Assembly (NCBI GenBank): GCA_963422565.1
Contig: OY730228.1
Span: forward strand, 37,315 to 101,314
DNA: 64,000 bases
From: Alphaproteobacteria bacterium
GTDB taxonomy: Bacteria > Pseudomonadota > Alphaproteobacteria > MPNO01
Direction of reading: 5' to 3'
The notes under the pieces were generated by a model. It saw only the letters and a program-made list of their open reading frames with translations, searched no databases and was not told the DNA's origin. The translations under genes were made by a program, and so were the position numbers. Shown piece by piece: positions 1 to 64,000 of the stretch (position 1 is the stretch's first letter; each line of letters opens with the position of its first letter).

Positions 1-1200
1 CCAGGCCGGGTACAGCGTCGCGAGCAGCGACAGGCAGATCGACATCGCGACGACGCTCAGGACATCGTCGAGCTGGACCTTCGACGGGAGCCGGGACAGG
101 AAATAGATCTCGGCGGCGAACAGATCCGTGCCGGACAGGCTTTCGAGCCAGCCGCGCACGACCTCGATATTGTCGGCGAAGGCCAGTCCGAGGGCGAAGC
201 CGATCAGCGTTCCGAGCACCCCGATCGATGCGCCGGCGAGCAGGAACATGCGCATCACCGAGCCGCGGCTCGCGCCCATCGTGCGAAGGATCGCGATGTC
301 CGCGCCCTTGTCTTTCACGAGCATGATCAGGCTCGAGACGATGTTGAAGGCGGCGACGAGGATGATCAGGGTAAGGATGAGGAACATCACGTTGCGCTCG
401 ACCTCGATGGCGTTGAAGAACGTGGCGTTCGCGCGCTTCCAATCGACGATTCGCACCTTGCGGCCGGCGGCGGCGCGAAGGTCCTCGGCCAGCGCTTCGG
501 CGCGCTCGGGCCGGTCGAGAAAGACTTCGAGCCGGGTCACGCCCGCGCCCGATCGGAAATAGAGTCTCGCCGCGTCGAGAGGCATGAAGACGAAGCCGTT
601 GTCGTAGGTGAACATGCCGGCCTCGAAGATCGCCGCGATCCGATAGGTCTTGACGCGCGGAACGGTGCCGAAGACGGTGGCTCCGGTCTGCGGCGAGATC
701 AGGCGCAGCCTGTCGCCGACGGCGAGCCGGTAGCGGTCGGCGAAGCGGGTGCCGACCATGACCGCGTCGGATCCGCGAAACGCGGAAAGACTCCCGTCCC
801 GGATGTTGTCGGCGATCGCGGTCCGTTTCGCGACATCCGCCGGGCGAACGCCGCGCACGAGGGCGCCGCCAGCGACCCGGTTCGCGGTCGCCAGGACCTG
901 CCCCTCGACGATCGGGGCGACGCTGCGCACGCCGGGAATGGCGGCGAAACGTTTGGCCAGGCTGTCGAACTCGGTGAGCGCGGCGCCCGCCGCGCGCACT
1001 CCGAGATGTCCGTTGAGCCCCAGGATGCGCGACATCAGCTCGGCCCGGAATCCGTTCATGACGGACATGACGACGATCAGGGTCGCTACGCCCAGCGCGA
1101 TCCCGGCCAGCGAGAACGCCGCGATCACCGAGATGAAACCCTCCTCTCGGCGGGCGCTCAGATAGCGGAAGGCGACCATCCGCTCGATGGGGGAGAACAT
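1..1200 (-). CDS. lolE: Lipoprotein-releasing ABC transporter permease LolC/E (3' end runs off window)
   Basis: Manual reverse translation from ATG at 1200: MFSPIERMVAFRYLSARREEGFISVIAAFSLAGIALGVATLIVVMSVMNGFRAELMSRILGLNGH; later VAAFNIVSSLIMLVKDKGADIAILRTMGA; lies directly downstream of proS as in many Alphaproteobacteria. Confidence 0.93.
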   Translation of the reverse strand, partial: MFSPIERMVAFRYLSARREEGFISVIAAFSLAGIALGVATLIVVMSVMNGFRAELMSRILGLNGHLGVRAAGAALTEFDSLAKRFAAIPGVRSVAPIVEGQVLATANRVAGGALVRGVRPADVAKRTAIADNIRDGSLSAFRGSDAVMVGTRFADRYRLAVGDRLRLISPQTGATVFGTVPRVKTYRIAAIFEAGMFTYDNGFVFMPLDAARLYFRSGAGVTRLEVFLDRPERAEALAEDLRAAAGRKVRIVDWKRANATFFNAIEVERNVMFLILTLIILVAAFNIVSSLIMLVKDKGADIAILRTMGASRGSVMRMFLLAGASIGVLGTLIGFALGLAFADNIEVVRGWLESLSGTDLFAAEIYFLSRLPSKVQLDDVLSVVAMSICLSLLATLYPAW

Positions 1201-1268
1201 CGGGGTCGATCCCGGATCGTCGAACTTGGGCTCGGAAACGCGCGGCGGCGGTCGTGGACGGCGCGCCG

Positions 1269-2581
1269 TCAGGGGATCAGCCGCGCGAGCGCCGACTCTC
1301 CCGAGATCTCCGCGCGCGCGCTGGAGTCGCGGCGCCGGAGCTCGACCACGCCGTTCCCGATCCCGCGCGGGCCGACGACGAGCTGCCAGGGCAGGCCGAT
1401 CAGATCCATGTCGGCGAACTTGGCGCCGGCGCGATCCTCGCGATCGTCGAGCAGCGTCTCCACACCGGCGTCGTTCAGCTTGGCGTAGAGCGCCGCGCAG
1501 GCGTCGTCGCAGCCTGCGTCGCCGACCTTGAGGTTGATCAGCCCCACCTTGAACGGCGCCACGCTCTCCGGCCATTTGATGCCGGCGTCGTCGTGATGGG
1601 CCTCTATCACGGCGCCGACCAGACGCGAGACGCCGATCCCGTAGGAGCCCATCTCGAGATGGATTTCCTCGTCGTCGGGTCCTCTGACCGCGGCCCCCAT
1701 CGGCCTCGAATATTTGGTCCCGAAATAGAAGATATGCCCGACCTCGATCCCGCGCGCCTCGACAAGGCGGTCGCCGAGCGCCGCGGCCGCGGCGGGATCG
1801 TGCTTTTCGTCCGTCGCGGCGTAATGCCGTGTCCAGCTCTCGACCTCGGGCGAGAGATCGGCGTCGTAGTCGATCGCGTCGGCGAGCGCGTCCCGCTCGA
1901 TCAGGGCGCGGTCGCAATAGACCGCGCTCTCTCCGGTCCCGGCGAGGATGATGAACTCGTGGCTCAGGTCGCCGCCGATGGGGCCGGTATCGGCGCGCAT
2001 CGGGATCGCCTGGAGGCCGAGCTGGGCGAAAGTCCTAAGGTAGGATATGAACATCTTGTTGTAAGACCTTTTGGCACCTTCATAATCCAGGTCGAAAGAA
2101 TAGGCGTCCTTCATCAGGAACTCGCGCCCCCGCATGACTCCGAAGCGCGGCCGGAGCTCGTCCCGGAACTTCCATTGAATGTGGTAGAGCGTCTTCGGCA
2201 GCGCCCGGTAGCTCCTGACGTAATGGCGGAAAATCTCGGTGATCTGCTCCTCGTTGTCGGCCCGTACAGGAGGTCGCGGCCGTGGCGGTCGACGATCCGC
2301 AGCATCTCGGCGCCGTAGTCGTCGAAGCGCCCGCTCTCGCGCCACAGATCGGCCGATTGGATCGTCGGCATCAGCATCTCCTGGGCGCCCGACCGATCCT
2401 GCTCGGCGCGGACGATCCGTTCGATGTTCCGCAGGGCCCTCAGACCGAACGGCAGCCAGGAATAGATGCCGGCGCCCGCTTGCCGGATCAGCCCCGCGCG
2501 CAGCATGAGGCGGTGAGAAACGATCTGGGCCTCGGCCGGTACGTCCTTGGATGTAGGGAGAAAAAATCTGGAAAGGCGCAT
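1269..2581 (-). pseudogene. proS: Proline--tRNA ligase split by a 1-nt frameshift near 2256 (true lesion or assembly error)
   Basis: N-half [39 protein letters not shown] in one frame; C-half [55 protein letters not shown] in another. Confidence 0.9.
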
Positions 2582-2742
2582 CCGATCCTCTCGCGGTCCA
2601 TCCGACCCGCCCGCCGCAGGCCGGCGGACCATAGCGCAATCGCGATGCGGGTGGAATCGGCGGCTCGGCCGCCGTCTCCCGGAATCTTGCGATTCCGTCG
2701 AGGCCGATCCTATACTCTCGCCGCCGACCGACAGGGACTGCC

Positions 2743-3165
2743 GTGGTGGGTAGGATCGAGCTGCCGAAGGGCTACAGGCCGACCGAGAGAGAGCCCTTCA
2801 TGAACGCCCGGCAGCAGGAGTATTTCCGCAGACGTCTGCTGTCCTGGCGTGCGGAGTTGGTCCGCGAGTCGTCGGCGACGCTGCAGCATCTCCAGGAACA
2901 TCACTCGGCGCCGGCCGACCTCGCCGACCGGGCCAGCATGGAAAGCGTGCGTTCGGTCGAGCTGCGGACGCGGGACCGCGGCCGCAAGCTTATCGCAAAG
3001 ATCGATCGCGCCTTGGAGATGATCGACGAAGGGACCTACGGATACTGCGCGGAGACGTCCGAGCCGATCGGCATAAAGCGGCTGGTGGCGCGGCCGATCG
3101 CGACTCTCAGCCTCGAGGCGCAGGAACGCCATGAACGGCGCGAACGCGAATTTCGCGATGACTGA
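2743..3165 (+). CDS. dksA: RNA polymerase-binding protein DksA
   Basis: [18 protein letters not shown] (DxxDxA tip)..[28 protein letters not shown]; alphaproteobacterial one-Cys type. Confidence 0.95.
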
Positions 3166-3766
3166 CCGGCGGCCCGGTCCGCGATCGCGCCGGGCGGAGA
3201 TAGCGTTCGATCAACGTCACCGCTTCCTCCGAGTCCCATTCCGCATGGCCGACGAGCCGCCCGACCTCTCGACCGTCGCGGCCGACGAGGAGGGTCGTCG
3301 GCAGCGCGCGCACCCCCGCGGCCCGCGCGGTGGCCCCGCGCGGGTCGCGGTAGACCGCGAGGCGTTCGAGGCCGTGGGTTTCCAGGAACGATGCGATCCG
3401 GTCCCAGCCGTGGCGGTCCTGGGAGAGCGCGAGGACGGTGAGATCGGTTCCCGCGAGCCGGTCGCTCAGACGCAGGAGGGACGGCATCTCGCGCCGACAG
3501 GGGGCGCACCAGGTCGCCCAGAAATTGACGAGAACGACTTTGCCGCCGAAGTCTTCTAGCGTATAGCTCCTGCCGTCTCGATCCAGGAACGGCGTGTCGG
3601 GCGCGCGCGCCGTCGGAGAAGCGAAGGAGAAGTTCTGCATCCAGCCGGTCGGCGGCGCCCCCCCGTCGCCGCCCTCGGCGGTCGGGTGGAACGCGCCGGC
3701 GAGGATCGCCGCCGCCGAAGCGGCCGCAAGCCGCCGCAGACTCGGCGAACGTGTGCGGCGTTTCAT
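3107..3766 (-). CDS. tlpA: TlpA-family thiol:disulfide oxidoreductase
   Basis: [24 protein letters not shown] cis-Pro motif, N-terminal export signal; divergent from argH as is typical. Confidence 0.9.
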
Positions 3767-3781
3767 GTCACGGGAGTCTCA

Positions 3782-5188
3782 ATGAGCATCAAGCCTTCCA
3801 GCACGGGGCGGAACCGCGCGCTCTGGGGCGGCCGGTTCTCCTCCGATCAAAGTGCGCTCCTGGAGCAGATTAGCGCCTCGATCGATTTCGACAAGCGGCT
3901 CTACGCCGAGGACATCGAGGGGTCCAAGGCGCATTGCGACATGCTGGTGAAAACCGGGATCGTCGCCGCCGAGGACGGGGGACGAATCCGGGACGGGCTC
4001 GATCGGATATTGGCCGAGATCGAAGCCGGGGCCTTCGACTTTTCGCGCGCCCGAGAGGATATCCACCTCAATGTCGAGGCGCGGCTGACCGAGCTGATCG
4101 GCGATGCGGCGGGGCGGCTGCACACCGCGCGCTCGCGCAACGATCAGGTCGCGACGGATTTGCGGTTGTGGCTCCGACGGCGCATCGCCGAGACCGATAC
4201 GGCGCTCGCAGGGCTCCAGTCGGTGTTGATCGCGCGCGCCGAACGGCATGCCGCCTCGGTGATGCCGGGCTTCACCCATCTCCAGACGGCGCAGCCCGTA
4301 ACGCTGGGCCACCATCTTCTCGCCTATGTGGAGATGTTCGGGAGGGATCGCGGCAGGTTCGCGGACGCGCGCAAGCGGCTCAACGAATGCCCGTTGGGAG
4401 CGGCCGCGCTCGGCGGCACCTCCTATCCGATCGACCGCGATATGACCGCCCGCGCGCTCGGTTTCGATCGGCCGGCGGCGAATTCGCTCGACGCGGTCTC
4501 GGACCGCGACTTCGTTCTCGAATATCTCGGTGCCGCCTGTCTGACGGCGGGGCATCTCTCGCGCCTCGGGGAGGAGCTCGTCCTCTGGTGCTCGGCGCAG
4601 TTCGGGTTCGTCGCGCTCGGCGACGCGTTCACCACCGGCAGTTCGATCATGCCCCAGAAGCGCAACCCCGACGCGGCGGAGCTGGTCCGCGCGAAGACCG
4701 GACGGCTCTTCGGCGCGCTGACCTCGGTGCAGGTGGCCATGAAGGGTCTGCCGCTCGCCTATTCGAAGGACATGCAGGAGGACAAGGAACCCCTGTTCGA
4801 TGCCGTCGACACGCTGGCGTTGGCGATCGCGGCGATGACCGGGATGATCGCCGATGCGCGGTTCGAGACCGGCGCGATGCGGGCGGCGGCGGAGCGGGGG
4901 TTCGCGACCGCGACCGATCTTGCCGACTGGCTCGTCCGCAGCCTCGACGTTCCGTTTCGCCGCGCCCATCGGATCGCCGGCGAGCTGGTCAGGAAGGCGG
5001 AGGAGGCGGGGTGCGGCCTGGGCGACCTTCCGTTGGAGACCCTGCGGAGCGTCGAGCCCCGATTGACGGCGGCGGTCTTCGACGTGCTCGACATAGATCG
5101 GGCGGTGGAGAGCCGCGGCAGCTACGGCGGTACGGCGCCCGACCGGGTCCGCGCGGCGGCGGCGGCGGCCCGGGAGCGCTATCTGTGA
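3782..5188 (+). CDS. argH: Argininosuccinate lyase
   Basis: [43 protein letters not shown] signature. Confidence 0.98.
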
Positions 5189-5328
5189 ACCGGCTCGTGA
5201 ACCGGCGCGGTTGGTTCCGCTGGCTGTCGGCGGCCGTCCTGGCCGGCCTCCCCGGCTGCGGCAGGAAGAACGACCCGAAGCCGCCCAGGGAAGAGGCGGA
5301 ACCCTATCCGCGACGCTATCCGAGGTGA
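5185..5328 (+). CDS. Small outer-membrane lipoprotein (LppL/LptM-like)
   Basis: GTG overlaps argH stop, TGA overlaps lysA GTG; [34 protein letters not shown] has a lipobox followed by CGxK..PP; conserved position upstream of lysA. Confidence 0.75.
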
Positions 5329-6593
5329 CCGCGTTCGCCTATCGCGGCGGCGTTCTCCATGCCGAGGCGGTATGTTTGGAAGACATCGCCGGAGACGTGG
5401 GCACGCCGGTCTACGTCTACTCGCAGACCGCCATCGAGCGCGCCTATCGCAGCCTCGCCGACAGTATCGACGCGCGGATATGCTATGCGGTCAAGGCGAA
5501 CTCCAACCAGGCGGTGATCGCGACCCTGGCCCGGCTCGGGGCCGGCGCAGACGTGGTCTCGGGCGGCGAGCTCGCGCGCGCCATCGCCGCAGGCGTCCCG
5601 CCTGGGGAAATCGTCTTCTCGGGCGTCGGCAAGACCCGGGAGGAGATAGCTCGGGCGATCGCGCTAGGCGTCGGGCAGATCAATGTCGAATCCGAACCCG
5701 AGCTGCGGGCGGTTTCCGAGCTGGCATGCGCCGCGGCGCGCAGCGCCGTCGTCGGAGTGCGGGTCAACCCTGACGTGGATGTCAACACCCACCGGAAGAT
5801 CGCGACCGGCGGCCGACTGCACAAGTTCGGAATCCCCTATCAGGACGTGGCCCGCCTCTACGCCCAGGCGCACGGCTTGCCCGGGCTTCGCGTCGCCGGG
5901 CTGGCCGTCCATATCGGCTCCCAGCTTCTCGACCCCGCGCCTTTCGAGCGGGCCTATCGCCGCCTGGCCGGGCTGGTCTCGGCGCTGCGCGCGGACGGTT
6001 TTTCGGTGGAGAAGCTGGATCTCGGAGGAGGGCTCGGGATCGCCTATACCGCCGAGCGGGCGCTCGACCCGACGGTTCTGGCGGATGTCGTGGCCCGCAC
6101 CTTGGGCGGGCTCGGCTGCGCGCTGGTCGTCGAGCCCGGGCGCTATCTTGTCGGCAATGCGGGCATTCTCCTCACCCGGGTGATCCTGACCAAGAGGACG
6201 CCGGGCAGGACCTTCGTCGTGGTGGATGCCGCGATGAACGATTTGCTTCGCCCGACCCTCTACGACGCCGTTCACCCGGTGATGGGCGTCCGGCGGGCGC
6301 CGCCCGACGCGCGCCGTGCGGCCGCGGACATCGTGGGACCCGTCTGCGAGACCGGAGACGTGCTTGCGACCGCCGTCGAGCTGCCGTCTCTCGCGGCGGG
6401 AGACCTGCTGGCGATCGGCGGCGCGGGCGCCTACGGCGCGGTGATGGCGTCCAGCTATAACGGCCGCGCGCTTGTCGGCGAAACGATGGTGTGTGAAGAT
6501 CGATTTGCCGTGATTCGGCCGCGGCTGGATCCTGCGGAGCTTCTGGCGCTGGATCGGCTGCCGCCATGGCTGTCCGGGCCGAAGGCGGGCTAG
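5325..6593 (+). CDS. lysA: Diaminopimelate decarboxylase
   Basis: YAVKANSN PLP lysine, HIGSQ, DLGGGLG, EPGR, GPVCETGD, GAYGAVMASSYN. Confidence 0.97.
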   Translation: MTAFAYRGGVLHAEAVCLEDIAGDVGTPVYVYSQTAIERAYRSLADSIDARICYAVKANSNQAVIATLARLGAGADVVSGGELARAIAAGVPPGEIVFSGVGKTREEIARAIALGVGQINVESEPELRAVSELACAAARSAVVGVRVNPDVDVNTHRKIATGGRLHKFGIPYQDVARLYAQAHGLPGLRVAGLAVHIGSQLLDPAPFERAYRRLAGLVSALRADGFSVEKLDLGGGLGIAYTAERALDPTVLADVVARTLGGLGCALVVEPGRYLVGNAGILLTRVILTKRTPGRTFVVVDAAMNDLLRPTLYDAVHPVMGVRRAPPDARRAAADIVGPVCETGDVLATAVELPSLAAGDLLAIGGAGAYGAVMASSYNGRALVGETMVCEDRFAVIRPRLDPAELLALDRLPPWLSGPKAG

Positions 6594-6612
6594 GCCGGGG
6601 AGGGGACGCTCG

Positions 6613-9123
6613 ATGACGGCGGAACCGGGTACCCAAAGCGGGCAGGGCGCGGCGGGCCGTTCGCTGCCGGGCGGCTATCGCTTCCGGATCGGCCTCGCTC
6701 TGCTGGTCATCGGCTGGGAGCGCCTCTGGCGTGCGCTGTGGCCGGTCCTCGTGCTCGCGGCGGTATTCGCGGCCCTGGCTTTGCTCGGGCTGCCGCCGCT
6801 GCTCCCCGGCTTTCTCCATGCGGCGCTGATCGCCGGCTTCGCATGCGGCTTCGCGGTGCTGCTCTGGTACGGGGCCGCGTCGCTCGTCCTGCCCCGGCGG
6901 GCCGAGGCGCGCCGCCGGATCGAGCTCGGCAGCGGTCTCGCGCACCGACCGCTTCAAGCCCTCGACGATCGCCTGGCCGAAGGCGTCGGCAGCGACGAAG
7001 CGCGGCGGCTCTGGCAGGCCCATCGGGCGCGGATGCGGGCGTTGGCGAAACGGCTCAGGGTCGGCTTTCCCGAGCCCGGCCTCGCCGCGCGCGATCCGCT
7101 CGCCCTGCGGTTTGCCGCGGCTCTGCTCATGTTTGTCGCCCTGTCCGGCGGCTGGTCCGAGGCACCGCAGCGGCTGCGCGCCGCGCTGTCACCCGATCTG
7201 CTTCCGGCGTCGACCGCGCCTCCTCCGGTTCTGCAGCTCTGGATCACGCCGCCCGCCTATACCGGTCTGGCCCCGATCTTCCCGAGCCGGATCGCCTCGG
7301 CGCGGCCCGAAGCGGCGGACCTCCCCGCGGAGGACGGCACCGAGGACGCCTCGGTCATACGGGTGCCCGCAGGGAGCGGCCTGACGGGGCGGCTGTCCGG
7401 CGGTTCCGGGCAGGCCTCCCTCGTCCTCGGCGAGGAGACGTTGCCCTTCGAGCCGGTCGATGCGCGCAACGCGGCGATCGAAGCGCCGATCGGCGCTTCG
7501 GGGCGGCTCGCGGTCCTCCAGGGGGAGCGGGTCCTTGCCGAATGGCGGGTCGCGCTGATCCCCGATCGCCCGCCGGAGATCGGCTTCACCGATCCGCCCG
7601 CCGCCACCCGGCGGCAGGCATTGTCGATCTCGTTCGCCGCGGCGGACGATTACGGGATCGAAGAGGTCGGGGCGGAGATCAGACGCAGCTACGAACGCGG
7701 CGCCGTGATCGGCAAGGAGGTTGAGGCGCTCGATCTGATCCTGCCCGACGCCGGCCCGAGGTCGGCGAAGGAGACCAGCTATCACGATTTGACGCCTCAT
7801 CGCTGGGCCGGCCTGCCCGTCGTCGTGCGGCTGTGGGCGGCCGACGCCCTCGGGCAGACCTCGTTCAGCGAGGACGCCGGTCTGGTCCTGCCCGAGCGCG
7901 ATTTCCGTCACCCCGTCGCGCGCGCGGTGATCGCCGAGCGCAGGCGGCTGGTGAACGAACCGGTTCCGCGTCGGTCGATCGCCGACGCCTTGGCCGGAAT
8001 CGCCGCCAGACCCTGGGAGTTCGGGCACGATATAACGGCGTTCCTGGCGCTCTCCAGCGCCCATGCCCGGCTAAGACATGACGGCAGCGGCGACGCGTTC
8101 GGCTCGGTCGGAGACCTTCTTTGGGAGACGGCGCTTGGGATCGAGGAGGGCCGGCTGTCGCTCGTGGAGCGCGAGCTGCGCCGGGCGCGCCGCGCCCTCG
8201 CCGAGGCCCTGGCGCGCGGCGCCCCGGACCAGGAGCTCGACCGGTTGATGGACGAGCTTCAACGGGCGGTCGAGCGCTTCGCCCGCGAGCTCGCCGAACG
8301 GCTTCGCCGCCGGCCCGACTCGACGCGGGACATGCAGTTCGACCCGCGAATGGGGCTCCTAGAAGCGACCGACCTGCGGCAGATGATGGAGCAGATGCGC
8401 GATCTGCTCCGGGCGGGCGCCCGCGACGCCGCCCGCGAGATGCTCGCCCGGTTGCAGAACCTCCTGGAGAATCTTCGCGCCGGGCGCCCGATGCCGATGA
8501 ACCCGCAGATGCAGGCCGGGAGCCAGGCTCTGAGCGACCTTCAGAAGCTGATCCGGCAGCAGACGGAGCTCATGAACCGAAGCTTCGGACAGTCCCGGTC
8601 CGGGCGCGGGCCGCAGCCGGGCGAATCGCGCAGCGGGGCGGCGACGCAGCGCGCGCTTCGCGAGGCGCTGGAGAGGCTGCGCGAGGCGTTGCGCCGGGCG
8701 GGCATGCTCGATCCTCGGGGCGGCGCCGAGCAGGCCATGGACGGGGCCGGTCGGAATATGGGCGATTCGGCCCGGGCGCTGGACCGCAACGCGCCCGGCG
8801 ACTCGGTCGGACCCCAGGGCCGCGCGATCGAAGCACTGCAACGCGCGGGCAGCGGGATCGTTCGGCAGATGATGGAACGGGTCGGGCGCGATAACGGAAT
8901 GGGGCTCGGCCAGCAGTTCGTGCCGGCGCAGCATCGCCGCGATCCGTTCGGCAGGTTCTCGCCGGACCGGGGAGGCGCGGACACACGGGACCTGACGATC
9001 CCCGATGCCGGTGCGGTTCGGCGCAGCCAGCGCATCCTCGAGGAGCTCCGGCATCGGTCCGGGCAACGCCAGCGGCCGTCTTACGAGCTGGACTATATCG
9101 AGCGATTGCTGCGCCGGTTTTGA
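6613..9123 (+). CDS. TIGR02302 / DUF4175 family membrane-anchored protein
   Basis: N-terminal TM helices (WERLWRALWP), WITPPAYTG, DDYG, LPERxFxHPxARAxI, C-terminal DPFGR..ELDYIERLL; follows lysA as usual. Confidence 0.88.
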   Translation: MTAEPGTQSGQGAAGRSLPGGYRFRIGLALLVIGWERLWRALWPVLVLAAVFAALALLGLPPLLPGFLHAALIAGFACGFAVLLWYGAASLVLPRRAEARRRIELGSGLAHRPLQALDDRLAEGVGSDEARRLWQAHRARMRALAKRLRVGFPEPGLAARDPLALRFAAALLMFVALSGGWSEAPQRLRAALSPDLLPASTAPPPVLQLWITPPAYTGLAPIFPSRIASARPEAADLPAEDGTEDASVIRVPAGSGLTGRLSGGSGQASLVLGEETLPFEPVDARNAAIEAPIGASGRLAVLQGERVLAEWRVALIPDRPPEIGFTDPPAATRRQALSISFAAADDYGIEEVGAEIRRSYERGAVIGKEVEALDLILPDAGPRSAKETSYHDLTPHRWAGLPVVVRLWAADALGQTSFSEDAGLVLPERDFRHPVARAVIAERRRLVNEPVPRRSIADALAGIAARPWEFGHDITAFLALSSAHARLRHDGSGDAFGSVGDLLWETALGIEEGRLSLVERELRRARRALAEALARGAPDQELDRLMDELQRAVERFARELAERLRRRPDSTRDMQFDPRMGLLEATDLRQMMEQMRDLLRAGARDAAREMLARLQNLLENLRAGRPMPMNPQMQAGSQALSDLQKLIRQQTELMNRSFGQSRSGRGPQPGESRSGAATQRALREALERLREALRRAGMLDPRGGAEQAMDGAGRNMGDSARALDRNAPGDSVGPQGRAIEALQRAGSGIVRQMMERVGRDNGMGLGQQFVPAQHRRDPFGRFSPDRGGADTRDLTIPDAGAVRRSQRILEELRHRSGQRQRPSYELDYIERLLRRF

Positions 9124-9148
9124 GCGTCCGTCCACGCGGCGTCTGCGC

Positions 9149-9685
9149 TCAGTCGTCGAGCGCCGCGATATGTGGAAGGCCGCGATAATGATGGGCGTAG
9201 TCGAGGCCGTATCCGACGACGAATCGATCGCCGATTCGGAAGCCGCAGAAATCAGCTTCGATCTCGACGCTGCGCTTTCCCGTCTTGTCGAGCAACAGAC
9301 AGGTCTTGACGTGTCTCGCGCCCCGATCAAGCAGGAGACTCCGGGCGAAAAGGAGGGTCCGGCCCGATTCCAGTATATCGTCGATCAACAGGACATCGCG
9401 CCCTTCCACGCTTTCCGAAATGTCGCGCGTGAGCAGGACCTCGCCCGAACTCGTGCTGCCGGCGCCGTAGCTCGACAGGGTCATGAAATCGACCTGGGCC
9501 TCGACGCCCGCACGCTCCAACGCTCGAATCAGGTCGGCGGCGAATACGAAGCTTCCCTTCAGAATGACGATCGCCAGGATATCCCGTGGCATCGTCGCGG
9601 CGATCTCGCCGGCCAACCCGCCGACTCGATGCGCGATGTCCGTCTCGGCGATCAGAACCTCGATCGCGTTCCTGGATCTGGGCAT
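9149..9685 (-). CDS. hpt: Hypoxanthine phosphoribosyltransferase
   Basis: ILKGSFVFAADL, LSSYG, VLLIDDILESGRTL, FVVGYGLDY. Confidence 0.96.
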   Translation of the reverse strand: MPRSRNAIEVLIAETDIAHRVGGLAGEIAATMPRDILAIVILKGSFVFAADLIRALERAGVEAQVDFMTLSSYGAGSTSSGEVLLTRDISESVEGRDVLLIDDILESGRTLLFARSLLLDRGARHVKTCLLLDKTGKRSVEIEADFCGFRIGDRFVVGYGLDYAHHYRGLPHIAALDD

Positions 9686-9686
9686 G

Positions 9687-10286
9687 TCATCTCGCTTCGT
9701 GAAAGAAGACAGAAATTCGCTCCGCCGCTTCGACCGGGGCGTCGAGTTCGGCTTCGAAGCCGACATGCTGGAACGCGGCCAGTCTCTCGACCGGCGGGGC
9801 GAATGTCCACCTCTGGACCGGACGGTTCTCGGCGTCGAAGAGCAGGACGCGAATGAGCGGGACGTCGCGTGCGGAGCCGATCGTGTTATGGATGCGCCCG
9901 GCGACGCGGAGGCTTTTCCGGTCGCCGGTCACGCTCGCGTTGGCCGGCGAAACGCCGAGATGGAGGCCCAGGCCGACCGGACCGCGCCCGTCGGCGACCG
10001 TTCCCAAACGGGCGGCCAAGCCGGGCCATGCGGATCTTAGGGTTCCCGCGCTTTGCAGCCCCATCCATCCGAGGGCGGCCAGGAGCGCAGCCGCCGCGGC
10101 AAATGCGGGCCAGCGCCGCCGGCGTCTTCGGCTCTCCGACGGCGTCCCGCGGTCTTCGGGTGCCTCCGCCCGCCCGGCGGGCCAGCACGCACCGCATCGT
10201 CCGCAGCGCACGCGGCGGCCGTGAGAACCGATCTCTTCGGCGTTGGCCAGAAATCGCGTGCTGCAGCTCGGACAGGCGAGGATCAT
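9687..10286 (-). CDS. MJ0042-type zinc-ribbon / DUF3426 membrane protein
   Basis: MILACPSCSTRF...GRRVRCGRCGACW, one TM helix, C-terminal periplasmic beta domain. Confidence 0.88.
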   Translation of the reverse strand: MILACPSCSTRFLANAEEIGSHGRRVRCGRCGACWPAGRAEAPEDRGTPSESRRRRRRWPAFAAAAALLAALGWMGLQSAGTLRSAWPGLAARLGTVADGRGPVGLGLHLGVSPANASVTGDRKSLRVAGRIHNTIGSARDVPLIRVLLFDAENRPVQRWTFAPPVERLAAFQHVGFEAELDAPVEAAERISVFFHEAR

Positions 10287-10611
10287 CCCGTCTCGAAGAC
10301 ATGGAGGACGGTGCCGGGCAGTTATAGGTCGCGCGTCGGCGGCGGACAAGGTTTCCCGCCGGGCCGGCAATACGGCGGCGCCTGGCGCGTCCGCAGGCTC
10401 TACGCCGCTGTCGGCAACGCCGATGCCATGACCATGCCCGAGGCGCGCGCCGCGCCCCGATGTGAACGACGGCAGCGATTTGCTACTTTGTGCTTCCTGT
10501 AATCATGCTCGGAAGTCGTGCGGTGGTTCGGGAACCGTTTCCGCAGCTGCGCGGCGGGCGCCGCCGCGCCGCTCCGCATCGTCGTCACGGCTCCGGCGCT
10601 TCGGTGACGGG

Positions 10612-11334
10612 ATGAGAGTTCTGCGTTCGCTGCTCTTCGATGGCGCCTTCTACGGCCTGACCGTGCTGTTCGGCATCGTCGCGCTGCCCGCGCTGGCGGG
10701 CCCGAGGGCGCTGTCGGTTCGCGTGGGCCGGGTATGGGCGGGGGCGGTTCTCGCCTTGTTGGCGCGGACGGTCGGGATCACCTGCAGGATACGCGGCGAG
10801 GCGCACCGCCCGCCCGGCCCCGCGATCTACGCGTTCAAGCATCAATCCGCCTGGGAGACGCTGGTGCTCGTGCGCTTGTTCGCGGACCCCGCGATCATCG
10901 TCAAACGCGAGCTGTTCGGTATTCCGATTTTCGGGTGGTTCCTGGCCCGTCAGGGCATGATCCCGATCGATCGGCGCACCGGGGCGGCGGCGGTGCGCCG
11001 GACATGCGTCGCTGCGCGGGAACGGCTCGCCGACGGGCGCGACATCGTCGTTTTCCCCGAGGGAACGCGGACGCGGCCCGGCGCGGCCGGGCGCTACCGG
11101 CCGGGCGTCGCCGCGCTCTATCGCGACCTGTCGGTTCCGGTGGTACCAGTGGCCCTCGATTCTGGCCTCTACTGGCCGCGGCGTTCGTTCGTGAAGCGTC
11201 CGGGCTGCATCACCCTCGCGTTCCTGCCGCCGATCGCGCCCGGCCTCCCTGTCCGCGACTTCCTGCGGCGTCTCGAAGAGCGGATCGAGTCGGAGACCGC
11301 CAGGCTCCTCGAGGCCGAACCGGGTCCCGGCTGA
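10612..11334 (+). CDS. plsC: 1-acyl-sn-glycerol-3-phosphate acyltransferase family
   Basis: KHQSAWET (HxxxxD/E), PIDR, FPEGTR motifs. Confidence 0.9.
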   Translation: MRVLRSLLFDGAFYGLTVLFGIVALPALAGPRALSVRVGRVWAGAVLALLARTVGITCRIRGEAHRPPGPAIYAFKHQSAWETLVLVRLFADPAIIVKRELFGIPIFGWFLARQGMIPIDRRTGAAAVRRTCVAARERLADGRDIVVFPEGTRTRPGAAGRYRPGVAALYRDLSVPVVPVALDSGLYWPRRSFVKRPGCITLAFLPPIAPGLPVRDFLRRLEERIESETARLLEAEPGPG

Positions 11335-11349
11335 GGCCTCCGCCGAGCG

Positions 11350-12576
11350 CTACTCGGCCGCCTCGCGCATCGCGTAGGGGTTCTCGATCCCGAACAGCCG
11401 CGCGGCGTTCTCGCCCAGGATGTTGCGCTTCTGGCGTTCGCCCAGGAACGGGAGGTCCCAGATCACCGACGGCCCGTCGAAGTCCCAATGCGGCCAGTCC
11501 GAGCACCAAAGGAGCTGGGTGTCCGCATTGATCGCTTCCAACGTGGCTTCGAGAAGTTTCGGATGATGCGCCTCGAGAGGCTGGCTCGAGAAATACATGT
11601 CGGTGATGTACTCGCTCGGCCGCCGCTTCAGCAGCGGCGCCTCGGAGGACCGCATCATGTATTCCGCATCCAGGCGCTGCATCAGATAGGGCAGCCAGGC
11701 GAGCCCGCTCTCGATCCAGAGCACATCGAGGTTCGGGAACCGCTCCGGCAGGCCGTTTATCACCCAGTTCGTCATGTGGACGAGGTTGCAATGCACGAAG
11801 CTCAGCGCGTGCATGGAGAGGAACTTGTTGAGCTGCGCCATCGAGCCGTCGCTCCAGTTGAAGCCGGCATGGAAGGCGAGGGGCTGGTTGCGCTCCTCGA
11901 GCGCCCGATAGAGCGGCATGTAGGCGTTGTGATGGACCGGCCTGAAGCGCGTGCTGGTCACGGTGAAGCCCATGACGCCGGGCTTGCCGGCGAACTCCTC
12001 GACGAAGCGCGGGCACCGCTCGGGCGTGTTGAAGGGCAGATACAGCAAGCCCTTCATGCGCGGCTCCTCCGGCAGCACTTCCTCGGTCAGCCAGCGGTTG
12101 AACGCCCAGGCGAGCTCCACCTCCACCTCCGCTTGCGGGTGGGTTCCGAGCAGCAGCATCGGTGTCGGGAAGACCACCATGTAGTCGATGCCCATCGCGT
12201 CCATGGCCCGGCGGGTGAGCGTCACCTGTTTGTGCACGTCGGACGGCTCGACCGCCTCCTGCTGGCTCTGCTGGTGCGGGATACGGCCGTGGACATCCTG
12301 ATAGGCCATCCCCGGCTGTGCGTTGAGAAGGCCCGGCGGCGAGCCCACGCGGTCGCGGAAGGACGCGGCCATCTGCCGATAGACGTCGCTGTCGATCCGG
12401 TCGACGATCTCTCCCCAGAACGCCGTCTCGGTGATATGGGCGTCGACATCCACGATCAGCATGTCGTCGAAGCCCTTTTTCACCGCTTCGCGGGACGCGT
12501 GCGCGAGCACGTCGCGGGTGTCGGACTTGACGGTGATTTCCGGAAGGGAGTCGCTTGTTGCGCCGTGTATCGTCAT
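11350..12576 (-). CDS. Amidohydrolase_2 family metal-dependent hydrolase/decarboxylase
   Basis: VDVDAHITE, PLAFHAG, ERFPNL.VLWIESG..W, SDWPHWD. Confidence 0.88.
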   Translation of the reverse strand: MTIHGATSDSLPEITVKSDTRDVLAHASREAVKKGFDDMLIVDVDAHITETAFWGEIVDRIDSDVYRQMAASFRDRVGSPPGLLNAQPGMAYQDVHGRIPHQQSQQEAVEPSDVHKQVTLTRRAMDAMGIDYMVVFPTPMLLLGTHPQAEVEVELAWAFNRWLTEEVLPEEPRMKGLLYLPFNTPERCPRFVEEFAGKPGVMGFTVTSTRFRPVHHNAYMPLYRALEERNQPLAFHAGFNWSDGSMAQLNKFLSMHALSFVHCNLVHMTNWVINGLPERFPNLDVLWIESGLAWLPYLMQRLDAEYMMRSSEAPLLKRRPSEYITDMYFSSQPLEAHHPKLLEATLEAINADTQLLWCSDWPHWDFDGPSVIWDLPFLGERQKRNILGENAARLFGIENPYAMREAAE

Positions 12577-12657
12577 GAGCCATGGCCTCCGAGCGTCGTC
12601 TCGCCGATCGAACTATATCGGTAACGGCGTTACCGGGCCAGCACTGCCCGGACGCCG

Positions 12658-15600
12658 CTATTCCGCCGCCGCATGGGCCGCGCGCAGCGTGCGCCGCCGC
12701 TCGATAAGGCCCACGGTGATCGACATCATCGGCGGCACCACCGCCATCGTGAGAACGGCGGACAGAGACAGCCCGCCGACCACGACCGAGCCCAGACCCC
12801 GGTACAGCTCGGAGCCGGCGCCGGGGAACACCACCAGCGGGAGCATCCCGAAGACCGAGGTCAGCGTCGACATGAAAATCGGACGGACCCGGTTGTCGGT
12901 CGCGCGTTCGATGGCGGCGCCGGGCTCCATCCCCTCGTCGCGGATATGGTGCAACGTCTGATGGACGAGCAGGATCGCGTTGTTGACCACGATCCCGACC
13001 AGGATGACGAAGCCCAGCATCGTCAGCATGTCGAGCGGCTGGTTGACGTAGATGTTCAGGAGCGACAGCCCGGCGAGCCCGCCGGCGGCGGCGATCGGCA
13101 CCGACAGCATCACCACGAGCGGGTAGACGAAGCTCTCGAACAGGATCGCCATCACCAGATAGACGATGATGACGGCCAGGATCAGGTCCAGCACGATCTC
13201 GTTCCAAGTCACGGTCAGCTTGTCGGCCGAACCGGACATCCGGATGCGAACGCCGTCCGGAAGGCCCGCGCGCTCCAACGGCGCGATCACGTCTTCGCGA
13301 ATCTTCTCCATCGCGGCCTCGAGCGGCAGGGTCGCCGCCGGAGAGACCGACATCGTCACCGTCCTGACCCGATCTATGCGGCGGATCTGGGTCGGGCCGG
13401 CGGTCACCTCCACCTCGGACAGGCTGCGCACCGGGACGATGCGTCCGTCGCGCGTCACGACCGGGAGAGTAGAGATCGCCTGCGTCGTTTCGGTGTCGCG
13501 CGGCGGCCCCTTCAGCGTCAGGTCGACGCGTCGGCCGTCGACATTGATCTCGGCGATACGGATCCCGTCGTTGAACGCGTCGACCGATTGGCCGAGCTCG
13601 CGCGCCGACAGCCCGTTATCGGCGAGCTTGATGCGATCGGGCACGACGCGGACCTCCGGCTCGCCCAGCGTCAACGAAGGCCGGGGCCGGGTCCGGTGTC
13701 CCTCCGGCGGCGGCAGCGCGCCCATGGTCCTGAAGAACACCTGGCGGCCGACATCGAAGAGGGTCGGCAGGTCGGGGCCGGTAATGTCGATGTCGATCGA
13801 CCGGCCGCTGCCGATGGAGCGGCCGAACAGCGACGGTTGAAAGACGAAGCCGAATGTGCCGGGCTCGCTCCGCACCGGATCCTGGAGGATCGGGATCAGC
13901 TCGGCGGCGCGCTGTTCGTCGACATGACGTCCGGCGATGAAGGCGCGGCCGCGCAGGGCCACATAGAAGAACCGGTCGATGATCTTCTCGGCTTCGGGAT
14001 GGTCGGGCGGGTGGGCGTCGCCCGCCTCGGCGATCGCCGCGTCGGACCAGTGCTTGCGGGTCGCGTCCGCGACGTTGCGGGCGATCCTCTCCGTGGTGTC
14101 CAGGTTGTAGCCCGCGGGCGGGAGCACGAAGCCGATCACGAAGTTGCGGTTGCCGACGGGAAGATAGTCGAGCTTGGGAAGGAACGCGGCGGCGAACGTC
14201 CCGGCGGCGGCGGTGATCGCGGCGACGACGGCGAGGGCGAGCGCCTTGCGGCGCACGACCAGCCGGGCGAAGCCGCGCCAGAACCCGGCGAACGCGCGGG
14301 CGAACGGGTCGATCACCGGCAGGCGCCGCATCTGGCCAGCTTCGCTTATACCCCGGCCGAGGACGCGGTTGGAGAGGGCCGGTATCAGCGTTGCCGAGAC
14401 GATGAGCGACAGCGTGACCGAGACCGAAATCGCCACCGCGATGTCTCGGAACAGCTGGCCCACCTCGAGCTCCATGATCAGGATCGGGATGAACACCATG
14501 ACGGTGGTCAACGCCGAGACGAGCACCGCGGGCCACACCTGGGCGGTGCCCTCGAGCGCCGCCCGGTGCCGCGGCAATCCTTCCTGGCGGAGGCGGTAGA
14601 TGTTTTCCAGCACGACGATGGCCGCATCCACCACCATGCCCACGGCGAAGGCGATGCCGGCCAGGCTGATCACGTTGATCGAGCGGCCGAGCAGCGCCAT
14701 GGCGACGAAGGAGCCCACTACCGAGACCGGAATCGCGACCCCGATCACCACCGTCGGCCGCCAGGAGCGCAGGAACAGCAGCAGCACGATCACGGCGAGG
14801 CAGCCGCCGAGATAGATGTTCTGCATCACCAGATCGATCGACGAATTGATGTACTCGGTCTCGTCGTAGACCTGTTGGACGATCAGGCCCTGGCGGGCGA
14901 TCGGGCCTTCGCGCATTTCGTTTACGGCCTGGCGGACCAGCTCCATCGTCTCGATGACGTTGGCGCCCTGCTCGCGGGTGAGGTTGAGCGCGAGCGCCCG
15001 GACTCCGTTGGAAGTGAGTCTGGCGCGGATCTCCTTGTAGGCGAACGCGACATTGGCAATGTCTCCCACGGTCACGCGGCCCAGTCGGTTCCCCGTGGAG
15101 TCGCTGCGGAGCACGACGGCGCGCACCTGGTCGGGAGTCGTGAGATCGCCCTCGGTGCGGACGACATAGCGCCGCTTGCCCTCGGAGACGTCGCCGCCGG
15201 TGATCGAGGCGTTGGCCGCCCTCAGCCGCGCGACCACCTCGCCCACGGTCATCCGGTAGCGCGCCAGCCGCGCCGGATCGATCAGGACCTGCATCTCGCG
15301 CTCGGTCTCGCCGAAGATGTTGACACCGGCGACGCCCGGAATCCGCTCGAACCGCTCCTGGACGACATCGCGCAGGAAGTCGCCGTAGGTGATCATGTCC
15401 CGCTGGTTTCCCATTTCGCGCGTGAACACGAACCAGGCGATCGCATTGTCCTCGGTGCCCGAGGTTCCGAGGGTCGGCTCCTCGGCTTCCTCCGGGTAGC
15501 CGGTGACGCGGTCGAGCCGGTTGGCGACCAGCAGAAGCGCGCGGTCGAAATTGACTCCCGGCGAGAACTCCAGGGTGATCTTGCCCTGGCCGTGGCTGGC

Positions 15601-15849
15601 CTCGCTCAACATGCGGTTGACGCCTTCGAGGCCCTTGAGCTCGTCCTCCTGTGCGGTGAGGATCTCGCGTTCGACCTCGGCCGGCGCCGCACCGCGCCAG
15701 GCCGTCGTCACGATGATCACCGGCTGGCGGACGTCGGGCGCCATCTGGATCGGGATCCGCTGCAGCGCGACATAGCCGAACAGGAGGATCATCAGCACCA
15801 GGGCGACGACCGCCATGGGTCGCTCGATCGAGAGGCGGATCGGATTCAT
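12658..15849 (-). CDS. RND efflux transporter permease subunit (AcrB/AcrD/AcrF family)
   Basis: 1063 aa; AVGMVVDAAIVVLENIYR, GIVVNNAILLV, RVRPIFMSTLTSVFGMLPL. Confidence 0.95.
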   Translation of the reverse strand: MNPIRLSIERPMAVVALVLMILLFGYVALQRIPIQMAPDVRQPVIIVTTAWRGAAPAEVEREILTAQEDELKGLEGVNRMLSEASHGQGKITLEFSPGVNFDRALLLVANRLDRVTGYPEEAEEPTLGTSGTEDNAIAWFVFTREMGNQRDMITYGDFLRDVVQERFERIPGVAGVNIFGETEREMQVLIDPARLARYRMTVGEVVARLRAANASITGGDVSEGKRRYVVRTEGDLTTPDQVRAVVLRSDSTGNRLGRVTVGDIANVAFAYKEIRARLTSNGVRALALNLTREQGANVIETMELVRQAVNEMREGPIARQGLIVQQVYDETEYINSSIDLVMQNIYLGGCLAVIVLLLFLRSWRPTVVIGVAIPVSVVGSFVAMALLGRSINVISLAGIAFAVGMVVDAAIVVLENIYRLRQEGLPRHRAALEGTAQVWPAVLVSALTTVMVFIPILIMELEVGQLFRDIAVAISVSVTLSLIVSATLIPALSNRVLGRGISEAGQMRRLPVIDPFARAFAGFWRGFARLVVRRKALALAVVAAITAAAGTFAAAFLPKLDYLPVGNRNFVIGFVLPPAGYNLDTTERIARNVADATRKHWSDAAIAEAGDAHPPDHPEAEKIIDRFFYVALRGRAFIAGRHVDEQRAAELIPILQDPVRSEPGTFGFVFQPSLFGRSIGSGRSIDIDITGPDLPTLFDVGRQVFFRTMGALPPPEGHRTRPRPSLTLGEPEVRVVPDRIKLADNGLSARELGQSVDAFNDGIRIAEINVDGRRVDLTLKGPPRDTETTQAISTLPVVTRDGRIVPVRSLSEVEVTAGPTQIRRIDRVRTVTMSVSPAATLPLEAAMEKIREDVIAPLERAGLPDGVRIRMSGSADKLTVTWNEIVLDLILAVIIVYLVMAILFESFVYPLVVMLSVPIAAAGGLAGLSLLNIYVNQPLDMLTMLGFVILVGIVVNNAILLVHQTLHHIRDEGMEPGAAIERATDNRVRPIFMSTLTSVFGMLPLVVFPGAGSELYRGLGSVVVGGLSLSAVLTMAVVPPMMSITVGLIERRRTLRAAHAAAE

Positions 15850-15874
15850 CCCGGCGACCTCGCTCCGTCCATCG

Positions 15875-17422
15875 TCAGCCCCCCGCGCCCTTCGGCGCGC
15901 CGGTCACGCGCACGGGGCCTCCCATGCCCAAGGTCTCGTTTCCGTGCACCACGAGGTTCTGGCCGGGTGCCACGCCGTCTTGGACCACGAACCGGGGGCC
16001 GATGCCGTCGCCAAGCCGAACCTCGACCCGCCGCGCCAAGCCGCCCTCGACGACATAGACGACCGTGTCCGAGCCGCTGCGAACGACCGCGTCCTTGTGC
16101 ACCGTCGCGACCATGCGGCCCGCGGCCACGGGGACCAGCAGCGTCACCGACTGATCGTCCGCCAGCGCCTGCTCCGTTCCGTCGAAGCGCGGCGCGAACC
16201 GGACGGTACGGGTACGGGTTCGCGCGTTCTCGCGGGGGATTACCGCCCGGACGACGGCCCGGTGGCCGGTGCCGTCGTCGAGCCTCATCTCCACTTCGGT
16301 GCCGGGTCCGAGCGTCGACAGCCGGTCGGAGGGAATTTCGGCCTCGGCCTCGAGCTCGGTATCGTTGAGCAGGCTGACCACGCGCGCACCGAGCCCGAGA
16401 TAGGCGCCGATCTCCGTATGCTTTTCGATAACCACGCCCGGGAACGGCGCCTTGACTTGGGTGTCGGCGAGATCGATCTCCGCCTGCCGCAGCATCGCCC
16501 GTGCCTCGTCGAGCTGGGCGCGCCGCTCGTCGAGCGTTCCCTTGCGCGACCGCACGTCCTGCTCGAGGTCCTCGTAGCGCGCGCGGGAGAAGGCGGCGGA
16601 CCTGCGCAATCGATCGAGGCGGTTCAGTTCCCGGCGCTTCTTCTCGTACTCCGCATTCGCGGCGGAGACCATGGCCGTCATCCGCTCGACCACCGCGGCT
16701 TGGCGGTCGCGCGCGGTGGCGAGCCGCTGCCGTGCGACGACGGCGAGGACCGCGCCCCGCGCGACCCGGTCGCCGACCTCGACTCGCATCTCCTCCACCA
16801 CGCCCCGGACTTCGGACGAGATGATCCCGTTCTGACGCGCGACCAGACGTCCGATCACGGGGACGGTCCGCTTCATCCGTTCGGTGATCACCGCATCCAG
16901 CCGGACCGTCGCCGGCGGCCGCCCGCCGCCGCCTCCAGGACGGGCGCCTCCGCCCTGGAAGAACGTGCGGATTTCACCCCCGTCGAGCGTGCCGCTCCCG
17001 TCCTTGTCGATCTTGTCGAAATTGGCGGCGAGCGGGCCGCCGGCCTCGTTGCGATCGAGGACGCCGTCGCCGTCGGCGTCGGCCATGCGCGCCCGGTCCG
17101 AGAGTGGAGGGGGGGAGGCGGGCGCGGTCCGGCCCTCCGCTTGGGCCGGGGTGGCGGCGGCCGTCTCCGGACAGCCGCCGTCCCGGAAGAACCAGCGGAT
17201 CTCCGCGCCGTCGAGGGTTTCGGACTTGTCGCAATCCATCTGATCGAAATTGTCGGCGAGCGGCCCGCGCGCCTCGTCCCGGTCGATGACGCCGTTCGCG
17301 TCGGTATCCAGCCCCTTGGCGCGATCCGACAACGTTCTGTCCTGGGCGGCCGCGGCGACCGAGGCGAACAGCAGAGCGGCGATCCCCCACGAGATCGGGG
17401 CCCGAGTCCAAGACGGCTTCAT
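15875..17422 (-). CDS. RND periplasmic adaptor (MFP) with N-terminal four-EF-hand extension
   Basis: Signal peptide (..ASVAAAA/QD); loops DTDANGVIDRDE, DCDKSETLDGAE, DADGDGVLDRNE, DKDGSGTLDGGE; then MFP core (ISSEVRGVVEEMRVEVGDRV, coiled hairpin, VKAPFPGVV, TRT.TVR); 25-nt gap to the RND gene. Confidence 0.9.
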   Translation of the reverse strand: MKPSWTRAPISWGIAALLFASVAAAAQDRTLSDRAKGLDTDANGVIDRDEARGPLADNFDQMDCDKSETLDGAEIRWFFRDGGCPETAAATPAQAEGRTAPASPPPLSDRARMADADGDGVLDRNEAGGPLAANFDKIDKDGSGTLDGGEIRTFFQGGGARPGGGGGRPPATVRLDAVITERMKRTVPVIGRLVARQNGIISSEVRGVVEEMRVEVGDRVARGAVLAVVARQRLATARDRQAAVVERMTAMVSAANAEYEKKRRELNRLDRLRRSAAFSRARYEDLEQDVRSRKGTLDERRAQLDEARAMLRQAEIDLADTQVKAPFPGVVIEKHTEIGAYLGLGARVVSLLNDTELEAEAEIPSDRLSTLGPGTEVEMRLDDGTGHRAVVRAVIPRENARTRTRTVRFAPRFDGTEQALADDQSVTLLVPVAAGRMVATVHKDAVVRSGSDTVVYVVEGGLARRVEVRLGDGIGPRFVVQDGVAPGQNLVVHGNETLGMGGPVRVTGAPKGAGG

Positions 17423-17625
17423 ATCAACCTGCTTTCCCGGTCGCCGCTCCGATGCCGCCCCGGTCGCACGGGAACCCGAGCCATGGGGCGTTCTCCGTCC
17501 GGCCGCATCGGCCGCGCCGCGCCTCCGACAAACGGGACGCACGACCGAGTATCCCGCAACTTCACGACTCGGGAGGCCGGAATCCGTCGCCGCCCCCTGC
17601 GTGGAAACGAGTCCGGGCTTCGGAG

Positions 17626-18750
17626 CTAATTCTTGCGCTCGAGAACATGAAATCCGCGGACGCGGTCGAGGAGATATATCAGCCCCCGCGAATCTGTGGT
17701 CACGTCGTTGGCGCAGACCCGGTCGGACCCCGGCGGCGGGTCCGGCAGGAAATGCGCGGTCTCCTTCGGGGCGTGCGGGTCCGCGATGTCGATGAGGCGC
17801 AGCCCCTGAGCGAACCAGGCGAACGGAATCTCGGTGCCGGTGACGATTTCGCTGGGCTGATGGCAGCCGGTCATCGGTATCTGGGGGGCGCCGTCGGGAT
17901 CGATCCCGTCGACCTGGAAGGTCGAGATCGGTATGGGCCGGGTCTCGTCGGTCACGTCGAAGACCCACATCAGGGCTGGAGGGCTCGGGCGGAGCTTCGC
18001 GACATCCTCGTCGGCGACGATCATGATGCTCTTGTTGCGGATCCGGAAGGGAATCGGCAGCGCGGTGTGCTGCGGGTGCGCATAGGCCGGGCTGATCTCG
18101 TAGCGCGAGATCATTTCCGGCTTCGACATGTCGTCGATCCCGAGAATTATGACGCCGTGATGCCAGTAGCTGGTGAACAGCCGGTCGCCCAGCCGCAGCG
18201 GGTGGTGGCATCTGGGGGCGGGGCCGCCGCTCCAGGAATATTCCTCGCCGCCGGCTTTCCATTGGCCGGGGATCCACCAGCGCCCGACTTCCTGGGGCCG
18301 CGCTGGATCGGCGAGGTCCAGGATCATCATGATATTGCCGACATAACCCGCGACCGTCGGCGAGATATAGGCGTAGCGGCCGTCGAAATCGAAGCGATGG
18401 ACGCCGCGGCCTTCGGTTTCCCAGGTCGTGATTCGACGGGGATTGGCCGGATCCTCCACGTCGTAGATGCCGAGGCCCGGCTGGAAGCCGTCCGGCTGCG
18501 CGCCGCCGAGCCGTTCGTGGTTGACCAGCATCACGCCGTTCTGCGCCCGCACCTTGTGGGAATGGGTGTTGGGCGGCATGCCGATCCTGGAAAGGAGCCT
18601 GGGATGTTTCGGATCGGCCACGTCGTAGATCGAGGTGCCGTAGGGCGACGCCATATGACCGATATAGGCGGTCGTCCCTTCGACGCGAATCTGTCCGCCG
18701 CCGGGACAGTCGACATGGGATACCGGTTCGATTCCGTTGGCGCTCGCCAC
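17626..18750 (-). CDS. LVIVD-repeat beta-propeller protein, His-rich, no signal peptide
   Basis: Repeats IYDVADPKHP, IYDVEDPANP, ILDLADPARP, VFDVTDETRP, LIDIADPHAP. Confidence 0.85.
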   Translation of the reverse strand: MASANGIEPVSHVDCPGGGQIRVEGTTAYIGHMASPYGTSIYDVADPKHPRLLSRIGMPPNTHSHKVRAQNGVMLVNHERLGGAQPDGFQPGLGIYDVEDPANPRRITTWETEGRGVHRFDFDGRYAYISPTVAGYVGNIMMILDLADPARPQEVGRWWIPGQWKAGGEEYSWSGGPAPRCHHPLRLGDRLFTSYWHHGVIILGIDDMSKPEMISRYEISPAYAHPQHTALPIPFRIRNKSIMIVADEDVAKLRPSPPALMWVFDVTDETRPIPISTFQVDGIDPDGAPQIPMTGCHQPSEIVTGTEIPFAWFAQGLRLIDIADPHAPKETAHFLPDPPPGSDRVCANDVTTDSRGLIYLLDRVRGFHVLERKN

Positions 18751-18777
18751 CGGGCTCTCCTCTCGCTGTCGGGCGGA

Positions 18778-19803
18778 TCAGGCCGTCGTCCGCGGCCGGC
18801 GCCCCTCATGAAGGTCTCGTCCCGCGACCAGGGCGAGAATCTTGCCGTCGGCCATCGACCGCCGCAGGTTCCAGAATCCGCAATCCGGATGGACGTAGCG
18901 GATGCGGTCGGGGCCCAGCGCGTCGGCGGCGCGGGCGATCCGCCGCGCCACGATGTCGGGGGCCTCGATCTCGGTCGCTTTGACGTCGACGACCCCGATC
19001 CCCAGACCGATCTCGGGGCGGAGGTCCCGGAAGACCGCGAGCTCTTCGGCCGGGCGATGCGCCATCTCGCAGATCACGTGATCGGCATGAAGCGCGTTGA
19101 GATAGGCGAGCATCGGCGCCCACCGCGCGCCCTTCTGCGAGACCTGGCCGCCGTAATTGCCGAAACAGAGATGCACCGCCGGCGTCGTCGGGACCGCGTC
19201 GAGGACGATATTCATCACCCGCGCCGCCCATTCCGCCTCCTCGGGCGCGCCGGGAAGGTTGGCCTCGTCGATCTGGACGATATCGGCGTCGAGCCTGGCG
19301 ACCTGCTCGGCGAGCACCGACGCGATCGCCTCGGCGAGGGCAACCCGGTCCCCGTAATGGGCGTCGATCACCGTCTTGGCGAGCATATGCGGGCCGGTCA
19401 TGGCGAATTTGAACGGGCGGGAGGCGAGCGACTTGCCCCGCCGGCAGGCAGCCGCGAGGTCGAGCATTCCGGCGGTCACCGGGCCGTCGACCACCGCTGC
19501 GGGCCGGCTGCGAAACCCCATCGTCGGCTGGGCCTCGAAGGCGGCGGTCTCGGTGAACGTCATCCCGGGGCGGACGCCGCCCATCGGGTGGATGAAATAC
19601 TCGATCATCCCGTTGGTCTGGGGGTGGTCGGGATTGAAACGCCCGAACTCGCCCTCGCAGACCACGTCGATGCCGGCCGCTTCCTGGAGATGGACGAACA
19701 TCCGCGTCGCGTCGTCGACGGCTTCGGCGCTCGGCTGGGCGCGGAGCCAGTCGGGCCAAGGATAGGAGCCTACCAATGTCGTCTTGATTTCGGGCTCAGC
19801 CAT
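18778..19803 (-). CDS. Cobalamin-independent methionine synthase II (MetE C-terminal-like, single barrel) family Zn enzyme
   Basis: TTLVGSYP, IVQIDEA, VHLCFGN (HxC), GVVDVK, HPDCG Zn ligands. Confidence 0.87.
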   Translation of the reverse strand: MAEPEIKTTLVGSYPWPDWLRAQPSAEAVDDATRMFVHLQEAAGIDVVCEGEFGRFNPDHPQTNGMIEYFIHPMGGVRPGMTFTETAAFEAQPTMGFRSRPAAVVDGPVTAGMLDLAAACRRGKSLASRPFKFAMTGPHMLAKTVIDAHYGDRVALAEAIASVLAEQVARLDADIVQIDEANLPGAPEEAEWAARVMNIVLDAVPTTPAVHLCFGNYGGQVSQKGARWAPMLAYLNALHADHVICEMAHRPAEELAVFRDLRPEIGLGIGVVDVKATEIEAPDIVARRIARAADALGPDRIRYVHPDCGFWNLRRSMADGKILALVAGRDLHEGRRPRTTA

Positions 19804-19961
19804 CGCCGCTTCCCGTTACCGGAGGCGCCGACCTTGCCAGAGAAGCCGGGCGGGGCCAAGCGCGATCCGATCGCGGCAATTCCGGTTTCGGCGTTCCGGC
19901 AGGCGGCTTCCGCCGTCATCCTGGCCCGCATCGCCTCCCGTTTCTCAAAGAAAGAAGGAAG

Positions 19962-20050
19962 CCCCCATCCCCACCGTCCCCCCCAAGGGACGAGGAGCGA
20001 GAGCACGCGCGACCCCCTTCCCTCGATGGAGGAGGGGCAGGGGGAGGGGC
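19962..20050. repeat. Degenerate alphaproteobacterial palindromic (REP-like) element
   Basis: CCCCCATCCCCACCGTCCCCCCCAAGGGACGAGG ... CCCCTTCCCTCGATGGAGGAGGGGCAGGGGGAGGGG: C-rich and G-rich ends are complementary and each half carries an internal hairpin; reads PHPHRPPQGTR..PLPSMEEGQGEG, typical of this repeat family. Confidence 0.65.
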
Positions 20051-20217
20051 GGTCGTGGTCCCCGAAACGAGAACTGCCGGTCCGGGCGGGCGGCGTCGAT
20101 CCGCGATAGAGTGCGCCTCGGGAGTGACACCGGCCGAAACGGGCTCGCGATGGCGACCGAACGACTCCGCATGACCGACATGCGCGACATCTTCGCGGCC
20201 GCGGCGCAAGGCCGGTG

Positions 20218-20820
20218 ATGGCCGAGGCGCCCGCGGATCCGCTTCCGCTCTTCGAGGCGTGGCTCGCCGAGGCCAGGGCGGGTGAGCAGGGGGATCCGAC
20301 CGCCATGACGCTCGCCACCGTCGCGGCCGACGGCAGGCCGTCGGCGCGCATGGTGCTCCTCAAGGCCGCCGACGCCGAAGGGTTCGTATTCTATACCAAT
20401 GTCGAGAGCAGGAAGGGCATCGAGCTCGACGCCACCGGGCATGCCGCGATGGTCTTCCATTGGCGATCGATCGGCCGCCAGGTGCGGATCGAAGGACGCG
20501 CCGGGCGGGTGTCCGACGCCGAGGCCGACGCCTATTTCGCGACTCGGCCGCGCGGCAGCCAGATCGGCGCATGGGCCTCCGATCAGTCGCGGCCGATGCG
20601 CGGGCGCTTCGACCTCGAACGCCGGGTCGCCCGCTTCGCCGCCCGCTTCGCCGCCCGCTTCGCCGCCGGGAAGATCGCGCGCCCGCCGCAATGGACCGGC
20701 TATCGGCTGGTCCCCGCGGCGATCGAGTTCTGGCGCGAGCGGCCGTTCCGGCTGCACGAGAGGCTGCTCTATACCCGCGGCCCGGCCGGCGGCTGGCAGG
20801 TCGCGCGGCTCTATCCCTGA
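20218..20820 (+). CDS. pdxH: Pyridoxamine 5'-phosphate oxidase
   Basis: DPTAMTLAT, PSARMVLLK, FVFYTN..SRKG, RQVRIEG, IGAWASDQS, IEFW..RPFRLHER. Confidence 0.96.
   Translation: MAEAPADPLPLFEAWLAEARAGEQGDPTAMTLATVAADGRPSARMVLLKAADAEGFVFYTNVESRKGIELDATGHAAMVFHWRSIGRQVRIEGRAGRVSDAEADAYFATRPRGSQIGAWASDQSRPMRGRFDLERRVARFAARFAARFAAGKIARPPQWTGYRLVPAAIEFWRERPFRLHERLLYTRGPAGGWQVARLYP
20629..20664 (+). repeat. In-frame 12-bp tandem repeat x3 inside pdxH
   Basis: GCCCGCTTCGCC three times (ARFA ARFA ARFA). Confidence 0.9.
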
Positions 20821-20842
20821 CCGGCGGCCGTCGGCGGCGGCG

Positions 20843-21592
20843 TCAGATCGTGCGGCCGCCGTCCACTTCGAGAATGGCGCCGGTGATGAACGCGGCCTCG
20901 TCGGAGACCAGGTAGAGTGCGGCGTTCGCCACGTCCTCCGGCTCGCTCAACCGGCCGAGCGGGACGGTCGCGACGAACTTGGCTCGGTTCTCCGGGGTGT
21001 CCGGCATGCCCATGAAGGTCTCGAGGAGCGCCGTCGCCCCCATGACCGGCGCCAGCCCGTTGACCCGGATCCCGTCGGGCGCGAGCTCGACCGCCAGAGA
21101 GCGCGTCATCAGGTTCACCGCGCCCTTGGACGAGTTGTACCAGGTGAGGCCCGGACGCGGCCGGATGCCGGCGGTCGATCCGATGTTGAGCATCACGCCG
21201 CCGCCGATCTCGCGCCAATGCGGCACGATCGCCCGGGTCACGTGAAAGATCGACAGGACGTTGATCTCGTAGAGTCGCCGGAAGGTCGCCTCGTCGACCT
21301 CCAGCAGCGGCCGGTTCCTGTGCGACCAGCCGGCGTTGTTGACGACGATATCGACCCGGCCGAAGGCCGCGATCGCGGCCGCGACCGCCGCGCCCACGTC
21401 CTCGGCCCTGGAGACGTCGCAGGTCGCGGCGATCGCCGCCGCGCCGATCTCGGCGGCGACGGCCTTCGCGCCCGCGCCGTTCAGGTCGACGACCGCGACC
21501 CTGGCGCCCTCGCCGGCGAAGCGTCGCGCCATCTCGCGACCGAAGCCCGACGCCGCGCCCGTGACGATGGCGGTCTTGCCCTCCAGTCTCAT
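20843..21592 (-). CDS. Classical SDR oxidoreductase (FabG-like)
   Basis: TGAASGFG, VNNAG, WYNSSKGA (YxxxK). Confidence 0.92.
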   Translation of the reverse strand: MRLEGKTAIVTGAASGFGREMARRFAGEGARVAVVDLNGAGAKAVAAEIGAAAIAATCDVSRAEDVGAAVAAAIAAFGRVDIVVNNAGWSHRNRPLLEVDEATFRRLYEINVLSIFHVTRAIVPHWREIGGGVMLNIGSTAGIRPRPGLTWYNSSKGAVNLMTRSLAVELAPDGIRVNGLAPVMGATALLETFMGMPDTPENRAKFVATVPLGRLSEPEDVANAALYLVSDEAAFITGAILEVDGGRTI

Positions 21593-21758
21593 GGTTCGGC
21601 TCCCCCTTCGAGGCGGGCTTCTTCGCGCGCGCTCCCCCGTCGCCACCCCGGCCCCTGAGGCGGCGCCGGCGAAGAGCGGCGCGCCCACCATATCCGCCGG
21701 TGGGATGCGGCGCCGACGACCGTCGGCCGCCCGACGACGACAGGTGCGCGGGCGGCTC

Positions 21759-23990
21759 TCATTTCCAGCATTCGACGAGGACGGTGAACGCCTTCGCCGC
21801 CGAGGCGATGTCCTCCGGTGCGAGGGCGCCGCCGGACGGTGCCGTTTCGTAGGCGATGCCTTCCGCGTCCAGGAACCTCCGCGCGGCGCCCGCGCCGATC
21901 GCGAAGTTGACGTTCTGCGGGATGTCGCCGGTCGTTCTGGCGACCTTCAGCGCATCCAGTTTCGAGACCACCACGCCCACCGCGTTCCCGGCCGAGTCCA
22001 GCACCGGCCCGCCGCTGTTCCCGCGCTGGACCGGCGCGGTGATCTGGAACCGGAGCCGATCCTCGCCCGGCCCGGCGAGCGCGCTTACATTGCCCGCGGT
22101 GACGTTCATCTGCGGGGCCAGCGTGCCGGGGAGCGGATAGCCGGCCACGACCACCGGCGCGCCCGGTCGGACGCCGCGCCCCTGTCGAAAGGCGGCGACC
22201 GCCCCGCCCGGCGGCCCCTCGAGCAAGGCGAGGTCCGCCGCCTCGTCGCGCGCCGCGACGGCGGCGGGGTCGGCGGGCCCGACGCGCATCTCGGCGCATC
22301 CGCGCACGACATGCGCGTTGGTGAGGACATGGCCGTCGGCGCTCACCCGGAAGCCTGAGCCGGTCGATACCCGCTTGAGCGCCCGTCGGGCACCGTCGGC
22401 GAGAGTGGACAGAAGCGCCCGTTCCAGACCGTCCGACAGCGTGCCGTCGACCGGAAGCCCGGCGGCGCGCTGGAACGCCCGGATCGCCGCCCGGGTCCGC
22501 GCCCCGAGCAGGCCGTCCGCCGCGCCGGGGACATGGCCGAGCCGCGCCAGGGACCGTTGCACCGCCGCCACCCGCCGCCGCGTATCACCGCCGTCCGTCG
22601 CGCCGGGCGCCGGGGAGGAGGGCGCCGCACCGGAATTCGGCCGCCAGTCCCGCGCCAGCCGCTGGGCGCGCGCGAGATCCCGGCGGGAAAGCGATCGCGC
22701 GACCCTGTCGCGGTTCCGCTTGGCCATGTCGTATCTGTCTTTATCGTCGCCGTCGGAGAGGCCGGAAGCGCCGAGATTCAGCCACATATGCGCCAGAACG
22801 AGGTCCCGGGGCACGCCCAGGCCGTTATCGTACATGACCCCGAGATTGAACTGAGCGGAGGCGTCGCCCTGCTCGGCGGCGCGGCGAAACCATTTCACGG
22901 CCTCGGCATGGTCCCGGAGCACGCCCCGGCCGTGTCTGTACATGGCCCCGAGATTGAACTGAGCGGAGGCGTCGCCCTGCTCGGCGGCGCGGCGAAACCA
23001 TTTCACGGCCTCGGCATGGTCCCGGGGCACGCCCAGGCCGTGTCTGTACATGAGCCCGAGATTGTTCTGAGCGGAGGCGTCGCCCTGCTCGGCGGCGCGG
23101 CGAAACCATTTCACGGCCTCGGCATGGTCCCGGGGCACGCCCAGGCCGTGTCTGTACATGAGCCCGAGATTGTTCTGAGCGGAGGCGTTGCCCTGCTCGG
23201 CGGCGCGGCGATACCATTTCACGGCCTCGGCATGGTCCCGGAGCACGCCCCGGCCGTGTCTGTACATGGCCCCGAGATTGAACTGAGCGGAGGCGTTGCC
23301 CTGCTCGGCGGCGCGGCGAAACCATTTCACGGCCTCGGCATGGTCCCGGGGCACGCCCAGGCCGTGTCTGTACATGAGCCCGAGATTGTTCTGAGCGGAG
23401 GCGTTGCCCTGCTCGGCGGCGCGGCTAAACCATTTCATGGCCTCGGCATGGTCCCGGGGCACGCCCAGGCCGTGTCTGTACATGAGCCCGAGATTGTTCT
23501 GAGCGGAGGCGTTGCCCTGCTCGGCGGCGCGGCGATACCATTTCACGGCCTCGGCATGGTCCCGGGGCACGCCCAGGCCGTGTCTGTACATGAACCCGAG
23601 ATTGTTCTGAGCGGAGGCGTCGCCCTGCTCGGCGGCGCGGCGAAACCATTTCACGGCCTCGGCATGGTCCCGGGGCACGCCCAGGCCGTGTCTGTACATG
23701 AACCCGAGATTGTTCTGAGCGGAGGCGTCGCCCTGCTCGGCGGCGCGGCGAAACCATTTCACGGCCTCGGCATGGTCCCGGGGCACGCCCCGGCCGTGTC
23801 TGTACATGAACCCGAGATTGTTCTGAGCGGATGCGTCGCCGCTCTCCGCTCTCTCCAGCAGGGAGCGCAGCGCCGGGTCAGCCTCCCCGATGGGCTGGGC
23901 CGTCGCGGGAGAGACGACCGCCGCCGCCAGCATGAGCAGGGCGGCGACCAGGGCCGATCCGGGGGTTCGCAATGCGGTTCGCTGTCGCAT
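21759..23990 (-). CDS. Secreted Sel1-repeat / peptidoglycan-binding / trypsin-like serine protease
   Basis: Signal peptide (..SPATA/QP); 10 Sel1 repeats; PG-binding domain VQRSLARLG..DGLLGARTRAAIRAFQ..GLPVDG; protease triad TNAHVV, DLALL, GNSGGP. Confidence 0.92.
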   Translation of the reverse strand: MRQRTALRTPGSALVAALLMLAAAVVSPATAQPIGEADPALRSLLERAESGDASAQNNLGFMYRHGRGVPRDHAEAVKWFRRAAEQGDASAQNNLGFMYRHGLGVPRDHAEAVKWFRRAAEQGDASAQNNLGFMYRHGLGVPRDHAEAVKWYRRAAEQGNASAQNNLGLMYRHGLGVPRDHAEAMKWFSRAAEQGNASAQNNLGLMYRHGLGVPRDHAEAVKWFRRAAEQGNASAQFNLGAMYRHGRGVLRDHAEAVKWYRRAAEQGNASAQNNLGLMYRHGLGVPRDHAEAVKWFRRAAEQGDASAQNNLGLMYRHGLGVPRDHAEAVKWFRRAAEQGDASAQFNLGAMYRHGRGVLRDHAEAVKWFRRAAEQGDASAQFNLGVMYDNGLGVPRDLVLAHMWLNLGASGLSDGDDKDRYDMAKRNRDRVARSLSRRDLARAQRLARDWRPNSGAAPSSPAPGATDGGDTRRRVAAVQRSLARLGHVPGAADGLLGARTRAAIRAFQRAAGLPVDGTLSDGLERALLSTLADGARRALKRVSTGSGFRVSADGHVLTNAHVVRGCAEMRVGPADPAAVAARDEAADLALLEGPPGGAVAAFRQGRGVRPGAPVVVAGYPLPGTLAPQMNVTAGNVSALAGPGEDRLRFQITAPVQRGNSGGPVLDSAGNAVGVVVSKLDALKVARTTGDIPQNVNFAIGAGAARRFLDAEGIAYETAPSGGALAPEDIASAAKAFTVLVECWK
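22770..23849 (-). repeat. Ten tandem 108-bp Sel1-coding units, near-identical at DNA level
   Basis: Unit starts (minus strand) at 23849, 23741, 23633, 23525, 23417, 23309, 23201, 23093, 22985, 22877. Confidence 0.97.
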
Positions 23991-24281
23991 GCCTTCGACG
24001 CCTTCCGTCGTGGATGGCATAAACCGCCGGAGACAGTAGCCGCGCCATGTCGGGAAATCCAACGGCGTATCCCCGTTATCCCCGTTTCCGTCGGCCCCGG
24101 GTCGGGGGCGGGAATTCCCACCCTCGATGTTGTCGTCTCCCGACAAGCGCCGAAGAGGAGCCCCGAGCCATCGTCCCGATTCCGGTCGCGGGCCGATCGA
24201 TCTCGACATCCGGAGGCGCCGGCATCGACATGTCTCGACGGGCGTGCGGCCCCGAGGCGGATGCCGACCCCGCGCCTGTGC

Positions 24282-24977
24282 TCAAGTCCGCGCGTTCTCG
24301 AAGGCGGTCCAGGCGCGCTCGAAGGCGTCGATGTCGAAGCCGGGCTCGCGCGCGGGCGCCAGGATCAGCGCCTCGCCGGCGACCACCCGGTCGATCGCCG
24401 CATCGAGCGCATCGACGAGACCGGGCGGGATGACCAGGGCGCCATGGCGGTCGGCATGGACGAGATCGCCCTCGCGCACGGTCAGCCCGCAGACCGTGAC
24501 CGGGACGCCGGTCTCGCGCACATGGACGAAGGCGTGGCTCGGTCCGACCCCGGCGGCGAGCAACGGAAAGTCCGACGGCACCTGATCGAGATCCCGCATC
24601 AGACCGTTGGTCACCGCCCCGCAGATCCCGAAGCCCCGATGCACGGTCGCGTTGACCTCGCCCCAGAAGGCGCCGGCGCAATCCGGGGCGTCGATGTCCT
24701 CGATCACCGCCAAAGCGGGCTTGGGCGCGGCGGCCATGTAGCGGTAATAGGCCATGCGGCGCTCCCGCCGCGGCGCCGCCGGCTCTTCCGGCGGCGCCGC
24801 GGCGGCGATCCGCGCCGTCCGCGCATAGCCGACCATCGCCGTAGCCCGGGGCGCGCTGAGGATCATCGTCCGGCGGGTGAAGGCCGAGAAACCGCGTCGC
24901 CCCTCCGCGGCCTCGATGGCGTTGCAGACCGTCGGCGTGTCGATGGCGCGGAGCCGCCGCAACAGATTGTCGTTCAT
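24282..24977 (-). CDS. RraA / HMG-aldolase family protein
   Basis: DTPTVCNAIE, MVGYARTA, FWGEVN, GAVTNGLMRDL, GDLVHADRHG. Confidence 0.88.
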   Translation of the reverse strand: MNDNLLRRLRAIDTPTVCNAIEAAEGRRGFSAFTRRTMILSAPRATAMVGYARTARIAAAAPPEEPAAPRRERRMAYYRYMAAAPKPALAVIEDIDAPDCAGAFWGEVNATVHRGFGICGAVTNGLMRDLDQVPSDFPLLAAGVGPSHAFVHVRETGVPVTVCGLTVREGDLVHADRHGALVIPPGLVDALDAAIDRVVAGEALILAPAREPGFDIDAFERAWTAFENART

Positions 24978-25975
24978 GCCGTTTCCCTTCCCTGTTCCCC
25001 GTCGGGCGGCGCGGCGCGGCCCCGAAGGATCTGCTGCCAGACCGCGACTTCGTCAATGAGTATCCATTCGGCGGCGATCGCGCCGTCCACGACATGCGCA
25101 TGGTTGATTCCGACGATCTCGACCGGGGCGCCGGTCGGCGGGCCGAACCGCCCGCGCCCGCCATGGACGGAGGCGAACGACCAACGCATCGCCAGCCTCG
25201 CCGGCCGTCCGGGATCGCAGCGCAGAATCAGATTGTCGACGGTCATGTCGCCGCCGGGAAACGCCGCCAGATAGCCGATCAGGAAACGGTCGAGGGCCGC
25301 GCGTCCGGACGCGGTCTCGCCGCCCGGAAGCTCGAGCGCGACCGCCCGGTGACGGGTCTCCGTCAGGGATGCGAGCCGCCGATCCTCCCAGAGCCGCCGC
25401 CAGTCTGCGGCATAGGTCCGCGCCGTCGGCGCCTCGTCGATCGCCCAAGGGCCGGCGGTTCCCGTCGCCGCACCCGCCCGCGGGCTCCGCCGATGGGGGC
25501 CGAGCTCGGCGGCGACCTCACGCGGCGCGAGGCCGATCTGACGGGCGATCGCGGCGCGGTCGCGGACGAGCCATTCCTCGGAGATGCGGTTCTCGCGCAC
25601 CGCGCAGTCGGCGATGGTCCGCGCGCGGATCGGCCGGCCCGTCGCCGCGCCGAACAGGCCATGGCCCAGATGGCGCATCGTCGAGAGGATGCGATGGGAG
25701 GAGACATAGCCCGCCTCGTCGTCCCCCGCCCAGATCACGTCCTCGCCGAGGAGCCGGCGGTCGGGGAACTCGTGCAGCATCTCCAATGTCGACGCGACGA
25801 CCGCCTCTGCGCCCCGGATCTCGATGCCGGGGCTCCGGACGACGCAGTCCTCGACATAGTAGCGGCGGATCAGGTCCGGTCGCCGCCCCTCCCAGATGCG
25901 TTCGGTGATGGTCAGGATATAGTCCGGAAGATCGCCGAACTCGCGGTCGAACCCGCGCATCGCCGCCGCCGTCAT
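24974..25975 (-). CDS. Tandem SnoaL-like / ester-cyclase (NTF2-fold) protein
   Basis: Two domains each with HxGxG.FG.[AP]TGxP and a terminal EW..xD motif; stop/start overlaps with neighbours. Confidence 0.82.
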   Translation of the reverse strand: MTAAAMRGFDREFGDLPDYILTITERIWEGRRPDLIRRYYVEDCVVRSPGIEIRGAEAVVASTLEMLHEFPDRRLLGEDVIWAGDDEAGYVSSHRILSTMRHLGHGLFGAATGRPIRARTIADCAVRENRISEEWLVRDRAAIARQIGLAPREVAAELGPHRRSPRAGAATGTAGPWAIDEAPTARTYAADWRRLWEDRRLASLTETRHRAVALELPGGETASGRAALDRFLIGYLAAFPGGDMTVDNLILRCDPGRPARLAMRWSFASVHGGRGRFGPPTGAPVEIVGINHAHVVDGAIAAEWILIDEVAVWQQILRGRAAPPDGEQGRETA

Positions 25976-26982
25976 GCCGCGGGCCGGGCCGGGTCGGTCG
26001 TGTCGTCGCCGCGGCGCACGACGACGACATCCGCCCGCGCCGCGCCCGCGTTTCGCCAGCTGCGCGGCAGATCTCCGGGCAGCGTCAGATGGTCGCCCGC
26101 GCCGAGCTCCAGCCGTCCGCCGTCCCAGGCGATGACCACGGCGCCCCGGTGCACGAACAGCACCTCGTCCTCGCTCCGATCATGCGCCGGGACGCCCGCC
26201 CCCGGATCGATTCGGATCCGGCGCATGTGGAAGCCCGGCGGCTCGCCGAGACCGCCGCCCGCGGTCGAACCGAGGACGGGCAGATCCGCGACCCCGGGCG
26301 CGGCGAGCGGCGAGCCGCGGTCGGGGCGCAGATCGCCGTCCCGTGAGACGCAGCCGAGCGCCTCCTCGGCGGTCATGCGCCGGAACGCGCTCAACTCCTC
26401 CGCGGTGAGCGGCCGAGCGATGCGGCTCCCCGGCGGCAGACGCCCGCCGGCGGCGGTGTCGATCAACCGGCCGTCCTCGGTCAGCACCAGCCCGGTCCCC
26501 CGCGCCGCGTCCAGCACCGAAGGCGCCCAGGTTACGGGGCCGGGGTCGTCGCCCCCGAGCACCGCGAACAGGTAGCCGCTGCCGCTGCCGATGTTCTCGA
26601 AGCCGCGGAAGACCCCGACCGGCACCGAGATCGTGTCGCCGGCGCCGAGCGCCACCGAGCCATCCTCCCGGTCGGGGCCGAAATGGAACCGGAATAGCCC
26701 CTCATGGACGACGAACACCTCGGCGCTCACGTGGCTGTGCTGCGAGTTGACGGTCCCCGGGGCCTGCCGCGCGCCGCCGATATTGAAGCCGTGCGGGATC
26801 GTGACATGGACGAACTGGTTGGCTGCCTCCGCGACTCCGGGTCCGATGACGGCGAAATTCTCGTTGCCCTCGCGGCCCGGGATGCGCCGGTCGACGAACG
26901 CGTCGATGCAGGGCACGAGGTCGCGGTAGCGGACACAGCGCCGCTCCAGCGCCCCCCGACTCCAGGAAACGCGGCGGCTCAT
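25972..26982 (-). CDS. Bicupin domain protein
   Basis: NSQHSHVSAEVFVVHEG..GDTISVP.G.FRGFEN and second cupin VPAHDRSEDEVLFVHRG..GDHLTLP. Confidence 0.82.
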   Translation of the reverse strand: MSRRVSWSRGALERRCVRYRDLVPCIDAFVDRRIPGREGNENFAVIGPGVAEAANQFVHVTIPHGFNIGGARQAPGTVNSQHSHVSAEVFVVHEGLFRFHFGPDREDGSVALGAGDTISVPVGVFRGFENIGSGSGYLFAVLGGDDPGPVTWAPSVLDAARGTGLVLTEDGRLIDTAAGGRLPPGSRIARPLTAEELSAFRRMTAEEALGCVSRDGDLRPDRGSPLAAPGVADLPVLGSTAGGGLGEPPGFHMRRIRIDPGAGVPAHDRSEDEVLFVHRGAVVIAWDGGRLELGAGDHLTLPGDLPRSWRNAGAARADVVVVRRGDDTTDPARPAA

Positions 26983-28058
26983 CGCCCGTCCGCGTCGCCC
27001 GACGGCGCCAGCCCCCGCACGGTATCGCGCACGATCAGCTCGCCCGGCAGAACCCGCCTCACCGGGGGCCGCGCGGGATCGGCGATCTGGTCGAGCAGCA
27101 TCCGCACCGCGGCCTCGGTCATGCGCCGCACCGGCTGGCGTACCGTCGTGATGCGGTAGCTGTCCCAGCGCGCCGGGTCGATACCGTCGAAACCCGCGAT
27201 CGACATTTCCTCGGGCACGCGTCGGCCGAGCGCGTGCCGCGTCGCGTCGAGCGCCCCGATCGCCATCATGTCGTTGGCGCAGACGACCGCATCGAGCCCG
27301 CTGCCCGCGCGCCCCGCCAACTCCAGCATCGCCGCATGGCCGCCGGCATAGCTGAAATCGCTCTCCACGAACGGCGTTGTCCGAATCCCGCGCTCGGCGA
27401 GCCGGGCGGCGAAGGCGTCGCTCCGCTGCCGGCCTACGGTCGAGTCCGCCGGGCCGCCGATGAACCCGATGCGTCGATGCCCCGTATCGACCAGCCCGTC
27501 GGCGAGCCGCCGGGCCGCCTTGTTCTGGTCGCAGCAGACCGAGCCCGCCGCGACGCCGCCGAGCGACCGATTGTAGAGTATCACCGGGCAGCCGCGGCTC
27601 AGGAAGGCGGAGACCTGATCCGCCGACAGCCGGGCCGCCGAGACGATGCCGTCGAGCTGATAGCCCACCACGTCCCCGATGATCCGGTCGACGCCGGCTT
27701 CGTGCGGCAGGGTGAACAGCAGTACCCGCTTCCCGTGCCGCGAGAACCGGGCGGCCAGCTCGGACAGCACCTCCGGGAAATAGAGATTGGTGAGGTCGGA
27801 GATGATGATGCCGACCATGTTGGAGCGGCCGGTGGTCAGCGTGCGCGCGATCGCGTTGGGTTGGTAGCCGAGGGCGCTGGCGGCGGCGAGCACCCGGTGG
27901 CGCATCTCGGCGGAGGCGCTGGCGCCCGGCTTGAACACCCGCGAGACGCCGGACTGCGATACGCCGGCGAGCCGCGCGACCTCGTAGGACGTGACCCGGC
28001 GCGGGTTGGGCGAGACCGCCGCCTCCTCGTCCCGGTCGCCTCCCGTGTCTTTGCGCAT
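26979..28058 (-). CDS. LacI-family transcriptional regulator
   Basis: VTSYEVARLAGVSQSGVSRVF HTH, LGYQPNAIARTL hinge, CANDMMAIG, GFDG, TTVRQP. Confidence 0.95.
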   Translation of the reverse strand: MRKDTGGDRDEEAAVSPNPRRVTSYEVARLAGVSQSGVSRVFKPGASASAEMRHRVLAAASALGYQPNAIARTLTTGRSNMVGIIISDLTNLYFPEVLSELAARFSRHGKRVLLFTLPHEAGVDRIIGDVVGYQLDGIVSAARLSADQVSAFLSRGCPVILYNRSLGGVAAGSVCCDQNKAARRLADGLVDTGHRRIGFIGGPADSTVGRQRSDAFAARLAERGIRTTPFVESDFSYAGGHAAMLELAGRAGSGLDAVVCANDMMAIGALDATRHALGRRVPEEMSIAGFDGIDPARWDSYRITTVRQPVRRMTEAAVRMLLDQIADPARPPVRRVLPGELIVRDTVRGLAPSGDADGR

Positions 28059-28100
28059 GTCCGCTCCGCCCCGACTGATCCGCCGACCGACGGAGCAGTA

Positions 28101-28152
28101 TTGCATACGGATGCAAAACATGCTACGGACAGTCTCCGCATACGGATGCAAA
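28101..28152. promoter_or_regulatory. Two LacI-type operators in the divergent promoter
   Basis: Near-palindrome TTGCATACGGATGCAA (28101-28116, central CG); exact 15-mer GCATACGGATGCAAA recurs at 28138-28152. Confidence 0.8.
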
Positions 28153-28182
28153 CCGCCTCGCGCGGGAGCTTGGGAGGACATG

Positions 28183-29526
28183 ATGACGACGATGGGATCT
28201 CGTCTTTTGGCAGGGGCGGCGGGGCTGTTGACGGCGGCCGCGCTCGCCGGCACCGGTGGCGCCGCCGAGCATGTGCCTTACAACCTCAAGCCCGGCATGC
28301 CCTATGCCGGAACCGAGCTGAACATCCTCTCCGTCGTGACGCCGCAGTTCGACGGGTTGATGCTCCGGGACAAGGAATTCACGGACCTCACGGGGATCGA
28401 GACCAATTGGACCTTCATCCCGTTCACGGCTTTGCAGGAGAAGGTCGCATCGGTCGGCGTCGCGGCCGACGGCAGCTTCGATGTCGTGAACTATCTCGAC
28501 AGCTGGGGGCCGCCCAACGCGCACTGGCTGGTGCCGCTCGACGACCGGCTGGCCCGCGACGGTATCTCGATGGACCGCTATCCGGCGGCGTTCGCCAAGT
28601 CGGCGAGCTACAAGGGCAAGGTGCTCGGCTTCCCGCTCCGCGCCCACGCGATGCTGATGTTCTACCGCAAGGACATCCTGGACTCGCTCGGCCTCCCGGC
28701 GCCCGGGACCTGGGGCGACGTCATCGCCGCCGGGAAGAAGATCCGCGCTTCGGGCAAGGATATCCAGCCGCTAGCGCTCTACTACCATAACGACGGCAAC
28801 CGCCAGAATCTGTTTATCTGGTTGAACTATCTCTGGTCGGTCGGCGCCGACGTGTTCGACGAGGACTTCAAGCCGGCCTGGGCGAGCGAATCCGGGCTGG
28901 CGGCGACCGAGGACTATATCGGGCTGCACACCAGGGAGAAGGTGACCAATCCGGCCTCGCTCTCCTTCGTCGAGCAGGATGCGCGCCAGTCCTTCATGCA
29001 GGGCAAATCGGCGATGATCCCGGTCTGGTGGTGGGCGTATTCGTCGATGATCAACCCCAAATCCTCGGTCCTGAAGGCCGACCAGGTCGCGTTCGCGGGG
29101 CTCCCCTCCTATAAGGGCCGGGCCGTCACCTATGCGATCTCCATGCCGTTCTCGATCTCGAAATACTCGAAGAACCAGGAGGCGGCCTGGGAGTTTCTGA
29201 AGTGGTTGTCGAACCCGAAGATGGACAAGGCCAACGCGACCGAGCGCGAGGTCGCCGGCAAGACGATCATCAACAATGTCGTGACCCACAAGGCGAACCT
29301 GCAGGATCCCGAGGTCAACGCGGCCAACGCCAACATCCAGATGGCGGCCTGGCAGTCGCTCGCGGAGTCCGACATCATGCCGCAGATCCCCGAATGGACC
29401 AGGGTGGGCGATCTTCTGTCGGCGGCCATCGCCAAGGCCGCGGCGGGGGGCGACGTGCGCAAGCTGATGACCGACGCCGCGGCGCGGACGGAAAAGATCC
29501 TCCGCCGCGCGGGCTACTACAGATAG
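28183..29526 (+). CDS. Carbohydrate (CUT1) ABC transporter substrate-binding protein
   Basis: Signal peptide, GGAGG RBS, MFYRKDIL..PGTW, SKNQEAAWEFLKWL. Confidence 0.9.
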   Translation: MTTMGSRLLAGAAGLLTAAALAGTGGAAEHVPYNLKPGMPYAGTELNILSVVTPQFDGLMLRDKEFTDLTGIETNWTFIPFTALQEKVASVGVAADGSFDVVNYLDSWGPPNAHWLVPLDDRLARDGISMDRYPAAFAKSASYKGKVLGFPLRAHAMLMFYRKDILDSLGLPAPGTWGDVIAAGKKIRASGKDIQPLALYYHNDGNRQNLFIWLNYLWSVGADVFDEDFKPAWASESGLAATEDYIGLHTREKVTNPASLSFVEQDARQSFMQGKSAMIPVWWWAYSSMINPKSSVLKADQVAFAGLPSYKGRAVTYAISMPFSISKYSKNQEAAWEFLKWLSNPKMDKANATEREVAGKTIINNVVTHKANLQDPEVNAANANIQMAAWQSLAESDIMPQIPEWTRVGDLLSAAIAKAAAGGDVRKLMTDAAARTEKILRRAGYYR

Positions 29527-29534
29527 ACCGGCCC

Positions 29535-29568
29535 GCCGGGGGCTTCGGTGCCGACCGGAGCCCCCGGC
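29535..29568 (+). terminator. Intercistronic 15-bp stem-loop after the SBP gene (mRNA stabiliser or partial terminator)
   Basis: GCCGGGGGCTTCGGT-GCCG-ACCGGAGCCCCCGGC with one G:U pair; no U-tract. Confidence 0.6.
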
Positions 29569-29605
29569 CACGCGGCGCGCCGCCGCGAGAGACGGTGACG
29601 GCACC

Positions 29606-30478
29606 ATGCGCGACCGCCACCTGAAATATCTGCTCGTGCTGCCGGCGGTGGCGGTCGTGCTGGCGACCGCGATCTGGCCGCTCCTGCAGTCGCTCCAGCT
29701 CAGCTTCCGGACCTGGAAGCTCTCGAGATCCGCGATTCCCGGCCCGTTCATCGGGTTCGACAACTATCGCTGGGCGCTGCTCGAGGACCCGGACTTCTGG
29801 AACGCGACCGTCGTGACCTCGGTCTACACGGTGCTGACCGTCGTCCTGACGACGCTGTTCGCGCTCGGCATCGCGCTGTTGCTGGCGCCGGGCGGACGGC
29901 TGCGGCTCACCGTGCGCACGCTGCTGATCCTGCCGTTCGCGATGAGCCCGGCGCTCGTCGGCGTCTCCTTCCGGTTCATGTTCAACCCCGAGTTCGGCCT
30001 CTTCGACGCCTTCTTCGGCCTGCTGATTCCGCCGCTCGCCGACCTGTCCTGGCTGTCCGACCCGACGCTCGCCTTCTGCGTGGCCGTCATGGCCGACATC
30101 TGGGGCTGGATCCCCTTCGTCACCCTGGTCCTCATCGGCGGCATCGCGGCCCTGCCGAGGGAGACGATCGAGGCCGCCCAGGTCGACGGCGCCTCGGCCT
30201 GGCAGGCGTTTCGCGACGTGACCCTCCCCCAGCTCGCCCCGGTGATCGCCATCGTCGTCATTCTGAAGTCGATCTTCTCGATCAAGACCTTCGATCAGAT
30301 CTACATGCTGACCAATGGCGGGCCGGGGACCGCCACCCAGACGCTCGCCCATTACGCCTATTTCAGCGGCTTCAAATATTACGACATGGGCTATGCGGCG
30401 GCGGTCGCCTGGGTGCTCGTCCTGCCGATGATCGTGCTGACCTTTCTCTACACCCGCTATGTCTTTCGCAACGGTTAG
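29606..30478 (+). CDS. CUT1 ABC transporter permease 1
   Basis: FIGFDNY, EAAQVDGASAWQ EAA loop, LTNGGPGTAT. Confidence 0.93.
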   Translation: MRDRHLKYLLVLPAVAVVLATAIWPLLQSLQLSFRTWKLSRSAIPGPFIGFDNYRWALLEDPDFWNATVVTSVYTVLTVVLTTLFALGIALLLAPGGRLRLTVRTLLILPFAMSPALVGVSFRFMFNPEFGLFDAFFGLLIPPLADLSWLSDPTLAFCVAVMADIWGWIPFVTLVLIGGIAALPRETIEAAQVDGASAWQAFRDVTLPQLAPVIAIVVILKSIFSIKTFDQIYMLTNGGPGTATQTLAHYAYFSGFKYYDMGYAAAVAWVLVLPMIVLTFLYTRYVFRNG

Positions 30479-30491
30479 CGGGGATGCGCGC

Positions 30492-31319
30492 ATGGTTCGA
30501 CGCCGGAAGAAGCTGCTTCAGGAGGGGGGCCGGATCGCGCTGATCCTGACCGCCGCGGCGGTCATGATGCTCCCTATCCTCTGGATCGTGATGGCGGCCT
30601 TCAAGACGCATGTCGACGTGTATCAGCTCAAGCTGTTCTTCGTCCCGACCTTGGACAATTTCATACAGGTGTTCGCCGCGCCCTACGACCTTCATCGCAA
30701 GCTGTTCAACAGCACCGTCGTGGCGCTGGCCACCATTCTGATCGCAATCCCGCTCGCGACCATGGCGGCTTACGGCTTCTCCCGCTTCCGACTCGTCGGG
30801 CAGCGCGCGATGTTCGTCACGATCCTGGCGACCCAGTTCCTGCCGGCCGTCGTGATCGTGCTTCCGTTCTTTCTGATGTTCCGCGACATGGGTATTCTCG
30901 ATACCCGGCTCGGCCTCGTCGTCGTCAACCTGTCGATCGTCATGCCGTTCGGAGTCTGGATGATCAAGGGCTTCATCGACGGCATCCCGATCGAGACGGA
31001 GGAATCGGCCCTCGTCGACGGTTCGACGCGCCTCCAGGTCATCCGCAACATCGTCCTGCCGATGGCCGCCCCGGGGATCATCACCGCCGCGATCTTTTGC
31101 TTCATCATCGCCTGGAACGATTTCCTGTTCGCGCTGATCCTCACCAACAGCGAGGCGGTAACGCTGCCGGTCGGGCTGGCGCTGTTCAAGGCCGAGGAAG
31201 GCGATCTGTGGAATCTGCTGGCCGCGGCGGGGATCATCATCATGGTCCCCATGTTCGTTCTGGCGCTGATCATCCAGAAGCATTTCGTCCAGGGCATGAC
31301 CATGGGAGCAGTGCGCTGA
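30492..31319 (+). CDS. CUT1 ABC transporter permease 2
   Basis: AAYGFSRF, EESALVDGS, FIIAWNDFLFA, QKHFVQGMTMGAV. Confidence 0.93.
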   Translation: MVRRRKKLLQEGGRIALILTAAAVMMLPILWIVMAAFKTHVDVYQLKLFFVPTLDNFIQVFAAPYDLHRKLFNSTVVALATILIAIPLATMAAYGFSRFRLVGQRAMFVTILATQFLPAVVIVLPFFLMFRDMGILDTRLGLVVVNLSIVMPFGVWMIKGFIDGIPIETEESALVDGSTRLQVIRNIVLPMAAPGIITAAIFCFIIAWNDFLFALILTNSEAVTLPVGLALFKAEEGDLWNLLAAAGIIIMVPMFVLALIIQKHFVQGMTMGAVR

Positions 31320-32377
31320 TGGCCGGCGTCTCGCTGCGGAACGTGACCAAGCGCTGGGGCGAGGTGGTCGGCGTCGACAACCAGTCGCTGGAGGTGCGCG
31401 ACCGGGAGTTCCTGGTGCTCCTCGGGCCGTCGGGCTGCGGCAAGACGACGACGATGCGCATGATCGCCGGGCTCGAGGAGCCGAGCTCGGGCGAGATCTG
31501 GATCGGCGGCCGCATGGTCAACGACGACCTGCCCAAAGACCGCGACGTGGCGATGGTCTTCCAGAATTACGGGCTCTACCCGCACATGTCGGTGCGCGAG
31601 AACATCGGTTATCCGCTGAAGGTGCGGCGGGTTCCCCGTCGCGAATGGGACCGCCGGATCGAGACCGCGGCCGCTCGCGTGCAGCTTCGAGGGCTCCTCG
31701 ACCGCAAGCCGCGCCAGCTCTCGGGCGGTCAGCGCCAGCGGGTCGCGCTCGCCCGCGCGATCGTCCGCGAGCCCAAGCTGTTCCTCATGGACGAACCGCT
31801 GTCGAATCTCGACGCCAAGCTGCGAGTCTCGACCCGTGCCGAGCTGAAGCATCTGCAGCACGAGCTGGCGACGACGACGATCTACGTCACCCACGACCAG
31901 ATCGAAGCGATGACGCTCGCCGACCGGGTGGCCGTCATGAATTTCGGCGTCATCCAGCAGCTTGACACGCCGGAAGGGATCTATGACGCCCCCGAGACTC
32001 TCTTCGTCGCGGGTTTTATCGGTTCGCCGCCCATGAACCTGATCGCGGGCCGGTTGGAGAACGGCGCCTTCGTCGCCGACGGGATATCGGTGCCGGCGGT
32101 CGGTGGCGCGGCGCAGGGCGGCGTCGTCCTCGGCGTCCGCCCCGAGGATCTCACGGTCGCCGCGCCGGGCGGCGGCCGATTCGACGCCAAGATCTATACG
32201 GTCGAACTCACCGGCGATGCCGTGCTCGTGACGGTTTCCGTCGACGGGCAGCTCGTCTCGGCGCGAGGTCCGCGGCATTTCCGAAAGGAGATCGGCGAGA
32301 CCGTCGGCATCGGCCTCGATGCGGCGCATGTGCATCTGTTCGATCAGAAGTCCGAACGGCGCATCGCCTGCCGGTAG
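31319..32377 (+). CDS. CUT1 ABC transporter ATPase (MalK/UgpC-like)
   Basis: GPSGCGKT, LSGGQRQR, LMDEPLSNLD, YVTHDQ, C-terminal TOBE region. Confidence 0.95.
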   Translation: MAGVSLRNVTKRWGEVVGVDNQSLEVRDREFLVLLGPSGCGKTTTMRMIAGLEEPSSGEIWIGGRMVNDDLPKDRDVAMVFQNYGLYPHMSVRENIGYPLKVRRVPRREWDRRIETAAARVQLRGLLDRKPRQLSGGQRQRVALARAIVREPKLFLMDEPLSNLDAKLRVSTRAELKHLQHELATTTIYVTHDQIEAMTLADRVAVMNFGVIQQLDTPEGIYDAPETLFVAGFIGSPPMNLIAGRLENGAFVADGISVPAVGGAAQGGVVLGVRPEDLTVAAPGGGRFDAKIYTVELTGDAVLVTVSVDGQLVSARGPRHFRKEIGETVGIGLDAAHVHLFDQKSERRIACR

Positions 32378-32424
32378 GGCCGTCCGCCGGCACCGGACCG
32401 AACCGCCCGCGGAGGAGAATGCGA

Positions 32425-33567
32425 ATGCGCAACAGCGACCATATCCAGACCACCCATGTCGGCAGCCTGCCTCGCCCCGCCGAGGTCGGCGCCCTCCTGT
32501 TCGCCCGCGAGGACGGCGAGGCGGTGGCGCCCGACCGGTTCGCCGCGGTCGTGGATGCGGCCGTCTCCGAGGTCGTCGCCCGCCAGCGCACGCTCGGCAT
32601 CGATCTGCCGTCCGACGGCGAGTTCGGCAAGATTTCCTACGCCACCTACATCAAGGATCGGCTCACCGGCTTCGAAGGCGACAGCCCGCGGCGTCCGCCC
32701 GCCGACCTGGCCGACTACCCCGCCTATATGGCGCGTCTGGCCGAGAGCGGCGGGACGCCGACCTACCGGCGGCCCTGCTGCGTCGGCCCGATCGCCGTCA
32801 AGGATCTCGCCCCGCTGGAGCGGGACATCGCGCGCTTCCGCCGCGCGCTCGATGCGGCCGGCTATTCCCAGGGTTTCGTCAACGCCGCTTCGCCGGGCGT
32901 CATCGCGCAGTTTCAGCCGTCCAGCTATCACCTCAGCCACGACGCATATGTCGCCGATCTGGCGGAGGCGATGCGGACGGAATACGAGACGATCGCTTCC
33001 GCCGGCCTGATCCTCCAGATCGACGCGCCCGATCTGGCCCTCGGCCGCCATGTCCTGTTCCCCGATCTCCCGGACGCCGATTTCCTGGAGATCGCCGCTC
33101 GGCATGTCGAACTCCTCAACGCGGCGCTCGCGAATGTGCCCCGCGCCCAGGTTCGCCTGCATATCTGCTGGGGCAATTACGAGGGGCCGCACACCCGCGA
33201 TCTGCCGATGGAACGAATTCTGCCTCTGCTGCTGACGGTGAAGGCGGACGCGCTGCTCTTCGAAGCGGCCAACCCGCGCCACGCCCATGAATGGCGGGCT
33301 TGGCGCGGCGTCCGCCTCCCCGACGACCTCGTCCTGATCCCGGGCGTCATCGACAGCACGACGAACTATGTCGAGCATCCGCGTCTGATCGCCGACCGGA
33401 TCCGCCGCTTCGCCGACATCGTCGGCCGCGAGCGCGTGGTCGCCGGGACCGATTGTGGCTTCGCCACCTTCGCCGGCTTCGGCGCGGTCGATGCGGAGAT
33501 CGCGTTCGCGAAGCTGGAGGCCCTCGTCGCCGGAGCCGGGATCGCCAGCGGCGAGCTCTGGGGGTGA
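32425..33567 (+). CDS. Cobalamin-independent methionine synthase II family Zn enzyme (epoxyalkane:CoM transferase-like superfamily)
   Basis: TTHVGSLPRP, DGEFGK, LHICWGNYEGPH, EAANPRH, GTDCGF. Confidence 0.88.
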   Translation: MRNSDHIQTTHVGSLPRPAEVGALLFAREDGEAVAPDRFAAVVDAAVSEVVARQRTLGIDLPSDGEFGKISYATYIKDRLTGFEGDSPRRPPADLADYPAYMARLAESGGTPTYRRPCCVGPIAVKDLAPLERDIARFRRALDAAGYSQGFVNAASPGVIAQFQPSSYHLSHDAYVADLAEAMRTEYETIASAGLILQIDAPDLALGRHVLFPDLPDADFLEIAARHVELLNAALANVPRAQVRLHICWGNYEGPHTRDLPMERILPLLLTVKADALLFEAANPRHAHEWRAWRGVRLPDDLVLIPGVIDSTTNYVEHPRLIADRIRRFADIVGRERVVAGTDCGFATFAGFGAVDAEIAFAKLEALVAGAGIASGELWG

Positions 33568-33913
33568 CGCCTGTGGAAGGCCCGCCCGACGCTGCAGGCC
33601 GCGCCGCTGGGCGGGGAGGCGGGCGTCTCGAGGTCTCGCACGGGGCGCTGCGCTGCGGGGTGGGTTCTCCACCAGTTCGAGGGCGCGCCGGTCGACCGGC
33701 GCGAGGCCTGGTTCGATGCCGCGATCGACGCGGCGTCCCCGTCTGACATTGTCGACCGGCGCGCTCGGCATCGAGGAGCGAGGATATCCGTAGGCGGGCG
33801 TTGTTCGGCCTGTCTCTTCCGTGGAATCCGCCCTATGTTTATGGTGGCAGCGGGCGCCGCAGACGGCGACGCTCCACGCTTGGCCGCATCGTCGGGAACC
33901 GCACGGTAAGGAC

Positions 33914-34930
33914 ATGCCGCTCCAGACCCTCGTTCCGCTGACGGATCCGTTCGAGCGCCGAATCACCTATCTGCGCGTCTCGGTCACCGACCGCTGCGAT
34001 TTCCGCTGCGTCTACTGCATGGCGGAGTCGATGACCTTCCTGCCGAAGGCGCAGGTGTTGACGCTCGAGGAGATGGACCGGCTGTGCAGCGCCTTCGTGC
34101 GCCGGGGCGTGCGCAAACTGCGCCTCACCGGCGGAGAACCCCTGGTGCGGCGCAACATCATCTGGCTGGTCGAGCGGCTCGGCCGCCATCTCGAGACGGG
34201 AGATCTGGACGAACTGACGCTGACCACCAACGGCAGCCAGCTCGTGCGCCATGCCGAGGCTCTGGCCCGCGCCGGGGTACGTCGGATCAACCTGTCGCTG
34301 GACACGCTGGATGCGGCGAAGTTCGCCGAGATCACCCGCTGGGGCCGGCTGGATCGGGTGCTCGAAGGCCTCGCCGCCGCCGATGCCGCCGGCCTTCGGA
34401 TCAAGATCAACACCGTCGCGCTGCGCGGCGTCAACGACGACGAGCTCGGCGATATCGTTGCCTGGTGCGGCGCGCGCGGCTATGACGTGACGTTCATCGA
34501 GGTGATGCCGCTGGGCGAGATCGGCGGCGAGGCCCGGCTCGACCAGTATCTGCCACTATCGATGGTGCGCGCCGCCCTCCGGCGCCGGTTCACCCTCGAC
34601 GAGACCGATTACGCGACCGGTGGACCGGCGCGCTACTCGGTCTGCCGGGAGACCGGCGGCCGCGTCGGGTTCATCACCCCGATGACCCATAATTTCTGCG
34701 AGGCCTGCAACCGGGTCCGTCTCACCTGTACGGGGACGCTCTATATGTGCCTGGGCCAGGAGGACGCCGCGGATCTGCGCGCGCCTCTCCGGGCGAGCGA
34801 GAGCGACGATCCGCTCATGGATGCGATCGACGAGGCGATCGGCCGCAAGCCCAAGGGCCACGATTTCATCATCGACCGCCGCCGTCGGGCCCCGGCGGTC
34901 GGCCGCCATATGAGCGTCACCGGGGGCTAG
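33914..34930 (+). CDS. moaA: GTP 3',8-cyclase MoaA
   Basis: [34 protein letters not shown]-terminal MSVTGG. Confidence 0.97.
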
Positions 34931-35039
34931 CGGGGCGGTGCGGCCGGGGATGCTGCCGCCGCAAAACGCCGCATTGAAAACCCGGCAGCCGCCCTTATTC
35001 TTCCGGCGACGGGGTGGGTCGCTTGGGAGCCGATGGCGA

Positions 35040-36251
35040 ATGGACTACGAGAGCTTTTTTGCCGAGTCGGTCTCGAGGCTGAGAGACGAGGGCCGCTACC
35101 GGGTCTTCGCCGACCTCGAGCGCTCCGCCGGCGCGTTTCCGAACGCGGACTGGCATGACGGGGACGCCACCGCCGAGGTGACCGTCTGGTGCAGCAACGA
35201 CTATCTCGGGATGGGGCAGGACACCGGCGTGATCGCCGCCATGCATGCCGCCCTCGATCGCGTCGGGGCCGGCGCGGGAGGCACGCGCAACATCTCGGGG
35301 ACCAGCCATTACCATGTCCTGCTCGAGCGCGAGCTGGCGGCGCTGCACCGGAAGGAGGCGGCGCTGTTGTTCACCTCCGGCTATGTCGCGAACGACGCGA
35401 CCCTGGGTACGCTGGGCCAGACGCTGCCGGGCTGCATCATCTTCTCCGACGCCGACAACCACGCGTCGATGATCGCCGGCATCCGCAGCAGCCGGGCGAA
35501 GAAGCGGATATTCCGGCATAACGATGTCGCCCACCTGGACCGGCTGCTCGGCGAGTGCCCGGCCGGGGTGCCCAAGGTCGTCGCCTTCGAATCGGTCTAC
35601 TCGATGGACGGCGATGTCGCGCCGATCGGCGAGATCTGCGATGTCGCCGACCGACATGGGGCGCTGACCTATCTCGACGAGGTCCACGCGGTCGGGATGT
35701 ATGGACCGAACGGCGCCGGCGTCGCCGAGCGCGACGGTCAGATGCAGCGGATCACCGTTATCCAGGGTACGCTGGCCAAGGCCTTCGGGGTCGTCGGAGG
35801 GTATATCGCGGGCTCGGCCGCGCTTGTCGACTTCATCCGCAGCTATGCTGCCGGGTTCATCTTCACCACCTCGCTGCCGCCGGCGATCGCCGCCGGTGCG
35901 CTGCACAGCGTGCGCGCGGTCAAGGCCCGTGCCGCGCTCCGCGAACGCCATCAGGAGCGCGCGCGCGCGCTCAAGCGCCGACTCGCCTCCGCCGGTCTGC
36001 CCGTCATGCCGTCCACGACCCATGTGGTTCCGGTCTTCGTCGGCGATCCGCTGCTTTGCAAGCGGGTCACCGACGAGCTGATGACCCGCTACGCGATCTA
36101 CGTCCAGCCCATCAACTATCCCACGGTGCCGAGGGGGACGGAGCGGCTCCGCCTGACCCCGACCCCGCTCCACGACGACGCGGCGATGGATCGTCTCGTC
36201 GGCGCGCTCGCCGAGATCTGGAACCGGCTGGGGATCAAGGCCGCGGCGTGA
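35040..36251 (+). CDS. hemA: 5-aminolevulinate synthase
   Basis: [56 protein letters not shown]. Confidence 0.97.
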
Positions 36252-36288
36252 CCCGGAGGGGCCGCAGCGCCGAGGGCGGGGGAGGACG

Positions 36289-36864
36289 ATGTTCAGCGAC
36301 AACTCGCTCCTCCCCAACGAAGCGATCCGGCTCGCCGCCCTCGGCTTCGTCTGCGAACGGCCGACGCGCTATGCCGCGCTCGCCCGCTCCGTTCGAGACT
36401 TCACGAGCAGGATCGCCGGCCCATCGCTCGAATTGATGGGAAGCTCGATCGCGCTGCTGCTGACGGAGGGGTTGATCGCCTCCGAGGGCCCGGATCGGGA
36501 CCCCCTGCTGCACATCACTGAGGCGGGGCGCGCGGAGATCGAGACCCTGCTGCAGGCTTCGATCCGCGCCCTGCCGAGCGATGTCGGGCGGCTCGCCCTC
36601 GCTCTGAAGATGCGGTTCCTGCATTTGCTCGCGCCGGCGCGCCGGCGCGAGCAGGTGGCGCTGATGGTCGAGGCGTATGAGGCCGAGATCGCGAGGCTGA
36701 GCGATCTCGCGGCGCGCGGCGGTGGCGCGGGAATCTTCGACGACTGGCTCGCCCACGACATCGCGCTCGCCGGCGCCCGGAAGGCATGGCTCGAAAGGCT
36801 GCACCGCGCACTCCGGCGCGGGCCCGCCGCTTCGCCACCTACAGCAGATGCTGGCCGCCGGTGA
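36289..36864 (+). CDS. Conserved hypothetical protein, PadR-like winged helix
   Basis: GGAGG RBS; EAIRLAALG..Y..L, ITEAGR wing turn, helical C-terminus (LALKMRFL). Confidence 0.6.
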   Translation: MFSDNSLLPNEAIRLAALGFVCERPTRYAALARSVRDFTSRIAGPSLELMGSSIALLLTEGLIASEGPDRDPLLHITEAGRAEIETLLQASIRALPSDVGRLALALKMRFLHLLAPARRREQVALMVEAYEAEIARLSDLAARGGGAGIFDDWLAHDIALAGARKAWLERLHRALRRGPAASPPTADAGRR

Positions 36865-37582
36865 TGAAAATCTCGGTCCCGGTGACATAGCCGAACTCCT
36901 CGCCGCAGACGCGAAAGACCAGCGCGGCGACTTCCTTGGCGGTCCCCATTCGGTTGAGCGGGATACGCGGGATCAGCGCCTCGTATTCGGGGCCGGTCAT
37001 CTCGGTGGCGATCTCGCCCGGCGCGACCGCGTTGACCCGCACGCCGAGCTCCGCGAATTCGACGGCGAGCTCGCGGGTCAACGCCGACAGCGCCGCTTTG
37101 GATGTCGCATAGGCCGACCCGGCCAGGGGGTGGATCGCATGGCCGGCGATGGAGGTGATGTTGACGATGGAGCCGGCGCCGCGTGCGAGAGCGGGCGCGA
37201 AGCCGCGCGCCAGCATCAGCGGGGCGAACAGGTTGAGATCGAAGACCCGGTGCCAGCCGCCGAGATCGCCGTTCAGACAGCCGAGCCGCTCCCGATATTC
37301 GGTCTTGGGCGAGACGGCGGCGTTGTTGACGAGTGCATGCAGCGGCGCGCCGTCGAGCTCGGCGAGGGCCGCTTCGACGAAACGCCTTACGCTCGTCCCT
37401 TCCGACAGGTCCGCGGGGAAATGGCGGGTCCAGTTGGGGTCTCTCTCGCAGGCCTCGGGGACCTCGTCCCGGGAGCATGTGATGATCCGCCAGCCGGCCT
37501 CGCTGAACCGCTTGACGGTGGCATGGCCGATCCCGCGGCTCGCCCCGGTCAGAACGACCGAGCGGAGGGTCGGGGCGGTCAT
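36839..37582 (-). CDS. FixR-like SDR oxidoreductase
   Basis: LTGASRGIGHAT..FSEAGWRII, APLHALVNNA.VSPKT, HPLAGSAYATSKAAL, GGQHL; resembles Bradyrhizobium FixR as recalled. Confidence 0.85.
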   Translation of the reverse strand: MTAPTLRSVVLTGASRGIGHATVKRFSEAGWRIITCSRDEVPEACERDPNWTRHFPADLSEGTSVRRFVEAALAELDGAPLHALVNNAAVSPKTEYRERLGCLNGDLGGWHRVFDLNLFAPLMLARGFAPALARGAGSIVNITSIAGHAIHPLAGSAYATSKAALSALTRELAVEFAELGVRVNAVAPGEIATEMTGPEYEALIPRIPLNRMGTAKEVAALVFRVCGEEFGYVTGTEIFITGGQHLL

Positions 37583-37603
37583 GGGCGCCGCGCGCGCCGC
37601 CTC

Positions 37604-38470
37604 TCAATGGGCCAGCAGAACCGGGATCTCGCTGCGCGCGAGAATGTGGCGCGTGCGCCCGCCGAGGATGAGCTGGCGCAGCCGGCTCTGGGAATATGCG
37701 CCCTTGACCAGCAGGTCCGCGCCCAGCGCGCCCGAATGTTCGAGAAAGGCTGCGCCGAGATCGCTGGCCGCGCAGTCGAAGCGGTGGATGGACGCGCCGA
37801 TCCCGTGCCAGCTGAGCCGCTGCTGCAACGCCTCCGGCTTCACCGGAGAGACCTGCGCGGCGTCGGCGGCGAGTATGTGGACGGCCTGCGCGCCCTCGAG
37901 AAGGGGAATCGCGTCGGCGATCGTCCGCGCCGCCTCGGGGCTGCCTTCCCAGGCGATCGCGATCGTGTCGGCCACGCTCGCCGGCGGGGTCGGCGGGGCC
38001 ACGAGGATCGGCCGGCCGGTGTCGAGCAGCGCCGCCTCCAAGGTGATCGGCGACGGCAGGGCCGAGTCGCGGATCGGCCGGCCGACGACAAGGAGATCGT
38101 AGAGCCGCCCCTCGACGGCCACCGCCTCGTCCTCGCGGCCAACCAGGGTGCGCAGGGCCAGGGTGACCCCGGGGCCGCCGTCGGGCGCATCGGCGAAGCG
38201 GAGCCCGTGCTCCATGGCGAGCGCGTCGACCAGCTCGCGGGAGCGCAGCGCCCGTTCCTCGCCCTCTCGTTCGGTGGCTTCCATGATTTCCTCGATCATC
38301 GAGCCGTCCATGCCCTCACCGGTATAGGGCACCAGGCCGCGTGGATCCGGGCGGACGTGCAGGATCTCGATATGGGCGTCGAACCGTCTCGCGAGATGCA
38401 ACGCCGTCTCGAGGATCGGGCGGGCAATCTCGGGCGCCCCGATCGGGGCGAGCAGGCTGCGATAGCGCAT
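37604..38470 (-). CDS. Tandem universal stress protein
   Basis: LARRFDAHIEILHV, TGRPILVAP, IAWEGSPEAAR, ADLLVKGAYSQSRLRQLILGGRT..PVLLAH. Confidence 0.92.
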   Translation of the reverse strand: MRYRSLLAPIGAPEIARPILETALHLARRFDAHIEILHVRPDPRGLVPYTGEGMDGSMIEEIMEATEREGEERALRSRELVDALAMEHGLRFADAPDGGPGVTLALRTLVGREDEAVAVEGRLYDLLVVGRPIRDSALPSPITLEAALLDTGRPILVAPPTPPASVADTIAIAWEGSPEAARTIADAIPLLEGAQAVHILAADAAQVSPVKPEALQQRLSWHGIGASIHRFDCAASDLGAAFLEHSGALGADLLVKGAYSQSRLRQLILGGRTRHILARSEIPVLLAH

Positions 38471-38899
38471 GTCGTCTTTCCCTGGCGCACGATATCCCGG
38501 ACGAAGATCGACGATTTCAAATCGGCCCGCAAGGGCGCACTCCGACTCGGGACTTATAAGATGGCGTAGAGTGGCGGGGTCGCTTCGGTTATGCGTCGGC
38601 GAAGATGGTTCCGCATCGTCCGCCCCGATCGGACCCCGAGAGCATGTCGCGCAGCTACGCGAGGCCTTCCCCACCCCTTCTTCAAGCCTGCCGTCTCATA
38701 TCTCTCCGAACCGGCCCGCGGCGGCCGCTCGCCGGATGCGTCGGTAGAGATGCAGGCGAGAACCCCCGCCCATCCGGCCATCGGAACTCTCTGACGAAAC
38801 CGGCCTCGGCGCGGCTGTCCCCTGGCTACGCGGACGAGGTACCCGCGATAGGGGCGGGAGGCTGAGCGGGCGGCGGCGGGATAGCGAGGGGCGGAACGG

Positions 38900-39208
38900 C
38901 TATGCGGCGTCTCGGCGGCCGGAGATCGCCTCGCGGAGGCCCTCGAGGAGGCCTTCGAGCCTGGCCATGCGTTCCCGCAGATCGGCGATCTCGCGGCTGA
39001 TCTCGGTGCGCAGGGTGCTGATCTCTCTATGGACCTCGGCGCGCAGTGTGCCGATTTCGGTCTGCATCTCGGTGCGCAGCGTGCCGATTTCGGTCTGTAT
39101 CTCGGTGCGCAGCGTGCCGATCTCTCGGCGGTTGGCGCGCTGGCCGTTGAGCACGAGTCCGGCGACGGCGACGCCGACAGCCAGGATCGCGATGAGTTCG
39201 GCGTTCAT
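38900..39208 (-). CDS. Small membrane-anchored coiled-coil protein with 11-residue repeats (DUF1640/CCDC90-like periodicity)
   Basis: MNAELIAILAVGVAVAGLVL TM segment; REIGTLRTEIQ-type repeats; C-terminal LRERMARLEGLLEGLR. Confidence 0.75.
   Translation of the reverse strand: MNAELIAILAVGVAVAGLVLNGQRANRREIGTLRTEIQTEIGTLRTEMQTEIGTLRAEVHREISTLRTEISREIADLRERMARLEGLLEGLREAISGRRDAA
38963..39127 (-). repeat. Five 33-bp coding tandem repeats
   Basis: REIGTLRTEIQ / TEIGTLRTEMQ / TEIGTLRAEVH / REISTLRTEIS / REIADLRERMA. Confidence 0.9.
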
Positions 39209-39476
39209 TGATCGGAAAGTTCGATACCGTGATCGGGTTCGTGGCGCAATGGTAGGCGCGACGGGCGGGCGAGTCCATTGGTTGTCCCGGGTTCGGGACA
39301 TATGAGACGGAGGGGGTTCTTGGGCTGTAGGCCGGCCAGGACAGTTCCGCGCCGCGGGGCTCCGCAGGCTTCCCCTGTCCCTTCTCCGGTCACGCCGGTT
39401 CGTATGCGTCCGAACCGGGTCGCGGGGTGACGCGGCAATCGACACGGGGCGGCGAAAATCGACTAGAGTCCCGGCC

Positions 39477-40445
39477 ATGCTCGAGGCCGACCCATCCTCG
39501 CCCTGCTGGAGCGACGCCGAAGCGCTGGCGCTGATCGAGCGCCCCTTCAACGACCTGATCTACGAGGCGCAGATCGTCCATCGACGCCACCACCACCCCA
39601 ACCGCGTCCAGGTCTCGACGCTGCTCAGTATCAAGACCGGCGGTTGCCCCGAGAACTGCGCCTATTGCCCGCAGAGCGCCCGCTTCGAGACCGGTGTGGC
39701 GCCCGAGGCGCTGATGCCGCTCGACGACGTGCTGGCCGCGGCCCGCCGCGCCCGGCAGGCAGGTGCGACCCGCTTCTGCATGGGCGCCGCATGGCGCGGC
39801 CCGCGCAGCCGCGACCTCGAGCGGGTGGAAGAGATGATCGCGGGGGTCAAGGCGCTCGGCCTCGAGACCTGCGCCACGCTCGGCCTGCTGGCGCCGGGCC
39901 AGGCCAAGCGGCTGCGGGCCGCCGGTCTCGACTACTACAATCACAATATCGACAGTTCCGAATCCTTCTACGAACGCATCGTCACTACCCGGCGCTTCGC
40001 CGACCGGCTGGAGACGCTGGAGCGGGTGCGCCGCGCCGGCATCGCCGTCTGCTCGGGCGGGATCGTCGGCATGGGCGAGACCCGCGCCGATCGGGCCGCG
40101 ATGCTGGCGGTGCTCGCGGGTCTCTCCGAGCCGCCGGAGAGCGTGCCGATCAACATGCTGGTCCGGAGCCCGGGCACCCCGCTCGCCGAGGCGCCCGATC
40201 TCGACCCGCTCGAACTGGTGCGCACCGTCGCCGCGGCGCGGATCATGATGCCGGGCGCGACGATCCGGCTCTCCGCCGGCCGGGCGGACATGCCGGATGC
40301 GGTCCAGGCGCTCTGCTATCTCGCCGGGGCCAACTCCATCTTCTACGGCGACAGGCTGCTGACGACCCCCAACCCGACGGCCGACGCTGATCTCGCCCTG
40401 TTCGACAGGCTCGGCATCGCCCCCGCCACGCCCGGCGGTGGTTGA
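39477..40445 (+). CDS. bioB: Biotin synthase
   Basis: [54 protein letters not shown]. Confidence 0.97.
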
Positions 40446-41787
40446 GAGCGCGGACCATCTCTGGTTTCCCTACGCTCCGATGGGCGGGGCACCGCCGCCC
40501 CTCGAAGCGGCGGCGACCGAGGGGGTCCGCATCCACCTCGCCGACGGGCGCGAACTGATCGACGGCACCGCGTCCTGGTGGACGGCTTGCCACGGCTATA
40601 ACCACCCGCATATCGTCGACGCTGTCTCGGACCAGCTCGCGCGCATGCCGCACGTGATGTTGGGCGGGTTGGCGCACGCGCAGGCGATGCGCCTCGCGCG
40701 ACGGCTCGCGACGCTGCTCGGGCACGGGCTCGAACGGGTGTTCTTCTGCGATTCGGGCTCGGTCGCCGTCGAAATCGCCCTCAAGATGTCGGTCCAGTAC
40801 TGGCGCAACCGCGGCCTGCGCGGCCGCGACCGCTTTGTCGGGTTTCGCTGGGGCTATCACGGCGACACGCTGGGCGCGATGGCGGTCTCGGACGCCGAGG
40901 ACGGGATGCACCGGCTGCTCGGCGGCTATGTTCCGACCCAGACGATGCTCGACCTTCCCGTCGGGGACGCCGCCATCGCTCGGTTCGACGCCGCGCTGGC
41001 GCGCCTGCGCGACGAGACCGCGGCTGTGATTCTCGAGCCGCTGGTCCAGGCCGCCGGGAACATGAAGTTCCATCCGCCGGAGACGATCGCCGGGGTCGCC
41101 CGCGCTTGCGCCCGGCACGATTTGCTGCTGATCCTCGACGAGGTGGCGACCGGTTTCGGCCGGACCGGCAGCATGTTCGCTTTCCAGGCGGCGGGGATCG
41201 CGCCGGACATCCTGTGCATCTCCAAGGCGCTGACCGGAGGCACCGTGGGGATGGCCGCGGCGGTCGCCGGCCGCCGGGTTTTCGAGGCCTTCGACACCGA
41301 CGCGCCGGAGGCGGCGCTGATGCACGGCCCGACCTTCATGGCCAACCCGCTCGGCTGCGCGGCGGCCAATGCGAGCCTCGATCTGTTCGCGCGCGAGCCG
41401 CGGCTCGCGCAGGTAGCCGCGATCGAGCGGCAGCTCGCCGCCGAGCTCGCGCCCTGCCGGGGCTATCCCGGGGTGGTCGACGTCCGCGTCCGGGGGGCCG
41501 TCGGAGTCGTGCAACTCGCCGAGTTAGCGGATCCGGTGCGGCTCGGCCGCCGCTTCGTCGAAGAAGGGGTGTGGATCCGTTCGTTCGGCGATGTCGTCTA
41601 TCTGATGCCGCCCTTCGTCATTTCGTCAGAGGATCTCGGGCGGCTGACGGGCGCGATCCGGCGGGTCCTCGGCGGCGTCACCCGCCCGCCGGCAGCCCGC
41701 ACTCGGCGAGCGTCCGGCTCTGCCGCTCCGCCAGGGCTGCAGCGTCGAAGCCCGAGACCAGATCGTGGAACAGTCGGTACCAGTTGA
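40438..41787 (+). CDS. bioA: Adenosylmethionine-8-amino-7-oxononanoate aminotransferase
   Basis: [63 protein letters not shown]. Confidence 0.95.
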
Positions 41788-43069
41788 TCTCCGCCTTGAG
41801 GCGGAGGAACACCGAGCCGAGCCCGATCGCCGCCCGGTCCATCAGCACGAATTCGCGCGGCGGCGTCACCCCGCCGAGCCGGCGGAGCTCGCGATGCACC
41901 TTCTCCGCGACGCTTGCCCCGTACATGCCGCTCTCCGAGTCCTGGATGCGTCGCGCCCGGTCCTCCAGCAGCGGGGCGTAGAGGAATTCGGCCCACAGGT
42001 TGAGGGTGTCGATCAGTTCCCGCGAGAGGTCGCGGAAGCCCCAGGTCTCGTAGGCATGGACGGCGAGCGCCCGGTCTCCGGTCTGGAGCGCGCGGTGGAG
42101 ATTGATCACGCCTTCGACGAATGCCGGCCGGAACACCCGAACGCAGCCGAGATCGAGCAGGTTGATCGACTGGTCCGTGCGCACCGAATAGTTGCCGAGA
42201 TGCGGATCTCCGTGGATGACGCCGTATTCGTAGAAGGGCACGTACCAGGCCCGAAACATGTTGTAGGCGATGCGGTTGCGGATCTCGGGCGGGGCGTCGA
42301 CGGCCTCGGTGAGCCGGGCGCCCTCGAGCCAGGTCATCGTCAGCAGCCGCGCCGTCGACAGTTCCGGACGCGGTTCGGGGATGTGAACCCCGCACTCTCC
42401 GGCCAGCATCCGCCGGTAGAGCGCCAGATGGCGGGCCTCTCGTTCGTAGTCCAGCTCCTCGCGCAGCCGAACCGAAATCTCGGCGTGGATCTCGCGGGGG
42501 TCGACTGCCCGGTCGTAGCGGCGGAAGAGCGCGAAGATCACCCGCAGCTGCCGCAGGTCCGCCTCCACGACCGAGGCCATATCGGGATATTGCAGCTTGC
42601 AGGCCAGCCTTGCGCCGTCCCCGGCGCGGGCGCGGTGCACCTGCCCAAGCGAGGCGGCGGCGGCGGCCACGCGCTCGAACTCGGCGAAACGGGACCGCCA
42701 GTCCGCGCCGAGCTCGGCCGCCATGCGCCGACGGACGAACAGCCAGCCCATCGGCGGCGCGTTCGACTGGAGTTCTGCGAGCTCGGCGACATATTCGCCG
42801 GGCAGCATGTCGGGGACGGTCGACAACATCTGGGCGACCTTCATCAGCGGCCCCTTGAGCCCGCCCAGCGCGCGCTTGAGCTCGCGGGCGCCGCGTTCCC
42901 GGTCGGCCTTGATGCCCAGATAGCGTTCGCCGGCGATCCGGGCCGCGACGCCGCCGACCGCTGCCCCGACGCTGGTGTAGCGGCGAACCCGCTGGCCGAA
43001 CCGGTTCTCCTCCCCCGCGGGCCCGAGAGGTCGCGAGCCCAGCCTCGTCGCGCCGCCGCCCTCCGTCAC
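41678..43069 (-). CDS. AarF/ABC1/UbiB-family atypical kinase
   Basis: LKGPLMKVAQ, AAASLGQVHRA, KLQYP, EELDY.REA, HGDPHLGNY, LLDLG; GTG start with GGAGAG RBS (ATG at 43093 is an alternative). Confidence 0.92.
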   Translation of the reverse strand: MTEGGGATRLGSRPLGPAGEENRFGQRVRRYTSVGAAVGGVAARIAGERYLGIKADRERGARELKRALGGLKGPLMKVAQMLSTVPDMLPGEYVAELAELQSNAPPMGWLFVRRRMAAELGADWRSRFAEFERVAAAAASLGQVHRARAGDGARLACKLQYPDMASVVEADLRQLRVIFALFRRYDRAVDPREIHAEISVRLREELDYEREARHLALYRRMLAGECGVHIPEPRPELSTARLLTMTWLEGARLTEAVDAPPEIRNRIAYNMFRAWYVPFYEYGVIHGDPHLGNYSVRTDQSINLLDLGCVRVFRPAFVEGVINLHRALQTGDRALAVHAYETWGFRDLSRELIDTLNLWAEFLYAPLLEDRARRIQDSESGMYGASVAEKVHRELRRLGGVTPPREFVLMDRAAIGLGSVFLRLKAEINWYRLFHDLVSGFDAAALAERQSRTLAECGLPAGG

Positions 43070-43149
43070 CCGATCTCTCCTTGGTGTTCGCATGGAGGTT
43101 AGGATATAAAGCGCTCTCTTCGGGAGACCAACCGCCGGTCGGAGGATCG

Positions 43150-44940
43150 ATGCGCTACGACGCGTGGCGAAGCCTGCCCGAGATGTTCTTCGATGTGACC
43201 GCGGAGGGCGGCGAGCGCCCGCTCCTCTGGGCCAAACGCGCCGGCGCCTGGCAGGGGGTCACGCGCGCCGAGGCCGCCGCCCAGGCGGCCGCGCTGTCGC
43301 GGTTCCTGGGTGCCGTCGGGATCGCGCCCGGCGATCGGGTGATGCTGGTCTCTGAGAACCGCCCGGAATGGGCGATCGCCGATTTCGGGATCATGGCCGC
43401 GGGTGCGATCACCGTGCCAGCCTATATCACCAACCAGATCGGCGATCACCGCCATGTCATGCGCGACAGCGGCGCCAAGGCGATGATCCTGTCCACCGCG
43501 GCCCTGGCCGAGCGCGCCCTGGCGGCGGCGGCGGGCTGCCCGGATCTCGATACCGTGATCCTGATCGACCCGCCGGAGGTGTCGATCCCGGCGGATGTCG
43601 AGGTGACGCTCTGGCCCGATCTGCTCGCCGCGGATGGCGGCGGGCTCGACGACGCTATCGAGAGGTCGACGGCGTTCCGGCGCTCGGAGACCGCCTGCCT
43701 GATCTACACGTCGGGCACCGGCGGTGCGCCCAAAGGCGTGGTCCTGAGCCACGGCGCGATCCTCGCCAATTGCCAGGGCGCCCATCGGCTGCTGGTCGAT
43801 CTCGGCTTGGGGGACGAAGTGTTCCTGTCCTTTCTGCCGCTCTCCCATTCATACGAGCACACTGCAGGGATGATGTTCCCGATCTCCATCGGTGCGGAAA
43901 TCTACTACGCCGAGGGGCTCGACAGGCTCGCCGCCAACCTGGTCGAGGTCCGCCCGACGATCATGACAGCGGTGCCCAGACTCTACGAGACTCTACACGG
44001 CCGGATCACGCGAACCGTCGCCAAGGACGGCGGCCTCAAGGCCAGGATGTTCGACAAGGCCGTCGCGCTCGGCATCAAACGGATCGAGGCGAAGACGCCC
44101 CTCTCGCCGATCGAGAGGCTCCTCGATCGCGGGCTCGACCGCCTGGTCAGGTCCAAGGTGAGGGGCCGTTTCGGCGGCCGGCTCAAGGCGCTGGTCAGCG
44201 GCGGCGCGCCGCTCAACTACGATATCGGCATGTTCTTTTCCAGCCTCGGGCTGCGCCTCCTGCAAGGCTATGGTCAGAGCGAGGCGGCGCCCATCATCAG
44301 CGTGAACCCGCCCGACCGGGTCCGGCTCGAGACGGTCGGCCGGCCGATGGCCGGCGTCGAGGTGAAGATCGCCGAGGACGGCGAGATCCTGGTGCGGGGC
44401 GAATCGGTGATGACCGGCTACTGGAACAACGAAGAGGCGACCCGGGAAGCCTTGCGCGACGGCTGGCTGCACACCGGCGACGTCGGAGAGATCGATGCGG
44501 ACGGCTATATCCGGATCACCGACCGCAAGAAGGACATCATCGTCAATTCCGGCGGCGACAACGTCTCGCCGCAGCGCATCGAGGGCTTCCTGACGCTGCA
44601 GCCGGAGATCGCCCAGGCGATGGTCTACGGCGATCGCAGGCCTCATTTGGTTGCGCTGCTGGTGCCCGACGAGGAGTTCGCCAGGAGCTGGGCGGCGGAG
44701 AACGGATGTCCGGCCGATCCGGAGGCTCTGGCAGCCGACGATGCGTTCGGGGCGGCCGTCGGCGCGGCGGTCGATCGGGTCAATGGCGGGCTTTCGCCGA
44801 TCGAGCGGGTGCGGCGGTTCGTTCTCAGGGCCGAACCCTTCACTATCGAGAACGAGCAGCTCACGCCCTCCCTCAAGATTCGCCGCCACGTGATCACCGC
44901 CGCCCACCGGGGGGAGCTCGAAGCGCTCTTTCCGGGATAG
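43150..44940 (+). CDS. Long-chain fatty acid--CoA ligase (AMP-binding)
   Basis: IYTSGTGGAPKGV, SFLPLSHSYE, QGYGQSE, GWLHTGDVG, DRKKD, LTPSLKIRR. Confidence 0.93.
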   Translation: MRYDAWRSLPEMFFDVTAEGGERPLLWAKRAGAWQGVTRAEAAAQAAALSRFLGAVGIAPGDRVMLVSENRPEWAIADFGIMAAGAITVPAYITNQIGDHRHVMRDSGAKAMILSTAALAERALAAAAGCPDLDTVILIDPPEVSIPADVEVTLWPDLLAADGGGLDDAIERSTAFRRSETACLIYTSGTGGAPKGVVLSHGAILANCQGAHRLLVDLGLGDEVFLSFLPLSHSYEHTAGMMFPISIGAEIYYAEGLDRLAANLVEVRPTIMTAVPRLYETLHGRITRTVAKDGGLKARMFDKAVALGIKRIEAKTPLSPIERLLDRGLDRLVRSKVRGRFGGRLKALVSGGAPLNYDIGMFFSSLGLRLLQGYGQSEAAPIISVNPPDRVRLETVGRPMAGVEVKIAEDGEILVRGESVMTGYWNNEEATREALRDGWLHTGDVGEIDADGYIRITDRKKDIIVNSGGDNVSPQRIEGFLTLQPEIAQAMVYGDRRPHLVALLVPDEEFARSWAAENGCPADPEALAADDAFGAAVGAAVDRVNGGLSPIERVRRFVLRAEPFTIENEQLTPSLKIRRHVITAAHRGELEALFPG

Positions 44941-44999
44941 ACTCGAATCCTGCGCTTCCCGGCGAAACGCCGGACGACCCGGATGAGGAGGAGTGGCCC

Positions 45000-45698
45000 A
45001 TGGCCGAACGTGAGAAAGCCCTGATCGTCGGCGCCGGGAGCGGGCTCAGCGCCTCGCTCGCCCGGCTGTTCGCCAGAGAGGGCATGGCGGTGGCGCTGGC
45101 CGCGCGCGACGCCGGGAAGCTCGCCTCTCTGGTCGCTGAGACGGGCGCCCGCGCCTATCGCTGCGACGCCGCCGACCCGGGCGATGTCGCGGCCCTGTTC
45201 GACTCGGCCAGCGCGGAGATGGGCGAACCCGACATCGTCGTCTACAACCCGTCCGCCCGCGTTCGCGGGCCGATCGGCGAGCTCGATGCCGTGGCCGTTC
45301 GGTCCGCCATCCTGGTCACCTGCTATGGTGGGTTCCTGGTCGCCCAGCAGGCGGCGCGGCAGATGACCGCCCGCGGCGGCGGGACCATATTGCTGACCGG
45401 CGCCTCGGCGAGCGTCAAGGGTTATGCCAACTCGTCCTCCTTCGCCATGGGCAAGTTCGGGCTGCGCGGGCTGGCCCAGAGTCTTGCCCGCGAATTGCAG
45501 CCGCGGAACATCCATGTTGCCCATTTCGTGATCGACGGCGGCATCCGCAGGGAGGGCGACGCCCGGGTGGTCGCGCGTGGCTCGGACGGCACGCTCGACC
45601 CCGACGCGATCGCCGAGACCTATCTCCACATCCACCGCCAGAACCGAAGCGCCTGGACCTGGGAGGTCGCGCTTCGCCCCTGGGTGGAGACGTTCTGA
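45000..45698 (+). CDS. Atypical SDR oxidoreductase
   Basis: VGAGSGLS, TGASAS, FAMGKFGLRGLAQSLAREL (FxxxK), WTWEVALRP. Confidence 0.88.
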   Translation: MAEREKALIVGAGSGLSASLARLFAREGMAVALAARDAGKLASLVAETGARAYRCDAADPGDVAALFDSASAEMGEPDIVVYNPSARVRGPIGELDAVAVRSAILVTCYGGFLVAQQAARQMTARGGGTILLTGASASVKGYANSSSFAMGKFGLRGLAQSLARELQPRNIHVAHFVIDGGIRREGDARVVARGSDGTLDPDAIAETYLHIHRQNRSAWTWEVALRPWVETF

Positions 45699-45798
45699 CC
45701 CCGGCGCTCCCACATGTTCGGCGAACGAGGTGCCGGGCGGTGTCCTCGGGGTCGATTATCGCCGTTCCGGTTCCGGGTGGCGTGAACAGGAGATCGCG

Positions 45799-46305
45799 AT
45801 GACGACGATGACGGAGACTCGGTCCGGCGGCCTCGCCGAGACGCTCCAAGCGCGGATCGCCCGTTTCGAGACGCGCTCCTACGACTGGGACGCGCTCAAG
45901 TTCCAGGCCGATTACGATCCCAAATACCGCCGTGCGCAGATGCGCTACCTGGGCACCGGGGGCACCGGCGTCGACGGCGATGCGAACACGGTGCCGTCCG
46001 AGCATTTCACCTTCTCGACGATGGTCCTGCCGCCCGGCTGCGAAGGCCCATTGCATGTCCATGACGATGTCGAGGAGGTCTTCTTCATGCTGCGTGGGCG
46101 GGTCAAGCTCAGCTTCGCCCGCGGCGGCGAGACATGGGAGACCGAGCTCGGCGAGCGCGATCTGGTCTCCGTGCCGCCCGGCATCTATCGCGGGCTGGTC
46201 AACCAAGGCCAGGAGGAAGCCCTGATGTGCGTGATGCTGGGCGCGTCCAAACCGCGTGTTCCGACCTATCCGCCCGACCACCCGCTGGCCGGACTCAAGC
46301 GCTGA
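45799..46305 (+). CDS. Cupin domain protein
   Basis: YRRAQMRYLGTGGTG, GPLHVHDDVEEVFF, VPPGIYRG. Confidence 0.88.
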   Translation: MTTMTETRSGGLAETLQARIARFETRSYDWDALKFQADYDPKYRRAQMRYLGTGGTGVDGDANTVPSEHFTFSTMVLPPGCEGPLHVHDDVEEVFFMLRGRVKLSFARGGETWETELGERDLVSVPPGIYRGLVNQGQEEALMCVMLGASKPRVPTYPPDHPLAGLKR

Positions 46306-46313
46306 ACCCGTCG

Positions 46314-47156
46314 ATGGCGGCGCCCTGCCTCCCCAGGCTGCGGAGCGTCGACGCCGGCGGGCGGCGCATCGCCTGGCGCGCCGCGGGCGGCGGGGAGACG
46401 CTCCTCGCTCTCCACGGGATCGGCTCCGGCTCGGCGTCCTGGGCGGCCCAGCTCTCGGGCCTCGCGGATCGGTTCCGCGTCGTCGCCTGGGACATGCCGG
46501 GCTATGGCGGCTCGGAGCCGCTGCCCGATGTCGCGCCGACTGCCGCGGCCTATGGGGCGGCGGCTTCGGCCCTGCTTGACGCCTTGGGAATCGGGCGGGT
46601 CCATGTCCTGGGCCATTCGCTCGGTGCCCTGATCGCCGCGTCGCTCTGCCGCGCCGCGCCGGACAGGCCGCTCTCGGTGATTCTCGCGAATCCGGCGGCC
46701 GGATACGCCCGCGCGCCCGACGAGATTCGCGTGGGCCGGCTGCGCGCGCGCCTGGCGGCGATGGCGACGCAGGGACCCGCCGAGGTGGCCCGGCTGCGCG
46801 CGCGCGAACTGCTCTCCGCGAGCGCCCCGGACGAGGTGTACGAACGGGTGCGCGCGGTCCAGAGCAAGGTCCGTCCCGAGGGTTACGCCCAGGCGGCGCG
46901 GATGCTGCACGGCGCGGACATCCATGACGACGCCGCCCTGATCGCGGTTCCGGCGCTGGTGATGTGCGGCAGCGCCGACCGCGTGACGCCCGAGGAGAGC
47001 TGCCGACGCATCGCCGCGGCCATCCCCGGTGCCGCCTATCGCCCGCTCGAGGGGGCGGGACATGCGAGCTATGTGGAGCGCCCGACGCAGTTCAACTCGG
47101 CGGTGGCCGGTTTCATCGCGGCCCTGCGAGGCGGCGACAGCCCGGCCGCTGCCTAG
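46314..47156 (+). CDS. Alpha/beta hydrolase
   Basis: LHGIGSG, WDMPGYG, GHSLG nucleophile elbow, D.VTP, GHASY. Confidence 0.9.
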   Translation: MAAPCLPRLRSVDAGGRRIAWRAAGGGETLLALHGIGSGSASWAAQLSGLADRFRVVAWDMPGYGGSEPLPDVAPTAAAYGAAASALLDALGIGRVHVLGHSLGALIAASLCRAAPDRPLSVILANPAAGYARAPDEIRVGRLRARLAAMATQGPAEVARLRARELLSASAPDEVYERVRAVQSKVRPEGYAQAARMLHGADIHDDAALIAVPALVMCGSADRVTPEESCRRIAAAIPGAAYRPLEGAGHASYVERPTQFNSAVAGFIAALRGGDSPAAA

Positions 47157-47172
47157 GACGGGGGCGAGGCGG

Positions 47173-47955
47173 GTGGATCTGGAGCTTGCCGCCAAAGTCG
47201 CGGTGATCACCGGCGGCACGTCCGGGATCGGCTTGGCGGTGGCGCGCCAGTTCCTCGCCGAGGGCGCGAGGGTGGCGATCTGCGGCCGCGATCCGGCGCG
47301 GCTCGACGACGCGCTCGACGCCCTCGACAGCGAGGCCGCGCATGGCGCCGTCTGCGATGTCCTCGACGGCGGCCGGGTGGCGGCGTTCCGCGACAGCGTC
47401 GCCGCCCGCTTCGGACGCGCCGACATGCTCGTCAATAACGCCGGCCAAGCGCGTATCCAGGGATTCGCCGAGACCGGCGACTCGGATTGGCGCGATGAGC
47501 TCGACCTCAAGTTTTTCAGCGTCCTCAACCCGATCCGGGCGTTCCTGCCGCTGCTCGAGACGGCCGCCCCGTCGGCGATCGTGTGCACGAACGCGCTGCT
47601 CGCCCGGCGGCCCGAACCCCGTCTGATCGCGACCGCTGCGGCCCGCGCCGGCGCCCTCAACTTGGCGAAGTCGCTCAGCCGCGAATTCGCGCCTAAGAAC
47701 ATACGGGTCAACTCGGTTCTGATCGGGCTGATCGATTCGGGGCAATGGGAGCGGCGCTTCCGGCAGGGTGCCGGCGGCGGGTTGAGCCGGGCGGACTGGT
47801 TCGCAAAGCTGGCGGCGGACCGCGACATCCCGCTCGGCCGGCTCGGCACCAGCGAGGAGGCGGCGAGGGTGATCGTGTTCCTGGCCTCGCCGGCCGCGAG
47901 CTATCTGACGGGCTCGGCGATCGAGGTCGCCGGCGGGCAGGGCCGCCATGTCTGA
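47173..47955 (+). CDS. SDR oxidoreductase with non-canonical TxxxR motif
   Basis: TGGTSGIG, VNNAGQ, IATAAARAG, IPLGRLG. Confidence 0.88.
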   Translation: MDLELAAKVAVITGGTSGIGLAVARQFLAEGARVAICGRDPARLDDALDALDSEAAHGAVCDVLDGGRVAAFRDSVAARFGRADMLVNNAGQARIQGFAETGDSDWRDELDLKFFSVLNPIRAFLPLLETAAPSAIVCTNALLARRPEPRLIATAAARAGALNLAKSLSREFAPKNIRVNSVLIGLIDSGQWERRFRQGAGGGLSRADWFAKLAADRDIPLGRLGTSEEAARVIVFLASPAASYLTGSAIEVAGGQGRHV

Positions 47956-49618
47956 TCGCATCGCGGCCGGCGATCTGGTCGCGCGGTTCCTCGAGACCTG
48001 CGGCGTCGAAGCCGCGTTCGGGGTCATCAGCATCCACAACATGCCGATCCTCGACGCGGTCTCCCGCCGGGGGCGGCTCCGCTTCGTGCCTGCGAGAGGC
48101 GAGGGGAGCGCGGTCAACATGGCCGACGCGCACGCCCGGGTCACCGGCGGGTTGGGGGTGGCGGTTACCAGCACGGGGACGGCTGCGGGCAACGCTTGCG
48201 GCGCGTTGGTCGAGGCGCAGACCGCCGGGACCGCGCTGCTGCATCTTACAGGCCAGATCGAGCGCGCCTGGCTCGACCGCGAGACCGGCTACATCCATGA
48301 GGCAGCGGACCAGCTGGGTATGCTGCGGGCGGTGTGCAAGGTGGCCTTTCGCGTGCGGACGCCCGAGACCCTGCTCGGGACGTTGCGCGAGGCGGTGCGC
48401 GCCGCGATCAGTCCGCCGACCGGACCGGTCAGCGTCGAGATCCCGATCGACATCCAGGAGGCGGTGTTCGACCGGCCGGGTGCCCTCGCCGCGCCGCCGC
48501 CGATCCACCCGGAGATCGACGCACGCGCCCTGGCGGCGCTCGCCGATGCGTTGGCCGGCGCACGGCGCCCGTTACTGTGGTTGGGTGGCGGCGCGCGCGG
48601 GGCCGTGCACGAAGCCCGCGCCCTGATCGAGCTCGGCTTCGGCTGCGTGACCAGCATCCGCGGCCGCGGCGTGGTCTCGGAGGCGCATCCGCGTTCGCTG
48701 GGCGCCTTCAACCTTCAGCCGCCGGTGGAAGCGTTCTACGAGAGCTGCGATGCGCTGCTGGTCGCGGGGTCGCGGCTTCGGGGCAACGAGACTCTGAAAT
48801 ACACGCTGGCGCTGCCGCGGCCGCTCTACCGGGTGGATGTCGACGCGCGCGCGGACGGGCGCGGTTTCGCGAACGACCTCTTCGTGGTCGGAGACGCTGC
48901 TGCGGTTCTCGCCGGTCTCCGCGCGGAGCTCGCGGGCCGCTTGGTGGTCGACCCGGAGTTCGCCGACGATATCGCGGACGCGCGGCGGGCCGCGGAGGCC
49001 GACCTGCGGGCGGGGCTGGGTCCCTACGAGCGGCTGATCGACGCGCTCCGGGACGCGCTGCCCACCGGCAGCCTTTGGGTGCGGGACATCACGCTCTCCA
49101 ACACGATCTGGGGCAACCGGCTGCCGCCGCTCGCCGGGCCGCACGACGGGATCCACGCGGTCGGCGGCGGGATCGGCCAGGGGCTTCCGATGGCGATTGG
49201 CGCGGCGGTGGGAGCCGGCGGGCGCAAGACAGCGGCGCTGGTCGGCGACGGCGGGCTCGCGGTAACCCTCGGCGAGCTCGCGACCCTGGCGCAGGAGCGG
49301 TTGAACGTCCTGTTGATCGTCATGAACGACGGCGGCTACGGCGTGATCCGCAACATCCAGGATCACAGGTTCGAGGGGCGGCGCTGCTTCGCCGATCTGG
49401 CGTTCCCCGACCTCTCGAGGCTCGCCGACGCGCTCGACCTCCCGTTTCGCCGGGCGCGCGCGGAGGCCGAGTTCCGCGGCTGTCTCGACTGGGCGTGCGG
49501 CCGCAACGGCCCGGCGCTCGTAGAAGTCGACATGACGGCGATCGGTCCGTTTGCAAGGACTTTTGCCGGGCCGCCCGCGCGCCAGACAGTTCGGAACGGC
49601 CAAGCGGGGGGCACGTAA
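47948..49618 (+). CDS. Thiamine pyrophosphate-dependent enzyme (ALS-like decarboxylase)
   Basis: FGVISIHNMP, ARGEGSAVNMAD, TSTGTAAGN, GDGG..(x)..ND TPP motif. Confidence 0.92.
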   Translation: MSDRIAAGDLVARFLETCGVEAAFGVISIHNMPILDAVSRRGRLRFVPARGEGSAVNMADAHARVTGGLGVAVTSTGTAAGNACGALVEAQTAGTALLHLTGQIERAWLDRETGYIHEAADQLGMLRAVCKVAFRVRTPETLLGTLREAVRAAISPPTGPVSVEIPIDIQEAVFDRPGALAAPPPIHPEIDARALAALADALAGARRPLLWLGGGARGAVHEARALIELGFGCVTSIRGRGVVSEAHPRSLGAFNLQPPVEAFYESCDALLVAGSRLRGNETLKYTLALPRPLYRVDVDARADGRGFANDLFVVGDAAAVLAGLRAELAGRLVVDPEFADDIADARRAAEADLRAGLGPYERLIDALRDALPTGSLWVRDITLSNTIWGNRLPPLAGPHDGIHAVGGGIGQGLPMAIGAAVGAGGRKTAALVGDGGLAVTLGELATLAQERLNVLLIVMNDGGYGVIRNIQDHRFEGRRCFADLAFPDLSRLADALDLPFRRARAEAEFRGCLDWACGRNGPALVEVDMTAIGPFARTFAGPPARQTVRNGQAGGT

Positions 49619-50419
49619 ATGCTCAATGTCGGTCTGATCGGATTCGGTGGTATTGGCCGGGAGGTGGTCGGATATCTCGCCGCCGCCTCGCGGCGGGCGC
49701 GGGTCGCGACGGTGATCGTCCGCTCCGGTCGTATCGAGGCGGTGCGTTCGATGCTGCCCGAGGAGGTCGAGATCGTGGACTCGCTCGACGCGGTGTCGAC
49801 CAACCCGGGATTGATCGCCGAGTGTGCGGGCCACGAAGCGGTCGCCGCCTACGGCCCGGCGATCCTCCGACGGGGAACCGATTTCCTGGCCGTCTCGATC
49901 GGCGCGCTCGCGGATGAGAGGTTGCGGGCGCGACTCGAGGCCGCGGCGGAGGCCGGCGGCGCCAAGCTGATACTTCCGGCGGGTGCCGTCGCCGGGCTGG
50001 ACGCGCTCGCCGCCGCCCGGGTCGGCGGGCTGGACCGGGTAACCTACATGTCGCGGAAGCCGCCCCGGGCGTGGCGGGGAACGCCGGCGGAATCGGTCTG
50101 CGACCTCGAGGCCCTCGACGTGGAAACCTTGCTGTTCGAGGGTGCGGCGGACGAGGCGGCGCAGCTCTATCCGCAGAACGCCAATGTTGCCGCCGCAGTC
50201 GCCCTCGCCGGGGCCGGGTTCGCCGGGACCCGCGTCCAACTCGTCGCGGACCCGGCGGCCGCCGGCAACATCCATCGACTGCGCGCCGAGGGCGCGTTCG
50301 GCGCGTTCGATATCGAGATCCACGGCCGGCCGCTGCCCGGCAATCCGAAGACCTCGACATTGGCGGCGCATTCGGTGGCCGCCGAGATCGTACGGCGCGC
50401 GGCGGCGGTCGAGATATGA
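49619..50419 (+). CDS. nadX: L-aspartate dehydrogenase family protein
   Basis: GFGGIG, ECAGH, SIGALAD, GAVAGLD, YPQNANVAA, NPKTS.LAA. Confidence 0.9.
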   Translation: MLNVGLIGFGGIGREVVGYLAAASRRARVATVIVRSGRIEAVRSMLPEEVEIVDSLDAVSTNPGLIAECAGHEAVAAYGPAILRRGTDFLAVSIGALADERLRARLEAAAEAGGAKLILPAGAVAGLDALAAARVGGLDRVTYMSRKPPRAWRGTPAESVCDLEALDVETLLFEGAADEAAQLYPQNANVAAAVALAGAGFAGTRVQLVADPAAAGNIHRLRAEGAFGAFDIEIHGRPLPGNPKTSTLAAHSVAAEIVRRAAAVEI

Positions 50420-50667
50420 CCGCCCGCGCGGCGGGCGGACCCATATGGGAGGGGAGGGAAGGGTCCGATGGTGGCGCGGATGTAGGTGGCCGGAGAGATA
50501 GTAATGGACCGGGTGATACCGTCCCGCGGTGACTATGCCGGCGAGGTCGGGGCCGGCGGCGATCTCGAACTGGCCTCGGGGACACGACAAATGCAACGAC
50601 TTGACCCTCAAGCCGATGCGCGTGATTCATTACCGGCCGGGTCGAGCCAGGCGGCGCGCGCGGCCCG

Positions 50668-52656
50668 TTATCCGGGTTGAAGCGGCGCGCAGGCCGCGGC
50701 CAGCCAGTCGCGCGCCGCCGCATCGAGCTCGGGCGCCAGATCGGCGTATACTTTCCGGTGATAGGCGTCGAGCCAGGCCACCTCGTCCGCGTTCAGCAGG
50801 GCACGCGCGATCGGCCTGCGGTCGATCGGCGCGCGGGTTATGGTCTCGAACCCGAGCAACGGCCCGTCGGTCCCGGCCGGGCCGTCCTCGGCCGTTACCA
50901 CGACGAGATTCTCGATGCGGATGCCGTAGCAGCCGGTCTTGTAGTATCCGGGCTCGTTGGAAAGGATCATCCCCGGCGCCAGCGGCGTCGCCGCCCCGCC
51001 GGCGGCGATGCGCTGCGGCCCTTCGTGGACGCCGAGATAGCTGCCGACGCCATGGCCCGTTCCGTGGTCGTAGTCGAGCCCGGCGCGCCACAGCGCCGTG
51101 CGGGCGAGCGTGTCGAGCTGGCCGCCGGTGACGCCGCGCGGGAACCGGGCCGCGGCGAGCGCGATATGCCCTTTGAGGACCCGCGTGTAGCGGTCGCAGA
51201 TCTCGGGGGGCGGCGCCGTTCCGTCGCCGGGATCGAGATAGACCGTCCGGGTCGCGTCGGTGGTGCCGTCGGGATATTGGCCCCCGGAATCGACGAGCAG
51301 GACCGTACCCGGCGTCAATGCGCGGTCGCTGCGCGCGTCCGGCCGATAATGGACGATGGCGCCGTTGGGTCCGACGCCGACGATTGTCTCGAAGCTGACG
51401 CCGCGAAACATCGGGTCCTCGGCGCGCAGACCATAGAGCCGGCGGCTCGCGTCCAGCTCGGTCGCCCCCTCGGCGAGGGCGGCGCGGTCGAGCCAGCAGA
51501 GGAAGCGGACCAGCGCTCGTCCGTCGCGGAGATGCGCGGCGCGCGCGCCGGCGAGCTCGATGTCGTTCTTGCATGCCTTGGGCAGCGCGCAGGGATCGGT
51601 TTCGTGGACCGGGCTGCAGCCGGCCGCTCGCAGCCGCGCCGCGACCCAGGCGGGCGTGGTGCTCGGGTCCAACTGCACGCGCCGTCCCGCCGTCGCGAGC
51701 CCGTCAAGCGCCGGTCCCAGAGCCCCCGGCGGTTTGACCACAACGCCGTCGGAGAACGCCGCCGCCAGCTCCCTGGTGATCTTCCGGGGATCGACGAAGA
51801 GGCTCACCGCGCCCGAGGCCTCGATGACCGCGAAGCACAGGACCAACGGCGTGTCGGGTACGTCTCCGCCGCGCATGTTGAGCAGCCAGGCGATGGAGTC
51901 CGGCGCGCCGAGGATGGCGGCGTCGGATCCGTATCGCGCCATCGCCTCGGCGACCCCCCGGCGCTTGGCGGACGATCCGAGACCGGCATAGGTCTCCGAA
52001 TGCGGGACCGCGGGAGAGAGCGGCGCGGCCGGCCGATCGGCCCACACTGCGTCGACCGGGTTGTCCTCGACCGCGACCAACTCGGTGCCGGCGCGCACGC
52101 AGTTCGCTTCGAGCCTCGCCAGCCCGTCGACCGTATGGAGCCATGGGTCGTAGCCGAGCCGCGCCCCCGCGCTCAGGGCGTCGGCGAGCCAGTCCGCCAA
52201 CGGCCGCCGAGTCACGTGCAGCGGCTCGAAGGCCGCGATATCCACCTCGTTCTCGACCTGGAGCAGGTAGCGTCCGTCGACGAAGATCGCCGCGCGCTCG
52301 GCGAGGACCACGGCGAATCCGGCGGAGCCGGTGAAGCCGGTGAGCCAAGCGAGCCGCCTCGCGTGCGGCGGGACGGACTCGCCCTGATGCGCGTCCGCAG
52401 TGGGCACCAGGAAACCGTCGAGGCGCCGCCGGGCGAGCTCGGTGCGGAGTCGGGCCAGACGCCCGGCCGGGGCGGGGCTCGCGTCGAGCCCGCTGTCCGC
52501 GGCGGCGCGCATCCGCGCGAGCCGTGCCGTCAGTGCCTCGGCCTCGGCCTCTGGCGGCGGTGGATCGACCAAAGCGAGCCAAGCTGTCCCGTCGATCGGC
52601 TCAGGTGCGGCGAGGATGCCGCGCAAGAGCGCCTCGCGCCCGGCGAGGGCGGTCAC
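50668..52656 (-). CDS. Xaa-Pro aminopeptidase (M24B) with N-terminal extension
   Basis: WLTGFTGSAG, VDSGGQYPDGTTD.TRT, HGTGHGVG..VHEGP, NEPGYY, GIRIEN. Confidence 0.94.
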   Translation of the reverse strand: MTALAGREALLRGILAAPEPIDGTAWLALVDPPPPEAEAEALTARLARMRAAADSGLDASPAPAGRLARLRTELARRRLDGFLVPTADAHQGESVPPHARRLAWLTGFTGSAGFAVVLAERAAIFVDGRYLLQVENEVDIAAFEPLHVTRRPLADWLADALSAGARLGYDPWLHTVDGLARLEANCVRAGTELVAVEDNPVDAVWADRPAAPLSPAVPHSETYAGLGSSAKRRGVAEAMARYGSDAAILGAPDSIAWLLNMRGGDVPDTPLVLCFAVIEASGAVSLFVDPRKITRELAAAFSDGVVVKPPGALGPALDGLATAGRRVQLDPSTTPAWVAARLRAAGCSPVHETDPCALPKACKNDIELAGARAAHLRDGRALVRFLCWLDRAALAEGATELDASRRLYGLRAEDPMFRGVSFETIVGVGPNGAIVHYRPDARSDRALTPGTVLLVDSGGQYPDGTTDATRTVYLDPGDGTAPPPEICDRYTRVLKGHIALAAARFPRGVTGGQLDTLARTALWRAGLDYDHGTGHGVGSYLGVHEGPQRIAAGGAATPLAPGMILSNEPGYYKTGCYGIRIENLVVVTAEDGPAGTDGPLLGFETITRAPIDRRPIARALLNADEVAWLDAYHRKVYADLAPELDAAARDWLAAACAPLQPG

Positions 52657-53556
52657 CGCGCGCTCTCCCGGCTCAACGACAGCGTTGGCCAGTCGCCCAG
52701 CAGGACGCGCTCCTGGACGACCATGCCCAGGCGGAGATAGGCGTCGGCCACGGCCTCCTCTTGGCTGGTCAGCAGGCCCGAAAGCACGACCCGCCCGTCT
52801 TCCCGCAGATTGCGGACGATCGACGGCGCCATCCGGATCAGCGGCCGGGCGAGGATATTAGCCACGATCAGACCGAAGGGGCCGGCCCGGCGCAGCGCGC
52901 TGTTGGCGAAACCGGGGCTGCGATGGACCCGAATCCGCTTGCCAGTGCCGTTGCGGGCGGCATTGCCGCGCGCCGTCACCACCGCGATCGGGTCGTCGTC
53001 GGCGGCGATCACGTCCCGCCGCCAGAGCCGCGCCATCGCGATCGCGAGAATGCCGGAGCCGGCGCCGAGATCCAGGATGGGCGCCTCCCGCGCCGGCGGC
53101 TCGGCGCCGGCGAGCACCGCGAGACAGCCTTGGGTCGTCTCGTGCGCGCCCGTCCCGAAGGCGCGGCCGGCATCGATCAGGATGTCGAGCCTGTCCGCCG
53201 CCGCCGGCGGAATGTGGCTGCCGCGCAGGTAGAACGGGCCGACGGAGACCGCTGGGCGCGCCCGATCGGCCTCGGCGACCCAGTCGCGGACGGGAAGCCG
53301 TTCCACGGAGATGCTCCTGGGCCTTCGGCCGGTCGCCTTCTCGGCCTTCGCTACCGCCCTCGACAACCATCCGTCCTCCGGCTGGCCGGGCAGCATCGCA
53401 GTCAACCGCGACACGGCCGAACCCTGGTCGTGGACCAGGGTCGTCGCGGCCCTGCCGTCCAGCTCGGGCGGCGTCAGCGCGTCCTCAAATGGCCGCAGCG
53501 CGTCGACCCCGTCCTCGGCCGGCGCGAACTCGAGAGTGACGCTCCATCCGGCCGGT

Positions 53557-53573
<17 letters not shown>
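52653..53573 (-). CDS. prmA: 50S ribosomal protein L11 methyltransferase
   Basis: AFGTGAHETT, LDLGAGSGILAIA, ANILARPL, LSGLL. Confidence 0.93.
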
Positions 53574-55803
<2,230 letters not shown>

Positions 55804-55973
55804 CGTGCCGACTATAGCAGCCCAGGGACGGCTTCAGAGGGGCTTCGCCCGCCGCCGAGTCGGTCCATCCCCATCGGGCCGGGGATGAGGTGGATCGCTC
55901 GCCGCGCAATAACCGCGGTACAAGATCGCTCGCCCGCGCCTATAATCCGGCAAGCGAGACAGGGGAGGGTTCC

Positions 55974-56987
55974 GTGCGATCGAGGTATCCCGCCCGGCCC
56001 GCGATCGGCGCGGTCCTGTCGATGGTTCTGTCGACGGTCTTCTCTTTCGAGGCGTCCGCAGTTTCCGCGGATGCCTCGGCTCCGCTTTCCGCGATCGTCC
56101 AGCTCGATAGCCGCGTTCCGCCGGGCGCGCGCACCGCGGCGGCACTGGGAACCGAGCGCAGCGGCAGCGGGGTGGTCATCGACGAAGACGGGTTGGTGCT
56201 CACCATCGGCTATCTCGTGCTCGAGGCGGCCGAGATCGAGCTGACCGTCGATGGTGCGCGAAGGGTGCGCGCGGCCTTCGCCGGCTACGACCACGAGACC
56301 GGATTCGGGCTGGTGCGTGCCGAGAGGCCGCTTGGGATCGCTCCCGTGCCGCTTGGCGAGTCGGATGGGCTCGCACGGGGAAGCCGGGTACTCGCGGCGA
56401 GCCATGGCGGCGCCGGCGCGGCGCTCGGCGCGTTCGTCGTCGCCAGACGCGAGTTCGCGGGCTCCTGGGAATATCTGCTCGAGCGCGCGATCTTCACTGT
56501 CCCGCCCCATCCGTTGTTCGGTGGCGCGGCGCTGCTCGACCGGCAGGGTAGACTCGTCGGGATCGGCTCCCTGATGGTCGCCGATGCGGGGGAGCCGGGC
56601 CGGGACATGCCCGGCAACATGTTCGTGCCGATCGACGCCCTCAAGCCGGTGCTCGCCGATCTCGTCGCCGACGGGCGGGCGCGGCGGGCGCCGCGGCCTT
56701 GGCTGGGGCTCTACCCGCAGGCGTTCTTCGGCCGACTGATCGTCAGCCGTGTCCCGCCGGGCGGCCCGGCCGCGCGCGCCGGAATCGGCCGCGGCGACCT
56801 GCTGCTCGGCGTCGGCGGGACGCCGGTCGCGACGCTTCCCGACTATTACCGCGCCCTATGGTCGCTGGGCCGTGCCGGGGTGGAGGTCACGCTCAACCTG
56901 CTGCGCGGTGACCGGCCGACGACGGTCACCGTCCACTCGATCGATCGGCATGACTGGTTCCGCGCCTCGCCGGCGGGGACGCATTAG
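55974..56987 (+). CDS. S1C (HtrA-like) protease-fold + PDZ protein, catalytic residues apparently absent
   Basis: Signal peptide; SGSGVVID..VLTIGYLV; HPLFGGAALL; PWLG PDZ start. Confidence 0.8.
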   Translation: MRSRYPARPAIGAVLSMVLSTVFSFEASAVSADASAPLSAIVQLDSRVPPGARTAAALGTERSGSGVVIDEDGLVLTIGYLVLEAAEIELTVDGARRVRAAFAGYDHETGFGLVRAERPLGIAPVPLGESDGLARGSRVLAASHGGAGAALGAFVVARREFAGSWEYLLERAIFTVPPHPLFGGAALLDRQGRLVGIGSLMVADAGEPGRDMPGNMFVPIDALKPVLADLVADGRARRAPRPWLGLYPQAFFGRLIVSRVPPGGPAARAGIGRGDLLLGVGGTPVATLPDYYRALWSLGRAGVEVTLNLLRGDRPTTVTVHSIDRHDWFRASPAGTH

Positions 56988-57083
56988 GCGGCGACGGCCG
57001 CGCTCCGCGATCGGGCGGCGGGACGGCGTTCGGCGCTCGCGTCGTCGACCCGATGGGGTGGACGACGCGGCCTCTCCGGCGCT

Positions 57084-58454
57084 TCAGCGTCGGGTGAGGT
57101 CGGTGAGCGGGCGTTCGAGGAGCGCGGCGACCCGCCGATCGATCTTGGCGCGATGCACCCGGAACCTGGCCAGCTCTTCGCCTTTCAGAACACGCTGCGG
57201 CGTCAGCTTGACCCGCCGAGGGTTGACCTGCCGGCCGTTGACCAGGATCTCGTAATGCAGATGCGGTCCGGTCGATCGGCCGGTCGAACCGACATAGCCG
57301 ATGACTTGGCCCTGCTCGACCCGTGAGCCCTTGCGTAGACCGCGGCGGAATGCGCGCATATGGGCATATGCGGTCTGGTAGCGGGCATTGTGGCGGATGC
57401 GAATATATTTTCCGTAAGCGCCGTTGCGCCCGATGGCGACGATACGGCCGTCGCCGGCGGCATAGATCGGCGTGCCCGCCGGCGCGGCGAAATCCACCCC
57501 GCGATGCATGTGCGTGTAGCCGAGGATGGGGTGGCGTCTGGAACCATAGGACGAGCTCAGCCGCGCCCCGTCGATGGGTGTGAGCATCAGCGGCTTGCGC
57601 GCTCCCTTACCGTTCGAATCGAGATAGACCGCGCCCGCCGCCGTCTCGAAGCGGTAATAGGGCTTTTCCCGGCCGCTCAGCATCAGGCGGGCGAAGACGA
57701 TCTCGCCGTCGCGGGCGAAGACGCCGTCGTCGGTGAACTCCTGATTCCAGGCCAGCGTGAACGCGTCGCCCTGCCGGATGTCGCGTTGGAAATCGAGGTC
57801 CCAGCTATACAGGCGGACAAGCTTGTGGAGTACGCCGGCCGGTATGTCCGCGCGCTTGCCGGCGAGGTAGAGCGAAGAGTCGATCGTCTCGGCCTTGCCG
57901 ACGAGCCGGCGCGTCAGTCGTGTGCGGATCTCCTCCGCGCGGAAGCGGCGATCCTCCCCGAGCGTCACCAGTATGGTCCGGTCCGGCGCGAGCGCGAGCG
58001 CGACCTCGCGCAGGGTCACCGCGCCGGCGTCCTGGCCGGTCTCGTCGGCAGTGAACGCGACCGCCAGTTTCTGACCGGGGGCGATGTGCGCCGGGTCGTG
58101 TCGGCTGCGCATCGCGGCGATCGCCGCAGCGGCCTGCCGCGCCGGGATCCCCGCGCGCCGCATCATCGGCATCAACGCGTCGCCGGGCTCGACGACGAGT
58201 ATCCGAGAAACCGTCGCCGGCGACTCGGGCTCTAGAGGCTCGGTGGCGTCGGGCAGACGCGCGAGCTGGATCAGGCTGTCATCGAAGGTGGCGGTCGGCC
58301 CCGCCGCTCCGCGCCGATCCGCTCCTTCGCGGGCCGAGCCGGGCCGGTCGAAGACCAGCGAGACAGCCAGACCGGCGGCGACGCAGAACGCGATGAGAAA
58401 AAGCGGGTACGCGCCCGAACGAAACCACGGCCGAGCTCGGCCGATTCCTTGCAT
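57084..58454 (-). CDS. M23 peptidoglycan DD-metalloendopeptidase (MepM-like)
   Basis: N-terminal TM, DFQRDIRQGD, HRGVDFAAP (HxxxD), YAHM, STGPHLHYE (HxH); start approximate. Confidence 0.92.
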   Translation of the reverse strand: MQGIGRARPWFRSGAYPLFLIAFCVAAGLAVSLVFDRPGSAREGADRRGAAGPTATFDDSLIQLARLPDATEPLEPESPATVSRILVVEPGDALMPMMRRAGIPARQAAAAIAAMRSRHDPAHIAPGQKLAVAFTADETGQDAGAVTLREVALALAPDRTILVTLGEDRRFRAEEIRTRLTRRLVGKAETIDSSLYLAGKRADIPAGVLHKLVRLYSWDLDFQRDIRQGDAFTLAWNQEFTDDGVFARDGEIVFARLMLSGREKPYYRFETAAGAVYLDSNGKGARKPLMLTPIDGARLSSSYGSRRHPILGYTHMHRGVDFAAPAGTPIYAAGDGRIVAIGRNGAYGKYIRIRHNARYQTAYAHMRAFRRGLRKGSRVEQGQVIGYVGSTGRSTGPHLHYEILVNGRQVNPRRVKLTPQRVLKGEELARFRVHRAKIDRRVAALLERPLTDLTRR

Positions 58455-58550
58455 GGCCCGCAGAAAGGCGAATTCGGACAAGATGAAACGGCTCGTGCCT
58501 GATGCGCTCCCTGAGCCAGGAACATGGCCGCGATGGCCAAGACGGGTCAA

Positions 58551-58584
58551 GACGCCGCCCGGCGCATCGCCGCCGGGCGGCGTC
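58551..58584. other. Perfect 14-bp inverted repeat upstream of the M23 gene
   Basis: GACGCCGCCCGGCG-CATCGC-CGCCGGGCGGCGTC. Confidence 0.7.
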
Positions 58585-58749
58585 CCGGCGGCCGGGCCGT
58601 TCGGGGCGCTGTGGCTCCGGGTCGGACGCGTCGATCCGCCTAGCGGGGGCGGTCGCGCCGTCTTTGTCTTGCCTCTCCAGAGAATGGCCACATTTCAATC
58701 GTTTAATCCTGGGGTCAACGTGCCATATATCCAATATGTCCGTATAAAG

Positions 58750-59306
58750 ATGTCGAGAGCTATGATCCTTCCGGAACGTCTGCGCAACCTGCGCGAAGCG
58801 AAGAACCTCTCGAGGAAACGGCTTGCCGAACCGCCCCCCACGAGGAGACGGTGAATCGGCTTACCAAGGCTCTCAAGGTCGAATCGGTGGTGCTCACCGG
58901 CGCGCTGCCGCTTCCCCAGGTCGGCAGTCCGTCTGTCCCCAGACCCCCGGATGTCTATATCGGAGCGGACATCGCGCCGAAGGCCAGATTCGCCTACGAT
59001 CTCGTCAAGCGTCGCTACGGCGTAAGCGCCGCCGAGATCATCACCATGGCGCCGCTGTTCTTCACCCTCCTCGTCAAGGGCAGCCTCTCTTTGCAGCGCA
59101 AGACGCTGGCGGAGGGCCGGCTTCATGTCGAGTTTCCGGACGGGGGCAATTCATGGGAGTTGCCGGATCGGTCTGATAAGAAGGCCATCCGACATATTCG
59201 GGAAGACGCGGTGAATTTCGTGCTTGATCAAGGGGCGAGCTATCCGGGACAGACCAACGCCGTCAGGAAAGCGCTGACGGATACCGGATATCATCTGACC
59301 AAATGA
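58750..59306 (+). pseudogene. Fragmented XRE-family HTH regulator remnant, possibly fused to another gene's tail
   Basis: ERLRNLREAKNLSRKRLAE (XRE helices 1-2), then frame change to TVNRLTKALKVESVVLTG (XRE helices 4-5); recognition helix missing; lower GC than flanks. Confidence 0.65.
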
Positions 59307-59376
59307 ATGGGCCATCGCCCTGATCCGATGGCTTCATGCTTGCCCCGCTATCGGATGCGGTGCGCGCTGGGCTGTC

Positions 59377-60465
59377 CTATTGAGAGCGTCCGCGCGCGGC
59401 GATCTCCCAGACGTCTTCGACGGCGCCGTGGGCAATGACGATGAAGCGGTCGTGCAGATTGACGGTCGTGTCGCAGTGGCTCGGCATGAGCATCGCCTTG
59501 TCGCCGACGGCGAGCGGTGCGGTGCCCTGGAACGTCAGCTCGCAATGCTCGTCCCCGGCGAAGCGAAACGTCGCGCCAGGATGATCGACGGCCGACGGCA
59601 GGCCGCCGTCGCCGCTGATCGTCTTCCAGCCGGCGTCGAGGATGACCCGATGCGGCGCCGGCCGGCTGATCGCCCCGGCATAGACGAAGAGCGCGCACTC
59701 GAAGGGCGGGGCGGGCGCGTCGGTCCATTCGATCGCCTGGTAGTTGCTGTCCATGAATACGTAGCTGCCGGGCTGCAGCTCGGTGAGCCCGCCCAACGCG
59801 GCGTCGAGCGCCGAGGTCCCGGTGCCGCCGCCGGTCAGCACCGCCACCTCGAGCCCGGCCCGGCGCACCAGCTCGGCGCTCTCCAGAAGCAGGTCGAGCG
59901 CCGTCCGCACCGCTTGCCGGCGGTCCCGTAGACGCGCGCGCATCTGCGCACTTCCCTGATAGCCCTGCAGGCCGCGAAAGGCGAGCCAACGGTGATCGGC
60001 GATCCGCGCGGCCAGTTCGGCCGCGCGCGGCCCCGGCGGTACGCCGCACCGGCCCTGCCCGACATCGATCTCGACCAGCACGTCGAGCCGCCGCCCCGCC
60101 GTCTGGGCGGCGGCGGCGAGGATGTCGACGTTCTCCGCGTCGTCGACGACGACCGCGATTCGCGCGCCCTCCGCCGCCGAGGCCAGCCGCATCGCCTTGG
60201 ACCGTCCGATGACGCCGGTAGTGATCAGGATGTCCGGGATGCCGGCCGCCGCCATCACCTCGGCTTCGCCGAGCTTGGCGCAGCAGATCCCGACCGCTCC
60301 CGCGTCGATCTGCCGTCGTGCGATCTCCGGGGATTTGTGCGCCTTGGCGTGGGGGCGGCAGGCGAGGCCGGATTCCGCGGCAAGCGCCGACATGCGCCGG
60401 AGGTTGCGCTCGAAGGCGGGTCGGTCGACCAGGAGGACGGGGGTATCGAGGTCTTCCAGATTCAT
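59377..60465 (-). CDS. DSD1-family PLP enzyme (D-threonine aldolase / D-serine dehydratase-like)
   Basis: LDTPVLLVD, RPHAKAHKS, GRCGV, QGYQG, GGGTGT, ELQPGSYVFMD, PSHCDTTVNLHD. Confidence 0.92.
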   Translation of the reverse strand: MNLEDLDTPVLLVDRPAFERNLRRMSALAAESGLACRPHAKAHKSPEIARRQIDAGAVGICCAKLGEAEVMAAAGIPDILITTGVIGRSKAMRLASAAEGARIAVVVDDAENVDILAAAAQTAGRRLDVLVEIDVGQGRCGVPPGPRAAELAARIADHRWLAFRGLQGYQGSAQMRARLRDRRQAVRTALDLLLESAELVRRAGLEVAVLTGGGTGTSALDAALGGLTELQPGSYVFMDSNYQAIEWTDAPAPPFECALFVYAGAISRPAPHRVILDAGWKTISGDGGLPSAVDHPGATFRFAGDEHCELTFQGTAPLAVGDKAMLMPSHCDTTVNLHDRFIVIAHGAVEDVWEIAARGRSQ

Positions 60466-62141
60466 CGCGCCCGCTCGAAAACGATTCTGCCGCCGACGAT
60501 GGTCGTTTCGGCCCGGATGTCCTTGATGGAGTCCTCCGCGCAGCGCAACGGATCGTCGTCGAGGATCGCCATGTCGGCGAGCTTGCCGACCTGGAGCGAA
60601 CCCTTGCTGTCCTCCTCGAACGTCAGCCAGGCGCCCTCGATGGTCGCGCAGCGCAGCGCCTCCTCGCGGCTCAGCGCCTCGGCGGCCCCGATGCGGGCGC
60701 CGGTGTACAGGTTGCGTCGCGCGACCGTCTGCCAGATCGGATGGAACAGGCTGGTCGGCACGTTGTCGGTCGCGAGCGCCACATGCACGCCGTGCGCGCG
60801 GAGCGTCTTAAGCGGCACGATGTCGTTCTCGCGATCGGCGCCCAGCTCCTCCAGCAGGACATGCGACTGCTTGTGGATATAGCGGTTGGTATGGGTGGTC
60901 AGCGCGAGGCCGAGATCCGCGATTCGGCGGATTTCGTCGCGGCCGAACGCCCGGATATGACCGAGTATCCAGCGCCGGTCGGCGATCGGCACGCGCCGGT
61001 TCACCGCCTCGAAGAGATCGAGGAACTCGCCCCAGATCGCGGCCACGCGAATACCGTTGCGGGCGGCCTCGACAAGGAAATCGACCATCCGGTCCCGCGG
61101 CACGCCGCAGTCGTAGTTGAACCCCGACCAGCCAGTATAGGGGGAGGCGCGGGCGCGTAGGCAGCTTTCCGGGGTCGGCCCAAACTCGGTATAGAGTCCC
61201 GCGACCCGCAGCCAGTTGTCGCCCAGCCCGCGCTCTCCGAGCCAGCCCGCCCAACCGCCGAGCTGGCGAGCGTAGTCGATATCGCGTTCGGGGCCCCAGG
61301 ACGGGCTGAAGACGAGGTTGGCACGCACCGTCGCCGCCCCGGAGCGGTGAACCTCCTGCCAGGCCTGGATCAGCTCCTGCGCCGCGCCATGCTCCTCGAA
61401 GATGCTGGTCGTGCCGGTGGCGTTGTAGATACGCATCGCCTTTCTGAGCCCGGCGATCCGGTCCTCATGGGTGAAGCGCGGCGCCGCGTGGAAATGGCTG
61501 AGCTCGACCACCGGCATGAAGCTGTGCTCTTGGATGATGCCGTTGATCGCACCGCTCTCGGGATCTTCCTCGAAGGTCACCGTCTCCACCGGCGCGTCGC
61601 CGGCCGCGCCGATGCCGGCCAGTGCCAGCGCCCGTGAATTGGCGACTGAGGTGAGCGGCAGCGTATGGCGCCAGAACCCCCAGATCGGGCGGATATAGAC
61701 CGGGTTGGCGGGCGCCGCGCGGTCGAGCTCCCAGCGCGTCGGGAAACGGCCCTCGGCGAGATTCCGCGGCACGTCGAAATAATAGGGCGGATCGCCGATC
61801 GGCATGGTGACGATCCACTCGCCGGGCGCCTTCCCGGCCGCGAGCGCCGCGATCCGTTCCAGGATGTCGTCGATGGTGCGCGCACCGGCGAGCGAGGGGA
61901 AGACGGGCTTGAGCCCCTCCCGGTCGAGATGGGCGTGGCCGTCTATCAGCCCGGGGATTACCGCGCGTCCGCCGGCGTCGATCATCCGGGTCTCGGGGCC
62001 GGCCAGCGCCTCGATTTCGGCGGCGCCCCCGAGGGCGGCAATCCGGTCCCCTGAGACCGCGACCGCCTCGACGATCCGGAAGGCGGGATCGACGGTGAAT
62101 ATCCGGCCGCGCGTGACGATCAGGTCGACCGGTGCCGCCAT
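60462..62141 (-). CDS. Amidohydrolase_3 (YtcJ-like) family protein
   Basis: VIPGLIDGHAH, PTRWELD.AAP.NPV, KGSLQVGKLADM.ILD. Confidence 0.88.
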   Translation of the reverse strand: MAAPVDLIVTRGRIFTVDPAFRIVEAVAVSGDRIAALGGAAEIEALAGPETRMIDAGGRAVIPGLIDGHAHLDREGLKPVFPSLAGARTIDDILERIAALAAGKAPGEWIVTMPIGDPPYYFDVPRNLAEGRFPTRWELDRAAPANPVYIRPIWGFWRHTLPLTSVANSRALALAGIGAAGDAPVETVTFEEDPESGAINGIIQEHSFMPVVELSHFHAAPRFTHEDRIAGLRKAMRIYNATGTTSIFEEHGAAQELIQAWQEVHRSGAATVRANLVFSPSWGPERDIDYARQLGGWAGWLGERGLGDNWLRVAGLYTEFGPTPESCLRARASPYTGWSGFNYDCGVPRDRMVDFLVEAARNGIRVAAIWGEFLDLFEAVNRRVPIADRRWILGHIRAFGRDEIRRIADLGLALTTHTNRYIHKQSHVLLEELGADRENDIVPLKTLRAHGVHVALATDNVPTSLFHPIWQTVARRNLYTGARIGAAEALSREEALRCATIEGAWLTFEEDSKGSLQVGKLADMAILDDDPLRCAEDSIKDIRAETTIVGGRIVFERAR

Positions 62142-62177
62142 CGCCCCGTCAAGCGTTCGGAATGGGCGGCGGGCGCA

Positions 62178-63764
62178 TCAGACGCCCGCGGCATAGGCTT
62201 CGCGGCGGGTGTCGGCGGCGCCGAGAAGTATGCCGTCGGGCCGCCGTTCGATGATCTTTGCCGAGCCGAAATAGGATGCCCCGGCGGCGCGCGCCGCCGG
62301 GAAGCCCGCCTCGGCGAGCCTGTCCGCGACCGCGTCGGGAAAGGCTTCGTCGAGCAGCGCAGCGCCGCTGAGATCGATGCTCCAGCGCGGCGCGTCGATC
62401 GCCGCCGTCAGCTCGAGACCGCGGTCGACGAGGTTGGAGAGAATCTGGACATGCGTCAGCGTCTGGCTCGGCCCGCCGGGCGTGGTCATCAGATAGCGCA
62501 GCGCGCCGCCTTCGAGCACCACGACCGGGTTCAGCGTATGGGCCGGCCGCTTGCCGGGGGCGAGCACGCCGGCATGTCCGGGATCGAGGGTGAACCCGGT
62601 CATCCGGTTGTTCATGTGGATGCCGGTGCCGGGGTCGAGGAAGGCGGCGCCGAAGACGTGGAAGACGCTCTGCACGACCGAGATACCGTTGCCCTCGCCG
62701 TCGGCGATGGCGATGCAGGATGTCCCGCCCGCGGCGTGGGCCGAGGCGGCGCGGGGCGCGCCGTCGCCGCGCACGGCGGCGCGCAGCCGCGCCGTGACGG
62801 TAGAGCCGAGCAGCCGGGCGATCGGGGCCGGGTCGGTGCGCGGGTCGGCGATGAGATGCCGGCCCTCGGCGAAGGCCGCCCGCTGGGCGCGCATCATGCG
62901 GACAAGCCGGGCGTCGTCGTCGCCGGAAAGCGCGTCCGCATCGATGCCGTCGAGCGCGGCGAGCTGCATCAGCATCAGAATCCCGTAGGAGTTGGGCGGC
63001 ATCACCCGAACGCTCAGCCCGCGATAGCCGCCGTCGAGCGGCTCGACCCATTCGGGCTCGTAGCCGGCGAAATCCTCGGCCGTCATCACCCCGCCACGCG
63101 ACAAGCTGCAGGCGCCGATCGACGCGGCGATCCTGCCTTCGTAGAACACCGCGCTGCCGCCCTCGGCGATCGCGCGCAAGCTGTCGGCCAGCGCCGGCTG
63201 GCGGACGACGGCGCCGGCCGGCAGCGGGGCGCCGTCGGGGAAATAGAGCGCCCGATGGCCGGGATCGGCTTCCACATCCGCCCGGAACAGATGCAGCGCC
63301 GAGGCCAGGATCCGCGATAGCGGGTGGGCCTCGGCGAGCGCGATCGCGTCGTCGAACAGCTCCGCCCAGGGCAGCCGCCCGAAGCGCCGATGCATTCGCT
63401 CCCAGCCACGCACCATGCCGGGCACGCTGGCCGCCAACGGCCCGCGGCGCGGAATGCCGTCCGCATAGGCCTCCGGCGTCGCTCCCGCCGGCGCATGTCC
63501 GGAGGCGTTCAAGCCGAATGTGCGCCCGCCCTCGGCGTCGTGGAAGAGGATGAACGCATCGCCGCCGAGCGAGGTGGCGTGGGGCAGAACCACCGACAGC
63601 ACCGCCGAGGTCGCGACCATCGCGTCCACCAGCGAGCCGCCGCGCTCCAGGGTCCGCAGCCCCGAGAGCGAGGCCTGGGAATGCCCCGACACCACCATCG
63701 CGCGGGCGCCGTAGACCGGGGAGCGCGGGATCTTCACCCCCGCGAAGCCGTCCGTCCGAGCCAT
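62178..63764 (-). CDS. Gamma-glutamyltransferase family Ntn-hydrolase (cytoplasmic)
   Basis: LGGDAF, VPGMV.GW, PPNSYG, GGT-SC autoprocessing Thr, PGKRPAHTLNP, TPGG, APRW, GAAD.RR. Confidence 0.92.
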   Translation of the reverse strand: MARTDGFAGVKIPRSPVYGARAMVVSGHSQASLSGLRTLERGGSLVDAMVATSAVLSVVLPHATSLGGDAFILFHDAEGGRTFGLNASGHAPAGATPEAYADGIPRRGPLAASVPGMVRGWERMHRRFGRLPWAELFDDAIALAEAHPLSRILASALHLFRADVEADPGHRALYFPDGAPLPAGAVVRQPALADSLRAIAEGGSAVFYEGRIAASIGACSLSRGGVMTAEDFAGYEPEWVEPLDGGYRGLSVRVMPPNSYGILMLMQLAALDGIDADALSGDDDARLVRMMRAQRAAFAEGRHLIADPRTDPAPIARLLGSTVTARLRAAVRGDGAPRAASAHAAGGTSCIAIADGEGNGISVVQSVFHVFGAAFLDPGTGIHMNNRMTGFTLDPGHAGVLAPGKRPAHTLNPVVVLEGGALRYLMTTPGGPSQTLTHVQILSNLVDRGLELTAAIDAPRWSIDLSGAALLDEAFPDAVADRLAEAGFPAARAAGASYFGSAKIIERRPDGILLGAADTRREAYAAGV

Positions 63765-63802
63765 CTTCCTCCCCTCCCTTCCGCCGATATGCCCGGCTGC
63801 GT

Positions 63803-64000
63803 TCAGCGCGGCGCGAGACAGGTCTCCACCAGCCGCGCCCAGTAGCTCGCTCCGATCGGCAGGATCTCGTCGTTGAAGTCGTAGTTCGGGTTGTGCAGCA
63901 GGCAGCCGTCGTCGCCGGGGCCGTTGCCGAGCCAGACATAGCTGCCCGGCTTCTCGCCGAGCATGAAGGCGAAATCCTCCGAGGCGAGCTTGGGATTGAG
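63803..64000 (-). CDS. M20D amidohydrolase (hippurate hydrolase-like), C-terminal part
   Basis: LASEDFAFMLGEKPGSYVWLGNG..LHNPNYDFNDEILPIGASYW. Confidence 0.9.
   Translation of the reverse strand, partial: LNPKLASEDFAFMLGEKPGSYVWLGNGPGDDGCLLHNPNYDFNDEILPIGASYWARLVETCLAPR

Follow-up and report, generated by a model that had tools for sequence, protein, structure and literature searches.

RND efflux adaptors of the AcrA, MexA, and MacA type share a four-domain core with an alpha-hairpin, adjoin an RND permease, and have a periplasmic role in export. Adaptor geometry places the membrane-proximal end of such proteins close to the permease. A metal-binding element is present in the adaptors CusB and ZneB, and CusB is believed to hand over Cu(I) through its N-terminal region. 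To our knowledge, CusB, ZneB, and CzcB all lack EF-hands, and we know of no described RND adaptor that bears them. A first-pass annotation of the locus presented here likewise knew of no characterised example, and this agrees with a search of full-text literature, which returned no description of an EF-hand-bearing RND, HlyD, or membrane fusion adaptor.

EF-hands likewise lie outside the cytoplasm in EfhP from Pseudomonas aeruginosa, CaBP from Caulobacter vibrioides, and calsymin from Rhizobium etli. All three are stand-alone proteins with no transporter fusion, and they are set apart here by architecture. EfhP (PMC9132961) and the Caulobacter CaBP (PMC13171946) are described as periplasmic EF-hand sensors. 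A survey of lanmodulins (PMC10232371) states that adjacent EF hands in these proteins are separated by 12 to 13 residues, compared with ~25 in typical EF proteins, that lanmodulins are recognized by four EF hands, at least one with Pro at position 2, and that they pass from disorder to order upon metal binding. That survey was restricted to proteins of fewer than 200 residues (PMC10232371), and it would therefore have missed fusions of EF-hands to adaptors.

Such a fusion is encoded in the window, by which we mean the whole 64,000-nucleotide stretch of alphaproteobacterial DNA that was analysed. The minus-strand frame 15875-17422 translates without an internal stop into 515 aa, of which ~145 N-terminal residues beyond the adaptor core make up two EF-hand-pair modules. 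The features of the locus are as follows.

15875..17422, minus strand: gene for the EF-hand-bearing RND periplasmic adaptor, 515 aa (translation, Pfam, NCBIfam TIGR01730, GC3)
15875-15877, minus strand: adaptor stop codon
17345..17422, minus strand: signal peptide, residues 1-26 (read from the sequence; shared by homologues; pLDDT <50)
17171..17332, minus strand: EF-pair module 1, residues 31-84 (pLDDT about 90); its two Cys are Cys64, at position 2 of loop 2, and Cys84
17273..17308, minus strand: EF loop 1, residues 39-50, DTDANGVIDRDE
17201..17236, minus strand: EF loop 2, residues 63-74, DCDKSETLDGAE, with Glu at position 6
17105..17170, minus strand: Pro/Ala-rich inter-module linker, residues 85-106, predicted disordered (pLDDT <50 at 87-101)
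16943..17104, minus strand: EF-pair module 2, residues 107-160, both Cys lost
17045..17080, minus strand: EF loop 3, residues 115-126, DADGDGVLDRNE
16973..17008, minus strand: EF loop 4, residues 139-150, DKDGSGTLDGGE, under the best Pfam EF-hand match
16907..16942, minus strand: Gly-rich linker, residues 161-172, predicted disordered (pLDDT <50 at 158-167)
15878..16906, minus strand: adaptor core, residues 173-515, with membrane-proximal, beta-barrel, and lipoyl domains and a helical hairpin
12658..15849, minus strand: partner RND permease, 1063 aa, AcrB-type by score (Pfam ACR_tran 684.7 bits; NCBIfam)

The ATG at 17422 is the likely start codon. Homologues of the adaptor begin at the same signal peptide, and GC3 is 0.88 in the gene but 0.52 where the frame extends upstream of it; another minus-strand ORF, at 17626-18750, has a GC3 of 0.83. 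A scan of 11200-18900 for promoters and terminators gave no signal above chance, and a look-up of public sequencing runs listed no RNA run that contains the locus. As read from the sequence, the signal peptide has a basic start, a hydrophobic stretch, and an Ala-rich end, and, unlike that of AcrA-, MexA-, and MacA-type adaptors, it carries no lipobox Cys. The signal peptide of an EF-less sister clade is of the same type and equally lacks a lipobox, and the idea that the modules substitute for a lipid anchor was dropped on that account.

For an artefactual origin, in which mis-assembly or a frameshift fused two genes, one for an EF-hand protein and one for an adaptor, no evidence was found. The continuous EF-adaptor architecture recurs in 111 of the 120 best protein clusters and in 52 of 80 loci of other genomes, and of 78 genomes of the window's order, 44 have the EF domain, mostly with one match each. 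Contigs of four public runs from three studies contain no stop or indel within the gene where they cover it, with the provisos that two of the runs may be the source of the window itself and that the run of the third study has no cover at 16730-17163. The EF/core junction is covered, free of indels, by contigs of one run from the second study. A stop or frameshift between the EF domain and the adaptor, one of the outcomes that the first-pass annotation had named as refuting its idea, is absent from the contigs that cover the junction. Recurrence and the second-study contigs together refute the artefact, to which we give a negligible probability.

The core is that of a genuine adaptor. It passes NCBIfam TIGR01730 with 159.4 bits against a cut-off of 94.9, matching model positions 5-321 of 322 with residues 177-506. 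In the AF2 model, it comprises four domains at pLDDT of about 85-97, and its hairpin consists of two ~40-residue helices (231-271 and 280-319). Foldseek aligned it with AcrA, MacA, and MexA at E values of 1e-24 to 1e-21, and the same fold comparison gave 1.8e-18 for ZneB and 4.5e-15 for CusB. The closest solved adaptors by sequence are TriA-TriB (6vej) and MexJ (20yy), and identity to solved adaptors is only 16-20%.

The permease gene begins 25 nt downstream of the adaptor stop codon. An RND permease adjoins the adaptor in 80 of 81 loci, and no further neighbour cluster occurs in more than 15 of these 81. The permease scores as AcrB-type (HAE) rather than CusA/CzcA: the multidrug-type model NF033617 scores higher, at 606.6 bits yet below its cut-off of 1250, and the CusA/CzcA model TIGR00914 gives 310 bits, below its cut-off of 701.45. 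Two AcrB proton-relay residues are missing, replaced as D408A and K940N in AcrB numbering. Two TolC/OEP-family genes lie elsewhere in the window's genome, and the pump would probably be a tripartite, AcrAB-TolC-like exporter that employs one of them.

The four canonical 12-residue EF loops, with ligands at positions 1, 3, 5, and 12 and a hydrophobic residue at position 8, start at residues 39, 63, 115, and 139. Three or more such loops appeared in 0 of 20,000 shuffled controls, whether the whole protein or residues 28-162 were shuffled, and the maximum was 2. Residues 135-158 pass the Pfam cut-offs for EF-hand_6, EF-hand_7, and EF-hand_1 (E 3.7e-9). Modules 1 and 2 are identical at 34 of 54 positions without a gap (residues 31-84 versus 107-160), with a BLOSUM62 score of 170, compared with 26 +/- 5 and a maximum of 50 in 2000 shuffles. 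The layout proposed by the first-pass annotation, namely, a signal peptide, two duplicated EF-pair modules, linkers, a complete adaptor, and an adjacent RND pump, is correct.

To examine the module across relatives, 92 modules were gathered with a pattern in which D1 and E/D12 are obligatory and the choice of residue at positions 3, 5, 8, and 9 is limited. Within these limits, position 12 is Glu in all 92, where the pattern permitted E or D, and every one of the 92 has Asp at position 9 of loop 2, where it permitted seven residues. Loop spacing within the module is 12 residues in every case (92/92), with a nearly invariant connector, and positions 3 and 5 of loop 1 are mostly Asn. Because the ligand positions are near-invariant, metal binding by the modules is probably under selection. 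Ca2+ is the default ligand of canonical EF loops. Among the 92 modules, position 6 of loop 2 is filled by Gly 71 times and by Asn 20 times; the window protein has Glu there instead, and so this site may bind metal weakly. Two Cys covary perfectly, with both present in 74 modules, neither in 18, and a single one in none, and the second Cys always lies 10 residues past loop 2. This covariation indicates a likely disulfide within the module, and it lends strong backing to the earlier guess that the two Cys of the first lobe are bonded.

Structure prediction is consistent with a compact unit. The EF-domain model has paired helix-loop-helix units with a strand bridge, and the modules are predicted to be autonomous folding units, since they were modelled at pLDDT 81-92, the linkers fell below 50, and pTM was 0.44. 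Foldseek of this model against the PDB gave no match at E <= 1e-3. VIA-align matched it to generic EF pairs at Z 5-5.9 and to lanmodulin at Z 4.4 (rank 36); the matches being generic, the fold comparison cannot separate lanmodulin from other EF pairs.

A PDB search with the domain profile places lanmodulin from Methylorubrum extorquens (6mi5, 8fns) first (E 1.1e-9), in an alignment that runs through both loops of a module without a gap. Lanmodulin resembles the window domain in being periplasmic, in the 12-residue spacing found within each module, and in its four EF hands, although relatives of the window protein have 2, 4, or 6. The two also differ. Pro at loop position 2 occurs in 0 of 4 window loops and in 0 of 186 loops from 81 adaptors, the NCBIfam lanmodulin model NF053806 gives 55.9 bits against a cut-off of 135, the modules carry a predicted disulfide and a loop 1 that mostly has Asn at positions 3 and 5, and the window domain is fused to a 343-aa adaptor. 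Moreover, a disordered linker sets loops EF2 and EF3 apart by 40 residues (30-47 between modules among relatives), and so the two modules would not form a single three-helix bundle as in lanmodulin.

This similarity bears on a hand-over role, one of those suggested by the first-pass annotation, in which Ca2+ or a lanthanide captured by the modules would be delivered to the pump and exported. The lanmodulin profile match, the 55.9 bits with the LanM model, and the conserved Asp at loop position 9 speak for it, as does a La-induced, CusA-like RND operon reported in Methylobacillus flagellatus (PMC9988556). Nevertheless, we consider metal delivery very unlikely. The permease scores in favor of the multidrug-type over the CusA/CzcA model, and the adaptor, at 106.5 bits with the CzcB/NccB family TIGR00999, falls far below the cut-off of 319.3, which also distinguishes the system from those of CusB, ZneB, and CzcB. 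The missing Pro and the subthreshold LanM score count against it as well, and so do the best methanol/ethanol-type PQQ dehydrogenase score in the window's genome, which is not above cut-off (28.6 versus 480), and the presence of the module on non-transport proteins.

Carriers of the EF-type adaptor belong to a group of mostly uncultured Alphaproteobacteria, and several record titles, from which alone habitat was read, indicate marine sources. In a class-wide sample, the EF domain was found in 7 of 401 genomes. Within the window's order, it is concentrated in families f1 (18 of 19 genomes) and f4 (23 of 26), compared with 2 of 25 in f3, 0 of 5 in f2, and 0 of 2 in f5. The two-gene RND unit is conserved in these two families of the order, mostly with one copy per genome.

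The number of modules, by comparison of sequences, is labile between close relatives, at 1, 2, or 3. Among 80 loci, 4 have six loops, 30 have four, and 18 have two. On an adaptor tree of 80 rows, a quick tree without bootstrap from which L053 was left out (core <280 aa), the four-loop state requires 16 changes, of which well-supported branches force at least 13, the two-loop state 10, and the six-loop state 4; loss of all loops requires only 2. The calmodulin-like, two-lobe layout put forward by the first-pass annotation is not supported. Like calmodulin, the window protein has four EF loops in two pairs, but the profile match to calmodulin reaches only E 2e-3, loops are 12 rather than about 25 residues apart, and the connection between the pairs, whose number in relatives is one to three, is a disordered Pro/Ala linker and not a helix. 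Lanmodulin-like spacing, labile number, and reuse on other proteins argue instead for a portable unit over a two-lobe gate built for the pump.

The signature module also comes after the signal peptide in MBL-fold hydrolases (one cluster, 55 members) and in TRAP DctP binding proteins (two clusters, with 16 and 11 members), and on both it is identical to the adaptor modules of one lineage at 39-42 of 55 positions. A 96-aa ORF consists of a signal peptide, one module, and nothing else. P0154, a membrane-anchored adaptor of another clade, has three Cys-less copies after its C-terminus. From these sequences, the module looks like a portable periplasmic metal-binding unit. The independent C-terminal fusion in P0154 is a hint that EF modules and adaptors are specifically connected, and therefore favors a pump-related role.

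A calcium-gated pump is one such role, in which the modules sense periplasmic Ca2+ and switch RND assembly or activity by folding, unfolding, or docking. The loops are canonical and strongly conserved, and the conserved ligand residues fit a sensor equally well as a structural site. The adaptor model places the modules at its membrane-proximal end, which by adaptor geometry is near the permease, and P0154 represents a second, independent EF fusion on another adaptor clade. EF-type and EF-less adaptor copies coexist in several genomes, which suggests that the EF-type adaptor has a role of its own and could fit gating. EfhP (PMC9132961) and CaBP (PMC13171946) provide precedents for periplasmic EF-hand sensing. 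Against these points, close relatives differ in how many modules they carry, from 1 to 3, the linkers are predicted to be disordered, and the module is fused to unrelated periplasmic proteins or occurs alone. The partner permease also shows no clade-specific change: between 47 permeases partnered with EF-type adaptors and 24 with EF-less adaptors, there is no clade-specific indel and one near-fixed difference, and at the level of sequence the permease shows no adaptation to the EF modules. Should the hosts be marine, to which several record titles point, periplasmic Ca2+ would be high and steady. A complex prediction for the EF domain with the periplasmic loops of the permease (33-337 and 558-878) and four Ca scored 0.00 in both runs, but its controls did not fold, and so it weighs on neither side. 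Overall, we judge gating to be unlikely, albeit the most serious competitor; if it were true, this would be the first metal-gated RND adaptor with EF-hands.

A broader version holds that marine Alphaproteobacteria use the module as a portable metal switch outside the cytoplasm, through which periplasmic Ca2+ or a trivalent metal controls the assembly or activity of RND adaptors, TRAP binding proteins, and MBL hydrolases and gates the D408A/K940N pump. We regard this proposal as unlikely too, and slightly less probable than gating of the pump by itself. A Ca2+ or rare-earth switch would mean a new regulation of efflux and uptake from outside the cytoplasm, and the module would also offer a very small metal-binding scaffold.

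The modules might alternatively assist export and folding. They would be unfolded in the low-Ca2+, reducing cytoplasm and would fold on exit from Sec through Ca2+ and the disulfide, keeping the precursor export competent and preventing back-sliding. Ca2+-driven folding is familiar from RTX repeats in type I secretion; we know of no precedent for such an aid in Sec substrates. Three unrelated kinds of periplasmic protein have the module immediately after the signal peptide, variable copy number is tolerated, and the Cys pair covaries, all of which suits this idea, as does the disorder-to-order transition on metal described for lanmodulin (PMC10232371), the nearest solved relative by sequence. 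The C-terminal triple module of P0154 misfits an N-terminal ratchet, however, and a stand-alone module protein exists. We hold an export aid to be improbable.

The reading that we prefer, tentatively and at somewhat less than an even chance, is that the modules are a constitutive, Ca2+-loaded accessory on a genuine two-gene RND efflux adaptor and not a calmodulin-type switch. The modules would bind Ca2+ and become oxidised after Sec export, and in their usual form the disulfide would staple the second loop to its outgoing helix. They would then remain metal loaded, as rigid beads on a flexible arm beside the membrane-proximal end of the adaptor. Seawater Ca2+, at about 10 mM, would saturate ordinary EF-hands, and most likely the modules are always Ca2+ loaded. 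In this accessory role, they may serve as a general Ca2+-dependent aid that stabilises, spaces, or loosely tethers a protein near an inner-membrane partner; the tethering role is a guess.

The EF-hand-bearing adaptor is an apparently undescribed variation on well-studied drug-pump parts. The module itself is the more general result, since it appears to be a compact EF pair with a disulfide staple and the spacing of half a lanmodulin, and it behaves as a mobile building block of several periplasmic proteins in mostly uncultured lineages. Even if it is structural only, it is a clear case of periplasmic domain shuffling.

Two smaller observations concern gene calls. At loci L037 and L055, a stop codon separates the adaptor from the permease, which rules out an adaptor-permease fusion there. 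Also, annotation pipelines name the EF-bearing proteins plain adaptors.

The adaptor frame is free of stops over 515 aa, and it remains open upstream as far as 18277 in a window of 69.6% G+C. The adaptor gene, its neighbors, and the Pfam families of its product are as follows.

15875-17422, minus strand: RND periplasmic adaptor, 515 aa
Adaptor residues 135-158: EF-hand_6, EF-hand_7, and EF-hand_1 (Pfam, above cut-offs)
Adaptor residues 185-411: HlyD_3 and HlyD_D23 (Pfam)
12658-15849, minus strand: ACR_tran permease, 1063 aa, the next gene downstream of the adaptor (Pfam, 684.7 bits)
17626-18750, minus strand: upstream gene, 374 aa, with weak LVIVD and beta-propeller matches, below or at the cut-off

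ATG 17422 is the likely start codon because GC3 drops from 0.88 inside the gene to 0.52 in the in-frame upstream extension, 17626-18750 is a minus-strand gene of its own (GC3, 0.83), and homologues start at the same signal peptide. The upstream gene has no evident signal peptide and is not a conserved neighbor of the pump pair.

The NCBIfam RND adaptor model TIGR01730 matches the protein over nearly its full length (159.4 bits; cut-off, 94.9). A full-length AlphaFold2 model predicts the adaptor core with confidence, including a two-helix hairpin (about 40 residues per helix), and this core matches AcrA, MacA, TMexC, and MexA (Foldseek E, 1e-24 to 1e-21). Four canonical EF loops begin at residues 39, 63, 115, and 139, while none of 20,000 shuffled controls (of the whole protein or of residues 28-162) contained three or more, the maximum being two. 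Modules 1 (31-84) and 2 (107-160) align without a gap at 34 of 54 identical positions, scoring 170 versus 26 ± 5 for shuffles. When residues 28-162 were modeled with 31 aligned homologues, two helix-loop-helix pairs folded separately (pLDDT, 81 to 92) around a linker with a pLDDT below 50 (pTM, 0.44), as in the full-length model. The protein combines a complete adaptor with two conserved beads, each an autonomous EF pair, which disordered linkers carry at the adaptor end near the inner membrane. The anatomy claimed in the first-pass annotation was right in every item, as judged by translation, Pfam and NCBIfam profiles, shuffles, and models.

We compared 92 modules from 81 adaptors, picked by a loop pattern that itself fixes some positions, such that the constant Glu at loop position 12 should be read with this in mind. 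Loops within a module are always 12 residues apart, joined by a near-invariant connector (Ala, Gly/Arg, Gly-Pro-Leu, two variable residues, and Asn-Phe); loop 1 is mostly Asp-x-Asn-x-Asn-Gly, and position 9 of loop 2 is Asp throughout. The second residue of loop 2 and a site 10 residues past that loop are both Cys in 74 modules and both non-Cys in 18, and no module has just one of the two Cys. Such covariation argues strongly for the predicted disulfide, which fits the oxidizing periplasm and backs an earlier guess made from the module 1 pair alone (Cys64 and Cys84); module 2 has lost the pair.

The fusion of EF-hands and adaptor had been read as one continuous gene, and this holds in assembled reads and in other genomes. 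Wherever the gene is covered by contigs from four public runs (three studies), it shows neither stop nor indel. In two runs, a contig of 7449 nt agrees with the window at every position; these runs may be the window's source. For a second study's run, coverage is complete (30 of 30 bins, the EF/core junction among them) and free of differences; for the third study's run, it reaches 22 of 30 bins, with seven substitutions and, ahead of the start codon, a 1-nt deletion. In all four runs, 15894-15912 (19 nt) and 17263-17286 (24 nt) are matched by a high-depth contig from elsewhere, with the same 32 letters between the two short matches; this is probably chance or a repeat from another abundant sequence. 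In precomputed annotation, EF-hand and adaptor families occur together in 111 of the 120 best protein clusters, and five of the other nine were aligned, revealing one module in each.

By profile search, the best solved relative of the EF domain is lanmodulin (8fns, E 1.1e-9; 6mi5, E 1.7e-9), which aligns without gaps across both loops of one module; calmodulin matches only at E 2e-3. This match and the 12-residue loop spacing do not bear out the calmodulin-like layout first suggested. The consulted part of PMC10232371 defines lanmodulin by four EF hands, adjacent hands 12 to 13 rather than about 25 residues apart, and Pro at position 2 in at least one hand. Short loop spacing within a module is common to both, whereas Pro at position 2 is absent from all 186 adaptor loops, the modules lie 30 to 47 residues apart, and the window protein scores 55.9 against an NCBIfam LanM cut-off of 135; identity with lanmodulin was rejected on these grounds. 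The modeled module compares at Z 5 to 5.9 with polcalcin, parvalbumin, and calmodulin lobes and at Z 4.4 with lanmodulin, and so by predicted fold it is a generic EF pair. The module is lanmodulin-like in spacing, but it is neither a lanmodulin nor calmodulin-like.

Module number is unstable among adaptors. Across 80 loci taken from one-genome-per-species contigs, 4 adaptors have six loops, 30 have four, 18 have two, and 26 are loop-less (2 of these cut at a contig end, as are 2 further adaptors). A quick 80-row tree of the adaptor core, which leaves out one fetched locus (L053), places 16 changes in the four-loop state (well-supported branches force at least 13 of these), 10 in the two-loop state, and 4 in the six-loop state, with only 2 for loop absence; sister sequences differ by one module. 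In one genome (G064), a second EF-type, i.e., module-bearing, adaptor copy (locus L091, 2755-4072, plus strand) looks broken, with module 1 in another frame than the rest and a core that ends early; it is a pseudogene or else a product of misassembly.

Sequence searches also indicate that the module is portable, which is a more general finding than the adaptor fusion itself. Among 1.84 billion representatives, the EF domain had 1076 matches at E ≤ 1e-3, of which 109 reach E ≤ 1e-10, and 58 of the best 150 contain the signature module. Module-bearing fusions to adaptors, MBL-fold proteins, or TRAP DctP proteins include database proteins P0133, P0160, P0191, P0198, and P0154. MBL-fold hydrolases carry one or two modules directly behind the signal peptide (one cluster, named merely "MBL fold metallo-hydrolase," has 55 members), and TRAP DctP binding proteins carry one in the same place (clusters of 16 and 11). 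In a related genome, a 96-aa open reading frame (locus L089, 2896-3186, plus strand) encodes a signal peptide and a single four-Cys module with nothing after it. Modules of MBL and DctP proteins are nearer to those on adaptors of a single marine lineage (39 to 42 of 55 identical) than to the window's (24 to 31 of 55), which points to shuffling within a lineage.

Unstable number and portability changed our reading of the EF domain's role. We tentatively favor, at slightly under an even chance, beads that serve as a constitutive general accessory for periplasmic proteins rather than as a two-lobe clamp gating the pump. After export, the beads would take up Ca2+, close the disulfide, and remain loaded, and they might then stabilize, space, or loosely tether periplasmic proteins. 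Calcium gating of the pump, as proposed at first, now seems unlikely; a pump-related role is favored by a separate fusion on a membrane-anchored adaptor of another clade (P0154, three Cys-less modules at the C-terminus) and by the coexistence of EF-type and EF-less (module-free) copies in several genomes of the window's order. That the modules aid export or folding would account for their position straight behind signal peptides, but we know of no precedent and consider it improbable.

The partner permease adjoins the adaptor in 80 of 81 loci and is the sole conserved neighbor, no other gene cluster occurring in more than 15; in the window, the genes flanking the pair are housekeeping. Its best solved relatives are of the multidrug type (8yr0, 7wlv, MdtB, CmeB, MexB, and AcrB). 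Hand-over of metal from modules to pump is very improbable, since pump and adaptor fall outside heavy-metal families (NCBIfam), Pro is missing from position 2 of the loops, and the window's genome lacks a methanol/ethanol-type PQQ dehydrogenase that scores above cut-off. In an alignment that also includes 72 locus permeases and AcrB of E. coli, the partner keeps Asp407 and Arg971, while Asp408 is Ala (also in 46/46 partners of EF-type adaptors), Lys940 is Asn (also in 72/72 related permeases, with Lys kept in 5/5 best solved relatives of that segment), and Thr978 is Ser. These five are positions that we take to be proton-relay residues, so the permease may have an unusual relay set. Between permeases of EF-type (47) and EF-less (24) adaptors, no clade-specific indel was found, and one near-fixed residue separates them.

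Hosts of the 80 loci are, by record title, all metagenome-assembled or single-cell Alphaproteobacteria genomes, with no cultured isolates. Their labels are Defluviicoccus, Rhodospirillales, UBA830, and MarineAlpha3, with one each of Paracoccaceae, Hyphomicrobiaceae, and Methyloligellaceae and three only Pseudomonadota or Proteobacteria. The EF domain (E ≤ 1e-10) occurs in 44 of 78 genomes of the window's order, mostly as a single match per genome in two dominant families (18/19 and 23/26; other families, 2/25, 0/5, and 0/2). A class-wide sample of 401 genomes has the domain in only 7, the window's own counted. The adaptor core occurs in 65 of the 78, including 23/25 in a family mostly without the EF part. 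The genome that holds the window is a single contig of 3.44 Mb, 97% complete, and encodes the EF domain once, two full RND permeases, two adaptors, and two TolC-family genes, both far from the EF-type pump genes.

The EF-hand-bearing build represents a new form of RND adaptor. Databases name these proteins plainly "efflux RND transporter periplasmic adaptor subunit," and a full-text literature search found no paper on such an adaptor, in agreement with the first-pass annotation. As far as the sources' consulted parts describe them, periplasmic or secreted EF-hand proteins such as EfhP (PMC9132961), Caulobacter CaBP (PMC13171946), and calsymin stand alone, whereas the window's EF-hands are fused to an adaptor. 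Elsewhere in the window, 21759-24209 (minus strand) encodes an 816-aa protein in which a peptidoglycan-binding domain and a trypsin-like peptidase domain accompany at least 10 Sel1 repeats, and 6613-9123 (plus strand) encodes a full-length DUF4175 protein (836 aa, 696.5 bits).
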